Assembly (NCBI GenBank): GCA_000994805.1
Contig: LCEQ01000003.1
Span: 1 to 36,095, forward strand
Reading direction: 5' to 3'
Source of the DNA: Candidatus Azambacteria bacterium GW2011_GWA2_42_9
GTDB taxonomy: Bacteria; Patescibacteriota; Minisyncoccia; UBA10092
Length of the DNA: 36,095 bases
Below the pieces are notes generated by a model, which saw nothing but the letters and a program-made list of their open reading frames with translations, was not told the origin of the DNA and did not search any database. The translations under genes and the position numbers were made by a program. Of the stretch, positions 1 through 36,095 are shown piece after piece (within the stretch, counting starts at the first letter, position 1; each line of letters opens with the position of its first letter).

Positions 1-1
1 C

Positions 2-523
2 CTTGCCATCTTTTTTACTCGCGTCTTTTTTATTTGCTTTATACTGCTTATATTTATTATTGTTTCCCTTAAGATTAACAGAGCTTGGTCGGCGGAAAAA
101 CTGGTTCAAATTCAGGAAGATTATATTGCGATTATGGAACAGGCCGAAAATTGGCCGGTAATAGATGAAAGAAAAGACAAAAATTATGGAATCGTAAGAC
201 GATTTCATGAAGATCTTAATAAGCATAGAATTATGATGAGCATCTGGTTTCCCGATAATGGCAATGGTTATAAATTAGAATTATTTGCTAAAATTTTATT
301 TAAAATTAACAAACCTGAAGAGTCCAACAAATTCTTAGTTTCTAGAAATGCAATGCTAAAAACCGAAAATGGGAAATGGATAACTGGTGACTATATCAGG
401 AGCGAAGCCAAATACAACGGCAAGGAGTTAATCGCTTTCAGATTATTTAGTAATAAAGATGAAAACAATCCCATAATAATAAGGGTTTTTCTTTTAAAAG
501 ATTTGGTGCCGCTCAAAAAATAA
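2..523 (+). CDS. hypothetical membrane-anchored protein (5' partial, frame open to window edge)
   Basis: The frame of the 134..523 ORF stays open back to nt 2 and reads LAIFFTRVFFICFILLIFIIVSLKINRAW, a hydrophobic helix. No family recognised. The ATG at 134 is an alternative internal start. Confidence 0.5.
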   Translation, partial: LAIFFTRVFFICFILLIFIIVSLKINRAWSAEKLVQIQEDYIAIMEQAENWPVIDERKDKNYGIVRRFHEDLNKHRIMMSIWFPDNGNGYKLELFAKILFKINKPEESNKFLVSRNAMLKTENGKWITGDYIRSEAKYNGKELIAFRLFSNKDENNPIIIRVFLLKDLVPLKK

Positions 524-536
524 ATAAGAAAAATTC

Positions 537-562
537 AAAAAATCCCCTTGCGGGGATTTTAA
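537..562. terminator. bidirectional intrinsic terminator between convergent genes
   Basis: AAAAAATCCCC-TTGC-GGGGATTTT hairpin with an A-run on the left and a T-run on the right. It lies between the stop at 523 (+) and the topA stop at 617 (-). Confidence 0.7.
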
Positions 563-616
563 AATTGACCGCACAATATCTCTCGAGATACGTTATGCGG
601 ACAAAACAAAATTTGA

Positions 617-2608
617 TTATTCTTTTTGGTTCTCTTTTTTAACAACGGGGTTTTGCCAACTGGCCCAGTCGCACTTTGGCCAATTGGAACAGCCCCAAAA
701 AGTCCGGCCTTTTTTTGTCCGTCTTCTGACGATGCGGCCGGTTTCGCATTTCGAGCAGGGGCCGAGCTCTTCCTGCTCACCCCTTTCTTTCGGATCAAGC
801 GGCGCGGTGTACTTGCAGGCCGGAAATCCTGTGCAAGCATAAAATTTTCCGTAGCGGCTCATTCTTATTATTAAATCCTTTTCACATAGAGGACATTTTA
901 ATTCTGTTTTTTCGATGGCAATTTTTTCTTTACTCAACTCTTCCGATTTTTTATCAAGATTTTCTTTAAATGGCACCCAAAATTCTTTTATTACCGGCTG
1001 CCATTTCTTTTTCCCATCGGCAATGTCATCAAGGTCTTCTTCCATCCGGGCCGTAAACTCTATGTCAACGACTTTCGGAAAATGCTTAACCAATAAATCA
1101 TTAACCAAAATTCCGATATCGGTCGGTCTCAGCCGTTTCTGTTCGTCTTTTAAAACATAGCGCCGCGCCTGAATGGTCGCCATTGTCGGCGCGTAAGTGG
1201 AGGGCCGGCCGATGCCGTGTTCCTCAAGCGCTTTGATTAAACTGGCTTCGTTATATCTCGCCGGCGGTTCGGTAAAATGCTGTTCCGATTTTAATTCTTT
1301 AAGTTTCAGTTCTTCATTTTCTAGAAGCTCTGGCAATTCCGTTTCGGCGGTTTTCATCGGATAAACTTTAAGGAAGCCATCAAATTTTAAAACATTGCCG
1401 GTCGCCCGGAAGATGTAATTTTCTTTGGATTTACCCTCTGTGGAAATATCGGCAGCAGTTGCTTCAAAAATGGCCGTTGGCATTTGAGTGGCTAAAAATC
1501 TTCTCCAGATTAAATCATAAAGCTTAAATTGTTGAGGCGTCAGTTTGTCTTTCAAAGAATCTGGATTTCTGTCAGGCTCGGTTGGACGAACGGCTTCGTG
1601 CGCTTCTTGGGCCGATTTTGATTTGGTTTTAAAAATTCTGGGGTTTGCTAAAAGATATTTTTTGCCAAATATTTTTTCTATTTCTTTAAAAGCGGCTGCG
1701 ATGGATTCTCCCGAAAGATTAAACGAATCGGTTCTCATGTAAGTGATAAAGCCGGTTTCATATAACTGTTGGGCGATTACCATCGTCTGTTTGGCGCCGA
1801 AGCCGAATTTTGAGAAAGCCGTTTGCTGAAGCGTTGAAGTGGTAAACGGCGCGAGCGGCTGTCGGCGCATTTCTTTTTTAATAATACTTTCCACATTCCA
1901 ATCAGAATTTTTTAAGTCAGCGACTATCTTCTGCGCCTCCGCATCTGTCATGATGGAAAATTTTTCAAGTTTGTCTTTCCCGATTTTTATAAGCTGGGCG
2001 GAGAACTCAAAAGTATTTTTTAAGAATTTGGCTAAAATTGTATGAAATTCTTCCGGCTTGAAACTTAAAACCTCTCTTTCGCGCTCGACAACAAGGCGGA
2101 CGGCGACCGATTGCACCCGGCCGGCCGAAAGTCCGCGGGCGACTTTTTTCCATAAGAAAGGGGAGAGTTTATAACCAACCAGACGATCAAGAATCCGCCG
2201 TGCCTGCTGGGCGTCTACAAGGCGCATGTCAATTTCTCGGGGCGCGGCTAAAGCCGCTTCAATTGCCGACTTGGTGATTTCGTGGAAAACAATTCTTTCA
2301 TAAGGCTTTTTTTCTAGGCCGAGAGCATTGATAAGATGCCAAGAAATTGCTTCGCCTTCGCGATCCGTATCAGTTGCCAGTATCACTTTTTCCGATTTTT
2401 TTGCCGCGGATTTTAATTCGGCGACTCTTTTTTTGGCTTTTGGCAAAATTACATATTGGGGTTCAAAATTTTTTTCTGTGTCAACGCCTAATTTTTTTTC
2501 CGGCAAATCGCGCACGTGCCCATACGACGATTCAACTTTAAAACCGCTCCCAAGAAATTGGGAGATAGTTTTAGCTTTTGTTGGAGATTCTACTATTACT
2601 AATTTCAT
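617..2608 (-). CDS. topA: DNA topoisomerase I
   Basis: 663 aa. TOPRIM N-terminus MKLVIVESPTKAKTI, acidic motif DTDREGE, active-site region ITYMRTDS, and two C-terminal Cys4 zinc ribbons (CPLC..C..C and CSKC..C..C). Confidence 0.97.
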   Translation of the reverse strand: MKLVIVESPTKAKTISQFLGSGFKVESSYGHVRDLPEKKLGVDTEKNFEPQYVILPKAKKRVAELKSAAKKSEKVILATDTDREGEAISWHLINALGLEKKPYERIVFHEITKSAIEAALAAPREIDMRLVDAQQARRILDRLVGYKLSPFLWKKVARGLSAGRVQSVAVRLVVEREREVLSFKPEEFHTILAKFLKNTFEFSAQLIKIGKDKLEKFSIMTDAEAQKIVADLKNSDWNVESIIKKEMRRQPLAPFTTSTLQQTAFSKFGFGAKQTMVIAQQLYETGFITYMRTDSFNLSGESIAAAFKEIEKIFGKKYLLANPRIFKTKSKSAQEAHEAVRPTEPDRNPDSLKDKLTPQQFKLYDLIWRRFLATQMPTAIFEATAADISTEGKSKENYIFRATGNVLKFDGFLKVYPMKTAETELPELLENEELKLKELKSEQHFTEPPARYNEASLIKALEEHGIGRPSTYAPTMATIQARRYVLKDEQKRLRPTDIGILVNDLLVKHFPKVVDIEFTARMEEDLDDIADGKKKWQPVIKEFWVPFKENLDKKSEELSKEKIAIEKTELKCPLCEKDLIIRMSRYGKFYACTGFPACKYTAPLDPKERGEQEELGPCSKCETGRIVRRRTKKGRTFWGCSNWPKCDWASWQNPVVKKENQKE

Positions 2609-3489
2609 TTGATTACGGTGAATTTTCCGCCGATGTTTTTTATTATACCGTGAATTTCCAGTATTGAAATTGTTGATAATATCTGATTCACCGGCATTTT
2701 GGTAATTTCTGAAATTTTATCAGCGTGAAGCGGCTCTGTTTCAATTGTTTTTAAAATCAGCGCTTCTTCTTTGCTCAAGTCGTTTTTTTCGCCAGGGGTG
2801 GACATTGCTTCGGGTTTTAAGTTCGTTAAATTTAATTCTTCAAGGATATCCTCAACCGAGGAAACCAATTTGGCGCCGTTTTTTATCAAATTATTGGCGC
2901 CTATGGAATTTTTTGCAAAAATCGATCCGGGAACGGCGAAAACCTCCCGGTTTTGTTCTAAAGCGATGCGCGCGGTAATAAGAGCGCCGGATTTTTCCGG
3001 CGCTTCAACAACTAAAACGCCACGCGAGAGGCCGGCGATAATCCGGTTTCGTTCGGGAAAAAACCAAATTTCCGATTTAGTCCCCGGTCCGTATTCGCTT
3101 ATCACCGCTCCGCCGGAATTTATTATTTTATTGACCAGTTTTAAATTTTCAGAAGGGTAAATGGAAGCATCGTCTATAGCCGAACCCAAAACGGCCACGG
3201 TTTTTCCTTTTCCTTCAAGCGCTCCCAAGTGGGCTCGGGTGTCTATGCCGACGGCTAAGCCGCTAATGATATTAAATCCCAATTCCGACAATTCTTTGGC
3301 AATTTTAAAAGCCAAGGTCTTGCCGTAATCCGAAGCGCTTCTGGTGCCGACAATCGCGAAATTCAAGTCGTGATTTTTCGGCAACTGCCCCCGGACATAC
3401 AATTGCTTCGGAGCATTGTGAATCTCTTTAAGAACTCTCGGATAATCCAGCGAAGATTTTTTTATAATTTTGATTTTTTCATCTGACAT
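2605..3489 (-). CDS. dprA: DNA processing protein DprA (Smf)
   Basis: 294 aa. Motifs VGTRSAS, GLAVGIDTRAH and PERNRIIAGLS, plus a C-terminal wHTH-like tail. It has a 4-nt overlap with the topA start, which is the classic dprA-topA synteny. Confidence 0.93.
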   Translation of the reverse strand: MSDEKIKIIKKSSLDYPRVLKEIHNAPKQLYVRGQLPKNHDLNFAIVGTRSASDYGKTLAFKIAKELSELGFNIISGLAVGIDTRAHLGALEGKGKTVAVLGSAIDDASIYPSENLKLVNKIINSGGAVISEYGPGTKSEIWFFPERNRIIAGLSRGVLVVEAPEKSGALITARIALEQNREVFAVPGSIFAKNSIGANNLIKNGAKLVSSVEDILEELNLTNLKPEAMSTPGEKNDLSKEEALILKTIETEPLHADKISEITKMPVNQILSTISILEIHGIIKNIGGKFTVIK

Positions 3490-3598
3490 AATTTAAAGAC
3501 TATACAGAATTCATTTGATTTTGACAAATATGTTAATATATTATAGTGTTTTACAACAAAAGAAAGAGTTGTTTTAAAACTTAAAAAGGGGATGTAAA

Positions 3599-4705
3599 AT
3601 GTGGCGCAGAAATAAACTTTTGTGTAGTTTATTGATAATCTTATTTTTGTCGATTTTTACATATTTGATTTATAATTTTGGATTTTATAGATTAATTCCT
3701 AAAGAAAAATCATCTTATGAACTTTATGAAGACGCATTAAAATATACTTTTTTCATTATTTCAGAAGATTTGGAAGAAATTCTTGGAAATAAATCGAAAC
3801 CGGGCGGTATCGGCGTGGGAAGTGGGTTTGTCATTAAAAAGGCTGACGAATATTACCTAGTAACTGCAAATCACGTTGTTGAAAAAAAGAATTTATTTTA
3901 TATTTCGTTTAATAATGAAAAAAAGATTTATAGGGTTAAAAAATTAGGATGGGATCAAAGATTTGACTTAGCGGTTTTGAAATTTGACGAAGACGTTAAA
4001 TGGTCGCATTCCGCCGTTCTCGGTAAGGGTTTGGAAAAAGTCGGCGATAAAGTTTATGTATTGGGCAATCCTTTGGGGCTCAAGTTTTTTTGGCTCAATG
4101 GTAATTTAATTAAAACAAAGGTTTATATTCTGGGTCTCACAACTGGTTTTTTGGCGACGGATGCCATTTGTAATCCGGGTAATTCAGGCGGCCCGATTAT
4201 TAATAGCAGAGGAGAAGTTATTGGAATAGTAGATTTAATCACCACCAGTTCAAATCCAATCTGTATGGCGATTCCTGTTGAAATTTTAAATAAATTATTG
4301 TTTCCATTAAGTGTTGGAGAGGTAGAACATGGTTTTATGGGATTCGGTATAGTTAATTCCTGGCAACTTACTCCTGAAATGAGGAAAAAAATAGAATTAG
4401 GAGAAAGAATAATAGAAGATGGAGTTATTGTGGTTAATGTTATGCCGGGTTCTCCGGCATATGGAAATCTTAAAAAAGGAGACCTGCTTTTAAGTTACGG
4501 GCCCGGCCCAGAAAATCCCAACATTATTATTAAAGACGCCAATGAATTTTTGGAAGAGCTGAATACATCGTTTTTTCTTGGAGATGAGATTGCCATTAAA
4601 TTCCGCCGCGGTAAAGACCATCTGGTGAAAAAATTAAAATTAGTTAACTCCTCAACTTTTATAAGACCAGAAGTGTCGAAAAAAATTCCCTTTCCGATTC
4701 CGTAA
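3599..4705 (+). CDS. membrane-anchored trypsin-like serine protease with C-terminal PDZ (HtrA/DegP-like, S1C)
   Basis: N-terminal TM helix (LLCSLLIILFLSIFTYLIY). Triad context TANHVV / DLAVLKF / GNSGGPIIN. The C-terminal PDZ-like segment contains GSPAYGNLKKGDLLL. Confidence 0.85.
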   Translation: MWRRNKLLCSLLIILFLSIFTYLIYNFGFYRLIPKEKSSYELYEDALKYTFFIISEDLEEILGNKSKPGGIGVGSGFVIKKADEYYLVTANHVVEKKNLFYISFNNEKKIYRVKKLGWDQRFDLAVLKFDEDVKWSHSAVLGKGLEKVGDKVYVLGNPLGLKFFWLNGNLIKTKVYILGLTTGFLATDAICNPGNSGGPIINSRGEVIGIVDLITTSSNPICMAIPVEILNKLLFPLSVGEVEHGFMGFGIVNSWQLTPEMRKKIELGERIIEDGVIVVNVMPGSPAYGNLKKGDLLLSYGPGPENPNIIIKDANEFLEELNTSFFLGDEIAIKFRRGKDHLVKKLKLVNSSTFIRPEVSKKIPFPIP

Positions 4706-4708
4706 ATT

Positions 4709-4728
4709 GCCCCATATGGGGTTTTTTA
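4709..4728 (+). terminator. weak intrinsic terminator
   Basis: GCCCC-ATAT-GGGG followed by TTTTTTATTTT, immediately after the stop at 4705. The stem is short. Confidence 0.5.
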
Positions 4729-4744
4729 TTTTCTAACCCCGTTC

Positions 4745-4773
4745 TTGACGCACTCTGGGTTTTTTGTTAGGGT
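4745..4773 (+). promoter_or_regulatory. putative sigma70-like promoter (TTGACG-17-TAGGGT)
   Basis: TTGACG at 4745-4750, a 17-nt spacer, and TAGGGT at 4768-4773. The decamer GTTAGGGTAG also occurs in the promoter-like site at 19129-19138. Confidence 0.4.
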
Positions 4774-4820
4774 AGGCTCAATTTAAGTACGTTGATAATT
4801 CAATAAATGGGGGATTGGCT

Positions 4821-5510
4821 ATGAGTATTCCGGCAAAGTATAGCAATACCAATTTTGTAATGTTTTTACGCGCTCTTATCTTTAATGCCGTTTGTATTAT
4901 ATTAGTGGTTTGGATATATCAAGGAGGACACATAGATACCATTTTGAAATTTGACGTCCTCTATATTTCACGAATTATTTCCGGACTTGGGATTTTGGGT
5001 CTATGTACAATAATTATTCGAATTTTTCAAATTTCTCGCGAGCTCAATATAGTAAAGAAATACCGCGAATTAATAGATTCTGGCAGCAATAAAAAAAATG
5101 CCGACGAATGGCTCCAGTCTACAAATTCGCGCGTGTCCGAATTTATTCGGAACTACCAAAGAGTGCTTCCGGAGGACAAATCAGTGTTTGTAGGAAATTT
5201 TCAAATGACCATTGCCAGCAAATTATCCATTTTTGGTTCAACGACAGATTGGCTTACGACCTTGGGTTTGTTGGGTACTGTTATCGGCTTTCGAATAGCT
5301 CTTGAGGTGATGACCGGTCTTAAGGACATTGGCCTATTGGCGACATTCGTGCAAAACATATCCGGCGGCTTAATGATTGCCATTGACACAACTATTGTTG
5401 GAATATGTGCGGCATTATGGCTGGATGTAAATTTAAAATGGATTCTCCGTCCCGGTGCGGTGCAACTGGTGAGTGAGGCGGTTAACACAGGAGTTCTATA
5501 TCATGAATGA
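4821..5510 (+). CDS. MotA/TolQ/ExbB-family proton channel-like membrane protein
   Basis: Four predicted TM helices in a 2 + cytoplasmic loop + 2 layout. Signature LTTLGLLGTVIGF in TM3 and GGLMIAIDTTIVGICAAL in TM4. GGGGGA lies 6-7 nt before the ATG at 4821. The ORF track starts at TTG 4815. Confidence 0.7.
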   Translation: MSIPAKYSNTNFVMFLRALIFNAVCIILVVWIYQGGHIDTILKFDVLYISRIISGLGILGLCTIIIRIFQISRELNIVKKYRELIDSGSNKKNADEWLQSTNSRVSEFIRNYQRVLPEDKSVFVGNFQMTIASKLSIFGSTTDWLTTLGLLGTVIGFRIALEVMTGLKDIGLLATFVQNISGGLMIAIDTTIVGICAALWLDVNLKWILRPGAVQLVSEAVNTGVLYHE

Positions 5511-6105
5511 TTTCGAGTCCAACAATAATCTATCTGATACACCTATGCGCGATGTTGGTTGGAATATAGCCATTACATTTATTGTACTTTTTTTCTTGGC
5601 TACTTTAGTTTCGCAAATACCTAAAAAGAAAGAAGAAAATCAAATAAAGATATGGGGCGATATTATGATCACAATTGAGTGGCCGGATAAAAAAGACATT
5701 GATGTTGACTTGTGGGCAAAATCCCCAGATGATCCTTTACCTGTGGGATATTCAAGAACGAGGGGGTCAACCCTTGCTCTTCTTAAGGATATTACTGGGC
5801 TTAATAATAATCCCACGGGCAGAATGCGCGAAGTAATATTTGGCGATGGTACTCCCGATGGCAGATATACCGTGAATGTACATCTTTATCGAAACGCTTC
5901 TTCGCTTACCAATGTGCCGGTTGACGCAAAAATCTTTATGGTTGACGGCAGTAATGTAGTAAAAATCGTTAAAAAAAGAGTTTTTCTGAAAAACGTCAGA
6001 GACGAAATTACTATAGCAAATTTTAATTTAAAAGGCGGAAAACTTTTAGGAAAACCGGATGATAAATATGTTCCGCTTCGCGTTGTTACAGGGGGCGGGC
6101 CATGA
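5503..6105 (+). CDS. single-pass membrane protein, stator-partner-like (Asp at TM entry) with beta-sandwich-like ectodomain
   Basis: ATGAATGA overlap with the upstream stop indicates translational coupling. N-terminus MRDVGWNIAITFIVLFFLATLV places an Asp at the cytoplasmic end of the TM, as in MotB/ExbD/TolR. The ectodomain pattern DIDVDLWAKSPDD...VGY...D.TG...DGRYTVNVHLY resembles DUF2135/YfaP-type domains, from memory. Confidence 0.5.
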   Translation: MNDFESNNNLSDTPMRDVGWNIAITFIVLFFLATLVSQIPKKKEENQIKIWGDIMITIEWPDKKDIDVDLWAKSPDDPLPVGYSRTRGSTLALLKDITGLNNNPTGRMREVIFGDGTPDGRYTVNVHLYRNASSLTNVPVDAKIFMVDGSNVVKIVKKRVFLKNVRDEITIANFNLKGGKLLGKPDDKYVPLRVVTGGGP

Positions 6106-6728
6106 GTAATTATATGGACGCAAGCTTCTATCTTGTGAATATTAATCCATACTTTCTAGCCGCTTTGGCAATTGCTTTCATTTTGGGGATTGTTTCTATC
6201 TGGTCGAATCACTCCCTAATTTTCAAATTAACCGCATTAATAACAATTGGCGTCATGGTCTGGTTTACATTAAACGCTTTTAATAAAACGAACGATAAAA
6301 TAAATTATGTTATTAAAGAAACGAATGCCAAAATAAAGTATTTGGAAAAAAGTCTTTTGTCAAAACCAAAAATCGTCACGTACGAAGAATTACAAGGCAT
6401 GATCCCGGAAGGACACCCGGGACACCTGGTGCTTTATGGCGAGGCCGCCGAGGAAGGAATCTATTTACTTCTTCGTAGTCCGGGTATTTCTGAACCCCGT
6501 TATTATTTGATGGGGGCCAGTGATAAATTGAAAGAACAATTCAAAGATGCGGAATTTAATGCTCAAAAGAAGCAGACACAACTTTTCTTGGGCGGCAAAA
6601 TCAAGGGCGAAAAAAATAAAGAACAAAGAGAAGGGATTAACGGACAAGGAACGCAAAAAAGCGAAGGCGGGCTGGGCGTTTTTCATCCGGCCCCCGTTAC
6701 AGGAGATGGTCCATCAAAACCCCGATAA
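6102..6728 (+). CDS. hypothetical 2-TM membrane protein with Lys/Gly-rich C-terminal tail
   Basis: 4-nt ATGA overlap with the upstream gene. Two N-terminal hydrophobic helices. No family recognised. Confidence 0.6.
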   Translation: MSNYMDASFYLVNINPYFLAALAIAFILGIVSIWSNHSLIFKLTALITIGVMVWFTLNAFNKTNDKINYVIKETNAKIKYLEKSLLSKPKIVTYEELQGMIPEGHPGHLVLYGEAAEEGIYLLLRSPGISEPRYYLMGASDKLKEQFKDAEFNAQKKQTQLFLGGKIKGEKNKEQREGINGQGTQKSEGGLGVFHPAPVTGDGPSKPR

Positions 6729-6737
6729 AGGGGTTTT
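6717..6737 (+). terminator. weak hairpin terminator overlapping stop codon
   Basis: AAACCCC-GATAAA-GGGGTTTT. The stop codon TAA sits in the loop. Confidence 0.4.
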
Positions 6738-6746
6738 AAATTTGGT

Positions 6747-6776
6747 TTGACACAAGATCGGTTTTTAATTTAGTCT
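6747..6776 (+). promoter_or_regulatory. putative promoter (TTGACA-18-TAGTCT)
   Basis: Consensus -35 TTGACA at 6747-6752, with TAGTCT at 6771-6776. A GGAGG RBS precedes the ATG at 6831. Confidence 0.4.
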
Positions 6777-6830
6777 ATATAAGAATAAGCTATTAATAAG
6801 CTGTTTGAAAATTTAACGGAGGTAACGGAA

Positions 6831-7916
6831 ATGAAAATAAAAGAGAATCGGTCGCTTTTTCTCTTGATTTTATTACTGCTTGTGACTTTAACCATGCTTA
6901 CGACCGCCCGGCAGATTCTCAAAACCGAAAAATATGCCGAGTCGGTTGAGGAGGCGGTGGATATTGTTTCTAAACAAAGCGACTCGCGATTTGTGGAGCT
7001 GGTTGAAGTGCAAAATCTTCATTTTCAACAAATTATCGATTTGCAAAAAAAGGTGGATACTCTCCAATCCGGATTGAAAAAAGAGAAAAAAGAACGCGAC
7101 CAAACAAATCGACTATTGGGCATTGACGGTAAGTATGACAAAAACAACGTTTTGATTAAGCAAAAAGATCTAGACACTTTTTTGAATTACAAAACGGATG
7201 CCGTCTCGCTCGTTGTTTTCAACGTCAAGTCGGAAAAGTATGAAAATAACATTGTTGGTCCTCCAGTTACAGCGCCGGCGATTATTATCGGCAAATACGT
7301 ATTAATATCGTCACACACAAATGACCCGGAAGTGTTAAAAGAAATGTTTTTATCTAATTTTCCAGAGTCGGTAAAAGTTGAAATCTTTAAACACAATGTG
7401 GTTATGGTTATTAATGATAAGCCAGTGGAATTGAAAGAAATTTATAGGAACAGAGAAAAAGATTTCAGCTTATTTGAGATTCCGGCGGAAGCGGTCGAAA
7501 AAGTGAAAACTGTTTCAAACTTCCCATTTGAAATGGGCAGGAGCGGCGAATTAAAAATAGGCAATTTTATTTTTATGAATGGCCGACCTGGAGGCGAGTA
7601 CGAAATCGCCCGTTCTGGACACGTTACAACTCTTTCAATTCTTTATAGAGACGAAAATAACAATGGTGAATATAAAAAAGATGATAACAGTTTTGGGATT
7701 TCCGAAATTGTGTTGCCGGGAGATTCCGGGTCGCCCATCGTCGCTTTTCGGGACGGCAAGCCGGAACTTGTCGGAATTACTTTGGGATACATTGATGGGA
7801 GAGGAAAGGGCATTGTTCGTTCCTACGCTTTAAAAATAGACGTTGCGACCGATGAAATAAAAGAAAAACTTGGGATTGATTTGCGCGAAATTCAACGCAA
7901 GATTTTGAAGAAGTAA
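6831..7916 (+). CDS. membrane-anchored trypsin-like serine protease with coiled-coil stalk
   Basis: N-terminal TM (LFLLILLLLVTLTMLT). Heptad-like segment QQIIDLQKKVDTLQSGLKKEKKERD. Catalytic contexts VLISSHT / DFSLFEIP / LPGDSGSPIV. Strong RBS GGAGG. Confidence 0.8.
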   Translation: MKIKENRSLFLLILLLLVTLTMLTTARQILKTEKYAESVEEAVDIVSKQSDSRFVELVEVQNLHFQQIIDLQKKVDTLQSGLKKEKKERDQTNRLLGIDGKYDKNNVLIKQKDLDTFLNYKTDAVSLVVFNVKSEKYENNIVGPPVTAPAIIIGKYVLISSHTNDPEVLKEMFLSNFPESVKVEIFKHNVVMVINDKPVELKEIYRNREKDFSLFEIPAEAVEKVKTVSNFPFEMGRSGELKIGNFIFMNGRPGGEYEIARSGHVTTLSILYRDENNNGEYKKDDNSFGISEIVLPGDSGSPIVAFRDGKPELVGITLGYIDGRGKGIVRSYALKIDVATDEIKEKLGIDLREIQRKILKK

Positions 7917-7921
7917 TTTTA

Positions 7922-8428
7922 TCAATAACTAAGAGCCGTTTCCAATTCGGAGACGGCTTTTTTAATAGTTTTATCTAAAACATTTAATTCTGTGGGCGTG
8001 AATTTTTTTAATATAATTTTATCTGCTTTTATTTTTGTATTTTGTATTTTGTATTTTGTATTTTGTATTGGATGAATACCAATCCTTAGCCGCCAGAAAT
8101 TTTTGGTTTTGAGAGTTTTAATAATTGATTCAACTCCTTTATGACCCGCTGAAGAGCGGCCGAAAGAAAATTTAAATTTTCCCCATGAAATGTCAATGTC
8201 GTCGTGGACTACCAAAACATTTTCGGGTTTTATTTTGTGAGATTTTATCAAAGCCAAAACGGCCGTCCCCGATTTATTCATAAATGTTTGAGTTTTGGCT
8301 AAAATAATTTTTTTATTTTTTAAATTGCTCTCTAAAATATCAATGAATAAAAAGCCGACGTTGTGCCTGGTGCGCTCATATTCTTTGCCGGGATTGCCCA
8401 AACCGACGATTAATTTGATTTTATCCAT
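7922..8428 (-). CDS. pth: peptidyl-tRNA hydrolase
   Basis: MDKIKLIVGLGNPGKEYERTRHNVGF is the canonical Pth N-terminus, and HDDIDI and GHKG are also present. I prefer the ATG at 8428 to the ORF-track start at 8455. Confidence 0.93.
   Translation of the reverse strand: MDKIKLIVGLGNPGKEYERTRHNVGFLFIDILESNLKNKKIILAKTQTFMNKSGTAVLALIKSHKIKPENVLVVHDDIDISWGKFKFSFGRSSAGHKGVESIIKTLKTKNFWRLRIGIHPIQNTKYKIQNTKIKADKIILKKFTPTELNVLDKTIKKAVSELETALSY
7934..7963 (+). terminator. intrinsic terminator embedded in the 3' end of the convergent pth gene
   Basis: AGCCGTTTCC-AATTC-GGAGACGGCT (10-bp stem) followed by TTTTTT. Confidence 0.7.
8032..8069. repeat. 7-bp microsatellite, about 5.3 units of GTATTTT (AATACAA on the coding strand), inside pth
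   Basis: Direct reading gives tttt gtatttt gtatttt gtatttt gtatttt gtatt. It encodes IQNTKYKIQNTKIK between the conserved RIGI(G)HP segment and the VLxKF-like segment. Confidence 0.95.
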
Positions 8429-8453
8429 TTTATAATGTAAAATAACATAAAAC

Positions 8454-9011
8454 ATGCAATCTTTAAAGTCATTTTTTACATTTTTTTGGGATCTTGTTAA
8501 AACGGCGCTTATCGCCCTTGTTTTGGCTGGGGTTATCAGGTACTTCTTGGTCCAGCCGTTTTTTGTCCAAGGAGCCTCGATGGAGCCGAATTTTGAAGAC
8601 GGAGAATATTTGCTGATTGACGAAGTAAGTTATTATTTTAAGCCGGTTGAAAGGGGCGAAGTGATTGTTTTCCGCTATCCGCTTGACACCTCCAAGTATT
8701 ACATTAAAAGAGTTATCGGTCTTTCCAACGAAACCATTGAGATAAAAAACGGCAAGATAATGGTTTATAATGATAAGAATCCGGACGGGATTTTAATTTC
8801 TGAATATTATCTTCAAAATGATTTAATCACCGAAGGAAGCATTAAAAAGAAGCTTAATAAAGACGAACTCTTTGTTTTGGGAGATAACCGCCCGGCCTCT
8901 TCCGATTCACGGCGCTGGGGCACTTTACCAAAAAGCGATATTGTCGGCCGGGTGTGGCTGCGGGCCTGGCCGCTTGACCGCGCCGATATTTTTAAAGCGC
9001 CAACTTATTAA
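8454..9011 (+). CDS. lepB: signal peptidase I
   Basis: GASMEPNF (catalytic Ser box), YIKRVIGL (Lys box) and GDNRPASSDSRRWG. Confidence 0.95.
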   Translation: MQSLKSFFTFFWDLVKTALIALVLAGVIRYFLVQPFFVQGASMEPNFEDGEYLLIDEVSYYFKPVERGEVIVFRYPLDTSKYYIKRVIGLSNETIEIKNGKIMVYNDKNPDGILISEYYLQNDLITEGSIKKKLNKDELFVLGDNRPASSDSRRWGTLPKSDIVGRVWLRAWPLDRADIFKAPTY

Positions 9012-9014
9012 AAC

Positions 9015-10346
9015 ATGTCACGAAGACCAAAATCAAAAGCCTTTCAGGCGCCAAAAGGAATGAACGATGTTCTTCCGGGTGTCCAAAAGTACTGGGGAAA
9101 ATTTTTCAAAGTCAGCAAGGAACTGGCGGTTTATTACGGTTTTGACGTTATCGAAACGCCAATTTTGGAATATGCCGACTTGTTTAAAAAAGGAATGGGT
9201 CTTAACACCGACGTTATTGAGCATGAGATGTACACTCTAAAAACCAAAGGCGGCGACTTTTTGGCCCTAAGGCCGGAACTCACGGCCGGCGCCGTAAGGG
9301 CTTATTTGGAAAACGGCTTTGCCAATCAGCCGCAGCCGATAAAATTTTTCCACTACGGCCCCGTGTTTCGCCATGAATCGCCCCAGGCCGGCCGTTATCG
9401 CGAGTTTCACCAGGCGGATTTTGACGTTTTTGGGGAAGAAGACGCAATTTTAGATGCTCAAGTTATTCAGTTGATTTATTCAATTTTAATCGAACTGGGT
9501 TTAAAAAATCTTTCAATCCAGATAAACAGCATAGGCGATAAAAATTGCTGGCCGAAATTTCGCGAAGAACTCAAGATGTATTATCGCAGCAAAGTTCCCA
9601 AACTCTGCAAGAATTGCAAGGTGAGATTTAAAGAAAATCCGCTTCGGATGCTTGACTGCAAAGAAGAAGAGTGTGCGGCCTTAAAAGCCGCGGCGCCGAA
9701 CTCCGTTGATTATTTGGATAAGGCCTGCCACGACCATTTTAAATTAGTTTTGGAATTTTTGGACGAACTCGGTCTGCCTTATAATTTAAATCCTTATTTG
9801 GTTCGGGGACTTGATTATTACACCCGTACGGTTTTTGAAATTGTTTCTGAAAATACGGCGGGCTCTCAGACCGCTTTGGCCGCCGGGGGCCGTTACGATT
9901 ATCTGGTCAGCCAGCTCGGAGGAAAATCAACGCCAGCAATGGGAGGGTCGCTCGGAATTGAGAGGGTGATAATAGAAATGCAAAGGCAGGAGGTAAAAAT
10001 CAGCCTGACAAAACCAAAAACGCGGGTTTTTTTGGTCCAACTGGGCGACCTGGCGAAGAAAAAAAGCTTAAAGATTTTTGAGGAATTCAGAAAAAATGGC
10101 ATTTATGTTTCCGAGTCATTCGGCAGGGATTCCATTAAGGCGCAGCTACGGGTTGCCGACCGCTTAGGGGCCGATTTGGCATTAATTATCGGCCAGAAGG
10201 AATCTCTTGACGGTACGGCAATTTTAAGAGAAATGCAGTCGGGAGTTCAGGAAACCATTCCTTGGAAAAAAATTATTGACGAGGTTAGAAAACGCCTTAA
10301 AAAAATTGCGCCGAGAGCTCCCCAGTTGACTAATAACAATGAATAA
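9015..10346 (+). CDS. hisS: histidine--tRNA ligase
   Basis: Class II aaRS motifs: LRPELTAGAVRAY, FHYGPVFRHESPQAGRYREFHQADFDVFG and GGRYD. C-terminal anticodon-binding domain. Confidence 0.96.
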   Translation: MSRRPKSKAFQAPKGMNDVLPGVQKYWGKFFKVSKELAVYYGFDVIETPILEYADLFKKGMGLNTDVIEHEMYTLKTKGGDFLALRPELTAGAVRAYLENGFANQPQPIKFFHYGPVFRHESPQAGRYREFHQADFDVFGEEDAILDAQVIQLIYSILIELGLKNLSIQINSIGDKNCWPKFREELKMYYRSKVPKLCKNCKVRFKENPLRMLDCKEEECAALKAAAPNSVDYLDKACHDHFKLVLEFLDELGLPYNLNPYLVRGLDYYTRTVFEIVSENTAGSQTALAAGGRYDYLVSQLGGKSTPAMGGSLGIERVIIEMQRQEVKISLTKPKTRVFLVQLGDLAKKKSLKIFEEFRKNGIYVSESFGRDSIKAQLRVADRLGADLALIIGQKESLDGTAILREMQSGVQETIPWKKIIDEVRKRLKKIAPRAPQLTNNNE

Positions 10347-10674
10347 TTGTATATTTTGTAAAATCGTCAGTCATGAAATACCGTCGGATATTGTTTTAGA
10401 AGATGAAAAATTCTTAATTTTTAAGGACATAAGGCCGAAGGCGCAGATTCATTTATTGATAATTCCCAAAAAGCACTTGGGTCCGGTTAACATACTGACG
10501 GCAGAGGATAAAGAAGTTGTCGGGGAGATGATTTTGAAAGCTCGGGGGATTGCCGAAAAAATTGGTGTTTCTCAAAGCGGCTATCGCCTGATTTTCAATG
10601 TCGGAAAAGATGCGGGGATGGAAGTTGACCATCTGCATCTTCATTTATTAGCCGGCAAATCAATGCCATTTTAG
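10339..10674 (+). CDS. HIT-family (Hint-like) nucleotide hydrolase
   Basis: CIFCKI N-terminus and histidine triad HLHLHLL. 8-nt overlap with hisS. Confidence 0.92.
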   Translation: MNNCIFCKIVSHEIPSDIVLEDEKFLIFKDIRPKAQIHLLIIPKKHLGPVNILTAEDKEVVGEMILKARGIAEKIGVSQSGYRLIFNVGKDAGMEVDHLHLHLLAGKSMPF

Positions 10675-10706
10675 AAATTAGAAATTAGAAATTAAAAATT
10701 AGAAAT
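10672..10706 (+). repeat. 5 tandem heptamers TAGAAAT (4th is TAAAAAT) directly upstream of rpsU
   Basis: The array starts with the HIT stop codon TAG and ends 9 nt before the rpsU ATG. There is no SD in this interval. Confidence 0.95.
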
Positions 10707-10715
10707 TTTCAGTAT

Positions 10716-10955
10716 ATGCCTGTTGAAGTAAAAAAAAGAGAAAGAGAAACAACCCAAAGCCTTCTGAGGCGCTTTTCAAAGCGGGTTCAGCAAAGCGGGG
10801 TTCTGATTCGGGCTCGCCGCGGCCGATTTTATGTTCCCGAACTGACAAAGCGGCAGAAAAAATTGGGCGCCTTAAGGCGGCAGAAGATGCAGAAAGAAAG
10901 AGAAAAACTTTATAAATTAGGAAAATTGCCGCCGGAGAAAAAATTCAGAAGATAA
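10716..10955 (+). CDS. rpsU: 30S ribosomal protein S21
   Basis: MPVEVKK..E....LLRRFSKRVQQSGVL...RR.RFY..P..KRQKK is the S21 pattern. Confidence 0.85.
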   Translation: MPVEVKKRERETTQSLLRRFSKRVQQSGVLIRARRGRFYVPELTKRQKKLGALRRQKMQKEREKLYKLGKLPPEKKFRR

Positions 10956-10960
10956 AAAAT

Positions 10961-11455
10961 ATGGGCTTAAAAGAAAGAATAAACGAAAAATTGAAAGATG
11001 CTCTAAAAAGTGGAGATACCGCAGTAATTAATACTCTGCGTTTTTTAAATAGCGTTATCAAAAACAAGGAGTTAGAAAAAAGGACAAAACTCTCAAAAGA
11101 AGGAAGGCCCACGGAAGAATTAGAAAAATTGTCGGAACTTTCGGATGATGAAATCACTTCCGCTATATTGGGAGAAATTAAGAAACGCAAAGAGTCCATA
11201 TCGCAATACGAAACCGGAGGCAGGAAAGATTTGGCCGAAAAGGAAGCCGCCGAACTTACAATTCTTAAAAAATACGTTCCGGAAGAAATGCCCGAAGAAG
11301 AGTTAAGATCTGTAATTAAAAAGAAAATTTTAGAGATGGGAGAAGTTACGATGAAAGATTTTGGGAAGACAATGGGTTCTGTAATGAGTGAGGTTAAGGG
11401 TCGCGCCGGCGGCGACGCGGTAAAAAGGATTATTGAGGAAGAACTTAAATTATGA
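10961..11455 (+). CDS. yqeY: GatB/YqeY domain protein
   Basis: LKERINEKLKDALKSGDTAVINTLRFL plus C-terminal MGKTMGSVMSEVKGRADG-like segment. The rpsU-yqeY adjacency is common. Confidence 0.85.
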   Translation: MGLKERINEKLKDALKSGDTAVINTLRFLNSVIKNKELEKRTKLSKEGRPTEELEKLSELSDDEITSAILGEIKKRKESISQYETGGRKDLAEKEAAELTILKKYVPEEMPEEELRSVIKKKILEMGEVTMKDFGKTMGSVMSEVKGRAGGDAVKRIIEEELKL

Positions 11456-11889
11456 AACATGAGATATTGGTTTATAACAAGACGCCGCAAAAAACACCAA
11501 AAAAATTTATTGAAAATGTAATTTTGCGAGCTCTGGACTTTATTAAACTAAAACAGCCGGTGGAATTGGCTGTTTTAGTTGTGAGTAAAGAAGAGATTAA
11601 AAGGTTGAACAAAATTTGGCGCAAAAAAAACGAAATTCCCGACGAGCTTTCTTTTGGCTTAAACAGCCGTTCGCCAGCCATCGGAGCGGGGCTTGCAAGG
11701 TTCAATAAAAACATGCTAAGCTTGGGAGAGATAGTAATAAATGCTGGCAAAATTTCTGATAGAAATTATTTACGCGCGATTTTGATTCACAGCCTGCTTC
11801 ATTTGCTGGGATACGATCATGAAAAATCGGCTGCTAAAGCCAGAAAAATGGAACAATTAGAAACTAAAATATTAAAACATGTCGCGTGA
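11452..11889 (+). CDS. ybeY: rRNA maturation endoribonuclease YbeY
   Basis: Zinc motif HSLLHLLGYDHE. 4-nt overlap with yqeY. Confidence 0.9.
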   Translation: MKHEILVYNKTPQKTPKKFIENVILRALDFIKLKQPVELAVLVVSKEEIKRLNKIWRKKNEIPDELSFGLNSRSPAIGAGLARFNKNMLSLGEIVINAGKISDRNYLRAILIHSLLHLLGYDHEKSAAKARKMEQLETKILKHVA

Positions 11890-13096
11890 AGATATAATTA
11901 TTGGTTTGGATATCGGCACCACGTCGGTTCAGACCATTGTGGCTTCAAAGAAAAAAACGCAAGAAGTGCCGCAAATTATCGGCTGGGGCGAGTCTGTTTC
12001 ACGGGGAGTCCGCCGCGGCATCGTGGTTGATATTGAAGAAGCGGCTTCGGCGATTCGCGAATCGTTTCAAAAAGCCATAAATCACGCCGGCATTAAGCAT
12101 AATGAAGCGGTTGTCGGCGTTGGAGGAAATCATATTTTTGTAAGACCATCAAAGGGGGTGGTTATTGTGTCTCGCGCCGACAGGGAAATATCAAGAGAAG
12201 ATATCCAGCGGGCTTTGCTTCAGGCCGAAGCAATTCCCGGAAACCCCAATCGCGAAATTCTGCATAATTTGGCCAGAGGGTGGGCCGTTGACGGCGAAGA
12301 AGGTATAAAAGATCCCCTGGGGATGACCGGAATCAAGCTTGAAGTTGACACTTTGATAATTGAAGGCGGCTCTCCGGCCTTAAAAAATCTTAGAAAAGCC
12401 GTTAATTTGGCCGGAATCAAAATAAAAGAATTGGTTTTGACGCCCCTGGCGGCGGCTTATGCGGTTCTCGGCCCCAGGCAAAAAGAATTGGGGACTTTGG
12501 TTTTGGACATCGGCGGCAGCACCACGGGCCTGGTTATTTTTGAAGAAGGAGATATTTTTCACGCATCGGTTGTCGGATTTGGTTCGTCTCACGTTACCCA
12601 TGATTTGGTTTATGGCCTTCAAGTCGACGTTGACACGGCTGAAAAAGTTAAAAGATTACACGGTTCGGCTTTGGCCGAAAGCACCAGTTCAAGGGATATT
12701 GTGGATTTAAAGAAACTCGGAGGGGAAAATTCAATATTAAGGCGGGAAGTGGCCGCGATTTGCGAAGCCAGATTTTCAGAAATTTTTGAAATGGTCCAAA
12801 AAGAACTGAAGAAAGTCGGTCGGGCCGCCATGCTTCCGGGCGGCGTGGTTTTAACCGGCGGCGGCTCTAAAGTGCCAAGAATTGATAAATTGGCAAAAAA
12901 AGAATTGGGGCTGCCCTGCGCCAGGGGGGTGGCTCAGAGTATTTTGGGGCCGGAAGAAATTGTTCAAGACCCGCTTTTCTCAACAGCCTTGGGTTTGATT
13001 GTCTGGGCTTTTGATGAAAATATTTTAGAAAGAGCGCCGATTGCCGATGCCTCATCGGGCTTTATGTCCTGGTTTAAAAACACCTTTATCCCTTAA
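11879..13096 (+). CDS. ftsA: cell division protein FtsA
   Basis: Actin-fold motifs IIGLDIGTTSV, LDIGGSTT and VLTGGGSKV. It lies immediately upstream of ftsZ. Confidence 0.95.
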   Translation: MSREDIIIGLDIGTTSVQTIVASKKKTQEVPQIIGWGESVSRGVRRGIVVDIEEAASAIRESFQKAINHAGIKHNEAVVGVGGNHIFVRPSKGVVIVSRADREISREDIQRALLQAEAIPGNPNREILHNLARGWAVDGEEGIKDPLGMTGIKLEVDTLIIEGGSPALKNLRKAVNLAGIKIKELVLTPLAAAYAVLGPRQKELGTLVLDIGGSTTGLVIFEEGDIFHASVVGFGSSHVTHDLVYGLQVDVDTAEKVKRLHGSALAESTSSRDIVDLKKLGGENSILRREVAAICEARFSEIFEMVQKELKKVGRAAMLPGGVVLTGGGSKVPRIDKLAKKELGLPCARGVAQSILGPEEIVQDPLFSTALGLIVWAFDENILERAPIADASSGFMSWFKNTFIP

Positions 13097-13105
13097 TTTT
13101 TAAAT

Positions 13106-13135
13106 TTGCCTTTTTATTTTAAAAAGTGATATATT
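13106..13135 (+). promoter_or_regulatory. putative ftsZ promoter (TTGCCT-18-TATATT with TG extension)
   Basis: TTGCCT at 13106-13111, and GTGA-TATATT with the -10 at 13130-13135. Confidence 0.4.
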
Positions 13136-13153
13136 ATTATCGCTATTATTTTT

Positions 13154-13174
13154 TAGAAATTAGGATTTAGAAAT
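13154..13174 (+). repeat. 3 tandem heptamers TAGAAAT-TAGGATT-TAGAAAT directly upstream of ftsZ
   Basis: Same unit as the rpsU array. It is followed by TTTTGCCATATGCCT, compared with TTTCAGTATATGCCT at rpsU. Confidence 0.9.
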
Positions 13175-13183
13175 TTTTGCCAT

Positions 13184-14317
13184 ATGCCTCATGTAAAACC
13201 TGAAATAGAAACCTTTGCCCGCATAAAAGTTGTCGGTGTTGGCGGCGGTGGCGGCAATGCCGTCACCCGGATGTTTAATTCCCAAATCAAAGGCGTTGAT
13301 TTTGTCGCGGTTAATACCGACGCTCAAGACCTTAAGCATGCCAAAGCCAATGTTAAAGTCCATATCGGGAAAAATTTGACCAAGGGGCTTGGCGCTGGCA
13401 TGAATCCGGATATTGGCCGGCAGGCGGCCGAAGAAAATCGAAACGAAATCCAGGACGCTTTAAAGGGCGCCGACTTGATTTTTATAACCTGCGGCCTTGG
13501 CGGCGGCACCGGTTCCGGCGCCTCGCAAATCATTGCCGACGTTGCCCGTGATGTCGGCGCGTTGACCCTGGCGGTGGTTACCAAGCCATTTTCTTTTGAA
13601 GGAAAAAAACGCATTGCCATCGCCGAGGAGGCGCTGGTTTCGCTGCGCGACAGGGTTGACACCTTGATTACCATTCCTAATGACAAGGTTTTAAGTTTGA
13701 TTGATAAAAACACTTCGCTTGTCGAGGCCTTCAGCATCGTTGACGACATCTTGCGTCAGGGAGTCCAGGGGATTGCCGATTTAATAACATTTCCGGGCAT
13801 TGTCAATGTTGACTTTGCCGACATTAAAACCATCATGTCTGAGGCCGGGCCGGCTTTAATGGGAATTGGCCGGGCCAATGGCGAAGACAGGGCGACGGCC
13901 GCGGCTAAATCGGCGATTAATTCTCCGCTTTTAGATATTTCTATAAATGGGGCGCGCGGGGTCTTGTTTAATGTGTCGGGCGGAGCCGATTTGAGCATGA
14001 ACGATGTTAATGAAGCTGCTAAAACAATCACCGAATCCATCGATTCCGAGGCCAAAGTAATTTTTGGCGCCACCTGCGACAATCGCCTTAAAAAAGGCGA
14101 AGTCAAAGTAACGGTCATTGCCACCGGTTTTGGCAGTGGCAGGAATAATGGCAACGGCAATCCGGTAATCATTGCCGCCGGCAATCATAGAAATTTGGAG
14201 AATTTAATGCCAAGGAAACCAGCTGTCAATGTTGAAATTATTGACGACGGGGAAGAATGGGACATGCCGGCGTTTTTGCGGCGCAAAAAAGACAAAGAAA
14301 AGGATGACAAAAAGTAA
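13184..14317 (+). CDS. ftsZ: cell division GTPase FtsZ
   Basis: GVGGGGGNAV, tubulin signature GGGTGSGA and NVDFADI. Acidic/basic C-terminal tail. Confidence 0.98.
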   Translation: MPHVKPEIETFARIKVVGVGGGGGNAVTRMFNSQIKGVDFVAVNTDAQDLKHAKANVKVHIGKNLTKGLGAGMNPDIGRQAAEENRNEIQDALKGADLIFITCGLGGGTGSGASQIIADVARDVGALTLAVVTKPFSFEGKKRIAIAEEALVSLRDRVDTLITIPNDKVLSLIDKNTSLVEAFSIVDDILRQGVQGIADLITFPGIVNVDFADIKTIMSEAGPALMGIGRANGEDRATAAAKSAINSPLLDISINGARGVLFNVSGGADLSMNDVNEAAKTITESIDSEAKVIFGATCDNRLKKGEVKVTVIATGFGSGRNNGNGNPVIIAAGNHRNLENLMPRKPAVNVEIIDDGEEWDMPAFLRRKKDKEKDDKK

Positions 14318-15677
14318 AATTTTTCTTTTAATTCTTCTGAGCATTATCGGAGGCATAGCTTTGCATTCATTCACAAAAACTCCCCCGATGGTCATCGGGG
14401 GAGTTTTTGTTTTCGGAACTCTTGTCTTAATAAAATCCTTTCTAAATAAAGAGTGCGGTGATTTTTTGCCAAAAGTCGCCTTTGGGACGATGATTCTGTT
14501 TTTATCACTCGGTCTTTTTAGAAGCGCCGAAGTTTCCAAAAGCGCCAACGCGGTCAATCGGGATTTTGCCGGGAAAAAGATTATTTTTTACGGCCAAGTC
14601 GCTTCTGAATCCGACAAGCGGCTTAATTTTTCCCAATATGTTTTAGAAAATGAGAGAATCGGCCGCGTTCTTGTTAAAACCGATTTATATCCCGAATATT
14701 TTTACGGCGACATTTTAAAAATTACAGGCACGGTTCTTGAGCCGGAATCCCAAATCGGCGACGCGGATTTTGATTACAAAAATTATCTGGCGAAAGACGA
14801 TATTTATTTCATAGTAAAGCACCCTCAAATTGAATTTATAAGACGGGGCGATAAAAATCTGCTTTTTTATCTTCTGACCGTAAAGGCGTCTTTTGTTGAG
14901 AAAATTAATAAGATTCTTCCCGAGCCCCAAGCGTCGCTTTTATCCGCGCTTCTTGTCGGCGCCAAGCGCGCTTTGCCGGAGGATTTAACTTCGGCTCTCA
15001 AGAAACCTGGCACCAGCCACATTGTGGCAATTTCCGGTTACAATATTTCTATTATCAGCGTCATGATTTTAAATTTTTTGGGATATCTGCTTCTGCCTCG
15101 GCGGTTGATTTTTTGGCTGGTTGCCGCCGTTATTTTACTTTTTACTTTGATGACCGGCGCCGAGGCCTCGGCGGTGCGGGCGGCGATCATGGGCGGGCTT
15201 TTAATGATAAGCCGGCGCGAGGGTCGATTTTATGACGTCACCAACGCCGTTGTTTTGGCCGCCGCAATAATGCTTTTTATAAATCCGCGGCTTTTGCGCT
15301 ACGATGTCGGTTTCGAGCTTTCATTTTTAGCAACCATGGGACTGATATATATCGCGCCTTATTTTCAGGAGCGGTTTTCCAAACTTCCTAATTTTTTATC
15401 TTTCCGCGACAATTTAACGGCTACGGTTTCGGCTCAAATCGCCACTTTTCCGGTTATCTTTTTTGTATTCGGCGTTTTTTCTTCGGTGGCGGTTTTGGCC
15501 AACGTTTTAATTTTACCGGCGATACCCATGACAATGCTTTTCGGGTTTTTAGGAGGTCTTGCGGGCTTTGTGTCCTTAAAACTGGGGGCGATTTTAATTT
15601 CGCCGGCTTATTTATTTCTTTCTTATCAAGCGTGGCTTATTAAAACTTTAGCGATGATTCCGTTTGCGTCCCTATGA
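14304..15677 (+). CDS. comEC: ComEC/Rec2 DNA internalisation channel (N-terminal DUF4131-like plus competence domain, no MBL domain)
   Basis: Multi-TM protein with an OB-like segment (FYGQVASESD...RVLVK) and the competence-domain motif TSHIVAISGYNISI. I prefer the ATG at 14304 (MTKSKIFLL), which overlaps the ftsZ end by 14 nt. Confidence 0.85.
   Translation: MTKSKIFLLILLSIIGGIALHSFTKTPPMVIGGVFVFGTLVLIKSFLNKECGDFLPKVAFGTMILFLSLGLFRSAEVSKSANAVNRDFAGKKIIFYGQVASESDKRLNFSQYVLENERIGRVLVKTDLYPEYFYGDILKITGTVLEPESQIGDADFDYKNYLAKDDIYFIVKHPQIEFIRRGDKNLLFYLLTVKASFVEKINKILPEPQASLLSALLVGAKRALPEDLTSALKKPGTSHIVAISGYNISIISVMILNFLGYLLLPRRLIFWLVAAVILLFTLMTGAEASAVRAAIMGGLLMISRREGRFYDVTNAVVLAAAIMLFINPRLLRYDVGFELSFLATMGLIYIAPYFQERFSKLPNFLSFRDNLTATVSAQIATFPVIFFVFGVFSSVAVLANVLILPAIPMTMLFGFLGGLAGFVSLKLGAILISPAYLFLSYQAWLIKTLAMIPFASL
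14375..14408. terminator. perfect terminator-like palindrome inside the comEC 5' coding region
   Basis: AAAAACTCCCCCGAT-GGTC-ATCGGGGGAGTTTTT has 15-nt arms, an A5 run on the left and a T5 run on the right. It lies ~58 nt after the ftsZ stop and encodes KTPPMVIGGVF. Confidence 0.6.
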
Positions 15678-16597
15678 AATATAAATTAATAAAAATTTTA
15701 CTGATATTTTTTGTCTCCGTAATTATAATTTCCGGATTTTTATTCTTAAGCAAAAATACCGACCGGTTTTTAGAGATTGATTTTTTGGATGTCGGCCAGG
15801 GAGACGCCATTCTCGTAATTACGCCGGAAAATCAAACAATGCTTATTGATGGCGGCCCTAACAATAGAGTTCTCCAAAAATTAGGCAAATACCTGCCAAT
15901 GCTTGAAAAAAGAATTGATATTGTCTTGTTGACCCATCCTCACGCCGATCATGTCGCCGGCCTTGTCGAGGTCTTAAAAAGATATAATGTCGGCGCGGTT
16001 ATTTTAAGCGGCGTCGAATTAAAAACCGAGGTTTATTCCGAATTTTTAAAAATAACTCTGGAAAAAAATGTTCCAATTATTATCGCCGAAGCCGGTCAGG
16101 CGATTCATTTTGATGAGAATCTTGAATTTGATATTTTGGCGGGAGTGGATGGCGGTGAGAAAGTTTTTAATAAAAACAGCGAAGGATTCGGAGTAAGAGG
16201 CAACGACGTCAATGATGCGTCAATTGTTGGGAAATTGATATTTTCCGCCAAAGGCGGATCCGCCTCTGGCGGAAAAGATTTTTCTGTAATATTTATGGGC
16301 GATGCCACTTCAAAAATAGAAAATCAACTCTTGGCATACGGCGAAAATTTAGAGTCGGATATTTTAAAAGCCGGTCATCACGGCTCAAAATATTCTTCTT
16401 CGCTGTTATTTTTAAAGTTTGTCTCGCCAAAGGCGGCGGTTATTGAAGTCGGCGCAAAAAATCGCTACGGTCATCCAACTGAAGCAACTTTAAGCCGGCT
16501 AAAAATGATCAATGCAAATATTTTCCGCACCGACCAAAACGGCGACATCAGAGTTTTAAGCGACGGCTTCACAACCAACATCTACAAAGAAAAATAA
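15674..16597 (+). CDS. MBL-fold metallo-hydrolase (ComEC C-terminal domain as a separate ORF)
   Basis: N-terminal TM, HPHADHVAGL metal motif, GDA and GHHGS. 4-nt overlap with comEC. Confidence 0.88.
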   Translation: MKYKLIKILLIFFVSVIIISGFLFLSKNTDRFLEIDFLDVGQGDAILVITPENQTMLIDGGPNNRVLQKLGKYLPMLEKRIDIVLLTHPHADHVAGLVEVLKRYNVGAVILSGVELKTEVYSEFLKITLEKNVPIIIAEAGQAIHFDENLEFDILAGVDGGEKVFNKNSEGFGVRGNDVNDASIVGKLIFSAKGGSASGGKDFSVIFMGDATSKIENQLLAYGENLESDILKAGHHGSKYSSSLLFLKFVSPKAAVIEVGAKNRYGHPTEATLSRLKMINANIFRTDQNGDIRVLSDGFTTNIYKEK

Positions 16598-16620
16598 AAT
16601 CACCCTTATTTCAGGTGATT
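16598..16620. terminator. hairpin between convergent genes (better for the minus-strand gene)
   Basis: AATCACC-CTTATTTCA-GGTGATT. On the minus strand it is followed by TTTTATTTTC. Confidence 0.5.
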
Positions 16621-16652
16621 GTTCAGAGTTTTAACTATTTATTCCGCCTTTC

Positions 16653-17168
16653 TCATATTTCTTTAAAGGCATTGGCTACGGGATTATCAAATTCTTTTGC
16701 CAAGGTCAAAACGACGTTTTCGAAGCTCTTGTGGGGCGTCGGCTTGATTTTATTGCGGTTGATAATTACAAATTTTTTAAAATTACTGCGCACTAAGGCG
16801 AAGAACATTCCAATATCAAACATCGAACCCACACTGCCCTTATCGTACCAGATGTGAATTTCGTTGGCCCAAAGCATTTTCTGGCGATTAAAGGTGATTA
16901 TTTGAATTCCAATTTTGTCGGTATTTTGATAGGGGTTATCTCTTGCGGGCCAATAAACTTCATGTCCTTCTTTTTCCAGTTTAGCAACACAAGCTTTAAT
17001 GGCATTTTGAGTTTTTGTCCATCGATCTTCAATACCAAAGAGAGTTTGAAAGACAGTCTGTAATATACGTCTTAAAAATTCAACATGAGGACGCCTGATC
17101 GGACAAACAACAAAAATTTTTCTCACTTCAGCTCCAAATCCGCTAACCGGTCCACTGCCAGCACTCAT
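16653..17168 (-). CDS. nucleoside 2-deoxyribosyltransferase-like (Rossmann-like) protein
   Basis: KIFVVCPIR start of the fold, EGHEVYWPARD, and ANEIHIWYDKGSVGSMFDIGMFFAL. The last resembles the NDT/DNPH1-family D.GT.FE.G segment but has Asp in place of Glu. A G-rich RBS lies upstream. Confidence 0.45.
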   Translation of the reverse strand: MSAGSGPVSGFGAEVRKIFVVCPIRRPHVEFLRRILQTVFQTLFGIEDRWTKTQNAIKACVAKLEKEGHEVYWPARDNPYQNTDKIGIQIITFNRQKMLWANEIHIWYDKGSVGSMFDIGMFFALVRSNFKKFVIINRNKIKPTPHKSFENVVLTLAKEFDNPVANAFKEI

Positions 17169-17236
17169 TTTTTACCCCCCCAATTTTATTTTAAAGGCCA
17201 AAAATAATAAACTTAATTTAATCCAATAAAAATTTA

Positions 17237-17265
17237 TTGTCAATAAATATTTTTTGTGATAAATT
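17237..17265 (+). promoter_or_regulatory. putative ndk promoter (TTGTCA-17-TAAATT)
   Basis: The hexamers are at 17237-17242 and 17260-17265. The ATG lies only 9 nt past the -10, which implies a very short leader and no SD. Confidence 0.35.
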
Positions 17266-17274
17266 GTCTTTATT

Positions 17275-17901
17275 ATGGTTAAAAAAATCGCCGCCTACGC
17301 TAAAGCTTCGGCGGGCCAAGCCAAACAGGAACGCACCGTCATTTTAATTAAACCTGACGGGGTAAAAAGAGGGCTTATTGGAGAAGTAATTTCTCGAATT
17401 GAAAAACGCGGCCTTAAGATAATAGCGCTTTCAATGATAAGCCCGACGCGAAAGCAAATTGACGAGCATTATCCCAAAGACCAGGCATGGGTGAAGCGCT
17501 TGGGCGAAAAATCTTTGGCGACCTACGCCAAATACGGCTGGGACGCCAAAGAAGAAATGGGGACCGACGATCCGATGAAAATCGGCAAGTCGGTGCGCGG
17601 CTGGATTTTGGATTTTATGACTTCCGGGCCGAGTGTCAAAATAGTGGTTGAGGGTATTCATGCCGTTGAGATGGTGAGAAAACTGGTGGGTAATTCCATT
17701 CCGGCTTTAGCAGAAATGGGCACCATCCGCGGCGATTTTTCAGTTGACTCGGCGGCTTTAGCAAACAAAAATCAGCGCGCGGTTCATAACCTCATCCACG
17801 CTTCGGAAACATCGGAAGAATCGGCGCATGAATTGTCTTATTGGTTTTCTCCTGAAGAAATTTTTGATTACAAAAGAGCGGAAGAGGATATTATGTTTTG
17901 A
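17275..17901 (+). CDS. ndk: nucleoside diphosphate kinase (long form)
   Basis: ERTVILIKPDG, GTIRGDF and NLIHASE (catalytic His). It is 208 aa because of an N-terminal extension and a ~35-aa insertion before FMTSGP. Confidence 0.9.
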   Translation: MVKKIAAYAKASAGQAKQERTVILIKPDGVKRGLIGEVISRIEKRGLKIIALSMISPTRKQIDEHYPKDQAWVKRLGEKSLATYAKYGWDAKEEMGTDDPMKIGKSVRGWILDFMTSGPSVKIVVEGIHAVEMVRKLVGNSIPALAEMGTIRGDFSVDSAALANKNQRAVHNLIHASETSEESAHELSYWFSPEEIFDYKRAEEDIMF

Positions 17902-17919
17902 GATTTTATCTAAAATTTA

Positions 17920-17946
17920 CCCCGAAGTCCGACTTCGGGGATTTTT
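17920..17946 (+). terminator. intrinsic terminator of ndk
   Basis: CCCCGAAGT-CCG-ACTTCGGGG followed by ATTTTT. A second copy of GAAGTC(G)GACTTC follows at 17947-17959. Confidence 0.8.
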
Positions 17947-18120
17947 GAAGTCGGACTTCTGTGATACAATTAAAGTGGCTATGGAGAGTTGTTTTGTAAG
18001 ATTTTGGGCTAATTAAATATATTCGGGAGTCCTACATTGCCCCGATCCTTGGATTGCGGGTTGCGGACACCCACTTGGCGAAATGCCAAATTTATCTTTA
18101 AGATGACTTTCCAAGCCGCC

Positions 18121-18150
18121 AAAAATCCCCCGCCACGGCGGGGGATTTTT
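18121..18150. terminator. bidirectional intrinsic terminator
   Basis: AAAAATCCCCCG-CCACGG-CGGGGGATTTTT, downstream of tRNA-Pro on the minus strand. Confidence 0.8.
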
Positions 18151-18162
18151 GGTTTGCTCCCT

Positions 18163-18233
18163 TCGGGGTGCCGAGAATCGAACTCGGACTACATGCACCC
18201 CATGCATGCGTACTACCACTATACTACACCCCG
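18163..18233 (-). tRNA. tRNA-Pro (anticodon GGG)
   Basis: Hand fold: acceptor CGGGGTG/CACCCCG, anticodon stem CATGC/GCATG, loop AT-GGG-GT, T arm CCGAG-TTCGATT-CTCGG, discriminator A. No encoded CCA. Confidence 0.85.
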
Positions 18234-18235
18234 TT

Positions 18236-18430
18236 TTATTTCTTGGGTTTAGCCATTGCCTTGATGCACTTGGTGCAGGCCTTTATTCTTGTTTTTTCAG
18301 AAGCTAAAAGTACCCATTGAAGATTGGGATATTTTCTTTTTTTAGCGGCGGGGTTATACTTACCGCGGAGTTTGTTTCGCGGCGTAAGAAGCATTGAGCT
18401 CTTGCCGCAAATCTCGCAAATTTTAGACAT
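18236..18430 (-). CDS. rpmB: 50S ribosomal protein L28 (Cys4 zinc-ribbon form)
   Basis: MSKICEICGK...KRKYPNLQ...CTKC matches the L28 pattern. The stop is 2 nt from the tRNA-Pro 5' end. Confidence 0.75.
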   Translation of the reverse strand: MSKICEICGKSSMLLTPRNKLRGKYNPAAKKRKYPNLQWVLLASEKTRIKACTKCIKAMAKPKK

Positions 18431-18439
18431 AGTTTCTTT

Positions 18440-18468
18440 TTTCTACCATAAATTTTAAATTTAAGCAA
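18440..18468 (-). promoter_or_regulatory. putative rpmB promoter (TTGCTT-17-TAGAAA)
   Basis: Read on the minus strand: TTGCTT, 17 nt, TAGAAA, then 9 nt to the ATG. The -35 abuts the divergent M50 start codon. Confidence 0.4.
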
Positions 18469-19107
18469 ATGGAATCAATTTTATTTTTTATTTTTGCTTT
18501 ATTAGTTTTGCTGTTTTCGGCGATTATTCACGAGGTAAGCCACGGATTTTCGGCCAAGGCTCAGGGCGACAGTACCGCCGAAGCGGCCGGCCGCTTAACT
18601 TTAAATCCTTTGCCGCACCTTGATCCTTTCGGCTCAATACTTCTGCCGCTCATTTTGGCGTTGCCGGCGCTTTTCGGGGCGCCGGTTATAATAATCGGCT
18701 GGGCCAAACCGGTGCCCTTTAATCCAAATAACTTAAAAAATAAAAAATGGGGGCCGGCCTTGGTGGCTTTAGCCGGCCCCGCTGCCAACATTGTTTTGGC
18801 GATTATTTTTGGTCTCGTAATAAGATTTTTTAGTATTTCTTTTTTGCCGGCGCTCGGGCTTTTTTTGGCGATTATTGTATGGATAAATCTTCTTTTGGCG
18901 ATTTTTAATCTAATTCCGATTCCACCACTTGACGGCTCAAAAATTTTATTCGCCCTATTCCCTTATTCTTGGCGAGACATTGAGGTTTGGCTTGAGCGAT
19001 ATGGCTTTATTCTGATTTTACTTTTTATTTTTTTCGGATTTAACCTTATTTTACCGGTTATTTTCTTTTTTTTCCGGTTAATCACCGGCCAGTCCTTTCT
19101 ATTTTAA
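18469..19107 (+). CDS. site-2 protease family (peptidase M50) membrane metalloprotease
   Basis: HEVSHG zinc motif in a TM helix, NLIPIPPLDGSKIL second motif, multi-TM. Confidence 0.9.
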   Translation: MESILFFIFALLVLLFSAIIHEVSHGFSAKAQGDSTAEAAGRLTLNPLPHLDPFGSILLPLILALPALFGAPVIIIGWAKPVPFNPNNLKNKKWGPALVALAGPAANIVLAIIFGLVIRFFSISFLPALGLFLAIIVWINLLLAIFNLIPIPPLDGSKILFALFPYSWRDIEVWLERYGFILILLFIFFGFNLILPVIFFFFRLITGQSFLF

Positions 19108-19111
19108 AAAC

Positions 19112-19140
19112 TTGACCAAATTGGCTGGTTAGGGTAGCAT
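19112..19140 (+). promoter_or_regulatory. putative promoter (TTGACC-17-TAGCAT)
   Basis: It shares CTTGAC...GTTAGGGTAG with the site at 4744-4775. Confidence 0.4.
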
Positions 19141-19194
19141 TAAAGGTACAACAAGGATCTCTGCTAAGGCGGGGATCTTTTGTTTAACCTAAAT

Positions 19195-19662
19195 ATGAGT
19201 AAAACATCAAAATTTGTGATAATTGTGCTGATTTTGGCTCTAAATGGGCCCGTTCAGGAGGTTGCCAACGCTTGGACCGTAAATGACATTCTTTCTTTTA
19301 TGAATAGGCCTGAAGCCGCAGGCTTTTATCTCATGGCCGGCGACTCAATTATGACGGTAAACATTCCTGCGCTGAAAATTGCGAAGGTGGTTCTGACGGC
19401 TTATTCTTCAACGCCCGACCAAACCGACTCAACGCCGTTTATCACGGCTCTTGGCACGCGGACGCGCGACGGCGTGATTGCCGCAAACTTTTTAGCCTTC
19501 GGGACTAAAGTTCAAATTCCGGAAATTTTCGGGGACAAGGTCTTTACCGTTGAAGACCGGATGGCAAAAAAACATGATGACAAAATTGATATTTGGTTTC
19601 CCGAAAGGCGATTAGCCAAAAAATTTGGCATCCAAGAAGCGGAAGTAATAATTCTTGATTAA
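19195..19662 (+). CDS. 3D-domain (MltA/RlpA-like double-psi beta-barrel) secreted protein
   Basis: Signal/TM sequence, then LTAYSSTPDQTDSTPFITALGT...VAAN...GTKV...FTVEDRM....IDIWF. I prefer the ATG at 19195; the ORF track starts at TTG 19180. Confidence 0.8.
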   Translation: MSKTSKFVIIVLILALNGPVQEVANAWTVNDILSFMNRPEAAGFYLMAGDSIMTVNIPALKIAKVVLTAYSSTPDQTDSTPFITALGTRTRDGVIAANFLAFGTKVQIPEIFGDKVFTVEDRMAKKHDDKIDIWFPERRLAKKFGIQEAEVIILD

Positions 19663-19747
19663 TGGGCGAGGCGAGAGTCGAACTCGCACGAGGTATTACC
19701 CTCAAAGGATTTTAAGTCCTTCGTGTCTACCATTCCACCACTCGCCC
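19663..19747 (-). tRNA. tRNA-Leu (anticodon UAA), class II
   Basis: Acceptor GGGCGAG/CTCGCCC, anticodon arm AAGGA-CTTAAAA-TCCTT, long variable arm, T arm GCGAG-TTCGACT-CTCGC, discriminator A. The 3' end abuts the stop of the convergent CDS. Confidence 0.9.
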
Positions 19748-19749
19748 CA

Positions 19750-19821
19750 AGGCGTGGGCGGGAATCGAACCCGCGTATAAGGGTTTTGCAGACCCTTGCC
19801 TTGCCACTTGGCTACCACGCC
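19750..19821 (-). tRNA. tRNA-Cys (anticodon GCA)
   Basis: Acceptor GGCGTGG/CCACGCC, anticodon arm AGGGT-CTGCAAA-ACCCT, T arm GCGGG-TTCGATT-CCCGC, and the U73 discriminator typical of tRNA-Cys. There is a 2-nt spacer to tRNA-Leu. Confidence 0.9.
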
Positions 19822-20790
19822 CTATTTTTTACTCGCATATTTTGCCACGGCTTTTAGCGCTCCGTCAATCGTGCCTTTGAATCTAAAACCAGCCGCGAAT
19901 TTATGGCCGCCGCCGTCAATTTTCATCGCAAGCCGCGCAACGTTGTAATTTTTATCGGACCGGCTTCTTAATCTTCCGCGGATTCTATTTCTGCTCTCTT
20001 TAATCAGAAGAAGCGCGAAACGGCCCTCTTTTAAATTTCTCAACCATTCAATAACAATATTTCCGACATCGTCAATCATTAAATGATGAATATTTAATTC
20101 TTTCCTTTTCAACCACGAATAAACAAAATCACCCTTAACTGCGTGTTTGGCGCGATTTAAAATCTTACCGGAAAGCTTTATCGCGGCTATTTTTACTCGG
20201 CCGTTTACAATGTTATCAATTTTATCAGGCCTTACACCGAAGCGCATTAAATCAACAATAACTTCAAGTGGTTTTTTAACTTTTACATATTTGAAAAATC
20301 CCGTGTCGGTTAAAATTCCGACTGCCAATGCCTCAGCGATTTTTTTATCAATTTTAAATCCCATAGCCTTGAAATAATCGTATAACAATTCGCAGGTGGC
20401 GGAGCTTTCGGGACCGATAATACCGAAGTCGGCATCCTGGTCGGCAAACAAATGATGGTCAAAAACCAAAAGCGGCGTTTTGGGGTGTTTTTTAAAATAA
20501 CCTTCAAGCCCCAACTGGCTCTTTGTCCCGTAATCGAGGCCGATAATCAAATCGTAAGCAATTTTCGGGTGTTTTGATTTTATCCGCGGCGCGCCAGGAA
20601 TAAATTTAAGCGATTCCGGAACGCCGGAAACACACAAAAGATAATGCGGTTTTTTTATTTTCTTCAGATAAAAGCCCAGAGCCGTTAAAGAACCAATAGC
20701 GTCGCCGTCGGGTCCCTGATGAGTTGCTACCAAAATCCGCTTGGCTTTTTTGATTATTTTTTCTATTTCTTTAAAATTTAAATTACGCAT
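19822..20790 (-). CDS. DHH/DHHA1 phosphoesterase (NrnA-like oligoribonuclease / pAp phosphatase)
   Basis: HQGPDGDAIGS, FDHH and C-terminal GGGHKFAAG. Confidence 0.88.
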   Translation of the reverse strand: MRNLNFKEIEKIIKKAKRILVATHQGPDGDAIGSLTALGFYLKKIKKPHYLLCVSGVPESLKFIPGAPRIKSKHPKIAYDLIIGLDYGTKSQLGLEGYFKKHPKTPLLVFDHHLFADQDADFGIIGPESSATCELLYDYFKAMGFKIDKKIAEALAVGILTDTGFFKYVKVKKPLEVIVDLMRFGVRPDKIDNIVNGRVKIAAIKLSGKILNRAKHAVKGDFVYSWLKRKELNIHHLMIDDVGNIVIEWLRNLKEGRFALLLIKESRNRIRGRLRSRSDKNYNVARLAMKIDGGGHKFAAGFRFKGTIDGALKAVAKYASKK

Positions 20791-20791
20791 G

Positions 20792-21133
20792 TTATCTCTT
20801 CTGTACTTTTTTGATTAACTTCTCTACTTCTGAAGCCTCTTCCGGATTCTTGTCGTGTTTAAAAATTATTTTCGGCACCGGCCTGACTTTAAAATTTTTA
20901 TTTAATTCCTGCTGGATTTTCCAGATTGATTTATTCAATTTTTCCAATATTTTTTTAGCAAAATCCGACGGATAAACGCTGATATAAATTTCACTTTCAA
21001 ATAAGTTCGGCGCGGTGATAACGCGAGTGATGGTTACCAAAATTCCGGGTTCGGTTTCTAAAAATTCAAATAAGATTTTTCCAAGCTCTTTTTTAATAAG
21101 TTCGTCGAACTTAAGCGCTCTTTCTTTAGTCAT
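20792..21133 (-). CDS. rbfA: ribosome-binding factor A
   Basis: 113 aa in the position between infB and nrnA. It has an R...ELIKKELGKIL-type N-terminus, and VTITRV..APNL resembles the KH-like core. Confidence 0.8.
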   Translation of the reverse strand: MTKERALKFDELIKKELGKILFEFLETEPGILVTITRVITAPNLFESEIYISVYPSDFAKKILEKLNKSIWKIQQELNKNFKVRPVPKIIFKHDKNPEEASEVEKLIKKVQKR

Positions 21134-22641
21134 GGCAGTTTTCTAAAAAGCATGAGGATATCGCCGATGGCGATTTTTGGATCTCCGAAGTCAATTTCAA
21201 GGCCAGCTTCTTTTCCCGCTTCAATTTTACCCACCTCCTTTTTTTCCGATTGCAGGCCGGCAATTCGCCCTTGTCCCATTATTATATCATTTCTTATGAT
21301 TTCAAACCTTGATCCCTTGACGATTTCTCCCGAAATTACTTTACCTCCGACAACTTGGCGGTTTTTTTCCTGCCGGAAAATCGCGAGAACTTGCAAACGC
21401 CCGGTTTCCTCCCGCGTTGTTTTTGGCTTTAATTTTTCTTTGATAATCGCCTCGGCTTTGTCTAAAACATCATAGATTATGTTTCCGGAAATCACCGGAA
21501 TTTTTTCTTTTTCGGTTCCAAAAATTGCCGTTTCGATTTTAACATTAAAGGCGATTATTAAAGCGTCGCCAATAATCGCCGTTTTAAAATCGCTTTCAAT
21601 AACATTGCCAACCTCGGCTTTTAAAACTTTTATCGCGGCGTTTTCTCCCCCTTCGGGGGATCCCCCGAAGGGGGAGAATTGCATTTTTTCAAAACTTTCT
21701 TTTAACGCTTCAACCGAACTTTGAACATCGCCTTTTATTATCAAATGAACGTAATTTGATTTTTCCTCGGTTGACTCAACCGATTTTTCTATCAGTTCCC
21801 CGATTTTTTTAGCGACCTTGAGCGTAACGGTGAAGGGGATTTTTTCTGTAATGAATTTATCGCCGATTAAGGGCAGTTCGTTAAAACCGACAACAAGAAC
21901 CGGCGAAGAAAATGCCGCTTTTTTAATGGGGTTTCCTAAAAAGTTCTCCAGGATTTTTATTTTTCCCGTCGCTGTGCCGCTTAATATGTAATCGCCGGTT
22001 TCCATGGTGCCGTCCAGTATTAAAAGCGAAGCGACAAAACCGCGGCGCGAATCCAAATTTGTTTCAATAACAACGCCTTCAGCGGATTTATCGGGGTTTC
22101 CCTTTAACTCGCCAAGATCGGCCAAAAGCTCTATTAAATCCAAAAGTTCTCCAACATTGGTTCCCGGCTTGGCCGCGATTTCAACCGAAGGAATTTTGCC
22201 GCCCCACGATTCAACCAGAACATCGTGCTCGGCCAGTTCTTTTTTAACACGCTCCGGGCTGGATTCGGGCTTATCAATTTTATTGATAGCGACAATAAAA
22301 GGAAGCTCCGCGCTCTTTATATGTTCCAGCGCTTCCAGTGTCTGGGGCTTTACGCCGTCATCGGCGGCCACAACCAAAACGGCGATGTCTGCGGCTTTAG
22401 CACCGCGCGCTCGCAGTTTTGAAAACGCTTCATGTCCCGGCGTGTCTAGGAAAGTAATCTTTTTGTTTTTATGGATAATTTCATAAGCGCCGATATGCTG
22501 GGTGATGCCGCCGGCTTCGCCTTCGGCGACGCTGGTTTTCCTGATATAGTCTAAGAGTTTGGTTTTGCCATGGTCAACGTGGCCCATCACGACAACAACG
22601 GGCGGCCGGGGGATTAAGTTATTATTTTTTTGTTCTGCCAT
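21130..22641 (-). CDS. infB: translation initiation factor IF-2 (short form lacking the N-terminal region)
   Basis: RPPVVVVMGHVDHGKTKLLD (G1), DTPGHEAF (G3) and NKID (G4), followed by domains II-IV. Confidence 0.96.
   Translation of the reverse strand: MAEQKNNNLIPRPPVVVVMGHVDHGKTKLLDYIRKTSVAEGEAGGITQHIGAYEIIHKNKKITFLDTPGHEAFSKLRARGAKAADIAVLVVAADDGVKPQTLEALEHIKSAELPFIVAINKIDKPESSPERVKKELAEHDVLVESWGGKIPSVEIAAKPGTNVGELLDLIELLADLGELKGNPDKSAEGVVIETNLDSRRGFVASLLILDGTMETGDYILSGTATGKIKILENFLGNPIKKAAFSSPVLVVGFNELPLIGDKFITEKIPFTVTLKVAKKIGELIEKSVESTEEKSNYVHLIIKGDVQSSVEALKESFEKMQFSPFGGSPEGGENAAIKVLKAEVGNVIESDFKTAIIGDALIIAFNVKIETAIFGTEKEKIPVISGNIIYDVLDKAEAIIKEKLKPKTTREETGRLQVLAIFRQEKNRQVVGGKVISGEIVKGSRFEIIRNDIIMGQGRIAGLQSEKKEVGKIEAGKEAGLEIDFGDPKIAIGDILMLFRKLP
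21643..21678. repeat. 36-bp perfect palindrome inside infB
   Basis: TTCTCCCCCTTCGGGGGA|TCCCCCGAAGGGGGAGAA. Each half is itself a C5/G5 hairpin with a TTCG or GAAG loop. It encodes FSPFGGSPEGGE. Confidence 0.97.
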
Positions 22642-22687
22642 AACCCGAAAATTTTACAACAAAAATTTAAATTTAGCAAACTAAATT

Positions 22688-22724
22688 GACTATTATCATC
22701 CGATCGGCTGATAATGGTCAATTT
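22688..22724 (-). promoter_or_regulatory. 37-bp palindromic promoter/operator module, copy 1 (upstream of infB)
   Basis: GACTATTATCA-TCCGATCGGC-TGATAATGGTC plus AATTT. Read on the minus strand it contains TTGACC-18-GATAAT. It is 32/37 identical to 23300-23336. Confidence 0.6.
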
Positions 22725-23292
22725 ACAGTAAATTAAATTTGTTTTTTAGATCTAGTTCTGTATCTACGCTCTTCACCTTTAAAAATCTCACATAAGGCGC
22801 GAGTTCAAATATTTCGGTAATGAAATCAATTTCAGCTTTACATTCGTATGGATGAATAAATACGCTTTTCTGCATCGGATAAAATCCAAGCTCTTTTAGT
22901 TTAGCCGCCAGCGCTTTTCTCCCGGGACTTTTATCTTCGGGGATATCAAAAATCACTAAACGCCACAACTTGTCCCATCTTATCGGCTTTTTAATCTCTA
23001 TTTTATCTAAATTATATTTCAAAATTTTATTTTTCCCGTTTTCACTTAAAACAAGTTTGACAGTACCGTCTTTGTTTTCTTTATAATCAATCAACTTAGA
23101 TTGATATAGTCTTTTGATTGACCTTCTAAGGCTTAGTTCGTTTATTTTCTTCCACTCTTTGGCAATCTTTTTTACCACTCTAAAATAAACATCCGGTCGG
23201 TGTGTCAATGACAAGGTTAACCCACCCACTAAGAGTAATAAAATTTTCTTTTGCATTGGTCCTAATTCTCTCATCGTTTTTGATATTATCAT
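22723..23292 (-). CDS. wHTH plus Cas2/VapD-fold (PaaX-like) putative transcriptional regulator
   Basis: N-terminal winged-helix-like segment. The C-terminal WRLVIFDIPEDKSPGRKALAAKLKELGFYPMQKSVFIHP matches the PaaX/Cas2 ferredoxin-fold pattern. The start is ambiguous (M1, M7 or M13). Confidence 0.6.
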   Translation of the reverse strand: MIISKTMRELGPMQKKILLLLVGGLTLSLTHRPDVYFRVVKKIAKEWKKINELSLRRSIKRLYQSKLIDYKENKDGTVKLVLSENGKNKILKYNLDKIEIKKPIRWDKLWRLVIFDIPEDKSPGRKALAAKLKELGFYPMQKSVFIHPYECKAEIDFITEIFELAPYVRFLKVKSVDTELDLKNKFNLL

Positions 23293-23299
23293 AACAAAT

Positions 23300-23336
23300 G
23301 ACTGTTATCAACCGATCGGCTCATAACGGTCATTTT
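23300..23336 (-). promoter_or_regulatory. 37-bp palindromic promoter/operator module, copy 2 (upstream of the PaaX-like gene)
   Basis: GACTGTTATCAACCGATCGGCTCATAACGGTCATTTT. On the minus strand it reads ATGACC-18-GATAAC. Confidence 0.55.
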
Positions 23337-23338
23337 AA

Positions 23339-23364
23339 TTTTGAACATAATATTTGAACATAAT
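23339..23364. repeat. near-tandem 12-13-bp direct repeat TTTGAACATAAT x2
   Basis: ttttgaacataat a tttgaacataat, between operator copy 2 and the tRNA-Ser terminator. Confidence 0.8.
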
Positions 23365-23382
23365 GGTTGTTTTAATTTTAAA

Positions 23383-23402
23383 ACCGCTATTTTTCAAGCG
23401 GT
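23383..23402 (-). terminator. weak hairpin downstream of tRNA-Ser(UGA)
   Basis: ACCGCT-8 nt-AGCGGT, followed by TTTT on the minus strand. Confidence 0.4.
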
Positions 23403-23420
23403 CATGGTTCCCAATTAAAA

Positions 23421-23507
23421 CGGAAGGTGGAGGATTCGAACCTCCGAGGGGATTTCTCCCCAACCGCATTTCAAGTGCGGCGCATTAGACCGCTCTGCCA
23501 ACCTTCC
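23421..23507 (-). tRNA. tRNA-Ser (anticodon UGA), class II
   Basis: Acceptor GGAAGGT/ACCTTCC, anticodon arm CCGCA-CTTGAAA-TGCGG, long variable arm, T arm GGAGG-TTCGAAT-CCTCC, discriminator G. A consensus TATAAT (plus-strand coordinates 23520-23525) lies upstream on the minus strand. Confidence 0.9.
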
Positions 23508-23581
23508 ATTTCCCCGAGTATTATAAGGCTTTTCGGGCTATCTGAACAGAGCCGAACTCAAATTAATAGCTTTGCGTCACT

Positions 23582-25190
23582 TCACTTATTCTGAGCTTGT
23601 TTTTCCTGTCTCCATTTATTATACGCGTATTCAATTTGATCCATGTGCACCTCATCAATTTCAGACAATTCCGGGAAAACGTTTCGTGCTTTTTCTTCCG
23701 CCATTAAAATTACACTCTTTTTTGTTTCTTCGTCCGGGTAAGAAATTTCGTGAACGATTGAATAGAGACATTCTTTCGCTAAATCAGGATCAATCCAATT
23801 TGGATCATCTAAAACTTCGACTATCTGTTTCGCGATTTCCCAATCTTCAAGCCCCTCGGACTCTTTTTCGTGTATTTTCAGGTAAGCGTTTTCAAGCGGA
23901 GAACGTTTGATTTTTCCATGCTCCTGATTAAAAACTCGATTGATTATTTTATTAAACTGTCTTCCTCTGTCAAATTCGTTTTTAAATTTTTCAAAACTGG
24001 CAGCGGCAGGAGAAAAAATTACAGTACCCCAATGAGATTCCTTAGCCACGCCGGTAAGGATTGCGTTAAGCGAATTGAAAATTCGAATATCTTTCGGTTT
24101 ACAATAATTATTTTTATTAAGTTCATTAATAAGTTTTAATGTGGCGTTGCCTTCTAGTAGAAGAAGATTTTCCGGCTTTACGCAAGTTTTTATTTTTTTA
24201 GCCAGACCGGAAAAATCCAAGCATTTATCCGCCCCGCCGGTTATTAAGGTCAATTCATCTTTCCCGCCAAATCTCTCAAGCGCCGCGATTGTCGCGTCGG
24301 GGCTTGTTGAGGCCGAATCATTTATTATTTCAAGATTTTTTCCTTTAAAAACAAGTTCTTGTCTGAAAGATGGCTGGGGCAGAGATTTTATTTTTTTTAT
24401 CAATTCTTTCCACGGCTTTCCGTAAAGATGGGCCCCTAAAAGAGCGGCTAAAAGATTGTATTTCTGATGGCTCGCCAGATTTTTAATCTCATGAACTAGT
24501 TTTTTTTGAGAATCATTATTAAAATAAATTTTATTACCGATAAAGTACAAACCACTTTTATTAGCCGGCAATTTTTTCAATGACAAATAATAAATTTTTG
24601 GTTTTGGTTTTTTTTCTAAAAATTCTTTCGTGTATTCGTTATCCGCGTTTAGAATTAAATAGTCATTTTTCGTCTGATTAAGAAAGATTTTAGCTTTTTG
24701 TTCCAAATATTTATTAAAGTTGCCGTAGCGATTCAAGTGGTCGTTGTACAAATTCATTATAACCGCGACTTTCGGTGGCTTGGCGCTTCTTTTTAAAAAT
24801 TCCAGTTCAAAAGATGATAATTCCAAAACAAATGGCCATTCTTTGTTTTCCAAAATAGTGAAAAATCCTTTGCCCGGTATATTGCCGCCCAACATTTTCT
24901 ATCGGTTTCTTATATCTTTTTGCCAGTTTCGCCCAACGGCTGAAAATACTGACGGCCGGATTAAAAACGATAATGTCATTTTTCTTAAAATCCGCTTCGC
25001 GGTGCTTTCCCAAAACAAATTCAATTTTATTATTTCCCAATCTTTTAATAACAGGTTCCAAAATTTTCCGCTTTCTTAAATCGGTGATGGTCAGTTTAGA
25101 TTTTTGGGCAAGAAGAAACTTAGCGAGCGCCTCGCCCCCTCCCAAAATTCCGAGTCCTACCAATAAAATTTTTTTGTTTCGCAAATTCAT
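23582..25190 (-). pseudogene. murD: murD-like Mur ligase, frame-broken and lacking the P-loop segment, with a ~110-aa C-terminal extension
   Basis: The N-domain (MNLRNKKILLVGLGILGGGEA...NPAVS...KKPIEN, ORF 24807..25190) runs straight into LGGNIPGKG...LELSSFELE...NDHLNRYG...INDSASTSPDAT...GGADK...SPAAASFEKFKNEFDRG in another frame (ORF 23582..24895). The expected ~35-45 aa carrying GTNGKTT are absent. Confidence 0.55.
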
Positions 25191-25192
25191 GC

Positions 25193-25284
25193 TGGCGGAG
25201 AGTACAGGATTCGAACCTGTGCGGGGTTTTTTAGACCCCCGCGGTTTAGCAAACCGCTGCCTTAAGCCGCTCGGCCAACTCTCC
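25193..25284 (-). tRNA. tRNA-Ser (anticodon GCU), class II, CCA encoded
   Basis: Acceptor GGAGAGT/ACTCTCC, anticodon arm GCGGT-TTGCTAA-ACCGC, long variable arm, T arm ACAGG-TTCGAAT-CCTGT, then G-CCA. The CCA end is 2 nt from the murD-like ATG. Confidence 0.9.
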
Positions 25285-25296
25285 AAGAATGCCGCT

Positions 25297-25325
25297 ATTT
25301 TACATAAAAAACGGCGGTTTGTAAA
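25297..25325 (-). promoter_or_regulatory. putative promoter TTTACA-17-TAAAAT for tRNA-Ser(GCU)
   Basis: Read on the minus strand. The -10 ends 12 nt before the tRNA 5' end. Confidence 0.5.
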
Positions 25326-25338
25326 TAAAATTTTAAAG

Positions 25339-25367
25339 TTGACAGAATTCTTTTATTGGCGTATACC
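25339..25367 (+). promoter_or_regulatory. putative promoter TTGACA-17-TATACC
   Basis: Consensus -35 with exact 17-nt spacing. An AGGGAGG RBS follows 8 nt before the ATG at 25410. Confidence 0.55.
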
Positions 25368-25409
25368 GCAAACATATAGTACTTTAATTTTCTTAGGGAG
25401 GGCTTGAAA

Positions 25410-25931
25410 ATGAGGAAAATCGGAGCATTGATAATGGCGGTTGTTTTTATTCTTCCCGGATGCGCCACTTTTGATAATCAGAAATTTGGAAATAAATTTT
25501 TTTCTGAAGAGATTGTTTGGAAAGAATTCAGCGCCAATATCCGCGTTTGGCTTAAAGACGGAATTAACCTTCTTAAGTCCGACGACTTGATTTCAAAATT
25601 TGGCGGGCCGGTAACGACGATCCAATTTTTGGAAGGCGTTGCCCTGGAGTGGGAATATAGAGAAATTTATAAGAAAAAAATTGATTATATTATCGGCCAG
25701 TCCCAGAGTTCGATTGAAAACATGTATGTGTTAATGGCGGTATTTAATGACGCCGATAAACTTTCAAATTTTTCTATTAGCCAAACCAATCGTGATGGCA
25801 AGGGGCAAATTTGGACCTCAAAGCAAATTATTGAAATGACGGGAGCGGCGGCTTTCATTTATATTGGCGGCCGTTGGATGGGAAGAACAATTGACAGGGC
25901 GGTCATAAAAGGCCGAGAAGCCGCGTCATAA
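25410..25931 (+). CDS. hypothetical lipoprotein
   Basis: MRKIGALIMAVVFILPGC lipobox. Strong SD before the ATG at 25410 (the ORF track starts at TTG 25404). No family recognised. Confidence 0.7.
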   Translation: MRKIGALIMAVVFILPGCATFDNQKFGNKFFSEEIVWKEFSANIRVWLKDGINLLKSDDLISKFGGPVTTIQFLEGVALEWEYREIYKKKIDYIIGQSQSSIENMYVLMAVFNDADKLSNFSISQTNRDGKGQIWTSKQIIEMTGAAAFIYIGGRWMGRTIDRAVIKGREAAS

Positions 25932-25937
25932 AATTTC

Positions 25938-25973
25938 AAAACTCTTTAAGCCCGCGGGCTTAAAGAGTTTTTT
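25938..25973 (+). terminator. strong intrinsic terminator
   Basis: AAAACTCTTTAAGCC-CGCG-GGCTTAAAGAGTTTT plus TT, a ~15-bp stem. Confidence 0.85.
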
Positions 25974-25988
25974 AACAAAAATGAAAAT

Positions 25989-26015
25989 CCCCCGTCCCGC
26001 AGTGCGGGACGGGGC
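25989..26015 (-). terminator. intrinsic terminator of the NTF2-like lipoprotein gene (within the left inverted repeat)
   Basis: CCCCGTCCCG-loop-CGGGACGGGG, followed on the minus strand by GATTTTCATTTTT. Confidence 0.75.
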
Positions 26016-26038
26016 TTTGGTTCCGCCGTTTGGTGGTG

Positions 26039-26503
26039 TTACTGATCGTAATAGTAAATTTTCCAAACCCCACCTTCTCGGCGGAGTTTGAAAAGATAGG
26101 AGACTGAACCCGACCAGTCGCGGTCGCCGACGCCACGCTTGATGACGTCTACAATGTAGGAGACCTCGGCGGTATTGCCCGATATCTCCACATTCAGATT
26201 CCGCATCGTGCGGATTCTTGAGGATTTGTCCGCACTCTTCTTTGCGGTATATTGTCGCCAGTAGCTTTCAGCGGTGTGCGACCCGCCGATGTACGACGAC
26301 TTCAAAACAACATCTTTGGTGGTAACAACCATAAACTCAGCAAGGGTTTTGGCCGCGTAGAAAGCGTCTACGGTGGCCATCACCTCTTGTTTTTCAGGCG
26401 GCAAGACCGCCTTCATTTCGTTGTAGGTGGTGGCGCAGCCCGACAGAGCCAGGCCGACCGCAACCGCGATCAGAACTCCAATCAGGAAGTTGGCTCGCTT
26501 CAT
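26039..26503 (-). CDS. NTF2-like (SnoaL/DUF4440-type) lipoprotein
   Basis: Lipobox LALSGC, GAGGAGG SD, and a C-terminal GGVWKIYYYDQ beta-strand typical of NTF2-like folds. GC-rich codon usage. Confidence 0.65.
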   Translation of the reverse strand: MKRANFLIGVLIAVAVGLALSGCATTYNEMKAVLPPEKQEVMATVDAFYAAKTLAEFMVVTTKDVVLKSSYIGGSHTAESYWRQYTAKKSADKSSRIRTMRNLNVEISGNTAEVSYIVDVIKRGVGDRDWSGSVSYLFKLRREGGVWKIYYYDQ

Positions 26504-26580
26504 GGGATTCCTCCTCGGCTCTCTTGAGCCATTTTCGGGGTTTTTAGTTATTCGAGAACCAAACCTATTTTTATACCATA

Positions 26581-26609
26581 ATTATATCTTATTTTTCATC
26601 CCTTGTCAA
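26581..26609 (-). promoter_or_regulatory. consensus sigma70 promoter TTGACA-17-TATAAT (minus strand)
   Basis: On the minus strand the sequence reads TTGACA AGGGATGAAAAATAAGA TATAAT. Both hexamers are perfect. Confidence 0.7.
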
Positions 26610-26631
26610 ATTGTTATTTTTATGGTACAAT
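26603..26631 (+). promoter_or_regulatory. promoter TTGTCA-17-TACAAT (plus strand), -35 overlapping the divergent -35
   Basis: TTGTCA at 26603-26608, a 17-nt spacer, and TACAAT at 26626-26631. Confidence 0.6.
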
Positions 26632-26711
26632 TGAGGCACGAGTGAAGTTCTGGAACAAAAAAGCCAAAAATCCCAAAAAACCGGCGGTAAATCCGCCAAA
26701 AGGAGGATGTC

Positions 26712-27173
26712 ATGAACGAGCTCGCGTTTGCTCTGGTTGTATGGATCAGCAGCGTAACCGGCTACCCCGTGCCATCTACGGCGGACTTGCCAGAGATCAT
26801 GCAGATGACATCGGCCGAACTGAAGGTCAAGGTGATGGGTGCAAACGCCGAGAAGTCCGATTATGAAATTCTTGGCGGCTACGACGTGAAGGAAAATAAG
26901 CTCTATCTGAGCACGAGTTTCAATCCGCAGAACATCAGGAGCCAGAGCGACCTCGTTCACGAGTTGGTGCATTTCCTCCAGGTGCGCAATCGGACTCGCC
27001 AGCCCCTGTGCGACAACGGCGATGAAGCTGAGGCCTACACGGTCGAAAACCAATGGATGAAGGAACATGGTTTGCCGCCCGCAGTTCCCGAGCAGCACAT
27101 TGTGCTCATGAGTCTTTGCAACGTTGACAGCGTTGATGACGCTGTAGCAATTCTCAAGAGCGAGATGCGCTAA
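26712..27173 (+). CDS. small HExxH metallopeptidase-like protein (possibly DUF4157-like)
   Basis: AAGGAGG SD 5 nt before the ATG. Hydrophobic N-terminus MNELAFALVVWISSVTG. The motif LVHELVHFLQ with downstream EAEAY fits the LL.HEL.HV.Q pattern as I remember it. Confidence 0.6.
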   Translation: MNELAFALVVWISSVTGYPVPSTADLPEIMQMTSAELKVKVMGANAEKSDYEILGGYDVKENKLYLSTSFNPQNIRSQSDLVHELVHFLQVRNRTRQPLCDNGDEAEAYTVENQWMKEHGLPPAVPEQHIVLMSLCNVDSVDDAVAILKSEMR

Positions 27174-27199
27174 GTTAACCGTGGGCAGGAGAACCGCCG

Positions 27200-27235
27200 G
27201 CCCCATTCCAACTCGGGATGGGGCTTTTCATTTTT
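27200..27235 (+). terminator. intrinsic terminator (within the right inverted repeat)
   Basis: GCCCCATTCC-AACTC-GGGATGGGGC followed by TTTTCATTTTT. Confidence 0.75.
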
Positions 27236-27284
27236 GTCTGAAATTTTTTGGATAAAAATCAGAGTTTATGATTATATTATTCAT

Positions 27285-28346
27285 ATGAAGATACTCCATA
27301 TTTTGCCTCCGACAAATATCGGGCCGATTGATAAAAAATTACACACAGCCGGGATGATTCATTCCGTCTGGCTTTTGGATAAGTTTCTAACGAAAAGAGG
27401 GTATGAATCTTATGTTGCTTGGAGCAAAAACAGTAAAATTTGCGGTCGGCTCATACCGATAATAAATAACCTAACAGTTGATAGAATTCGCGAACCTAAA
27501 AAAGATTTTTTTACCAATTATTACGAAAAAATTTTTGACTTGGTTAACGATTCTGATTTTGATATTATCCATAACCATAAAAGGTTTATGGATTCATCAA
27601 TTCCATATCTGACATTTACCGTTGCCCTGACTAAAAAACAGACAGATGGCTACGTTAAGGGCGGTTATCAGGTTGATAAGATTATCAATAATGGTATTGA
27701 CATAAATGAATATCAAATAGGAAAAGGCAGACGGGAATTTTTACTAGCGATTGCCAGGATACTTCCCGATAAAGGCCAGGATGTGGCAATAAAAGTTTCT
27801 CGGCAAACCGGATTGCCTCTGATTATTGCCGGCGATATTTGGGATAAAAAATATTTTCATGAAAAAGTCGAGCCCCATATTGATGGAAAAAAAATAAAAT
27901 ATCTTGGCCCGGTGGATTTTGAAACAAAGATAAAGCTTTATCAAGGGGCCATTGCTTTGCTTGTGCCCGTTGAATGGGAGGAGCCATTTAATTTAACAAT
28001 GGTTGAGGCGATGGCTTGCGGGACGCCCGTAATCGGCTACAATCACGGCGCGATTGCCGAGGTTATTAAAGACGGGGAAACAGGATTTGTCGTTAGTAAT
28101 GTCGAAGAAATGACCGAAGCGGTAAAAAAAATTTCCGGCATTAATAAAAATATTTGCCGGGATTATGTGAAAGACAATTTTAATATAGAAAAGGTTATTG
28201 ATGGATACGAAATGATATATAAGCAAGTGGCAGAAAGGAAAAAATTTCATTCATTTATATATCCGCTAACGAAAATGGGGATTGCGAGTAATAAAAATCT
28301 AAGTTGGGTCGGTTCTTATATAAGGAAAAATATTATTAATTTCTGA
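27285..28346 (+). CDS. GT4-family (Glycos_transf_1) glycosyltransferase
   Basis: MKILHILPP start and the EX7E region EEPFNLTMVEAMACGTPVIG...E. The N-terminal domain looks short. Confidence 0.8.
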   Translation: MKILHILPPTNIGPIDKKLHTAGMIHSVWLLDKFLTKRGYESYVAWSKNSKICGRLIPIINNLTVDRIREPKKDFFTNYYEKIFDLVNDSDFDIIHNHKRFMDSSIPYLTFTVALTKKQTDGYVKGGYQVDKIINNGIDINEYQIGKGRREFLLAIARILPDKGQDVAIKVSRQTGLPLIIAGDIWDKKYFHEKVEPHIDGKKIKYLGPVDFETKIKLYQGAIALLVPVEWEEPFNLTMVEAMACGTPVIGYNHGAIAEVIKDGETGFVVSNVEEMTEAVKKISGINKNICRDYVKDNFNIEKVIDGYEMIYKQVAERKKFHSFIYPLTKMGIASNKNLSWVGSYIRKNIINF

Positions 28347-29705
28347 TTATTCCAAACGGGATACAAATGTTCTTTTTTTACCATCGGGTCCGATCGGTAT
28401 TTCTTTCAGTATCGATATCGATATATCTGTGTCTTTTCCGAGAATATTTTTAGCATCATGAATTATTTTGTCCTTTATATCTTTTTTAAAAAAATCTTCA
28501 GATTCTGAAACTATATTAAAAACTATTTTATCTTCAGTTTCTTGAACAACCTGATACTGTTTTATTTTATCCGTGAACTGCCAAATCGCAGGCCCGATTT
28601 CAAGAAAATGACTCTGCTTTCCATTAGGCAGAATTATTATTTCTTTAAGCCGTCCTTTGAAAGTTAGAATCGGTAAAGTTCGGCCGCATGCGCAAGGTCC
28701 CGGAATTATTTTTCCTTGATCTCCAACAAGATAACGAATAAACGGCATGATTTTATTTTCAAACATTGTAATGGCAATATTGCCAGTATGACCATGGGGC
28801 AATTGATAACCACGTTCATCAACAATTTCCAAATATAGCCACTCGCTATTTATATGAAAATTTCCAAACTCGCATTCTTGAGCGATTGTCATATTTTCTT
28901 TTGTTCCATAAGAACGGAATACCGGGCATCCGAGGGATTGCTTTATAAACTTTGATTCTTCCGGAGACAATGGCTCGGCTGCCGCGATAACAGCCTTAAT
29001 ATTGTGATTTATGCGGTCATTTTTTATGAGCTTGGCTAAGTGAATAAGAAAAGAAGATAAACTTTCCAAAATTACAGGCATAGAAGCAATCAAGGGATAT
29101 AAATCAAATTTTTTTTGCTCCAGCTCCCTCGGACTTGTGTAACTAAATAATATTCCTTCGGATTCCAAACCCGGATGGTTTGATTTCATTATTTTTATAA
29201 TCTGTCTGGGCTTACCGCAATACCAGTCTAAAAATCGATTGCGAATTGCCAATCTTCTGTTTAGCATTCCAATATCGCCATGAAATTTAAATGGTATTCC
29301 GGTTGATCCTGATGTACTTTTCAAATAAGAATTTTTTTCCGACACGTTTTTTACAGAGCACAATTTAGGAAAAGCCATTTGGAGTTCGGTTTTTGATATT
29401 GTTGTAATTTTTTGAATATCTTCCAATTTGTTAAAATCAACATTAGGGTTGAAATTTGCATTTTCAAATTTTTCTTTCCAAAAAATGACATTGTTGTACG
29501 AAAATATTAATAGATTTCTGATTTGTTTGATTTGGAGCCCCTCCATTGATTTTTTGGAAAAATACTGGCTATATTTAAGACATGCGGTATCTATGTTCGT
29601 CAGGATTTTTTTAATATAAATATTAGGCGAATAATCCAATTTAAATAAGCTCCAAAAACTATTATCGCGCCGTGTTAACATTATTGAGATTATGCTCCGT
29701 ATCAT
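28347..29705 (-). CDS. CapK/PaaK-like adenylate-forming enzyme (phenylacetate-CoA ligase family)
   Basis: The TSGSTGIPFKF AMP-binding motif and the overall length fit the family. The stop directly abuts the GT4 stop (TGATTA). Only 24 nt separate it from the divergent ATG, so an internal start (e.g. M54) is possible. Confidence 0.7.
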   Translation of the reverse strand: MIRSIISIMLTRRDNSFWSLFKLDYSPNIYIKKILTNIDTACLKYSQYFSKKSMEGLQIKQIRNLLIFSYNNVIFWKEKFENANFNPNVDFNKLEDIQKITTISKTELQMAFPKLCSVKNVSEKNSYLKSTSGSTGIPFKFHGDIGMLNRRLAIRNRFLDWYCGKPRQIIKIMKSNHPGLESEGILFSYTSPRELEQKKFDLYPLIASMPVILESLSSFLIHLAKLIKNDRINHNIKAVIAAAEPLSPEESKFIKQSLGCPVFRSYGTKENMTIAQECEFGNFHINSEWLYLEIVDERGYQLPHGHTGNIAITMFENKIMPFIRYLVGDQGKIIPGPCACGRTLPILTFKGRLKEIIILPNGKQSHFLEIGPAIWQFTDKIKQYQVVQETEDKIVFNIVSESEDFFKKDIKDKIIHDAKNILGKDTDISISILKEIPIGPDGKKRTFVSRLE

Positions 29706-29729
29706 TAAGATTAATTATATACCTTTTTT

Positions 29730-32700
29730 ATGAAGGACTGTCCAAATAATAACGCCGACATCGGTTTTATCGCGCAGGTGCCGTATCATTTTTATGTTTT
29801 TAAAAATATCATAAAACATCTTTCCGATGCGGAATTTATTGTCGGCGAACCATATTCGTACGATGAACCGCCAGAAATACAATCCAAGCGTCTCGGAGGG
29901 CTAATTGATCTGATAGAAAAAGAAAAAATTCCTTGGAGGTTTTTTGATTTTGAAAAAGATCGTAATCCCAGAAATAATTTTTTTGAAAAATATAATATTT
30001 TAGTAGCCACAACTGCCAATGGCATTATCACATCGCCGCTGATAAAATCAATTAAAAAAGTTCGGGTTCAGTACGGCCAGAGCAAGGACGCTTTTGAATT
30101 CGGCGATTGGAACAGATATTTTGATTTAATTCTTGCACAAGGTCCGTATTCAGCGCAACATTTTAGAGCATTAACTCAATGCGTGGAAATCGGCTTCCCT
30201 AAATTCGACGATTGGTTTAACGGCAAAATTGACGGCGCGGACGCAGGAGAACTGAAAAGCAAAATGGATCCGCGAAAAAAAACACTATTGTATTTGCCGA
30301 CGCACGGCGCGCTTTCTTCGCTTGAAAAATATCAAGAACCTCTTTTGTCATTAAGGAACAAGTACAATATTTTGGTCAAATTTCATCCTCGCACAGTTTG
30401 GTATGATTCGGGGCAAGTTTTGTTTTACAAAAATAATGGCTTTGCAACTTATGACGATTCTGCCGATATTTTACCGATGCTGAAAATTGCCGATATCGTT
30501 ATCAGTGATAGCGGCGGCGCAGCTTTTGACGCTCTTTTGGCGGAGAAATCTTTAGTAATTTTGGACGTTCCCATAGCCGCGGAAGAAACGGGAGAACTAC
30601 AAACTCAAGAAAACAGCATAGAACAGGTTATAAAAAGAGAGAGGAAACGAATTGGGCCGGTTGTTGATTCGCCGGATAAATTGGAATCGGCCTTAGAAAT
30701 CGCGGAACAGGAATTTTTTGAAGAACGGCGACGAGAATGGCGAGGGAAATTATTTTCATTTGTTGATGGTAAAGACGGCGAGCGCGCCGCCAGAGAGATT
30801 TTAAGATTTAAAAACAGAGGCCCCAATTATTCTGTTATTATCCCAACGTTTAATCGTTGCCAATCCTTAATTAAAGCTCTTAATTCTACTATAAATCAAA
30901 CCATCTCGGCCTCTAATTACGAAATCCTTGTTGTTGACGACGGATCTGCTGACGACACAAGTGAAGTTGTTTCGGAATTCCAAAAAAAGCATCCGAATGT
31001 CAAATATTTTTACCAACAGAATGGCGGCCCCGCTAAAGCACGCAATAAGGGAATTAAAGAATCTAAAGGTGAAATTATCTTTTTCACCGACGACGATTGT
31101 GTTGTTCCGCCGAATTGGATGGAAACCTTGCTTGATGGATTTGAGAGGTACCCAGGTGTCGCAGGTGTGGGAGGTTGGTACCAGCCGGCAAATAAATCAT
31201 TGGCGGATAAATATTTTCAAAGATATTTAGATTATTTTGATCGGCAAAATAATATTGGCATGATGGATACCGAAATTAAATCAAACATTTTTGGATATAA
31301 CCTTGCGGGTAATACTGCAAACATGGCTTATAAAAAATCTGTTTTGGAAGAAGTAAGTGGATTTGATGAAAAGCTTTATTTCGTCGGTGGCGTGGATTGG
31401 GAATTAAAAAAAAATATCCAAAACCGCGGCTATTATCTTTTGTATGTTCCTTTTATGGTCAATCATTTTAAAAATTTTAACGCGCGAACTTTTATTAAAA
31501 AATTCTTTAATCGGGGCCGCGGATATCATTATATGATAAAAAAACATCCCGATTTAAGAAATAGTTCTTACTACAATGTTAATCTCATAAATCTTTTGGA
31601 GCAAACGGTGAATTATGCGTTAAATGGTAACAAATTTTTACCTCTTCATTTTCATTTTTTGGCCTTGCTTTGCGTTTTTTGCGGCCGGTTTTATGCTAAA
31701 TATATTAATCAATTCAGTAATATTCCTAAAATTCTACTTAATGCGTCAGATAATTTTGAAATCGTTAAAAAAAAGACAGGCGAAGAAAGAATTTTTACAA
31801 CCAAGATTCGGCCGTTCAAATGTTGCGATACAAATACGCGAATACATACTAATAATACGAATAATACTAATAAGATAAAATATTCCATCATCATCCCGAC
31901 ATTTAATCGTTGCCAATCCTTAATCAAAGCTCTTAATTCTACTATAAATCAAACTATCCCAGCCTTTAATTATGAAATTATTGTTATTGATGACGATTCG
32001 ACGGATGATACAAAATCTCAAATTTCCCGCCTTCGCCAAGGCTTTGGCGGGCAAGCAAAACCGGAAATAAGATATTTTAAGATTGAACATGGTGGCCCCG
32101 CCAAAGCCAGAAACAAGGGAATTAAAGAATCTAAAGGTGAAATTATCTTTTTCACCGACGACGATTGTGTTGTTCCGTCGAATTGGATGGAAACCTTGCT
32201 TGATGGTTATAAAAGATATCCCAATATTGTGGGAGTTGGGGGGTGGCTTATAGAACCAAAAGAAACATTAAGAAAGAGTTATTTGGCAAGATATATACAC
32301 TATATTCATTTTTGTATTGATTATTTTCCGGCGTGGACATTATTTAACTGCGAGATTTTAAGCAACGATCCCGAACGGGGATTAGGCAACTTTGCTGGCA
32401 ATACGGCCAATCTGTCCATAAAAAGGGATATTTTGGAACAAATGAGCGGTTTCAGAGAAGATTATTATTGGCCGGGAAGCGAGGACTCGGATTTGTCTTT
32501 CAGGATTCTCAATGCCGGCTTAAAACTTCTATATGTGCCATTTCACGTTGAGCATATTAAAAATATAGATTTATGGGGACTTATGAAATTATTTTTCAAA
32601 CGCGGCGCCAATTTTTATCTTTTTCTGAAATTTAATAAAGAAGCGTTGGATAAAATTAACGCCGGTAATCCGGAAAATTACGATACTTTCCCGATACTTA

Positions 32701-32801
32701 TAAGGCGATTATTTTATCGGCCGCAAAAATTTTTGACCCTATTGCAGTTTTTAAGCCATAAATTGGGAATGGTTTATATGAAAAATAAATTAGGTGAATA
32801 A
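29730..32801 (+). CDS. three-module enzyme: CDP-glycerol glycerophosphotransferase (TagB/TagF)-like plus GT2 plus GT2
   Basis: TagF-like module: LLYLPTHG, KFHP and ADIVISDSGGAAFDALL. Two GT2 modules each start YS(V/I)IIPTFNRCQSLIKALNSTINQT...DD(G/D)S.DDT...FFTDDDCVVP.NW. Confidence 0.8.
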   Translation: MKDCPNNNADIGFIAQVPYHFYVFKNIIKHLSDAEFIVGEPYSYDEPPEIQSKRLGGLIDLIEKEKIPWRFFDFEKDRNPRNNFFEKYNILVATTANGIITSPLIKSIKKVRVQYGQSKDAFEFGDWNRYFDLILAQGPYSAQHFRALTQCVEIGFPKFDDWFNGKIDGADAGELKSKMDPRKKTLLYLPTHGALSSLEKYQEPLLSLRNKYNILVKFHPRTVWYDSGQVLFYKNNGFATYDDSADILPMLKIADIVISDSGGAAFDALLAEKSLVILDVPIAAEETGELQTQENSIEQVIKRERKRIGPVVDSPDKLESALEIAEQEFFEERRREWRGKLFSFVDGKDGERAAREILRFKNRGPNYSVIIPTFNRCQSLIKALNSTINQTISASNYEILVVDDGSADDTSEVVSEFQKKHPNVKYFYQQNGGPAKARNKGIKESKGEIIFFTDDDCVVPPNWMETLLDGFERYPGVAGVGGWYQPANKSLADKYFQRYLDYFDRQNNIGMMDTEIKSNIFGYNLAGNTANMAYKKSVLEEVSGFDEKLYFVGGVDWELKKNIQNRGYYLLYVPFMVNHFKNFNARTFIKKFFNRGRGYHYMIKKHPDLRNSSYYNVNLINLLEQTVNYALNGNKFLPLHFHFLALLCVFCGRFYAKYINQFSNIPKILLNASDNFEIVKKKTGEERIFTTKIRPFKCCDTNTRIHTNNTNNTNKIKYSIIIPTFNRCQSLIKALNSTINQTIPAFNYEIIVIDDDSTDDTKSQISRLRQGFGGQAKPEIRYFKIEHGGPAKARNKGIKESKGEIIFFTDDDCVVPSNWMETLLDGYKRYPNIVGVGGWLIEPKETLRKSYLARYIHYIHFCIDYFPAWTLFNCEILSNDPERGLGNFAGNTANLSIKRDILEQMSGFREDYYWPGSEDSDLSFRILNAGLKLLYVPFHVEHIKNIDLWGLMKLFFKRGANFYLFLKFNKEALDKINAGNPENYDTFPILIRRLFYRPQKFLTLLQFLSHKLGMVYMKNKLGE
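31047..31138 (+). repeat. internal repeat copy A (91/92 nt identical to 32115-32206)
   Basis: AAGGGAATTAAAGAATCTAAAGGTGAAATTATCTTTTTCACCGACGACGATTGTGTTGTTCCG(C/T)CGAATTGGATGGAAACCTTGCTTGATGG. Confidence 0.95.
32115..32206 (+). repeat. internal repeat copy B
   Basis: Offset by 1068 nt from copy A. The flanking codons are clearly more diverged. Confidence 0.95.
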
Positions 32802-32803
32802 TT

Positions 32804-33712
32804 ATGTATTCTGTCGTTATTCCTACTTATAATCGTTCGGGCTCTCTTTTAAAAACACTATCCTCTGTTGTTAATCAGACGTTGCCCACGGATAATTATG
32901 AAGTTCTAATTATCGACGACGGCTCAATCGACAATACCGAAGAAATAGTAGCAAGGTACAAGCAGCAAGTAGCAAGTCCGGAAATACGGTATTTTAAAAT
33001 TAAACACGGCGGATCAGCGGCAGCTAAAAATTTTGGAATAAAACGGGCGAGGGGCGAAATCGTCTTTTTTACCGACGACGATTGCGTTGTTCCCAAAAAC
33101 TGGATGGTGACGCTTTTGGACGGCTACAGGAGATACCCAGAGGTGGTTGGTGTGGGGGGATATTTCAAGCCGCCGGACGGCGAGAATAGATTTTTTCAAA
33201 AGATGGCTTATTTAATAAACACCCTGGCCGATTCCTTTAATAAAGAAAAGATTATTGACAATTTCTTTTCTTCGGCGGCTTTTTCCGCCAATGTTTCGTA
33301 TAAAAAAGATATCTTGGAAAAAACAGGCGGTTTTGACGAAAACATTTCGGCTACGGCCAGCGTGGAATTAAGATACAGATTAATTGCCAAGCAAAAAGAA
33401 AAAATTCTCTGTATTCCGATGTTTGTCACGCATCATTGCGATTTGAATTTTTTCGGATACATTAAAAAACTTTTCCGCCAGGGCCGATGCAAACAATATT
33501 GCAATGACAAATATTTTAGAGGTAATCCGCCGCTGGCGTTTGACGTAACTTTTTGGCGCGCGTCAAAAAAATTGTTTGTTGCGTTTCATAATATTTTAAA
33601 AATAAAAGATGTAAAAAAACCGGATTTGCCGGCGATTTTTATCTTTTTATTTTTGGAAGCATTCCTCAATGCCGCCGGCGGATCTGTGGAAAAATATTTT
33701 AGTAAATTATGA
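32804..33712 (+). CDS. GT2-family glycosyltransferase (third paralog of the same module)
   Basis: YSVVIPTYNRSGSLLKTLSSVVNQT, DDGSIDNT and FFTDDDCVVPKNW. It starts 2 nt after the upstream stop. Confidence 0.85.
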   Translation: MYSVVIPTYNRSGSLLKTLSSVVNQTLPTDNYEVLIIDDGSIDNTEEIVARYKQQVASPEIRYFKIKHGGSAAAKNFGIKRARGEIVFFTDDDCVVPKNWMVTLLDGYRRYPEVVGVGGYFKPPDGENRFFQKMAYLINTLADSFNKEKIIDNFFSSAAFSANVSYKKDILEKTGGFDENISATASVELRYRLIAKQKEKILCIPMFVTHHCDLNFFGYIKKLFRQGRCKQYCNDKYFRGNPPLAFDVTFWRASKKLFVAFHNILKIKDVKKPDLPAIFIFLFLEAFLNAAGGSVEKYFSKL

Positions 33713-33769
33713 TATTATGGTATTCTATAAATTAGTATATTAGTATCGTATTATTAGTATCATATAAAT

Positions 33770-35137
33770 ATGTTCAAAAAAATATTTAGATTTTTGCGCT
33801 TTTCGGTTTTAATAGTGTCATTTTTGTTTTTATTACTACCCTTTATGTTTTTTTCAGTTTTAAATAAAGGAGTTAAAAAAGCGAAACACCTGCTCGGGTT
33901 TAAAAAATCAGCCGACGATCAGTCGTTTTTTGATGATATAGACAATCAAGCATGGGCTGATATGCCGGGCGGCGGCGGCGGCGGCGGCGGCTCAACGCCG
34001 TTTTTGGCCGTTTGGAATGGTAAAGAATATATTTTTGAAAATGATATTTTGTTTTCCGCGAACGACAACTATAGCCCCAGTTTGATAAAATCAAAAATCC
34101 GTTATGAAAGCGGGTTTTGCGGTCCCGATTTATATAAAATCAAAACCAATCCGAAAATAAGCGAAACCGGCGAAATAAAATTTCAAATGCAGGAACGCGA
34201 TCCCGAAGAAAGCTTCATTGATCATTTAAAAGTTTTTAGAGTTACCCATGAAAAAAACAGGGAAATTTTGGTTGATAACAAATATGAAAAATTTTATTCT
34301 CTTGAAAAAAACAAAATTGAAAAAGCGATTTTGCCGGAACAAATTTCAATCAACGGCAAAAAAGCCGAACCCGAGAAAATATTCGGAAAATCTTTTTTAG
34401 AAGAATCAAACGGCATCCGGCTGCGTTACCGGCAGAATGTTTTACTTAGTTTTAAAGGCGTAAAATCCGGCAAAAACAATCATCTGATTCTTAAAGTCCA
34501 AGAAAGGGGGTGGTCGCCCGTTGCTAAAACTTTGTTTACGGTTTTTCCGGCAACGCGGTTTTTGGCGTTTGCTTTCGCGGGGTTTGTTTTGTCTTGGTTT
34601 TTTGGCACCGCCGCTTCAATTTTGCCGTTTATTATTCTCCAAGATGGCAACAAGAGTATTAATTTGTTTTATAAAAATCGCAACTCCTTTAAATTTTTCG
34701 GCAGCGTTCACCCCCGGATGAAAGAATCGGTTGAATTGGTTTCTATTCCCGAGCAAGCGATTTCGGCTGATGGGCGGGTTGATCTGAATCTTGAATGGAC
34801 CAGAACCCACCATTTGGTTTCCATAGGGATAATTGATTTTGTTGAAGACAAAAGCCGAAACTATGAAATTGAGGAATTAAAATTGATAAAAGCGATTCAT
34901 AACGGAAACGGCAAAAACCACGCTTCTTTATTGGGCAGCCGCGATTTAAATTATCTTCACACCGTTCAGGGCGACACCGTTGATTTAGTTTTTAGGTCTC
35001 AAACAAATAATGACAAAAACGACAAGCGATACACCTATCTTTTTTCCGCGAGCGGTTTTTATACCGATTTGAGGCCCCAATATCAAATATCATTTAAAAA
35101 TTTATTTTGGCTTTTAAAAGAAGAAATTAAAGCATAA
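33770..35137 (+). CDS. hypothetical membrane protein with poly-Gly linker
   Basis: N-terminal TM, a G8 run, an internal hydrophobic pair (FLAFAFAGFVLSWFFGTAASILPFII). No family recognised. Confidence 0.6.
   Translation: MFKKIFRFLRFSVLIVSFLFLLLPFMFFSVLNKGVKKAKHLLGFKKSADDQSFFDDIDNQAWADMPGGGGGGGGSTPFLAVWNGKEYIFENDILFSANDNYSPSLIKSKIRYESGFCGPDLYKIKTNPKISETGEIKFQMQERDPEESFIDHLKVFRVTHEKNREILVDNKYEKFYSLEKNKIEKAILPEQISINGKKAEPEKIFGKSFLEESNGIRLRYRQNVLLSFKGVKSGKNNHLILKVQERGWSPVAKTLFTVFPATRFLAFAFAGFVLSWFFGTAASILPFIILQDGNKSINLFYKNRNSFKFFGSVHPRMKESVELVSIPEQAISADGRVDLNLEWTRTHHLVSIGIIDFVEDKSRNYEIEELKLIKAIHNGNGKNHASLLGSRDLNYLHTVQGDTVDLVFRSQTNNDKNDKRYTYLFSASGFYTDLRPQYQISFKNLFWLLKEEIKA
33968..33991 (+). repeat. 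(GGC)8 trinucleotide repeat, in frame (Gly8)
   Basis: Direct reading. It is a pure GC tract in an AT-rich gene. Confidence 0.97.
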
Positions 35138-35143
35138 AGCTAT

Positions 35144-36095
35144 ATGGATTTTTTCAAAAATTTTTGGGTTAGAATCGTTATTATAATAATTTTTTTAACG
35201 CTGGCGGCTTTTGGCGGCTGGTACTGGTTCGCTAATATATATCAAAAATCGGCGGTTAACTTTTATCCTTCAAAAATCTCTTTTAGTGTCGATGAAAACA
35301 CTGCTTATATTTCGGCTTTTCAAAAATTAGGGATTTATGACGCTTCATCGGGAAAATTGTCGCTTCAAAATGCGTCGTTTAGCAATGATGTTGAAATTAT
35401 TTCCGGCAGTGATGGAAAAATTTATGTTGCCGATCTGAATCAAAATATAGTTTATATTTACATCGGCGATAAACAAGAAGCGGCAATTGATGTTGGCGCG
35501 ATGCCCCGATTTTTGTTTTTAAATGACAAAACGGGGCGACTGTTTGTTTACAATAGGGGGAGCCGGGATATAAACATCATTGATACGGAAAATTATAAAA
35601 TTTTATCCACGATTAAAATCGATTTAGATATTAACGGGGGTGTTTTGGACGAAAAGAGCAACTTGCTTTACTTAGCGGACACGAATGGCAATGATTTGAT
35701 CGTGATTGATGGTGAAACTTTTAAAGTTTCAAAATCTTTAAAAGTCGGCCCGAATCCTTACGCTTCTTTTCCGGCGGCTTTTGACGCCGACATTCAAAGG
35801 TTATACTTAATCAGCCAAGGCGATAATAAACTTTGGGTTATAGATACCGGCGCCGGCAAGGTTTTAGATAATATTGCCGCGCCGAAAGGAACCGGAGAAA
35901 TGACCTTAAATCAACAAAAATTATATATAGCCAATCCGAATGATCACACGGTGTTTGTTTTTGACACCAAAGATTTATCAACCAAAAAAATGTCGCTTTC
36001 GCCATTGCTTTATCCGCAAAAAGCGCTGGCTGACGAAAAAAACGGGCGGATTTACGTCTACAGCCAAAGCCGAGTCAATGAAATAACGGTTTTGG
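35144..36095 (+). CDS. YVTN/NHL-like beta-propeller repeat protein (3' partial)
   Basis: Not in the ORF track because no stop is reached. I translated it by hand with no stop to the window end. N-terminal TM, then repeated ~40-aa units (KIYVADLNQNIVYIY, RLFVYNRGSRDINIID, LLYLADTNGNDLIVID, RLYLISQGDNKLWVID, KLYIANPNDHTVFVFD). Confidence 0.7.
   Translation, partial: MDFFKNFWVRIVIIIIFLTLAAFGGWYWFANIYQKSAVNFYPSKISFSVDENTAYISAFQKLGIYDASSGKLSLQNASFSNDVEIISGSDGKIYVADLNQNIVYIYIGDKQEAAIDVGAMPRFLFLNDKTGRLFVYNRGSRDINIIDTENYKILSTIKIDLDINGGVLDEKSNLLYLADTNGNDLIVIDGETFKVSKSLKVGPNPYASFPAAFDADIQRLYLISQGDNKLWVIDTGAGKVLDNIAAPKGTGEMTLNQQKLYIANPNDHTVFVFDTKDLSTKKMSLSPLLYPQKALADEKNGRIYVYSQSRVNEITVL

Follow-up and report, generated by a model that had tools for sequence, protein, structure and literature searches.

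A conserved three-gene locus pairing a MotA/ExbB-type membrane protein with two candidate subunits of new families

Three overlapping genes of Candidatus Azambacteria bacterium GW2011_GWA2_42_9, here called g1, g2 and g3, probably encode a self-contained membrane complex of the MotA/ExbB/TolQ kind (a '5:2 ion-driven motor') in which two of the subunits belong to new families. The channel subunit g1 is recognisable, while g2 and g3 are new folds or families. To our knowledge, the 5:2 ion-driven motors (MotAB, ExbBD, TolQR, GldLM, ZorAB) are the sole route by which membrane energy reaches the bacterial envelope, and every new partner type of these motors has so far opened new biology. The evidence comes from the gene layout within a 36 kb window (the whole stretch of DNA analysed, 36,095 nucleotides), from profile and structure searches with the three proteins, and from the conservation of the trio in other genomes.

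Arrangement of the three genes

The features on which the analysis rests are listed below.

3599-4705, + strand: g0, membrane-anchored HtrA/DegP-type serine protease with PDZ; not part of the conserved trio
4709-4722, + strand: terminator-like hairpin, GCCCCATATGGGGT followed by the T-run TTTTTTATTTT; closes g0 (HtrA) and forms the upstream operon edge
4745-4773, + strand: weak promoter-like site, TTGACG (4745-4750), 17 nt, TAGGGT (4768-4773)
4821-5510, + strand: g1, ATG to TGA, 229 aa
5503-6105, + strand: g2, ATG to TGA, 200 aa
6102-6728, + strand: g3, ATG to TAA, 208 aa
6716-6737, + strand: hairpin over the g3 stop codon, AAAACCCCGATAAAGGGGTTTT, 8 pairs; downstream operon edge
6831-7916, + strand: g4, membrane-anchored trypsin-like serine protease, 361 aa, downstream of the trio

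The trio was read from the sequence together with its open reading frames, and the coupling of three genes described in the first-pass annotation is plainly there. g1 and g2 overlap by 8 nt, the ATG of g2 lying within ATGAATGA, and g2 and g3 overlap by 4 nt, with the ATG of g3 inside an ATGA. A Shine–Dalgarno-like G-rich stretch is found 5′ of each of the three starts. Products of the same 229, 200 and 208 aa also appear in the public gene calls on identical contigs (LCDB01000005.1 is identical).

Two hairpins bracket the trio. The upstream one folds with −11.2 kcal/mol (z = −3.0), and none of 200 shuffles folds as well. The downstream one, at which the operon had been proposed to end, is real too (−15.4 kcal/mol for the surrounding 61 nt at 6715-6775, z = −2.6), but the T-run 3′ of it is weak, and the hairpin behind g0 is the better terminator-like structure of the two. 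The promoter proposed 5′ of g1 is not supported. Its −10 element matches at only 3 of 6 positions and the site lies below the threshold of the sigma-70 scan, which did not report it; the scan count for the region (9, with 6.9 ± 2.6 expected) is itself within chance, and the site is indistinguishable from chance. The rest of the window is housekeeping, with topA, dprA, pth, lepB, hisS, ftsA, ftsZ, comEC, infB, rbfA and glycosyltransferases. No flagellar, TonB or Tol genes occur within these 36 kb, just as the first reading had it.

The three predicted subunits

The sequence of g1 confirms it as a four-helix membrane protein of the MotA/ExbB/TolQ family, that is, as the A subunit, and profile searches place it where the first-pass annotation had put it. 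g1 matches Pfam MotA_ExbB (PF01618) with 26.2 bits, above the curated gathering score of 22.9, and 17 of 18 members of the g1 family match the same entry (best E = 1.7e-11). When compared with the PDB, the family profile finds ZorA-like 8vvn (E = 1.7e-5), MotA 8gqy (3.6e-5), ZorA 8qyy (1.4e-4) and PomA 8brd, and barely matches ExbB (E = 0.47). The family profile was required for this search: the single g1 sequence returned only PPR-repeat matches, which were rejected as spurious.

Three hydrophobic segments (residues 12-30, 52-70 and 183-201) plus the LGLLGTVIGF helix, rich in glycine, at ~141-163 give the 2+2 layout of membrane helices originally assigned to g1, with a loop of ~70 aa; the cytoplasmic loop is small and the C-terminus short. 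Across 18 diverse sequences there is no variation at G149, G152, T153 and G156 of TM3 or at A187, T191 and G194 of TM4, and T190 is conserved to at least 90%. The earlier description of TM4 as a 'plug helix' turned out to be a misnomer: it is the B subunit that has the plug in known motors, and what TM4 carries is the conserved Thr-Thr pair, T190 and T191. These two residues and T153 (within LGLLGT) align to the corresponding motifs of MotA 8gqy. In solved motors the Asp of the B subunit is surrounded by pore-lining Thr residues (PMC12204202, section 8), and g1 retains these.

g2 consists of a short acidic N-terminus, a single membrane helix (18-36), a linker of ~15 residues and a β-sandwich (~53-186), the AlphaFold2 model having a mean pLDDT of 77.9 and values of ~85-92 in the sandwich. 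The Asp noticed at the helix entry in the first reading is Asp17, at the very start of the membrane helix. It is kept in 255 of 263 relatives (97%) at ~30% identity among them, and W60, D67, D69, W71, D96 and E110 are invariant in 289 members. The view that g2 is a non-standard partner, lacking an OmpA or ExbD domain, has also held. No family in Pfam, NCBIfam or PADLOC scores above threshold, and the PDB sequences yield nothing, even with a 49-sequence profile. An OmpA-like domain finds no match in Pfam or NCBIfam, and what is modelled right after the linker is an all-β sandwich; for ExbD/TolR (PF02472) there is no Pfam match at E ≤ 1 and no chain in the Foldseek results. The best Foldseek match in the PDB is a lipoxygenase chain (8i6y, Arabidopsis LOX1; E = 2e-3), and the remaining top matches are assorted generic β-sandwich domains. 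A strand region of the form G-E-Y-x-V-N-V-H-x-Y weakly resembles DUF2135 (PF09906) in 11 of 49 members (best E = 1.5e-4), with all matches under the gathering score and spanning only ~25 residues. Taken together, the conservation pattern and these searches support g2 as a candidate B subunit that is not a standard ExbD, TolR or MotB.

How far the membrane helix of g2 can be compared with that of known B subunits is a more delicate matter. hhalign gave probabilities of 3.6% and 1.5% with E. coli ExbD and TolR, neither significant; the best local alignment from the ExbD comparison puts Asp17 on Asp25. Homology of the helix with ExbD, TolR or MotB cannot be shown from such alignments. The AlphaFold2 model predicts no plug helix and the linker is short, so gating and reach would differ from those of known motors. 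The distribution of flanking charges does not fix the orientation of the helix, for which we infer an N-in topology.

g3 had been described as an unrecognisable protein with two membrane helices, and so it is: after the two helices come a small α/β domain and a C-terminal tail that contains proline, there is no family in Pfam or NCBIfam, and a Foldseek search of the PDB gives nothing below E = 0.2. In the AlphaFold2 model (mean pLDDT 77.6) the helices extend over residues 16-34 and 39-86 and the strand/helix domain over 90-163, the long helix being extended in the CPR clade. P89, K90, I120 and P132 never vary, R133 is conserved to at least 90%, and a short Lys/Pro motif, KPKP, follows the membrane anchor. 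Lys and Arg residues average 2.9 in the inter-helix loop versus 0.05 in the N-terminus, from which an N-out, C-out topology is predicted, with the small domain probably extracytoplasmic. We regard g3 as a candidate C subunit or adaptor.

The invariant acidic cluster of the g2 sandwich (D67, D69, D96, E110) may be a metal site, and this resemblance would favour a different reading of the complex, in which a MotA-like scaffold serves as a plain ion channel or transporter and generates no force. It could be a cation or proton leak, Ca2+-gated or mechanosensitive, with the g2 sandwich sensing a ligand or a metal and g3 in a regulatory role. The position of the sandwich near the membrane, at the end of its ~15-residue linker, would suit such a device, as would the small cytoplasmic loop and short C-terminus of g1 and the lack of a conserved output partner outside CPR genomes. 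However, as far as we know from general knowledge and reviews, all characterised PF01618 members are energy transducers with an Asp-bearing partner, and a strictly conserved third subunit with an ectodomain recalls the adaptor logic of the Ton and Tol systems. We consider a mere channel unlikely and favour a motor.

Distribution of the family and relation to known motors

The g2 family is large: clustering at 50% identity gives ~1,600 groups, and clustering at 90% gives more than 4,800. All of its members are annotated 'hypothetical', and our literature searches found no paper describing the trio family. Loci were collected by means of a degenerate DNA pattern for W-P-x3-D-x-D-V-D-L-W, which gave at least 119 loci, nearly all of them true; the taxon counts refer to the matches listed and represent a sample, not a census, of carriers. 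Among these matches the order g1-g2-g3 is kept in ~105 of 119 loci from several phyla, so that the conserved gene order looked for at the outset extends far beyond close relatives. Conservation of the trio in more than 100 independent genomes rules out a chance arrangement. It would in principle be conceivable that g2 and g3 are unrelated small membrane proteins merely co-transcribed with a MotA-like gene and that the Asp is coincidental, but the strict three-gene order across phyla at ~30% identity, the overlapping start and stop codons and the 97% conservation of Asp17 make this extremely improbable.

Beyond the trio itself, neighbour families recur in 9 of the 119 loci listed at most. The recurrent flanking ORFs outside CPR genomes (SfsA, an ABC ATPase or unknowns) are limited to at most 9 loci, no further conserved neighbours were found there among the loci listed, and the proteobacterial neighbourhoods contain no pointer to an output. 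The trio lies amid core genes whose synteny persists from one related genome to the next (dprA with pth for CPR, ETF with 3HCDH for Alphaproteobacteria), and its context looks vertically inherited.

Alphaproteobacteria, including Azospirillum brasilense Sp7, make up the majority of the sampled host genomes among the matches listed, and relatives of the trio are also present in MAGs labelled Saccharibacteria, Parcubacteria and Pelagibacterales. Many genomes possess two copies of the trio, those of A. brasilense Sp7 both lying on the replicon p1 (1.75 Mb), and a few marine Alphaproteobacteria have a second, unlinked g2. The Azospirillum plasmid records have no annotation under the trio match. 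A possible g2-g3 fusion at locus L117 of Mesorhizobium, which would have settled the topology, was dismissed because the locus looks frameshifted, and distant g2-like proteins at three loci (L024, L046, L124) were set aside as they are without a MotA-like neighbour.

The initial picture of an orphan operon in a CPR genome does not hold for the family, which is large and in our sample mostly from diderm Alphaproteobacteria. These bacteria usually carry Tol, Ton and often flagellar motors, and with such hosts the apparent absence of anything to energise is not the core puzzle. CPR bacteria, on the other hand, are thought to lack an outer membrane; since the family occurs in them as well as in diderm Proteobacteria, its target is unlikely to be outer-membrane-specific. 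The initial interpretation is supported overall, as neither the placement of g1, nor the nature of g2, nor the gene order speaks against it.

With MotAB and PomAB the trio has in common an A subunit of four membrane helices in a 2+2 arrangement, the motifs G-x-x-G-T in TM3 and T-T-x-x-G in TM4 (with profile matches to 8gqy and 8brd), adjacent and overlapping A and B genes, and a single-helix B subunit with an Asp near its N-terminal end. It differs by the ~70 aa cytoplasmic loop of g1, by the obligatory third gene g3 and by the composition of g2, where a β-sandwich stands instead of the plug helix, the long linker and the OmpA-like peptidoglycan-binding domain; flagellar genes are absent from its window. 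The likeness to ExbB-ExbD-TonB and TolQ-TolR-TolA is one of tripartite logic, with a ring that forms the channel, an axle bearing the Asp and a membrane-anchored third protein with an outer-face domain, and it includes the KPKP motif after the g3 anchor. Against this, the g1 profile barely matches ExbB (0.47), g2 is without the ExbD/TolR fold, and the trio is also found in CPR bacteria. Unlike TonB and TolA, g3 has two membrane helices, no conserved His in these helices (SHLS) and no long proline-rich spacer, and as it is without any Foldseek match it has none to the TonB or TolA C-terminal domain.

These comparisons bear on whether the trio could be a diverged Tol/Ton or stator paralogue still feeding TonB, TolA-Pal or a flagellar rotor encoded elsewhere. 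Proteobacteria, to which most of the sampled hosts belong, usually have Tol, Ton and flagellar-type systems, and the two copies of the trio in many genomes would fit a paralogue. The domain content of g2 (no ExbD, TolR or OmpA domain) and of g3 (two membrane helices, no SHLS-type His) argues against it, as does the presence of the trio in CPR genomes whose 36 kb window has no such partner genes. Moreover, the loop of g1 is far shorter than the rotor-contacting cytoplasmic loop of MotA (PMC12505986). A paralogue serving a known output appears scarcely probable to us.

A link with ZorAB deserves attention because ZorA-type chains supply the top PDB match of the g1 profile, and several others, over the TM3-TM4 core, and faint ZorA matches of g1 are also seen in NCBIfam and PADLOC. 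The trio might accordingly be imagined as a Zorya-type anti-phage or conflict system whose MotAB-like sensor in the membrane would set off an effector. Yet the PADLOC matches of g1 fall short of significance (E = 0.03 to 0.7), and for g2 and g3 there are none. With its 229 aa, g1 is without the long ZorA tail, the matched ZorA chains having 434-729 aa; the ZorB peptidoglycan-binding domain and ZorC/ZorD/ZorE-like effectors are lacking as well, and no conserved nuclease, helicase or other effector is found near the loci listed. The genes are surrounded by core genes in stable synteny and are not placed in variable islands, and the trio is present in CPR genomes and in Pelagibacterales-labelled MAGs, both groups being known for small genomes. 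We therefore regard a defence system of this type as very unlikely. As to GldLM/PorLM, no GldL or GldM match was obtained in Pfam or NCBIfam and no GldM chain in the g2 Foldseek list; GldM is a long multi-domain periplasmic rod, whereas g2 is a single sandwich of ~135 residues.

There is a precedent for the kind of motor that we propose. TolQ-like genes are found paired with non-ExbD, Asp-helix-bearing vWA proteins ('transpore helix' pairs; PMC12204202, section 8), which show the same tight linkage and the same combination of a non-ExbD/MotB Asp-helix partner with an unrelated ectodomain, and which are likewise known from genomics alone. The ectodomain is a vWA domain there and a β-sandwich in g2, and the vWA systems mostly comprise heterologous partner pairs, whereas the trio has one g2 and a distinct two-helix g3.

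A possible mode of action and the protease neighbours in CPR genomes

In the motor that we favour, g1 would form the ion-conducting ring from its four membrane helices, with the conserved Thr residues on TM3 and TM4. g2 would be the axle in the pore, with its nearly invariant Asp at the helix start in the position of ExbD Asp25 and MotB Asp32, and with a membrane-proximal β-sandwich bearing the acidic cluster in place of the peptidoglycan-binding or ExbD fold of ExbD, TolR and MotB. g3 would dock through its two-helix membrane hairpin, so that the small domain and the tail with its prolines project outward from the membrane, in a role analogous to that of TonB or TolA, though not homologous. 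Ion flow through g1 and g2 would then move the g2 and g3 ectodomains, which could perform work on a target located in the wall or close to the cytoplasmic membrane. In this scheme the 5:2 stoichiometry, the ion and its path, the rotation and the output are all inferred.

The window provides one indication of what such work could be. g0 matches Trypsin_2 (4.2e-22), PDZ_2 weakly, and TIGR02037 degP_htrA_DO (2.7e-38), and its N-terminus reads MWRRNK followed by a hydrophobic segment (7-25). g4, on the other side of the trio, matches Trypsin_2 with 28.4 bits (gathering score 27.6) and begins with MKIKENR and a hydrophobic segment (8-26); across 13 distinct homologues there is no variation in its His (SH), its Asp (DFSLFE) or its GDSG. 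The link between the trio and its flanking proteases, already raised in the first-pass annotation, is real in CPR genomes and absent outside them. g4 follows g3 in loci L001-L009, L052 and L134-L143 wherever the contig extends, and does not occur there outside the CPR clade. g0 is upstream of the trio in the closest relatives of the window and in L008 and is absent in L006 and L009, and an HtrA gene adjoins the trio in L072 too. Flanking HtrA, S41-PDZ and trypsin-like genes recur in two CPR lineages of g2 that are phylogenetically separate, and the start of the S41 gene follows g3 by 4 nt in L137. A neighbourhood of such membrane-anchored secreted proteases (HtrA, S41, trypsin-like) around the trio is confined to CPR genomes.

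This association could reflect lineage synteny plus one coincidence. Nevertheless, the adjacent membrane-anchored proteases are the likeliest targets or partners of the trio in CPR genomes, and they offer a concrete hypothesis for what it energises there. The CPR trio might be a PMF-driven motor that provides mechanical energy for proteolysis outside the cytoplasm, an ATP-free compartment, where the g2 and g3 ectodomains would unfold substrates, pull on them or pass them on to the HtrA, S41-PDZ and trypsin-like proteases. We hold this reading to be distinctly unlikely. If it is true, the family would more broadly be a fourth major 5:2 output class, next to motility, trans-envelope transport and tethering, and defence, and one that cells could use with or without an outer membrane.

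Whatever its output, the trio defines a large family so far unannotated. Azospirillum brasilense Sp7 is genetically tractable, and the presence of the trio in this organism makes its function directly testable.

Layout of the operon and its MotA-type first gene

The three genes under study overlap on one strand and are closed by a hairpin, an arrangement read from the sequence in the first-pass annotation and confirmed here, as is the rest of that observation except the promoter.

Features of the trio region
4709-4722: terminator-like hairpin, 5′ of the trio
4821-5510, + strand: g1, 229 aa, candidate A subunit (MotA/ExbB type)
5503-6105, + strand: g2, 200 aa, candidate B subunit bearing Asp17
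6102-6728, + strand: g3, 208 aa, candidate C subunit or adaptor
6716-6737: hairpin at the 3′ edge of the trio

The g2 ATG lies within ATGAATGA, 8 nt ahead of the end of g1, while the g3 ATG is part of an ATGA overlying the g2 stop codon; on identical public contigs gene callers predict the same three products. The promoter-like site initially proposed (TTGACG, 17 nt, TAGGGT; 4745-4773) turned out to be weak and below our scan criteria, and such sites are no more numerous in the region than in shuffled sequence. L004, a metagenome contig otherwise identical to the window, has g1 (3998-4521) split into two predicted ORFs, 73 and 101 aa long; a frameshift or misassembly is the probable cause.

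Judged by its sequence, g1 is a member of PF01618: the Pfam MotA_ExbB model scores 26.2 bits, above the gathering score of 22.9, and 17 of 18 family members match it individually. A profile built from these 18 diverse members matches the solved chains of ZorA-like 8vvn (1.7e-5), MotA 8gqy (3.6e-5), ZorA 8qyy and PomA 8brd across TM3 and TM4, whereas ExbB reaches only 0.47, which places the TM3-TM4 core nearer to the MotA, PomA and ZorA side. The profile searches thus agree with the original MotA/ExbB assignment. The hydrophobicity profile is compatible with a 2+2 layout and a loop of ~70 residues, and the alignment shows no variation at T153 (LGLLGT) or T191 (DTT).

The Asp-bearing and two-helix candidate partners

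The single hydrophobic helix of g2 (residues 18-36) is immediately preceded by R16-D17. The Asp noted earlier at the start of this helix is conserved in 255 of the 263 family members that reach the N-terminus, and W60, D67, D69, W71, D96 and E110 are invariant across 289 members. AlphaFold2 models residues ~53-186 confidently as an all-beta sandwich. Pfam, NCBIfam and PADLOC gave no family above threshold, PDB sequences no match to either the single sequence or a 49-sequence profile, and Foldseek only generic sandwiches with nothing at E < 0.001 (top match lipoxygenase chain 8i6y, Arabidopsis LOX1, E = 2e-3), in line with the initial view that an OmpA- or ExbD-type domain is lacking. Sub-threshold DUF2135 matches across the GEYxVNVHxY strands occur in 11 of the 49 members. 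In the top local alignment of hhalign, at 3.6% probability, Asp17 aligns on E. coli ExbD Asp25; this is a resemblance in position, homology not being demonstrated. Tests for membership in MotB/OmpA, ExbD/TolR and ZorB were negative for g2. A Zorya-like defence system, which the ZorA matches of g1 might bring to mind, is in our view very unlikely.

Two sets of g2-like genes stand apart from the trio. In marine alphaproteobacterial MAGs, part of them labelled Pelagibacterales, a second g2 paralogue lies a few kb from the trio without its own g1 or g3 (L049, 2192-2803 and 6532-7140; L057; L093; L099); it retains the F-R-D motif and every invariant sandwich residue and hints at heterodimeric B subunits. 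The other set is a distant family (L024, 2869-3474; L046, 3051-3653; L124, 1800-2657; E about 1e-25 to 1e-17) whose Asp-bearing helix reads GLADLLLC and which carries a DSDVDLW motif; these genes adjoin DUF6456-like and HTH genes, with no MotA-like or g3-like gene in the neighbourhood.

AlphaFold2 predicts for g3 a pair of membrane helices, one long helix, and a small alpha/beta domain with a tail that contains proline; Foldseek returned no fold match, and neither Pfam nor NCBIfam a family. Because the short inter-helix loop averages 2.9 Lys/Arg and the N-terminus has almost none, the positive-inside rule predicts an extracytoplasmic C-terminal domain. In Mesorhizobium sp. SARCC-RB16n (L117, 3242-5035) the trio looks damaged: g2 is broken over two frames, its C-terminal part continuing in frame into g3, which is consistent with a pseudogene, with misassembly or with a genuine g2-g3 fusion.

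Distribution of the trio and its neighbours

A word-indexed search with g2 alone returned just 20 close relatives. An exhaustive profile search gave 1,617 representatives (50% identity, E <= 1e-3; 1,059 at E <= 1e-10), and a second profile search gave more than 4,855 matches among 90%-identity clusters, all named "hypothetical" or left blank and none with a Pfam domain. With one genome taken per GTDB species, a DNA-pattern scan found at least 119 loci. Nearly all those listed encode a true g2, and the order g1-g2-g3 on one strand, whose conservation the first-pass annotation had left to be checked, is present at ~105 of the 119 listed, the remainder being mostly interrupted by contig ends; other flanking families each occur at no more than 9. 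That the three are unrelated proteins merely co-transcribed appears extremely improbable. The operon is no "orphan" as had been supposed: it represents, within CPR, a large three-gene family that has gone without annotation.

Hosts among the matches listed are mostly Alphaproteobacteria (Geminicoccaceae, Kiloniellales, Rhodospirillales, Azospirillum, Mesorhizobium and MAGs labelled Pelagibacterales), together with Gamma- and Deltaproteobacteria, Gemmatimonadaceae, Nitrospiraceae, Thermomicrobiales, Verrucomicrobiia and CPR MAGs. Many alphaproteobacterial genomes carry the whole trio twice on separate contigs (L010/L122, L019/L094, L023/L059, L025/L100, L033/L063, L039/L081, L050/L110, L051/L067), and the Azospirillum replicons of ~1.8 Mb (among H1-H7) have two matching places each, with A. 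brasilense Sp7 and A. argentinense carrying two copies there. In Alphaproteobacteria the trio is flanked by ordinary core genes (ETF, 3-hydroxyacyl-CoA dehydrogenase and ATP synthase, for example), and these do not change between related genomes.

Over the trio region, NCBI contig LCDB01000005.1 and scaffolds from groundwater metagenomes have exactly the sequence of the window. In a neighbour-joining g2 tree the window forms with L006, L008, L009 and L052 a deep clade, sister to all others; the g2 from L072, a Parcubacteria MAG, falls within proteobacterial types. The order in the CPR clade is dprA (-), [HtrA], g1 g2 g3, [S41-PDZ], trypsin-like g4, pth (-), signal peptidase I, brackets marking genes not always present, and persists to 45-50% identity. 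In other CPR lineages a C-terminal processing peptidase of the S41 type with an attached PDZ domain directly follows g3 (L137, 8276-9493; L143, 8395-9609; L052, 5109-6356; L072, 1-1158), in L137 after only 4 nt; the window lacks it, with HtrA upstream instead. The independently derived L072 trio is likewise bordered by HtrA and S41-PDZ. In the window both the HtrA-type g0 and g4 have N-terminal signal anchors, and the g4 His, Asp and GDSG are kept in 13 of 13 distinct homologues. The suspected link to flanking proteases therefore holds in CPR genomes (HtrA, S41-PDZ, trypsin-like) and fails at the proteobacterial loci listed, where no protease gene is linked to the trio.

Genomic setting and proposed mechanism

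Outside the trio region the window holds housekeeping genes. In a 1,023-aa protein (29730-32801) two family-2 glycosyltransferase domains are joined to a CDP-glycerol:poly(glycerophosphate) glycerophosphotransferase domain; together with further glycosyltransferases (27234-28346, 32804-33712) this protein may belong to a cluster for a teichoic-acid-like wall polymer, as would suit a cell without an outer membrane. A 189-aa protein (22723-23292, -) has a PaaX central Cas2-like domain (4.9e-19) and a faint Cas2 match, with no CRISPR array or further cas gene seen nearby. At 208 aa the nucleoside diphosphate kinase (17275-17901) is much longer than usual, and the NDK profile aligns to it over two distinct stretches, which suggests an insertion or N-terminal extension. 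G+C spans 0.51 to 0.32 inside 3 kb (26001-27000 against 29001-30000), and the GC skew switches sign near 18-25 kb, in a stretch with five minus-strand tRNA genes.

As first noted, the 36-kb window contains no flagellar, Ton or Tol genes, and g3 proved not to belong to TonB or TolA. A paralogue feeding canonical Ton, Tol or flagellar systems seems highly improbable. The data are best read as a MotA-family ion-driven complex; apart from "orphan" the motor interpretation is upheld. This reading builds on the family and conserved Thr residues of g1, the conserved Asp and the fold of g2, the fact that the three genes are obligately linked, and the prediction that the g3 domain lies outside. In such a complex g1 would form the ring, g2 would place its Asp-bearing helix inside the pore, with its sandwich outside and close to the membrane, and g3 would be a peripheral adaptor bearing the external domain. 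We further infer a 5:2 stoichiometry, an ion path, an N-in orientation of g2, actual rotation and an output; a plain channel or sensor is unlikely.

A full-text literature search found no description of the family. The nearest published precedent is a genomic observation of TolQ-like genes with vWA proteins bearing an Asp "transpore helix" (PMC12204202, section 8), a paper that closes by remarking on the diversity of PMF-driven 5:2 motors yet to be discovered. Relatives of MotAB have also been surveyed (PMC12505986): the heterogeneous "generic ion transporter" complexes described there have compact B subunits, and the trio architecture is not among them.

The family occurs in both diderm Proteobacteria and CPR, and the g2 linker is short; CPR bacteria are thought to be without an outer membrane. 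Together, its occurrence in both groups and the short linker suggest that the target lies near the cytoplasmic membrane or within the wall and not at an outer membrane. In CPR genomes the adjacent secreted proteases would be the obvious candidate targets. That the CPR trio powers PMF-driven proteolysis outside the cytoplasm is quite unlikely as a specific proposal.

Follow-up and report, generated by a model that had tools for sequence, protein, structure and literature searches.

The window analyzed here, 36,095 nucleotides of AT-rich DNA from groundwater Candidatus Azambacteria (Parcubacteria/CPR), contains a short GC-rich segment (positions 25975–27237) in which two divergent genes, here called A and B, lie between inverted-repeat ends. 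The first-pass annotation of this DNA took the segment for a self-contained expression cassette that was recently acquired. The locus thus raises the question of whether this is a fresh mobile insertion or something older. As set out below, the segment is indeed self-contained, each gene having its own promoter, ribosome-binding site, and terminator, but comparison with relatives does not support a recent arrival. We consider it likely that this is an old envelope module, probably acquired horizontally, that stays at one site and is shielded by its terminators.

Composition and expression signals

The GC content of the segment was 0.513, versus 0.398 for the rest of the window. When a 1263-nt window was slid along the sequence the GC maximum (0.514) fell at position 25981, and just 0.09% of all such windows reached the value of the segment. 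The counts behind the original claim of GC-rich coding DNA (36 G+C in 60 at 26101–26160, and 26 in 60 at 27301–27360) were reproduced exactly. The third-position GC (GC3) values of genes A and B (Table 1; z = 4.2 and 4.9, respectively) compare with an average of 0.405 (sd 0.059) in the 32 remaining window genes, of which ftsZ, at 0.537, is the highest. Synonymous-codon likelihood was likewise aberrant (z = −3.2 for gene A and −4.4 for gene B), and tetranucleotide distance within the window peaked at the cassette. The segment was therefore an outlier in each of the three checks (sliding GC, codon usage, and tetranucleotides), which supports the view that it is foreign in character. The position of ftsZ, second to the cassette genes at a GC3 of 0.54, hints at an expression-linked trend.

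The gene A promoter is the sole 12/12 match to the sigma-70 consensus in the 36-kb window. The −35 hexamers of the gene A and gene B promoters overlap by 5 bp, and so share sequence instead of merely adjoining; with that detail added, the earlier description of back-to-back promoters, one of them perfect, holds. A and B would be divergently transcribed from near-consensus promoters that may compete with each other. A GGAGG motif occurs 5′ of the start in 4 of 33 window genes, both cassette genes among these, which agrees with the claim that their Shine-Dalgarno sequences are strong, unlike those of many host genes. A gene A promoter with this perfect consensus recurs in two other lineages, a distant relative (L004) and a third lineage (L070). 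In the latter the promoter core is 83% identical over 66 nt, and the aligned coding stretches are 64–74% identical. Each gene is followed by a hairpin with a T-rich tail; the folding energy was −29.3 kcal/mol for gene A (whole 68-nt terminator region folded) and −27.7 kcal/mol for gene B (whole 72-nt terminator region folded).

Table 1. Positions of the two cassette genes, their predicted signals, the terminal repeats, and the nearby tRNA gene in the window
Feature	Position	Strand	Details
Left 13-mer	25975..25987	+	ACAAAAATGAAAA; on the minus strand, T-rich tail of the predicted gene A terminator
Gene A intrinsic-terminator hairpin	25990..26014	-	11 pairs, 10 of them G-C
Gene A	26039..26503	-	154 aa; lipoprotein; GC 0.527, GC3 0.65; fast-evolving
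Gene A Shine-Dalgarno	26510..26516	-	GAGGAGG
Gene A promoter	26581..26609	-	TTGACA-17-TATAAT, 12/12
Gene B promoter	26603..26631	+	TTGTCA-17-TGgTACAAT, extended −10
Gene B Shine-Dalgarno	26700..26706	+	AAGGAGG
Gene B	26712..27173	+	153 aa; DUF6647 (PF20352); GC 0.539, GC3 0.69
Gene B intrinsic-terminator hairpin	27199..27225	+	11 pairs
Right 13-mer	27225..27237	- copy	TTTTCATTTTTGT; T-rich tail of the predicted gene B terminator
tRNA-Ser(GCT)	25193..25284	-	

Locus, relatives, and age of the segment

All 22 contigs examined that carry the exact gene B protein have the same gene order, RbfA-IF2-PaaX_M-MurD-lip-A-B-GT4-CapK, where lip is a lipoprotein gene and GT4 a glycan gene. A MurD nearly identical to that of the window bears the name Candidatus Azambacteria. 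In L004 an A-like gene on the minus strand, gene B, and GT4 come in the same order. The gene B and GT4 proteins of the window are each 63% identical in amino acid sequence to those of L004, and identity at 4-fold sites is 0.50 for gene B and 0.45 for GT4, where chance would give about 0.26. Because gene B and GT4 are equally diverged in L004, the unit predates that split. L070, in which gene B is 53% identical, has the same divergent layout and the same promoter core. The GC richness has been kept as well: the L004 cassette genes have a GC content of 0.53–0.54 vs 0.36 for GT4, and cassette GC3 is 0.59–0.69 across three lineages with differences at roughly half of their 4-fold sites. Recent acquisition is not supported, because the relatives recovered are syntenic for the cassette (two of them with the GT4 junction) and have the same GC. 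The unit would already have occupied this site when lineages with B and GT4 proteins at today's 63% identity branched off, and it is GC-rich in all lineages seen.

No genome lacking A and B at this junction was found among the relatives recovered. Scanning metagenomes with the N-terminal part of GT4 yielded relatives at 30–34% identity only. A GT4 protein search gave a 69% relative (L073), whose 1.35-kb contig reaches only 14 nt past the gene on the upstream side, and a further GT4 gene (L072) is a mosaic with an unrelated upstream region; neither supplied an empty site. As no empty-site genome was found, we infer acquisition from composition only. In Lawrence and Ochman's amelioration framework, small acquired islets are reportedly recognized by atypical GC and codon usage. 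Like horizontally acquired islets, the cassette shows a sharp compositional step limited to a short gene block with its own expression signals, and it adjoins a variable cell-surface glycan cluster. Unlike them, it has no tRNA-3′ integration, integrase, or direct repeats; it is also old, syntenic across diverged lineages, and un-ameliorated, and has no identified donor lineage. A steady GC3 is not what simple neutral amelioration would predict, and selection on codon usage may have a part in it.

The DUF6647 family to which gene B belongs comprises about 1900 clusters at 50% identity, and a GTDB scan placed most members in Pseudomonadota, where GC is similar to that of the cassette. A Pseudomonadota donor is nevertheless not supported, since a neighbor-joining tree puts the window's gene B clade beside low-GC CPR homologues (support for this sister relation, 69/100). 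The nearest relatives of gene B are these other CPR homologues, which have host-like GC and lie among housekeeping genes, so that no GC-rich donor is identified.

This grouping of gene B with CPR homologues and not with Pseudomonadota would also fit a second explanation, namely that A and B are native and very highly expressed, and that their GC-rich synonymous codons reflect translational or mRNA-level selection without any horizontal transfer. However, the CPR homologues of gene B and the ribosomal-protein and EF-Ts genes adjoining them have no GC3 excess. Selection for expression would be consistent with the cassette's having the strongest promoter and ribosome-binding sites of the window, and with ftsZ, ftsA, hisS, and ndk coming next in GC3 (0.47–0.54) while the glycan genes come lowest, but the cassette exceeds all other genes by 4–5 sd, and ftsZ by a wide margin. 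It would also be consistent with the retention of a GC3 of 0.59–0.69 in three lineages despite ~50% divergence at 4-fold sites; on the other hand, 4-fold sites are no more conserved in gene B than in GT4. Moreover, the excess is not restricted to synonymous positions, as gene A is also raised in GC1 and GC2, and the terminator stems are GC-rich too. We therefore judge a native origin to be unlikely, and favor old horizontal acquisition as the most likely source of the GC-rich codon usage.

Inverted repeat, terminators, and tests of mobility

The annotation had described a 13-mer plus hairpin in inverted orientation at both ends, with the hairpins serving as terminators, and this description was borne out. 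The 13-nt inverted repeat is exact and can be lengthened to 18 nt with 94% identity (25975–25992 and 27220–27237); shuffling the end zones 5000 times never produced an inverted repeat of at least 13 nt. Its copies fall on the stem halves and tails of the terminators. Aligning the left terminator with three right-hand ones gives the consensus GCCCC..GGGG-N-TTT(N)CAT, in which the distal stem is variable and the CCCC/GGGG pairs are retained; the pattern GCCCC..GGGGNTTT is matched only twice in the window, once at each cassette terminator. The gene B terminator stem is preserved in L004 and L070 via altered stem bases. The right 13-mer drifts, with two mismatches in L004 and a largely different sequence in L070, as an unconstrained T-tail would.

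Read in this way, the inverted repeat consists of what two predicted, paralogous intrinsic terminators have in common, the 3′ half of the stem and the T-tail, and not of mobile-element termini. The shared stem half and tail, lying in opposite orientation, would give the appearance of inverted-repeat ends. Each strong, GC-rich terminator would close its own gene and insulate what is probably a strongly expressed unit, on the left from the convergent lipoprotein gene and on the right from the co-directional GT4 gene. The 13-mer is exact between terminators that are otherwise only ~80% alike, which insulation alone does not explain.

If the segment were a recent mobile cassette (MITE-, transposon-, or integron-like) and the inverted repeats its recombination or transposition ends, the location of a non-random 13–18-nt repeat exactly at the compositional boundaries, the self-contained content, and the adjoining variable glycan-gene region would all be accounted for. 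The mobility tests argue otherwise. No target-site duplication, sought as a direct repeat of 3–12 nt, was found in the flanks AAGAGTTTTTTA and CTGAAATTTTTT, and the attC core (GTTRRRY / RYYYAAC) was absent from the end zones. Pfam scans of the neighbors returned MurD, GT4, CapK-like, GT2, IF-2, RbfA, DHH, PaaX_M, M50, NDK, and ComEC domains, with no recombinase, transposase, or integrase in the 36 kb examined. The cassette ends had no second copy within the window. The 18-mer end motif matched four unrelated sequences in IMG/VR; two or more of these matches are further hairpins with a T-tail, and the matches look chance-like. An Rfam search of 25300–27700 gave one sub-threshold match (E 0.68), and PADLOC, PHROGs, and NCBIfam gave no meaningful match for the cassette. 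The tRNA-Ser gene lies 690 bp from the cassette with the lip gene between, and being on the minus strand it has its 3′ end facing murD; the cassette is thus not at the tRNA 3′ end, as a tRNA-targeted island would be.

The recurrence of one context in 22 of 22 contigs, the drift of the right 13-mer, and the presence of the same GT4 junction in a lineage 37% diverged in protein, with the cassette equally diverged, likewise speak against a recent mobile cassette, which we regard as very unlikely. The unit resembles MITEs or Correia-like elements and integron attC cassettes in that short inverted repeats bound a compact unit and the hairpins are able to terminate transcription. It differs from MITEs and Correia-like elements in having no target-site duplication, multiple copies, transposase, or variable location. 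Integron cassettes are mostly promoterless, and an integron gene cassette was rejected because there is no attC core and no integrase and the unit carries its own promoters. Assembly of a GC-rich fragment from another organism into an AT-rich contig can be dismissed with near certainty, and the segment is not a chimera: although composition steps sharply at both ends and the window assembly shows apparent local flaws at other points (murD lacks 125 bp at 24892 and GT4 lacks 90 bp at 27578), both junctions occur at 99.9–100% identity in at least ten contigs from different samples, assemblers, and archives (ENA, JGI, NCBI), and the right junction recurs in the diverged L004.

The two proteins and their possible role

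Gene B matched PF20352 at 30.6 bits (cutoff 24.1), with residues 3–137 aligning to positions 38–167 of the 174 in the profile. H83, E84, H87, and E105 are invariant across 91 aligned family members and make up an HExxH motif plus a Glu 18 residues past the second His. The AlphaFold2 model (pLDDT 94.4) has a backing helix, a three-stranded sheet, an HExxH helix, and a Glu helix. A Foldseek search of BFVD with this model retrieved IrrE-like and SprT-like viral zincins (E 7e-5 to 1e-2, TM 0.45–0.67). A PDB fold search gave nothing below E 0.5, with anthrax lethal factor and selecase at the top, and PDB sequence-profile and fold searches taken together gave nothing significant (best E about 0.6–1). 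DUF6647 has been assigned to peptidase clan MA in a published analysis (PMC11467057). Gene B is a DUF6647 member with a zincin signature, probably a mini-zincin, and is zinc-metallopeptidase-like; it may have peptidase activity.

The HExxH plus Glu and the predicted helix/sheet layout are shared with other clan MA mini-zincins (minigluzincins/selecase, the N-terminal domain of IrrE/ImmA, and SprT-like proteins), but unlike these, gene B has no significant match to a solved structure. The long, GC-rich members of the family, presumably from Pseudomonadota, have a signal peptide, unlike gene B and other short forms. Among 60 loci of gene B homologues, no neighbor was common to more than six and none was A-like. 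DUF6647 relatives on viral contigs were only 22–41% identical.

Gene A encodes a lipoprotein, probably with an NTF2-like fold. Direct reading of residues 1–23, MKRANFLIGVLIAVAVGLA-LSGC, reveals an MKR start, a hydrophobic stretch, and a lipobox, LSGC, that fits the pattern [LVI][ASTG][GA]C; the N-terminus with its FGC/SGC motif is kept in L004 and L070. The domain matches are weak: SnoaL_4 (PF13577) at 22.4 (gathering threshold 24), DUF4440 at 20.4 (gathering threshold 25.2), and the Rv0361 C-terminal domain at 21.9 (threshold 37). The matches, which cover three Pfam families of NTF2-like type as well as the likewise NTF2-like Rv0361 domain, have E values of 1e-4 to 6e-2. Because the AlphaFold2 model had a pLDDT of 53 and was unusable, it was kept out of the fold search, and phmmer found no match in the PDB. 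Relative to a background identity of 99.96%, L003 carries a patch allele of gene A in which ~390 bp hold 10 non-synonymous and 3 synonymous codon changes. A diversity-generating retroelement was rejected as the source of the patch, the substitutions having no adenine specificity.

Secreted metallopeptidases are known as effectors paired with lipoprotein immunity proteins, e.g., the C-terminal domain of P. aeruginosa VgrG2b with PA0261, and Tox-MPTase with NTF2-fold immunity proteins. The present pair is similar in that a small HExxH protein adjoins a fast-evolving and likely NTF2-like lipoprotein. Gene B had weak matches, neither of them significant, to the VgrG2b effector (E 0.3) and Tox-MPTase3 (E 0.02). 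Unlike effector/immunity pairs, A and B are divergent and not co-directional, B is a stand-alone 153-aa domain with no delivery domain or secretion system nearby, and gene B homologues elsewhere lack an A-like neighbor. A toxin-immunity or anti-phage defense pair was rejected on the grounds that PADLOC was empty, Tox-MPTase3 was below threshold, and the genes are divergent.

The favored reading, then, is of a two-gene chromosomal islet fixed at one locus, which encodes a membrane-anchored, probably NTF2-like lipoprotein and a small zinc-metallopeptidase-like protein, both perhaps acting outside the cytoplasm at the envelope. A more specific and quite improbable proposal is that A and B form a lineage-specific surface module of episymbiotic Azambacteria. 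In such a module an extracytoplasmic zincin B would have the diversifying lipoprotein A as partner, inhibitor, or substrate-presenting factor, expression of the two would be mutually exclusive owing to the shared −35, and GC would be actively maintained. Were this so, selection, or repeated recombination with relatives of higher GC, would sustain the high GC, which would not be a dwindling remnant of transfer, and the L003 patch would represent diversifying exchange at a surface that meets hosts or phages.

Whatever the role of the pair, the locus is a caution: a GC step, inverted-repeat ends, and own expression signals mimic a fresh mobile insertion, whereas comparison shows an old, fixed islet bounded by terminators. 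It also provides a clean CPR case of a compositionally foreign block that has remained un-ameliorated across substantial divergence, which bears on the detection of transfer from GC content. The two divergent promoters, packed closely enough for their −35 boxes to overlap, lend themselves to a test of promoter competition. Lastly, the DUF6647 zincins gain a conserved genomic partner, a fast-evolving lipoprotein beside envelope-glycan genes.

Composition and age of the gene pair

The first-pass annotation had described a high-GC cassette in low-GC DNA, and every compositional check agreed. Its two line counts (36/60 and 26/60 G+C) were exact on recount. The GC content was 0.513 in 25975-27237 vs 0.398 in the remaining window, the GC maximum of all sliding 1263-nt windows of the 36 kb fell at 25981, and tetranucleotide distance reached its largest values at the cassette. 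The excess was mainly synonymous: GC3 of the 32 other window genes had a mean of 0.405 (s.d. 0.059), with a maximum of 0.537 in ftsZ, vs the values listed in the table for genes A and B, and leave-one-out synonymous-codon likelihood gave z = -3.2 for A and z = -4.4 for B. The spacer between A and B was AT-rich (GC 0.385), as annotated.

The perfect promoter and strong GGAGG ribosome-binding sites noted in that annotation were also confirmed. The -35 hexamers of the two promoters, read directly from the sequence, overlap by 5 bp, and only four of 33 genes have GGAGG ahead of the start, namely A, B, lip (the lipoprotein gene next to the cassette) and one more. Of the proposed recent, self-contained expression cassette, the self-contained part stood, there being dedicated promoters, ribosome-binding sites and terminators; recent acquisition did not. 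The 5′ untranslated region of gene B varies in length among the window and two diverged lineages, L004 and L070, and contains a small hairpin that on the minus strand is terminator-like and followed by TTTTTTGGGATTTTTGG.

Coordinates of the cassette and neighbouring features
Feature	Position	Strand	Remarks
Palindrome in infB (IF-2) coding region	21643-21678		TTCTCCCCCTTCGGGGGATCCCCCGAAGGGGGAGAA; perfect, 36 nt; strongest hairpin in window
188-aa protein	22723-23292	minus	PaaX_M / Cas2-like central domain; between infB and murD
lip gene	25404-25931		lipobox LPGC; GGAGG-type ribosome-binding site; GC 0.405 (host-like)
13-mer ACAAAAATGAAAA	25975-25987; 27225-27237	plus; minus	exactly two occurrences
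Terminator hairpins	25990-26014; 27199-27225		11 bp each; one ahead of each 13-mer copy
Gene A	26039-26503	minus	GC3 0.65
Promoter TTGACA-17-TATAAT	26609..26581	minus	only 12/12 promoter match in 36 kb
Promoter TTGTCA-17-TGgTACAAT	26603-26631	plus	
Hairpin GGCGG-TAAAT-CCGCC	26680-26699		just 5′ of gene B ribosome-binding site
Gene B	26712-27173	plus	GC3 0.69
GT2/glycerophosphotransferase protein	29730-32801		1023 aa

What argued against recent acquisition was synteny. L004, a 2.3-kb Logan contig, carries an A-like lipoprotein gene (minus), a B homologue (63% amino acid identity) and a GT4 homologue in the order of the window and with equal GC contrast (0.54 and 0.53 for the cassette genes, 0.36 for GT4; GC3 0.63 vs 0.33 for GT4). 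GT4 was likewise 63% identical over aligned columns, and identity at 4-fold sites of conserved codons was similar for GT4 (0.45) and B (0.50; chance ~0.26), so that cassette and flank must have diverged together. In L070, B is 53% identical (GC3 0.59); a divergent lipoprotein start is present, and the promoter core is as in the window, 83% identical over 66 nt vs 64-74% for aligned coding stretches. The pair is most likely an old, probably horizontally acquired two-gene envelope module, insulated by terminators. High GC3 persisting in three lineages is the sole feature unexplained by simple amelioration or a known donor; it makes selected codon usage a rival candidate, though one we consider unlikely.

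The gene A product starts with MKR and a hydrophobic stretch, followed by the lipobox LSGC. Its sub-threshold matches (SnoaL_4, DUF4440, SnoaL_3, Rv0361 C-terminal domain) are all NTF2-like; its AlphaFold2 model (pLDDT 53) was unusable. Identity to the L004 copy is 30-35%, whereas B and GT4 keep 63%, so gene A evolves fast. Relative to the near-identical contig L003, flanks are 99.96% identical and 21 of 27 substitutions fall inside 26015-26374. The divergent patch relative to L003/L103 (25988-26374; 21 substitutions, 3 indels), carried by one contig, covers the gene A terminator and residues 44-153, and several bases change at once in neighbouring codons 58-62. In the L003 allele 10 codon changes are non-synonymous and 3 synonymous, most of them in residues 44-65; the remaining population variants of A are single-residue differences. 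The patch was probably imported by recombination from a ~6% diverged relative, which would imply one more cassette-carrying lineage. That selection for GC, competing promoters and diversifying exchange together shape a protease-lipoprotein surface module seems distinctly improbable.

Terminators, mobility and assembly

The same 13-mer and hairpin do occur at both ends in inverted orientation, as first described. At 94% identity the inverted repeat lengthens to 18 nt, shuffling the end zones 5000 times never gave one of 13 nt, and the hairpin-containing terminator regions had folding energies of -29.3 (left) and -27.7 (right) kcal/mol. When aligned in the direction of transcription, the left terminator shares the consensus GCCCC-loop-GGGG-N-TTT(N)CAT with its right-hand counterpart and with the orthologues of the latter in L004 and L070; on this alignment the repeat is the 3′ stem half and T-tail of two predicted paralogous, outward-facing terminators. 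Bases of the distal stem change, with pairing kept. The right-hand 13-mer drifts to TTTACATATTTGT in L004 and TTTTCCATAACTA in L070, inconsistent with a constrained recombination site. The exact 13/13 identity inside the window goes beyond this explanation; terminator duplication or occasional conversion between the two is possible. Position 25989, at the base of the gene A terminator stem, is C in the window and A in nine other population assemblies. The lip gene, which matched no Pfam family, and gene A converge on an adjacent terminator pair (25938-26014).

Interpretation of the ends as mobile termini failed: neither a target-site duplication nor an attC core was found at the cassette, recombinase genes were absent from it and its surroundings, the window holds no extra copy of the terminator pattern or cassette ends, and exact B had one context in the 22 contigs read. 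A nearby tRNA-Ser gene faces away, with lip in between. IMG/VR matches to the end motif were unrelated sequences. We judge a recent mobile cassette very improbable; that reading is wrong, and the observation behind it is real yet largely ordinary.

The order RbfA-IF2-PaaX_M-MurD-lip-A-B-GT4-CapK-GT2 recurred in 22/22 contigs (ENA, JGI and NCBI assemblies) with 99.4-100% identity to the window across both junctions, the one exception being the GT2 region of contig L101, where a block drops to 98.6%, so the cassette occupies one locus. The assembly chimera envisaged earlier is ruled out as virtually impossible, both junctions recurring in independent contigs. Exact B protein was indexed in 42 collection blocks, and related contigs came from Rifle-type groundwater metagenomes. 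The intact MurD of L003 is catalogued under Candidatus Azambacteria bacterium (KKS44632.1 among other records), placing it in Azamiibacteriota, Parcubacteria group, Patescibacteria. The window itself lacks 125 bp of murD (24892/24893), including the P-loop GTRGKTTT, the frameshift yielding two ORFs, and 90 bp (30 codons) of GT4 (27578/27579). Both stretches are present in 10/10 compared population contigs, and the GT4 stretch also in L004. Because the gap junctions have no direct repeats, the gaps probably reflect faulty local assembly or a rare variant in this record.

Variation in the surrounding locus

In contig L072 (4992 nt, Rifle), the C-terminal third of GT4, counted from the EAMACG motif, and everything up to and including the CapK-like gene match 28001-30978 at 100% identity. 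The N-terminal two-thirds of its GT4 are unrelated, and a PIG-L deacetylase lies upstream, together with a Cys-rich protein. Two explanations fit, a mosaic glycan locus in some co-occurring strain and the joining of sequences at a conserved motif during assembly. The GT2 protein has an internal duplication (spacing ~1068 nt); it includes a hairpin motif present in identical form at 31068-31088 and 32136-32156 and an 82% self-match via L072. Polymorphism among population contigs is concentrated in 30000-31000 and 32000-33000. The CapK-like protein has 452 residues in the window, 444 in the majority of the others, with 427 or 399 in two contigs, and the intergenic stretches flanking its gene (28346/28347, 29699-29762) carry indels between assemblies (vs L072, L095-L104). 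Apart from the PaaX_M / Cas2-like protein, the window showed neither a CRISPR array nor cas genes.

Gene B and the DUF6647 family

Gene B clears the PF20352 (DUF6647) threshold; the family comprises 1903 clusters at 50% identity (E ≤ 1e-3). H83, E84, H87 and E105 never vary among 91 aligned members, with W11, Y57, C100 and C136 nearly as constant. The AlphaFold2 model (pLDDT 94.4) has the element order of a zincin and matches IrrE-like and SprT-like phage proteins; no solved structure matched significantly. An embedding study independently assigns DUF6647 to peptidase clan MA (PMC11467057). Long GC-rich homologues (presumably Pseudomonadota) have signal peptides, whereas B and other short forms begin at the first conserved helix. 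Homologues elsewhere have neither a conserved nor an A-like neighbour; in Niyogibacteria-like CPR genomes they are host-like in GC and lie among suf, tsf and rpsB genes. By neighbour-joining the window, L004 and L070 are monophyletic (100/100), their sister being the Niyogibacteria-like CPR group plus P0006 (69/100). Distant relatives (22-41% identity) occur on 17 viral-classified IMG/VR contigs (L074-L090), some >100 kb.

As a compositional islet with a DUF6647 zincin of clan MA, the locus falls within familiar categories. The probable envelope module is fixed beside murD and a variable glycan cluster, and its strong promoters, ribosome-binding sites and flanking terminators would fit a highly expressed unit whose transcription is kept from running into its neighbours.
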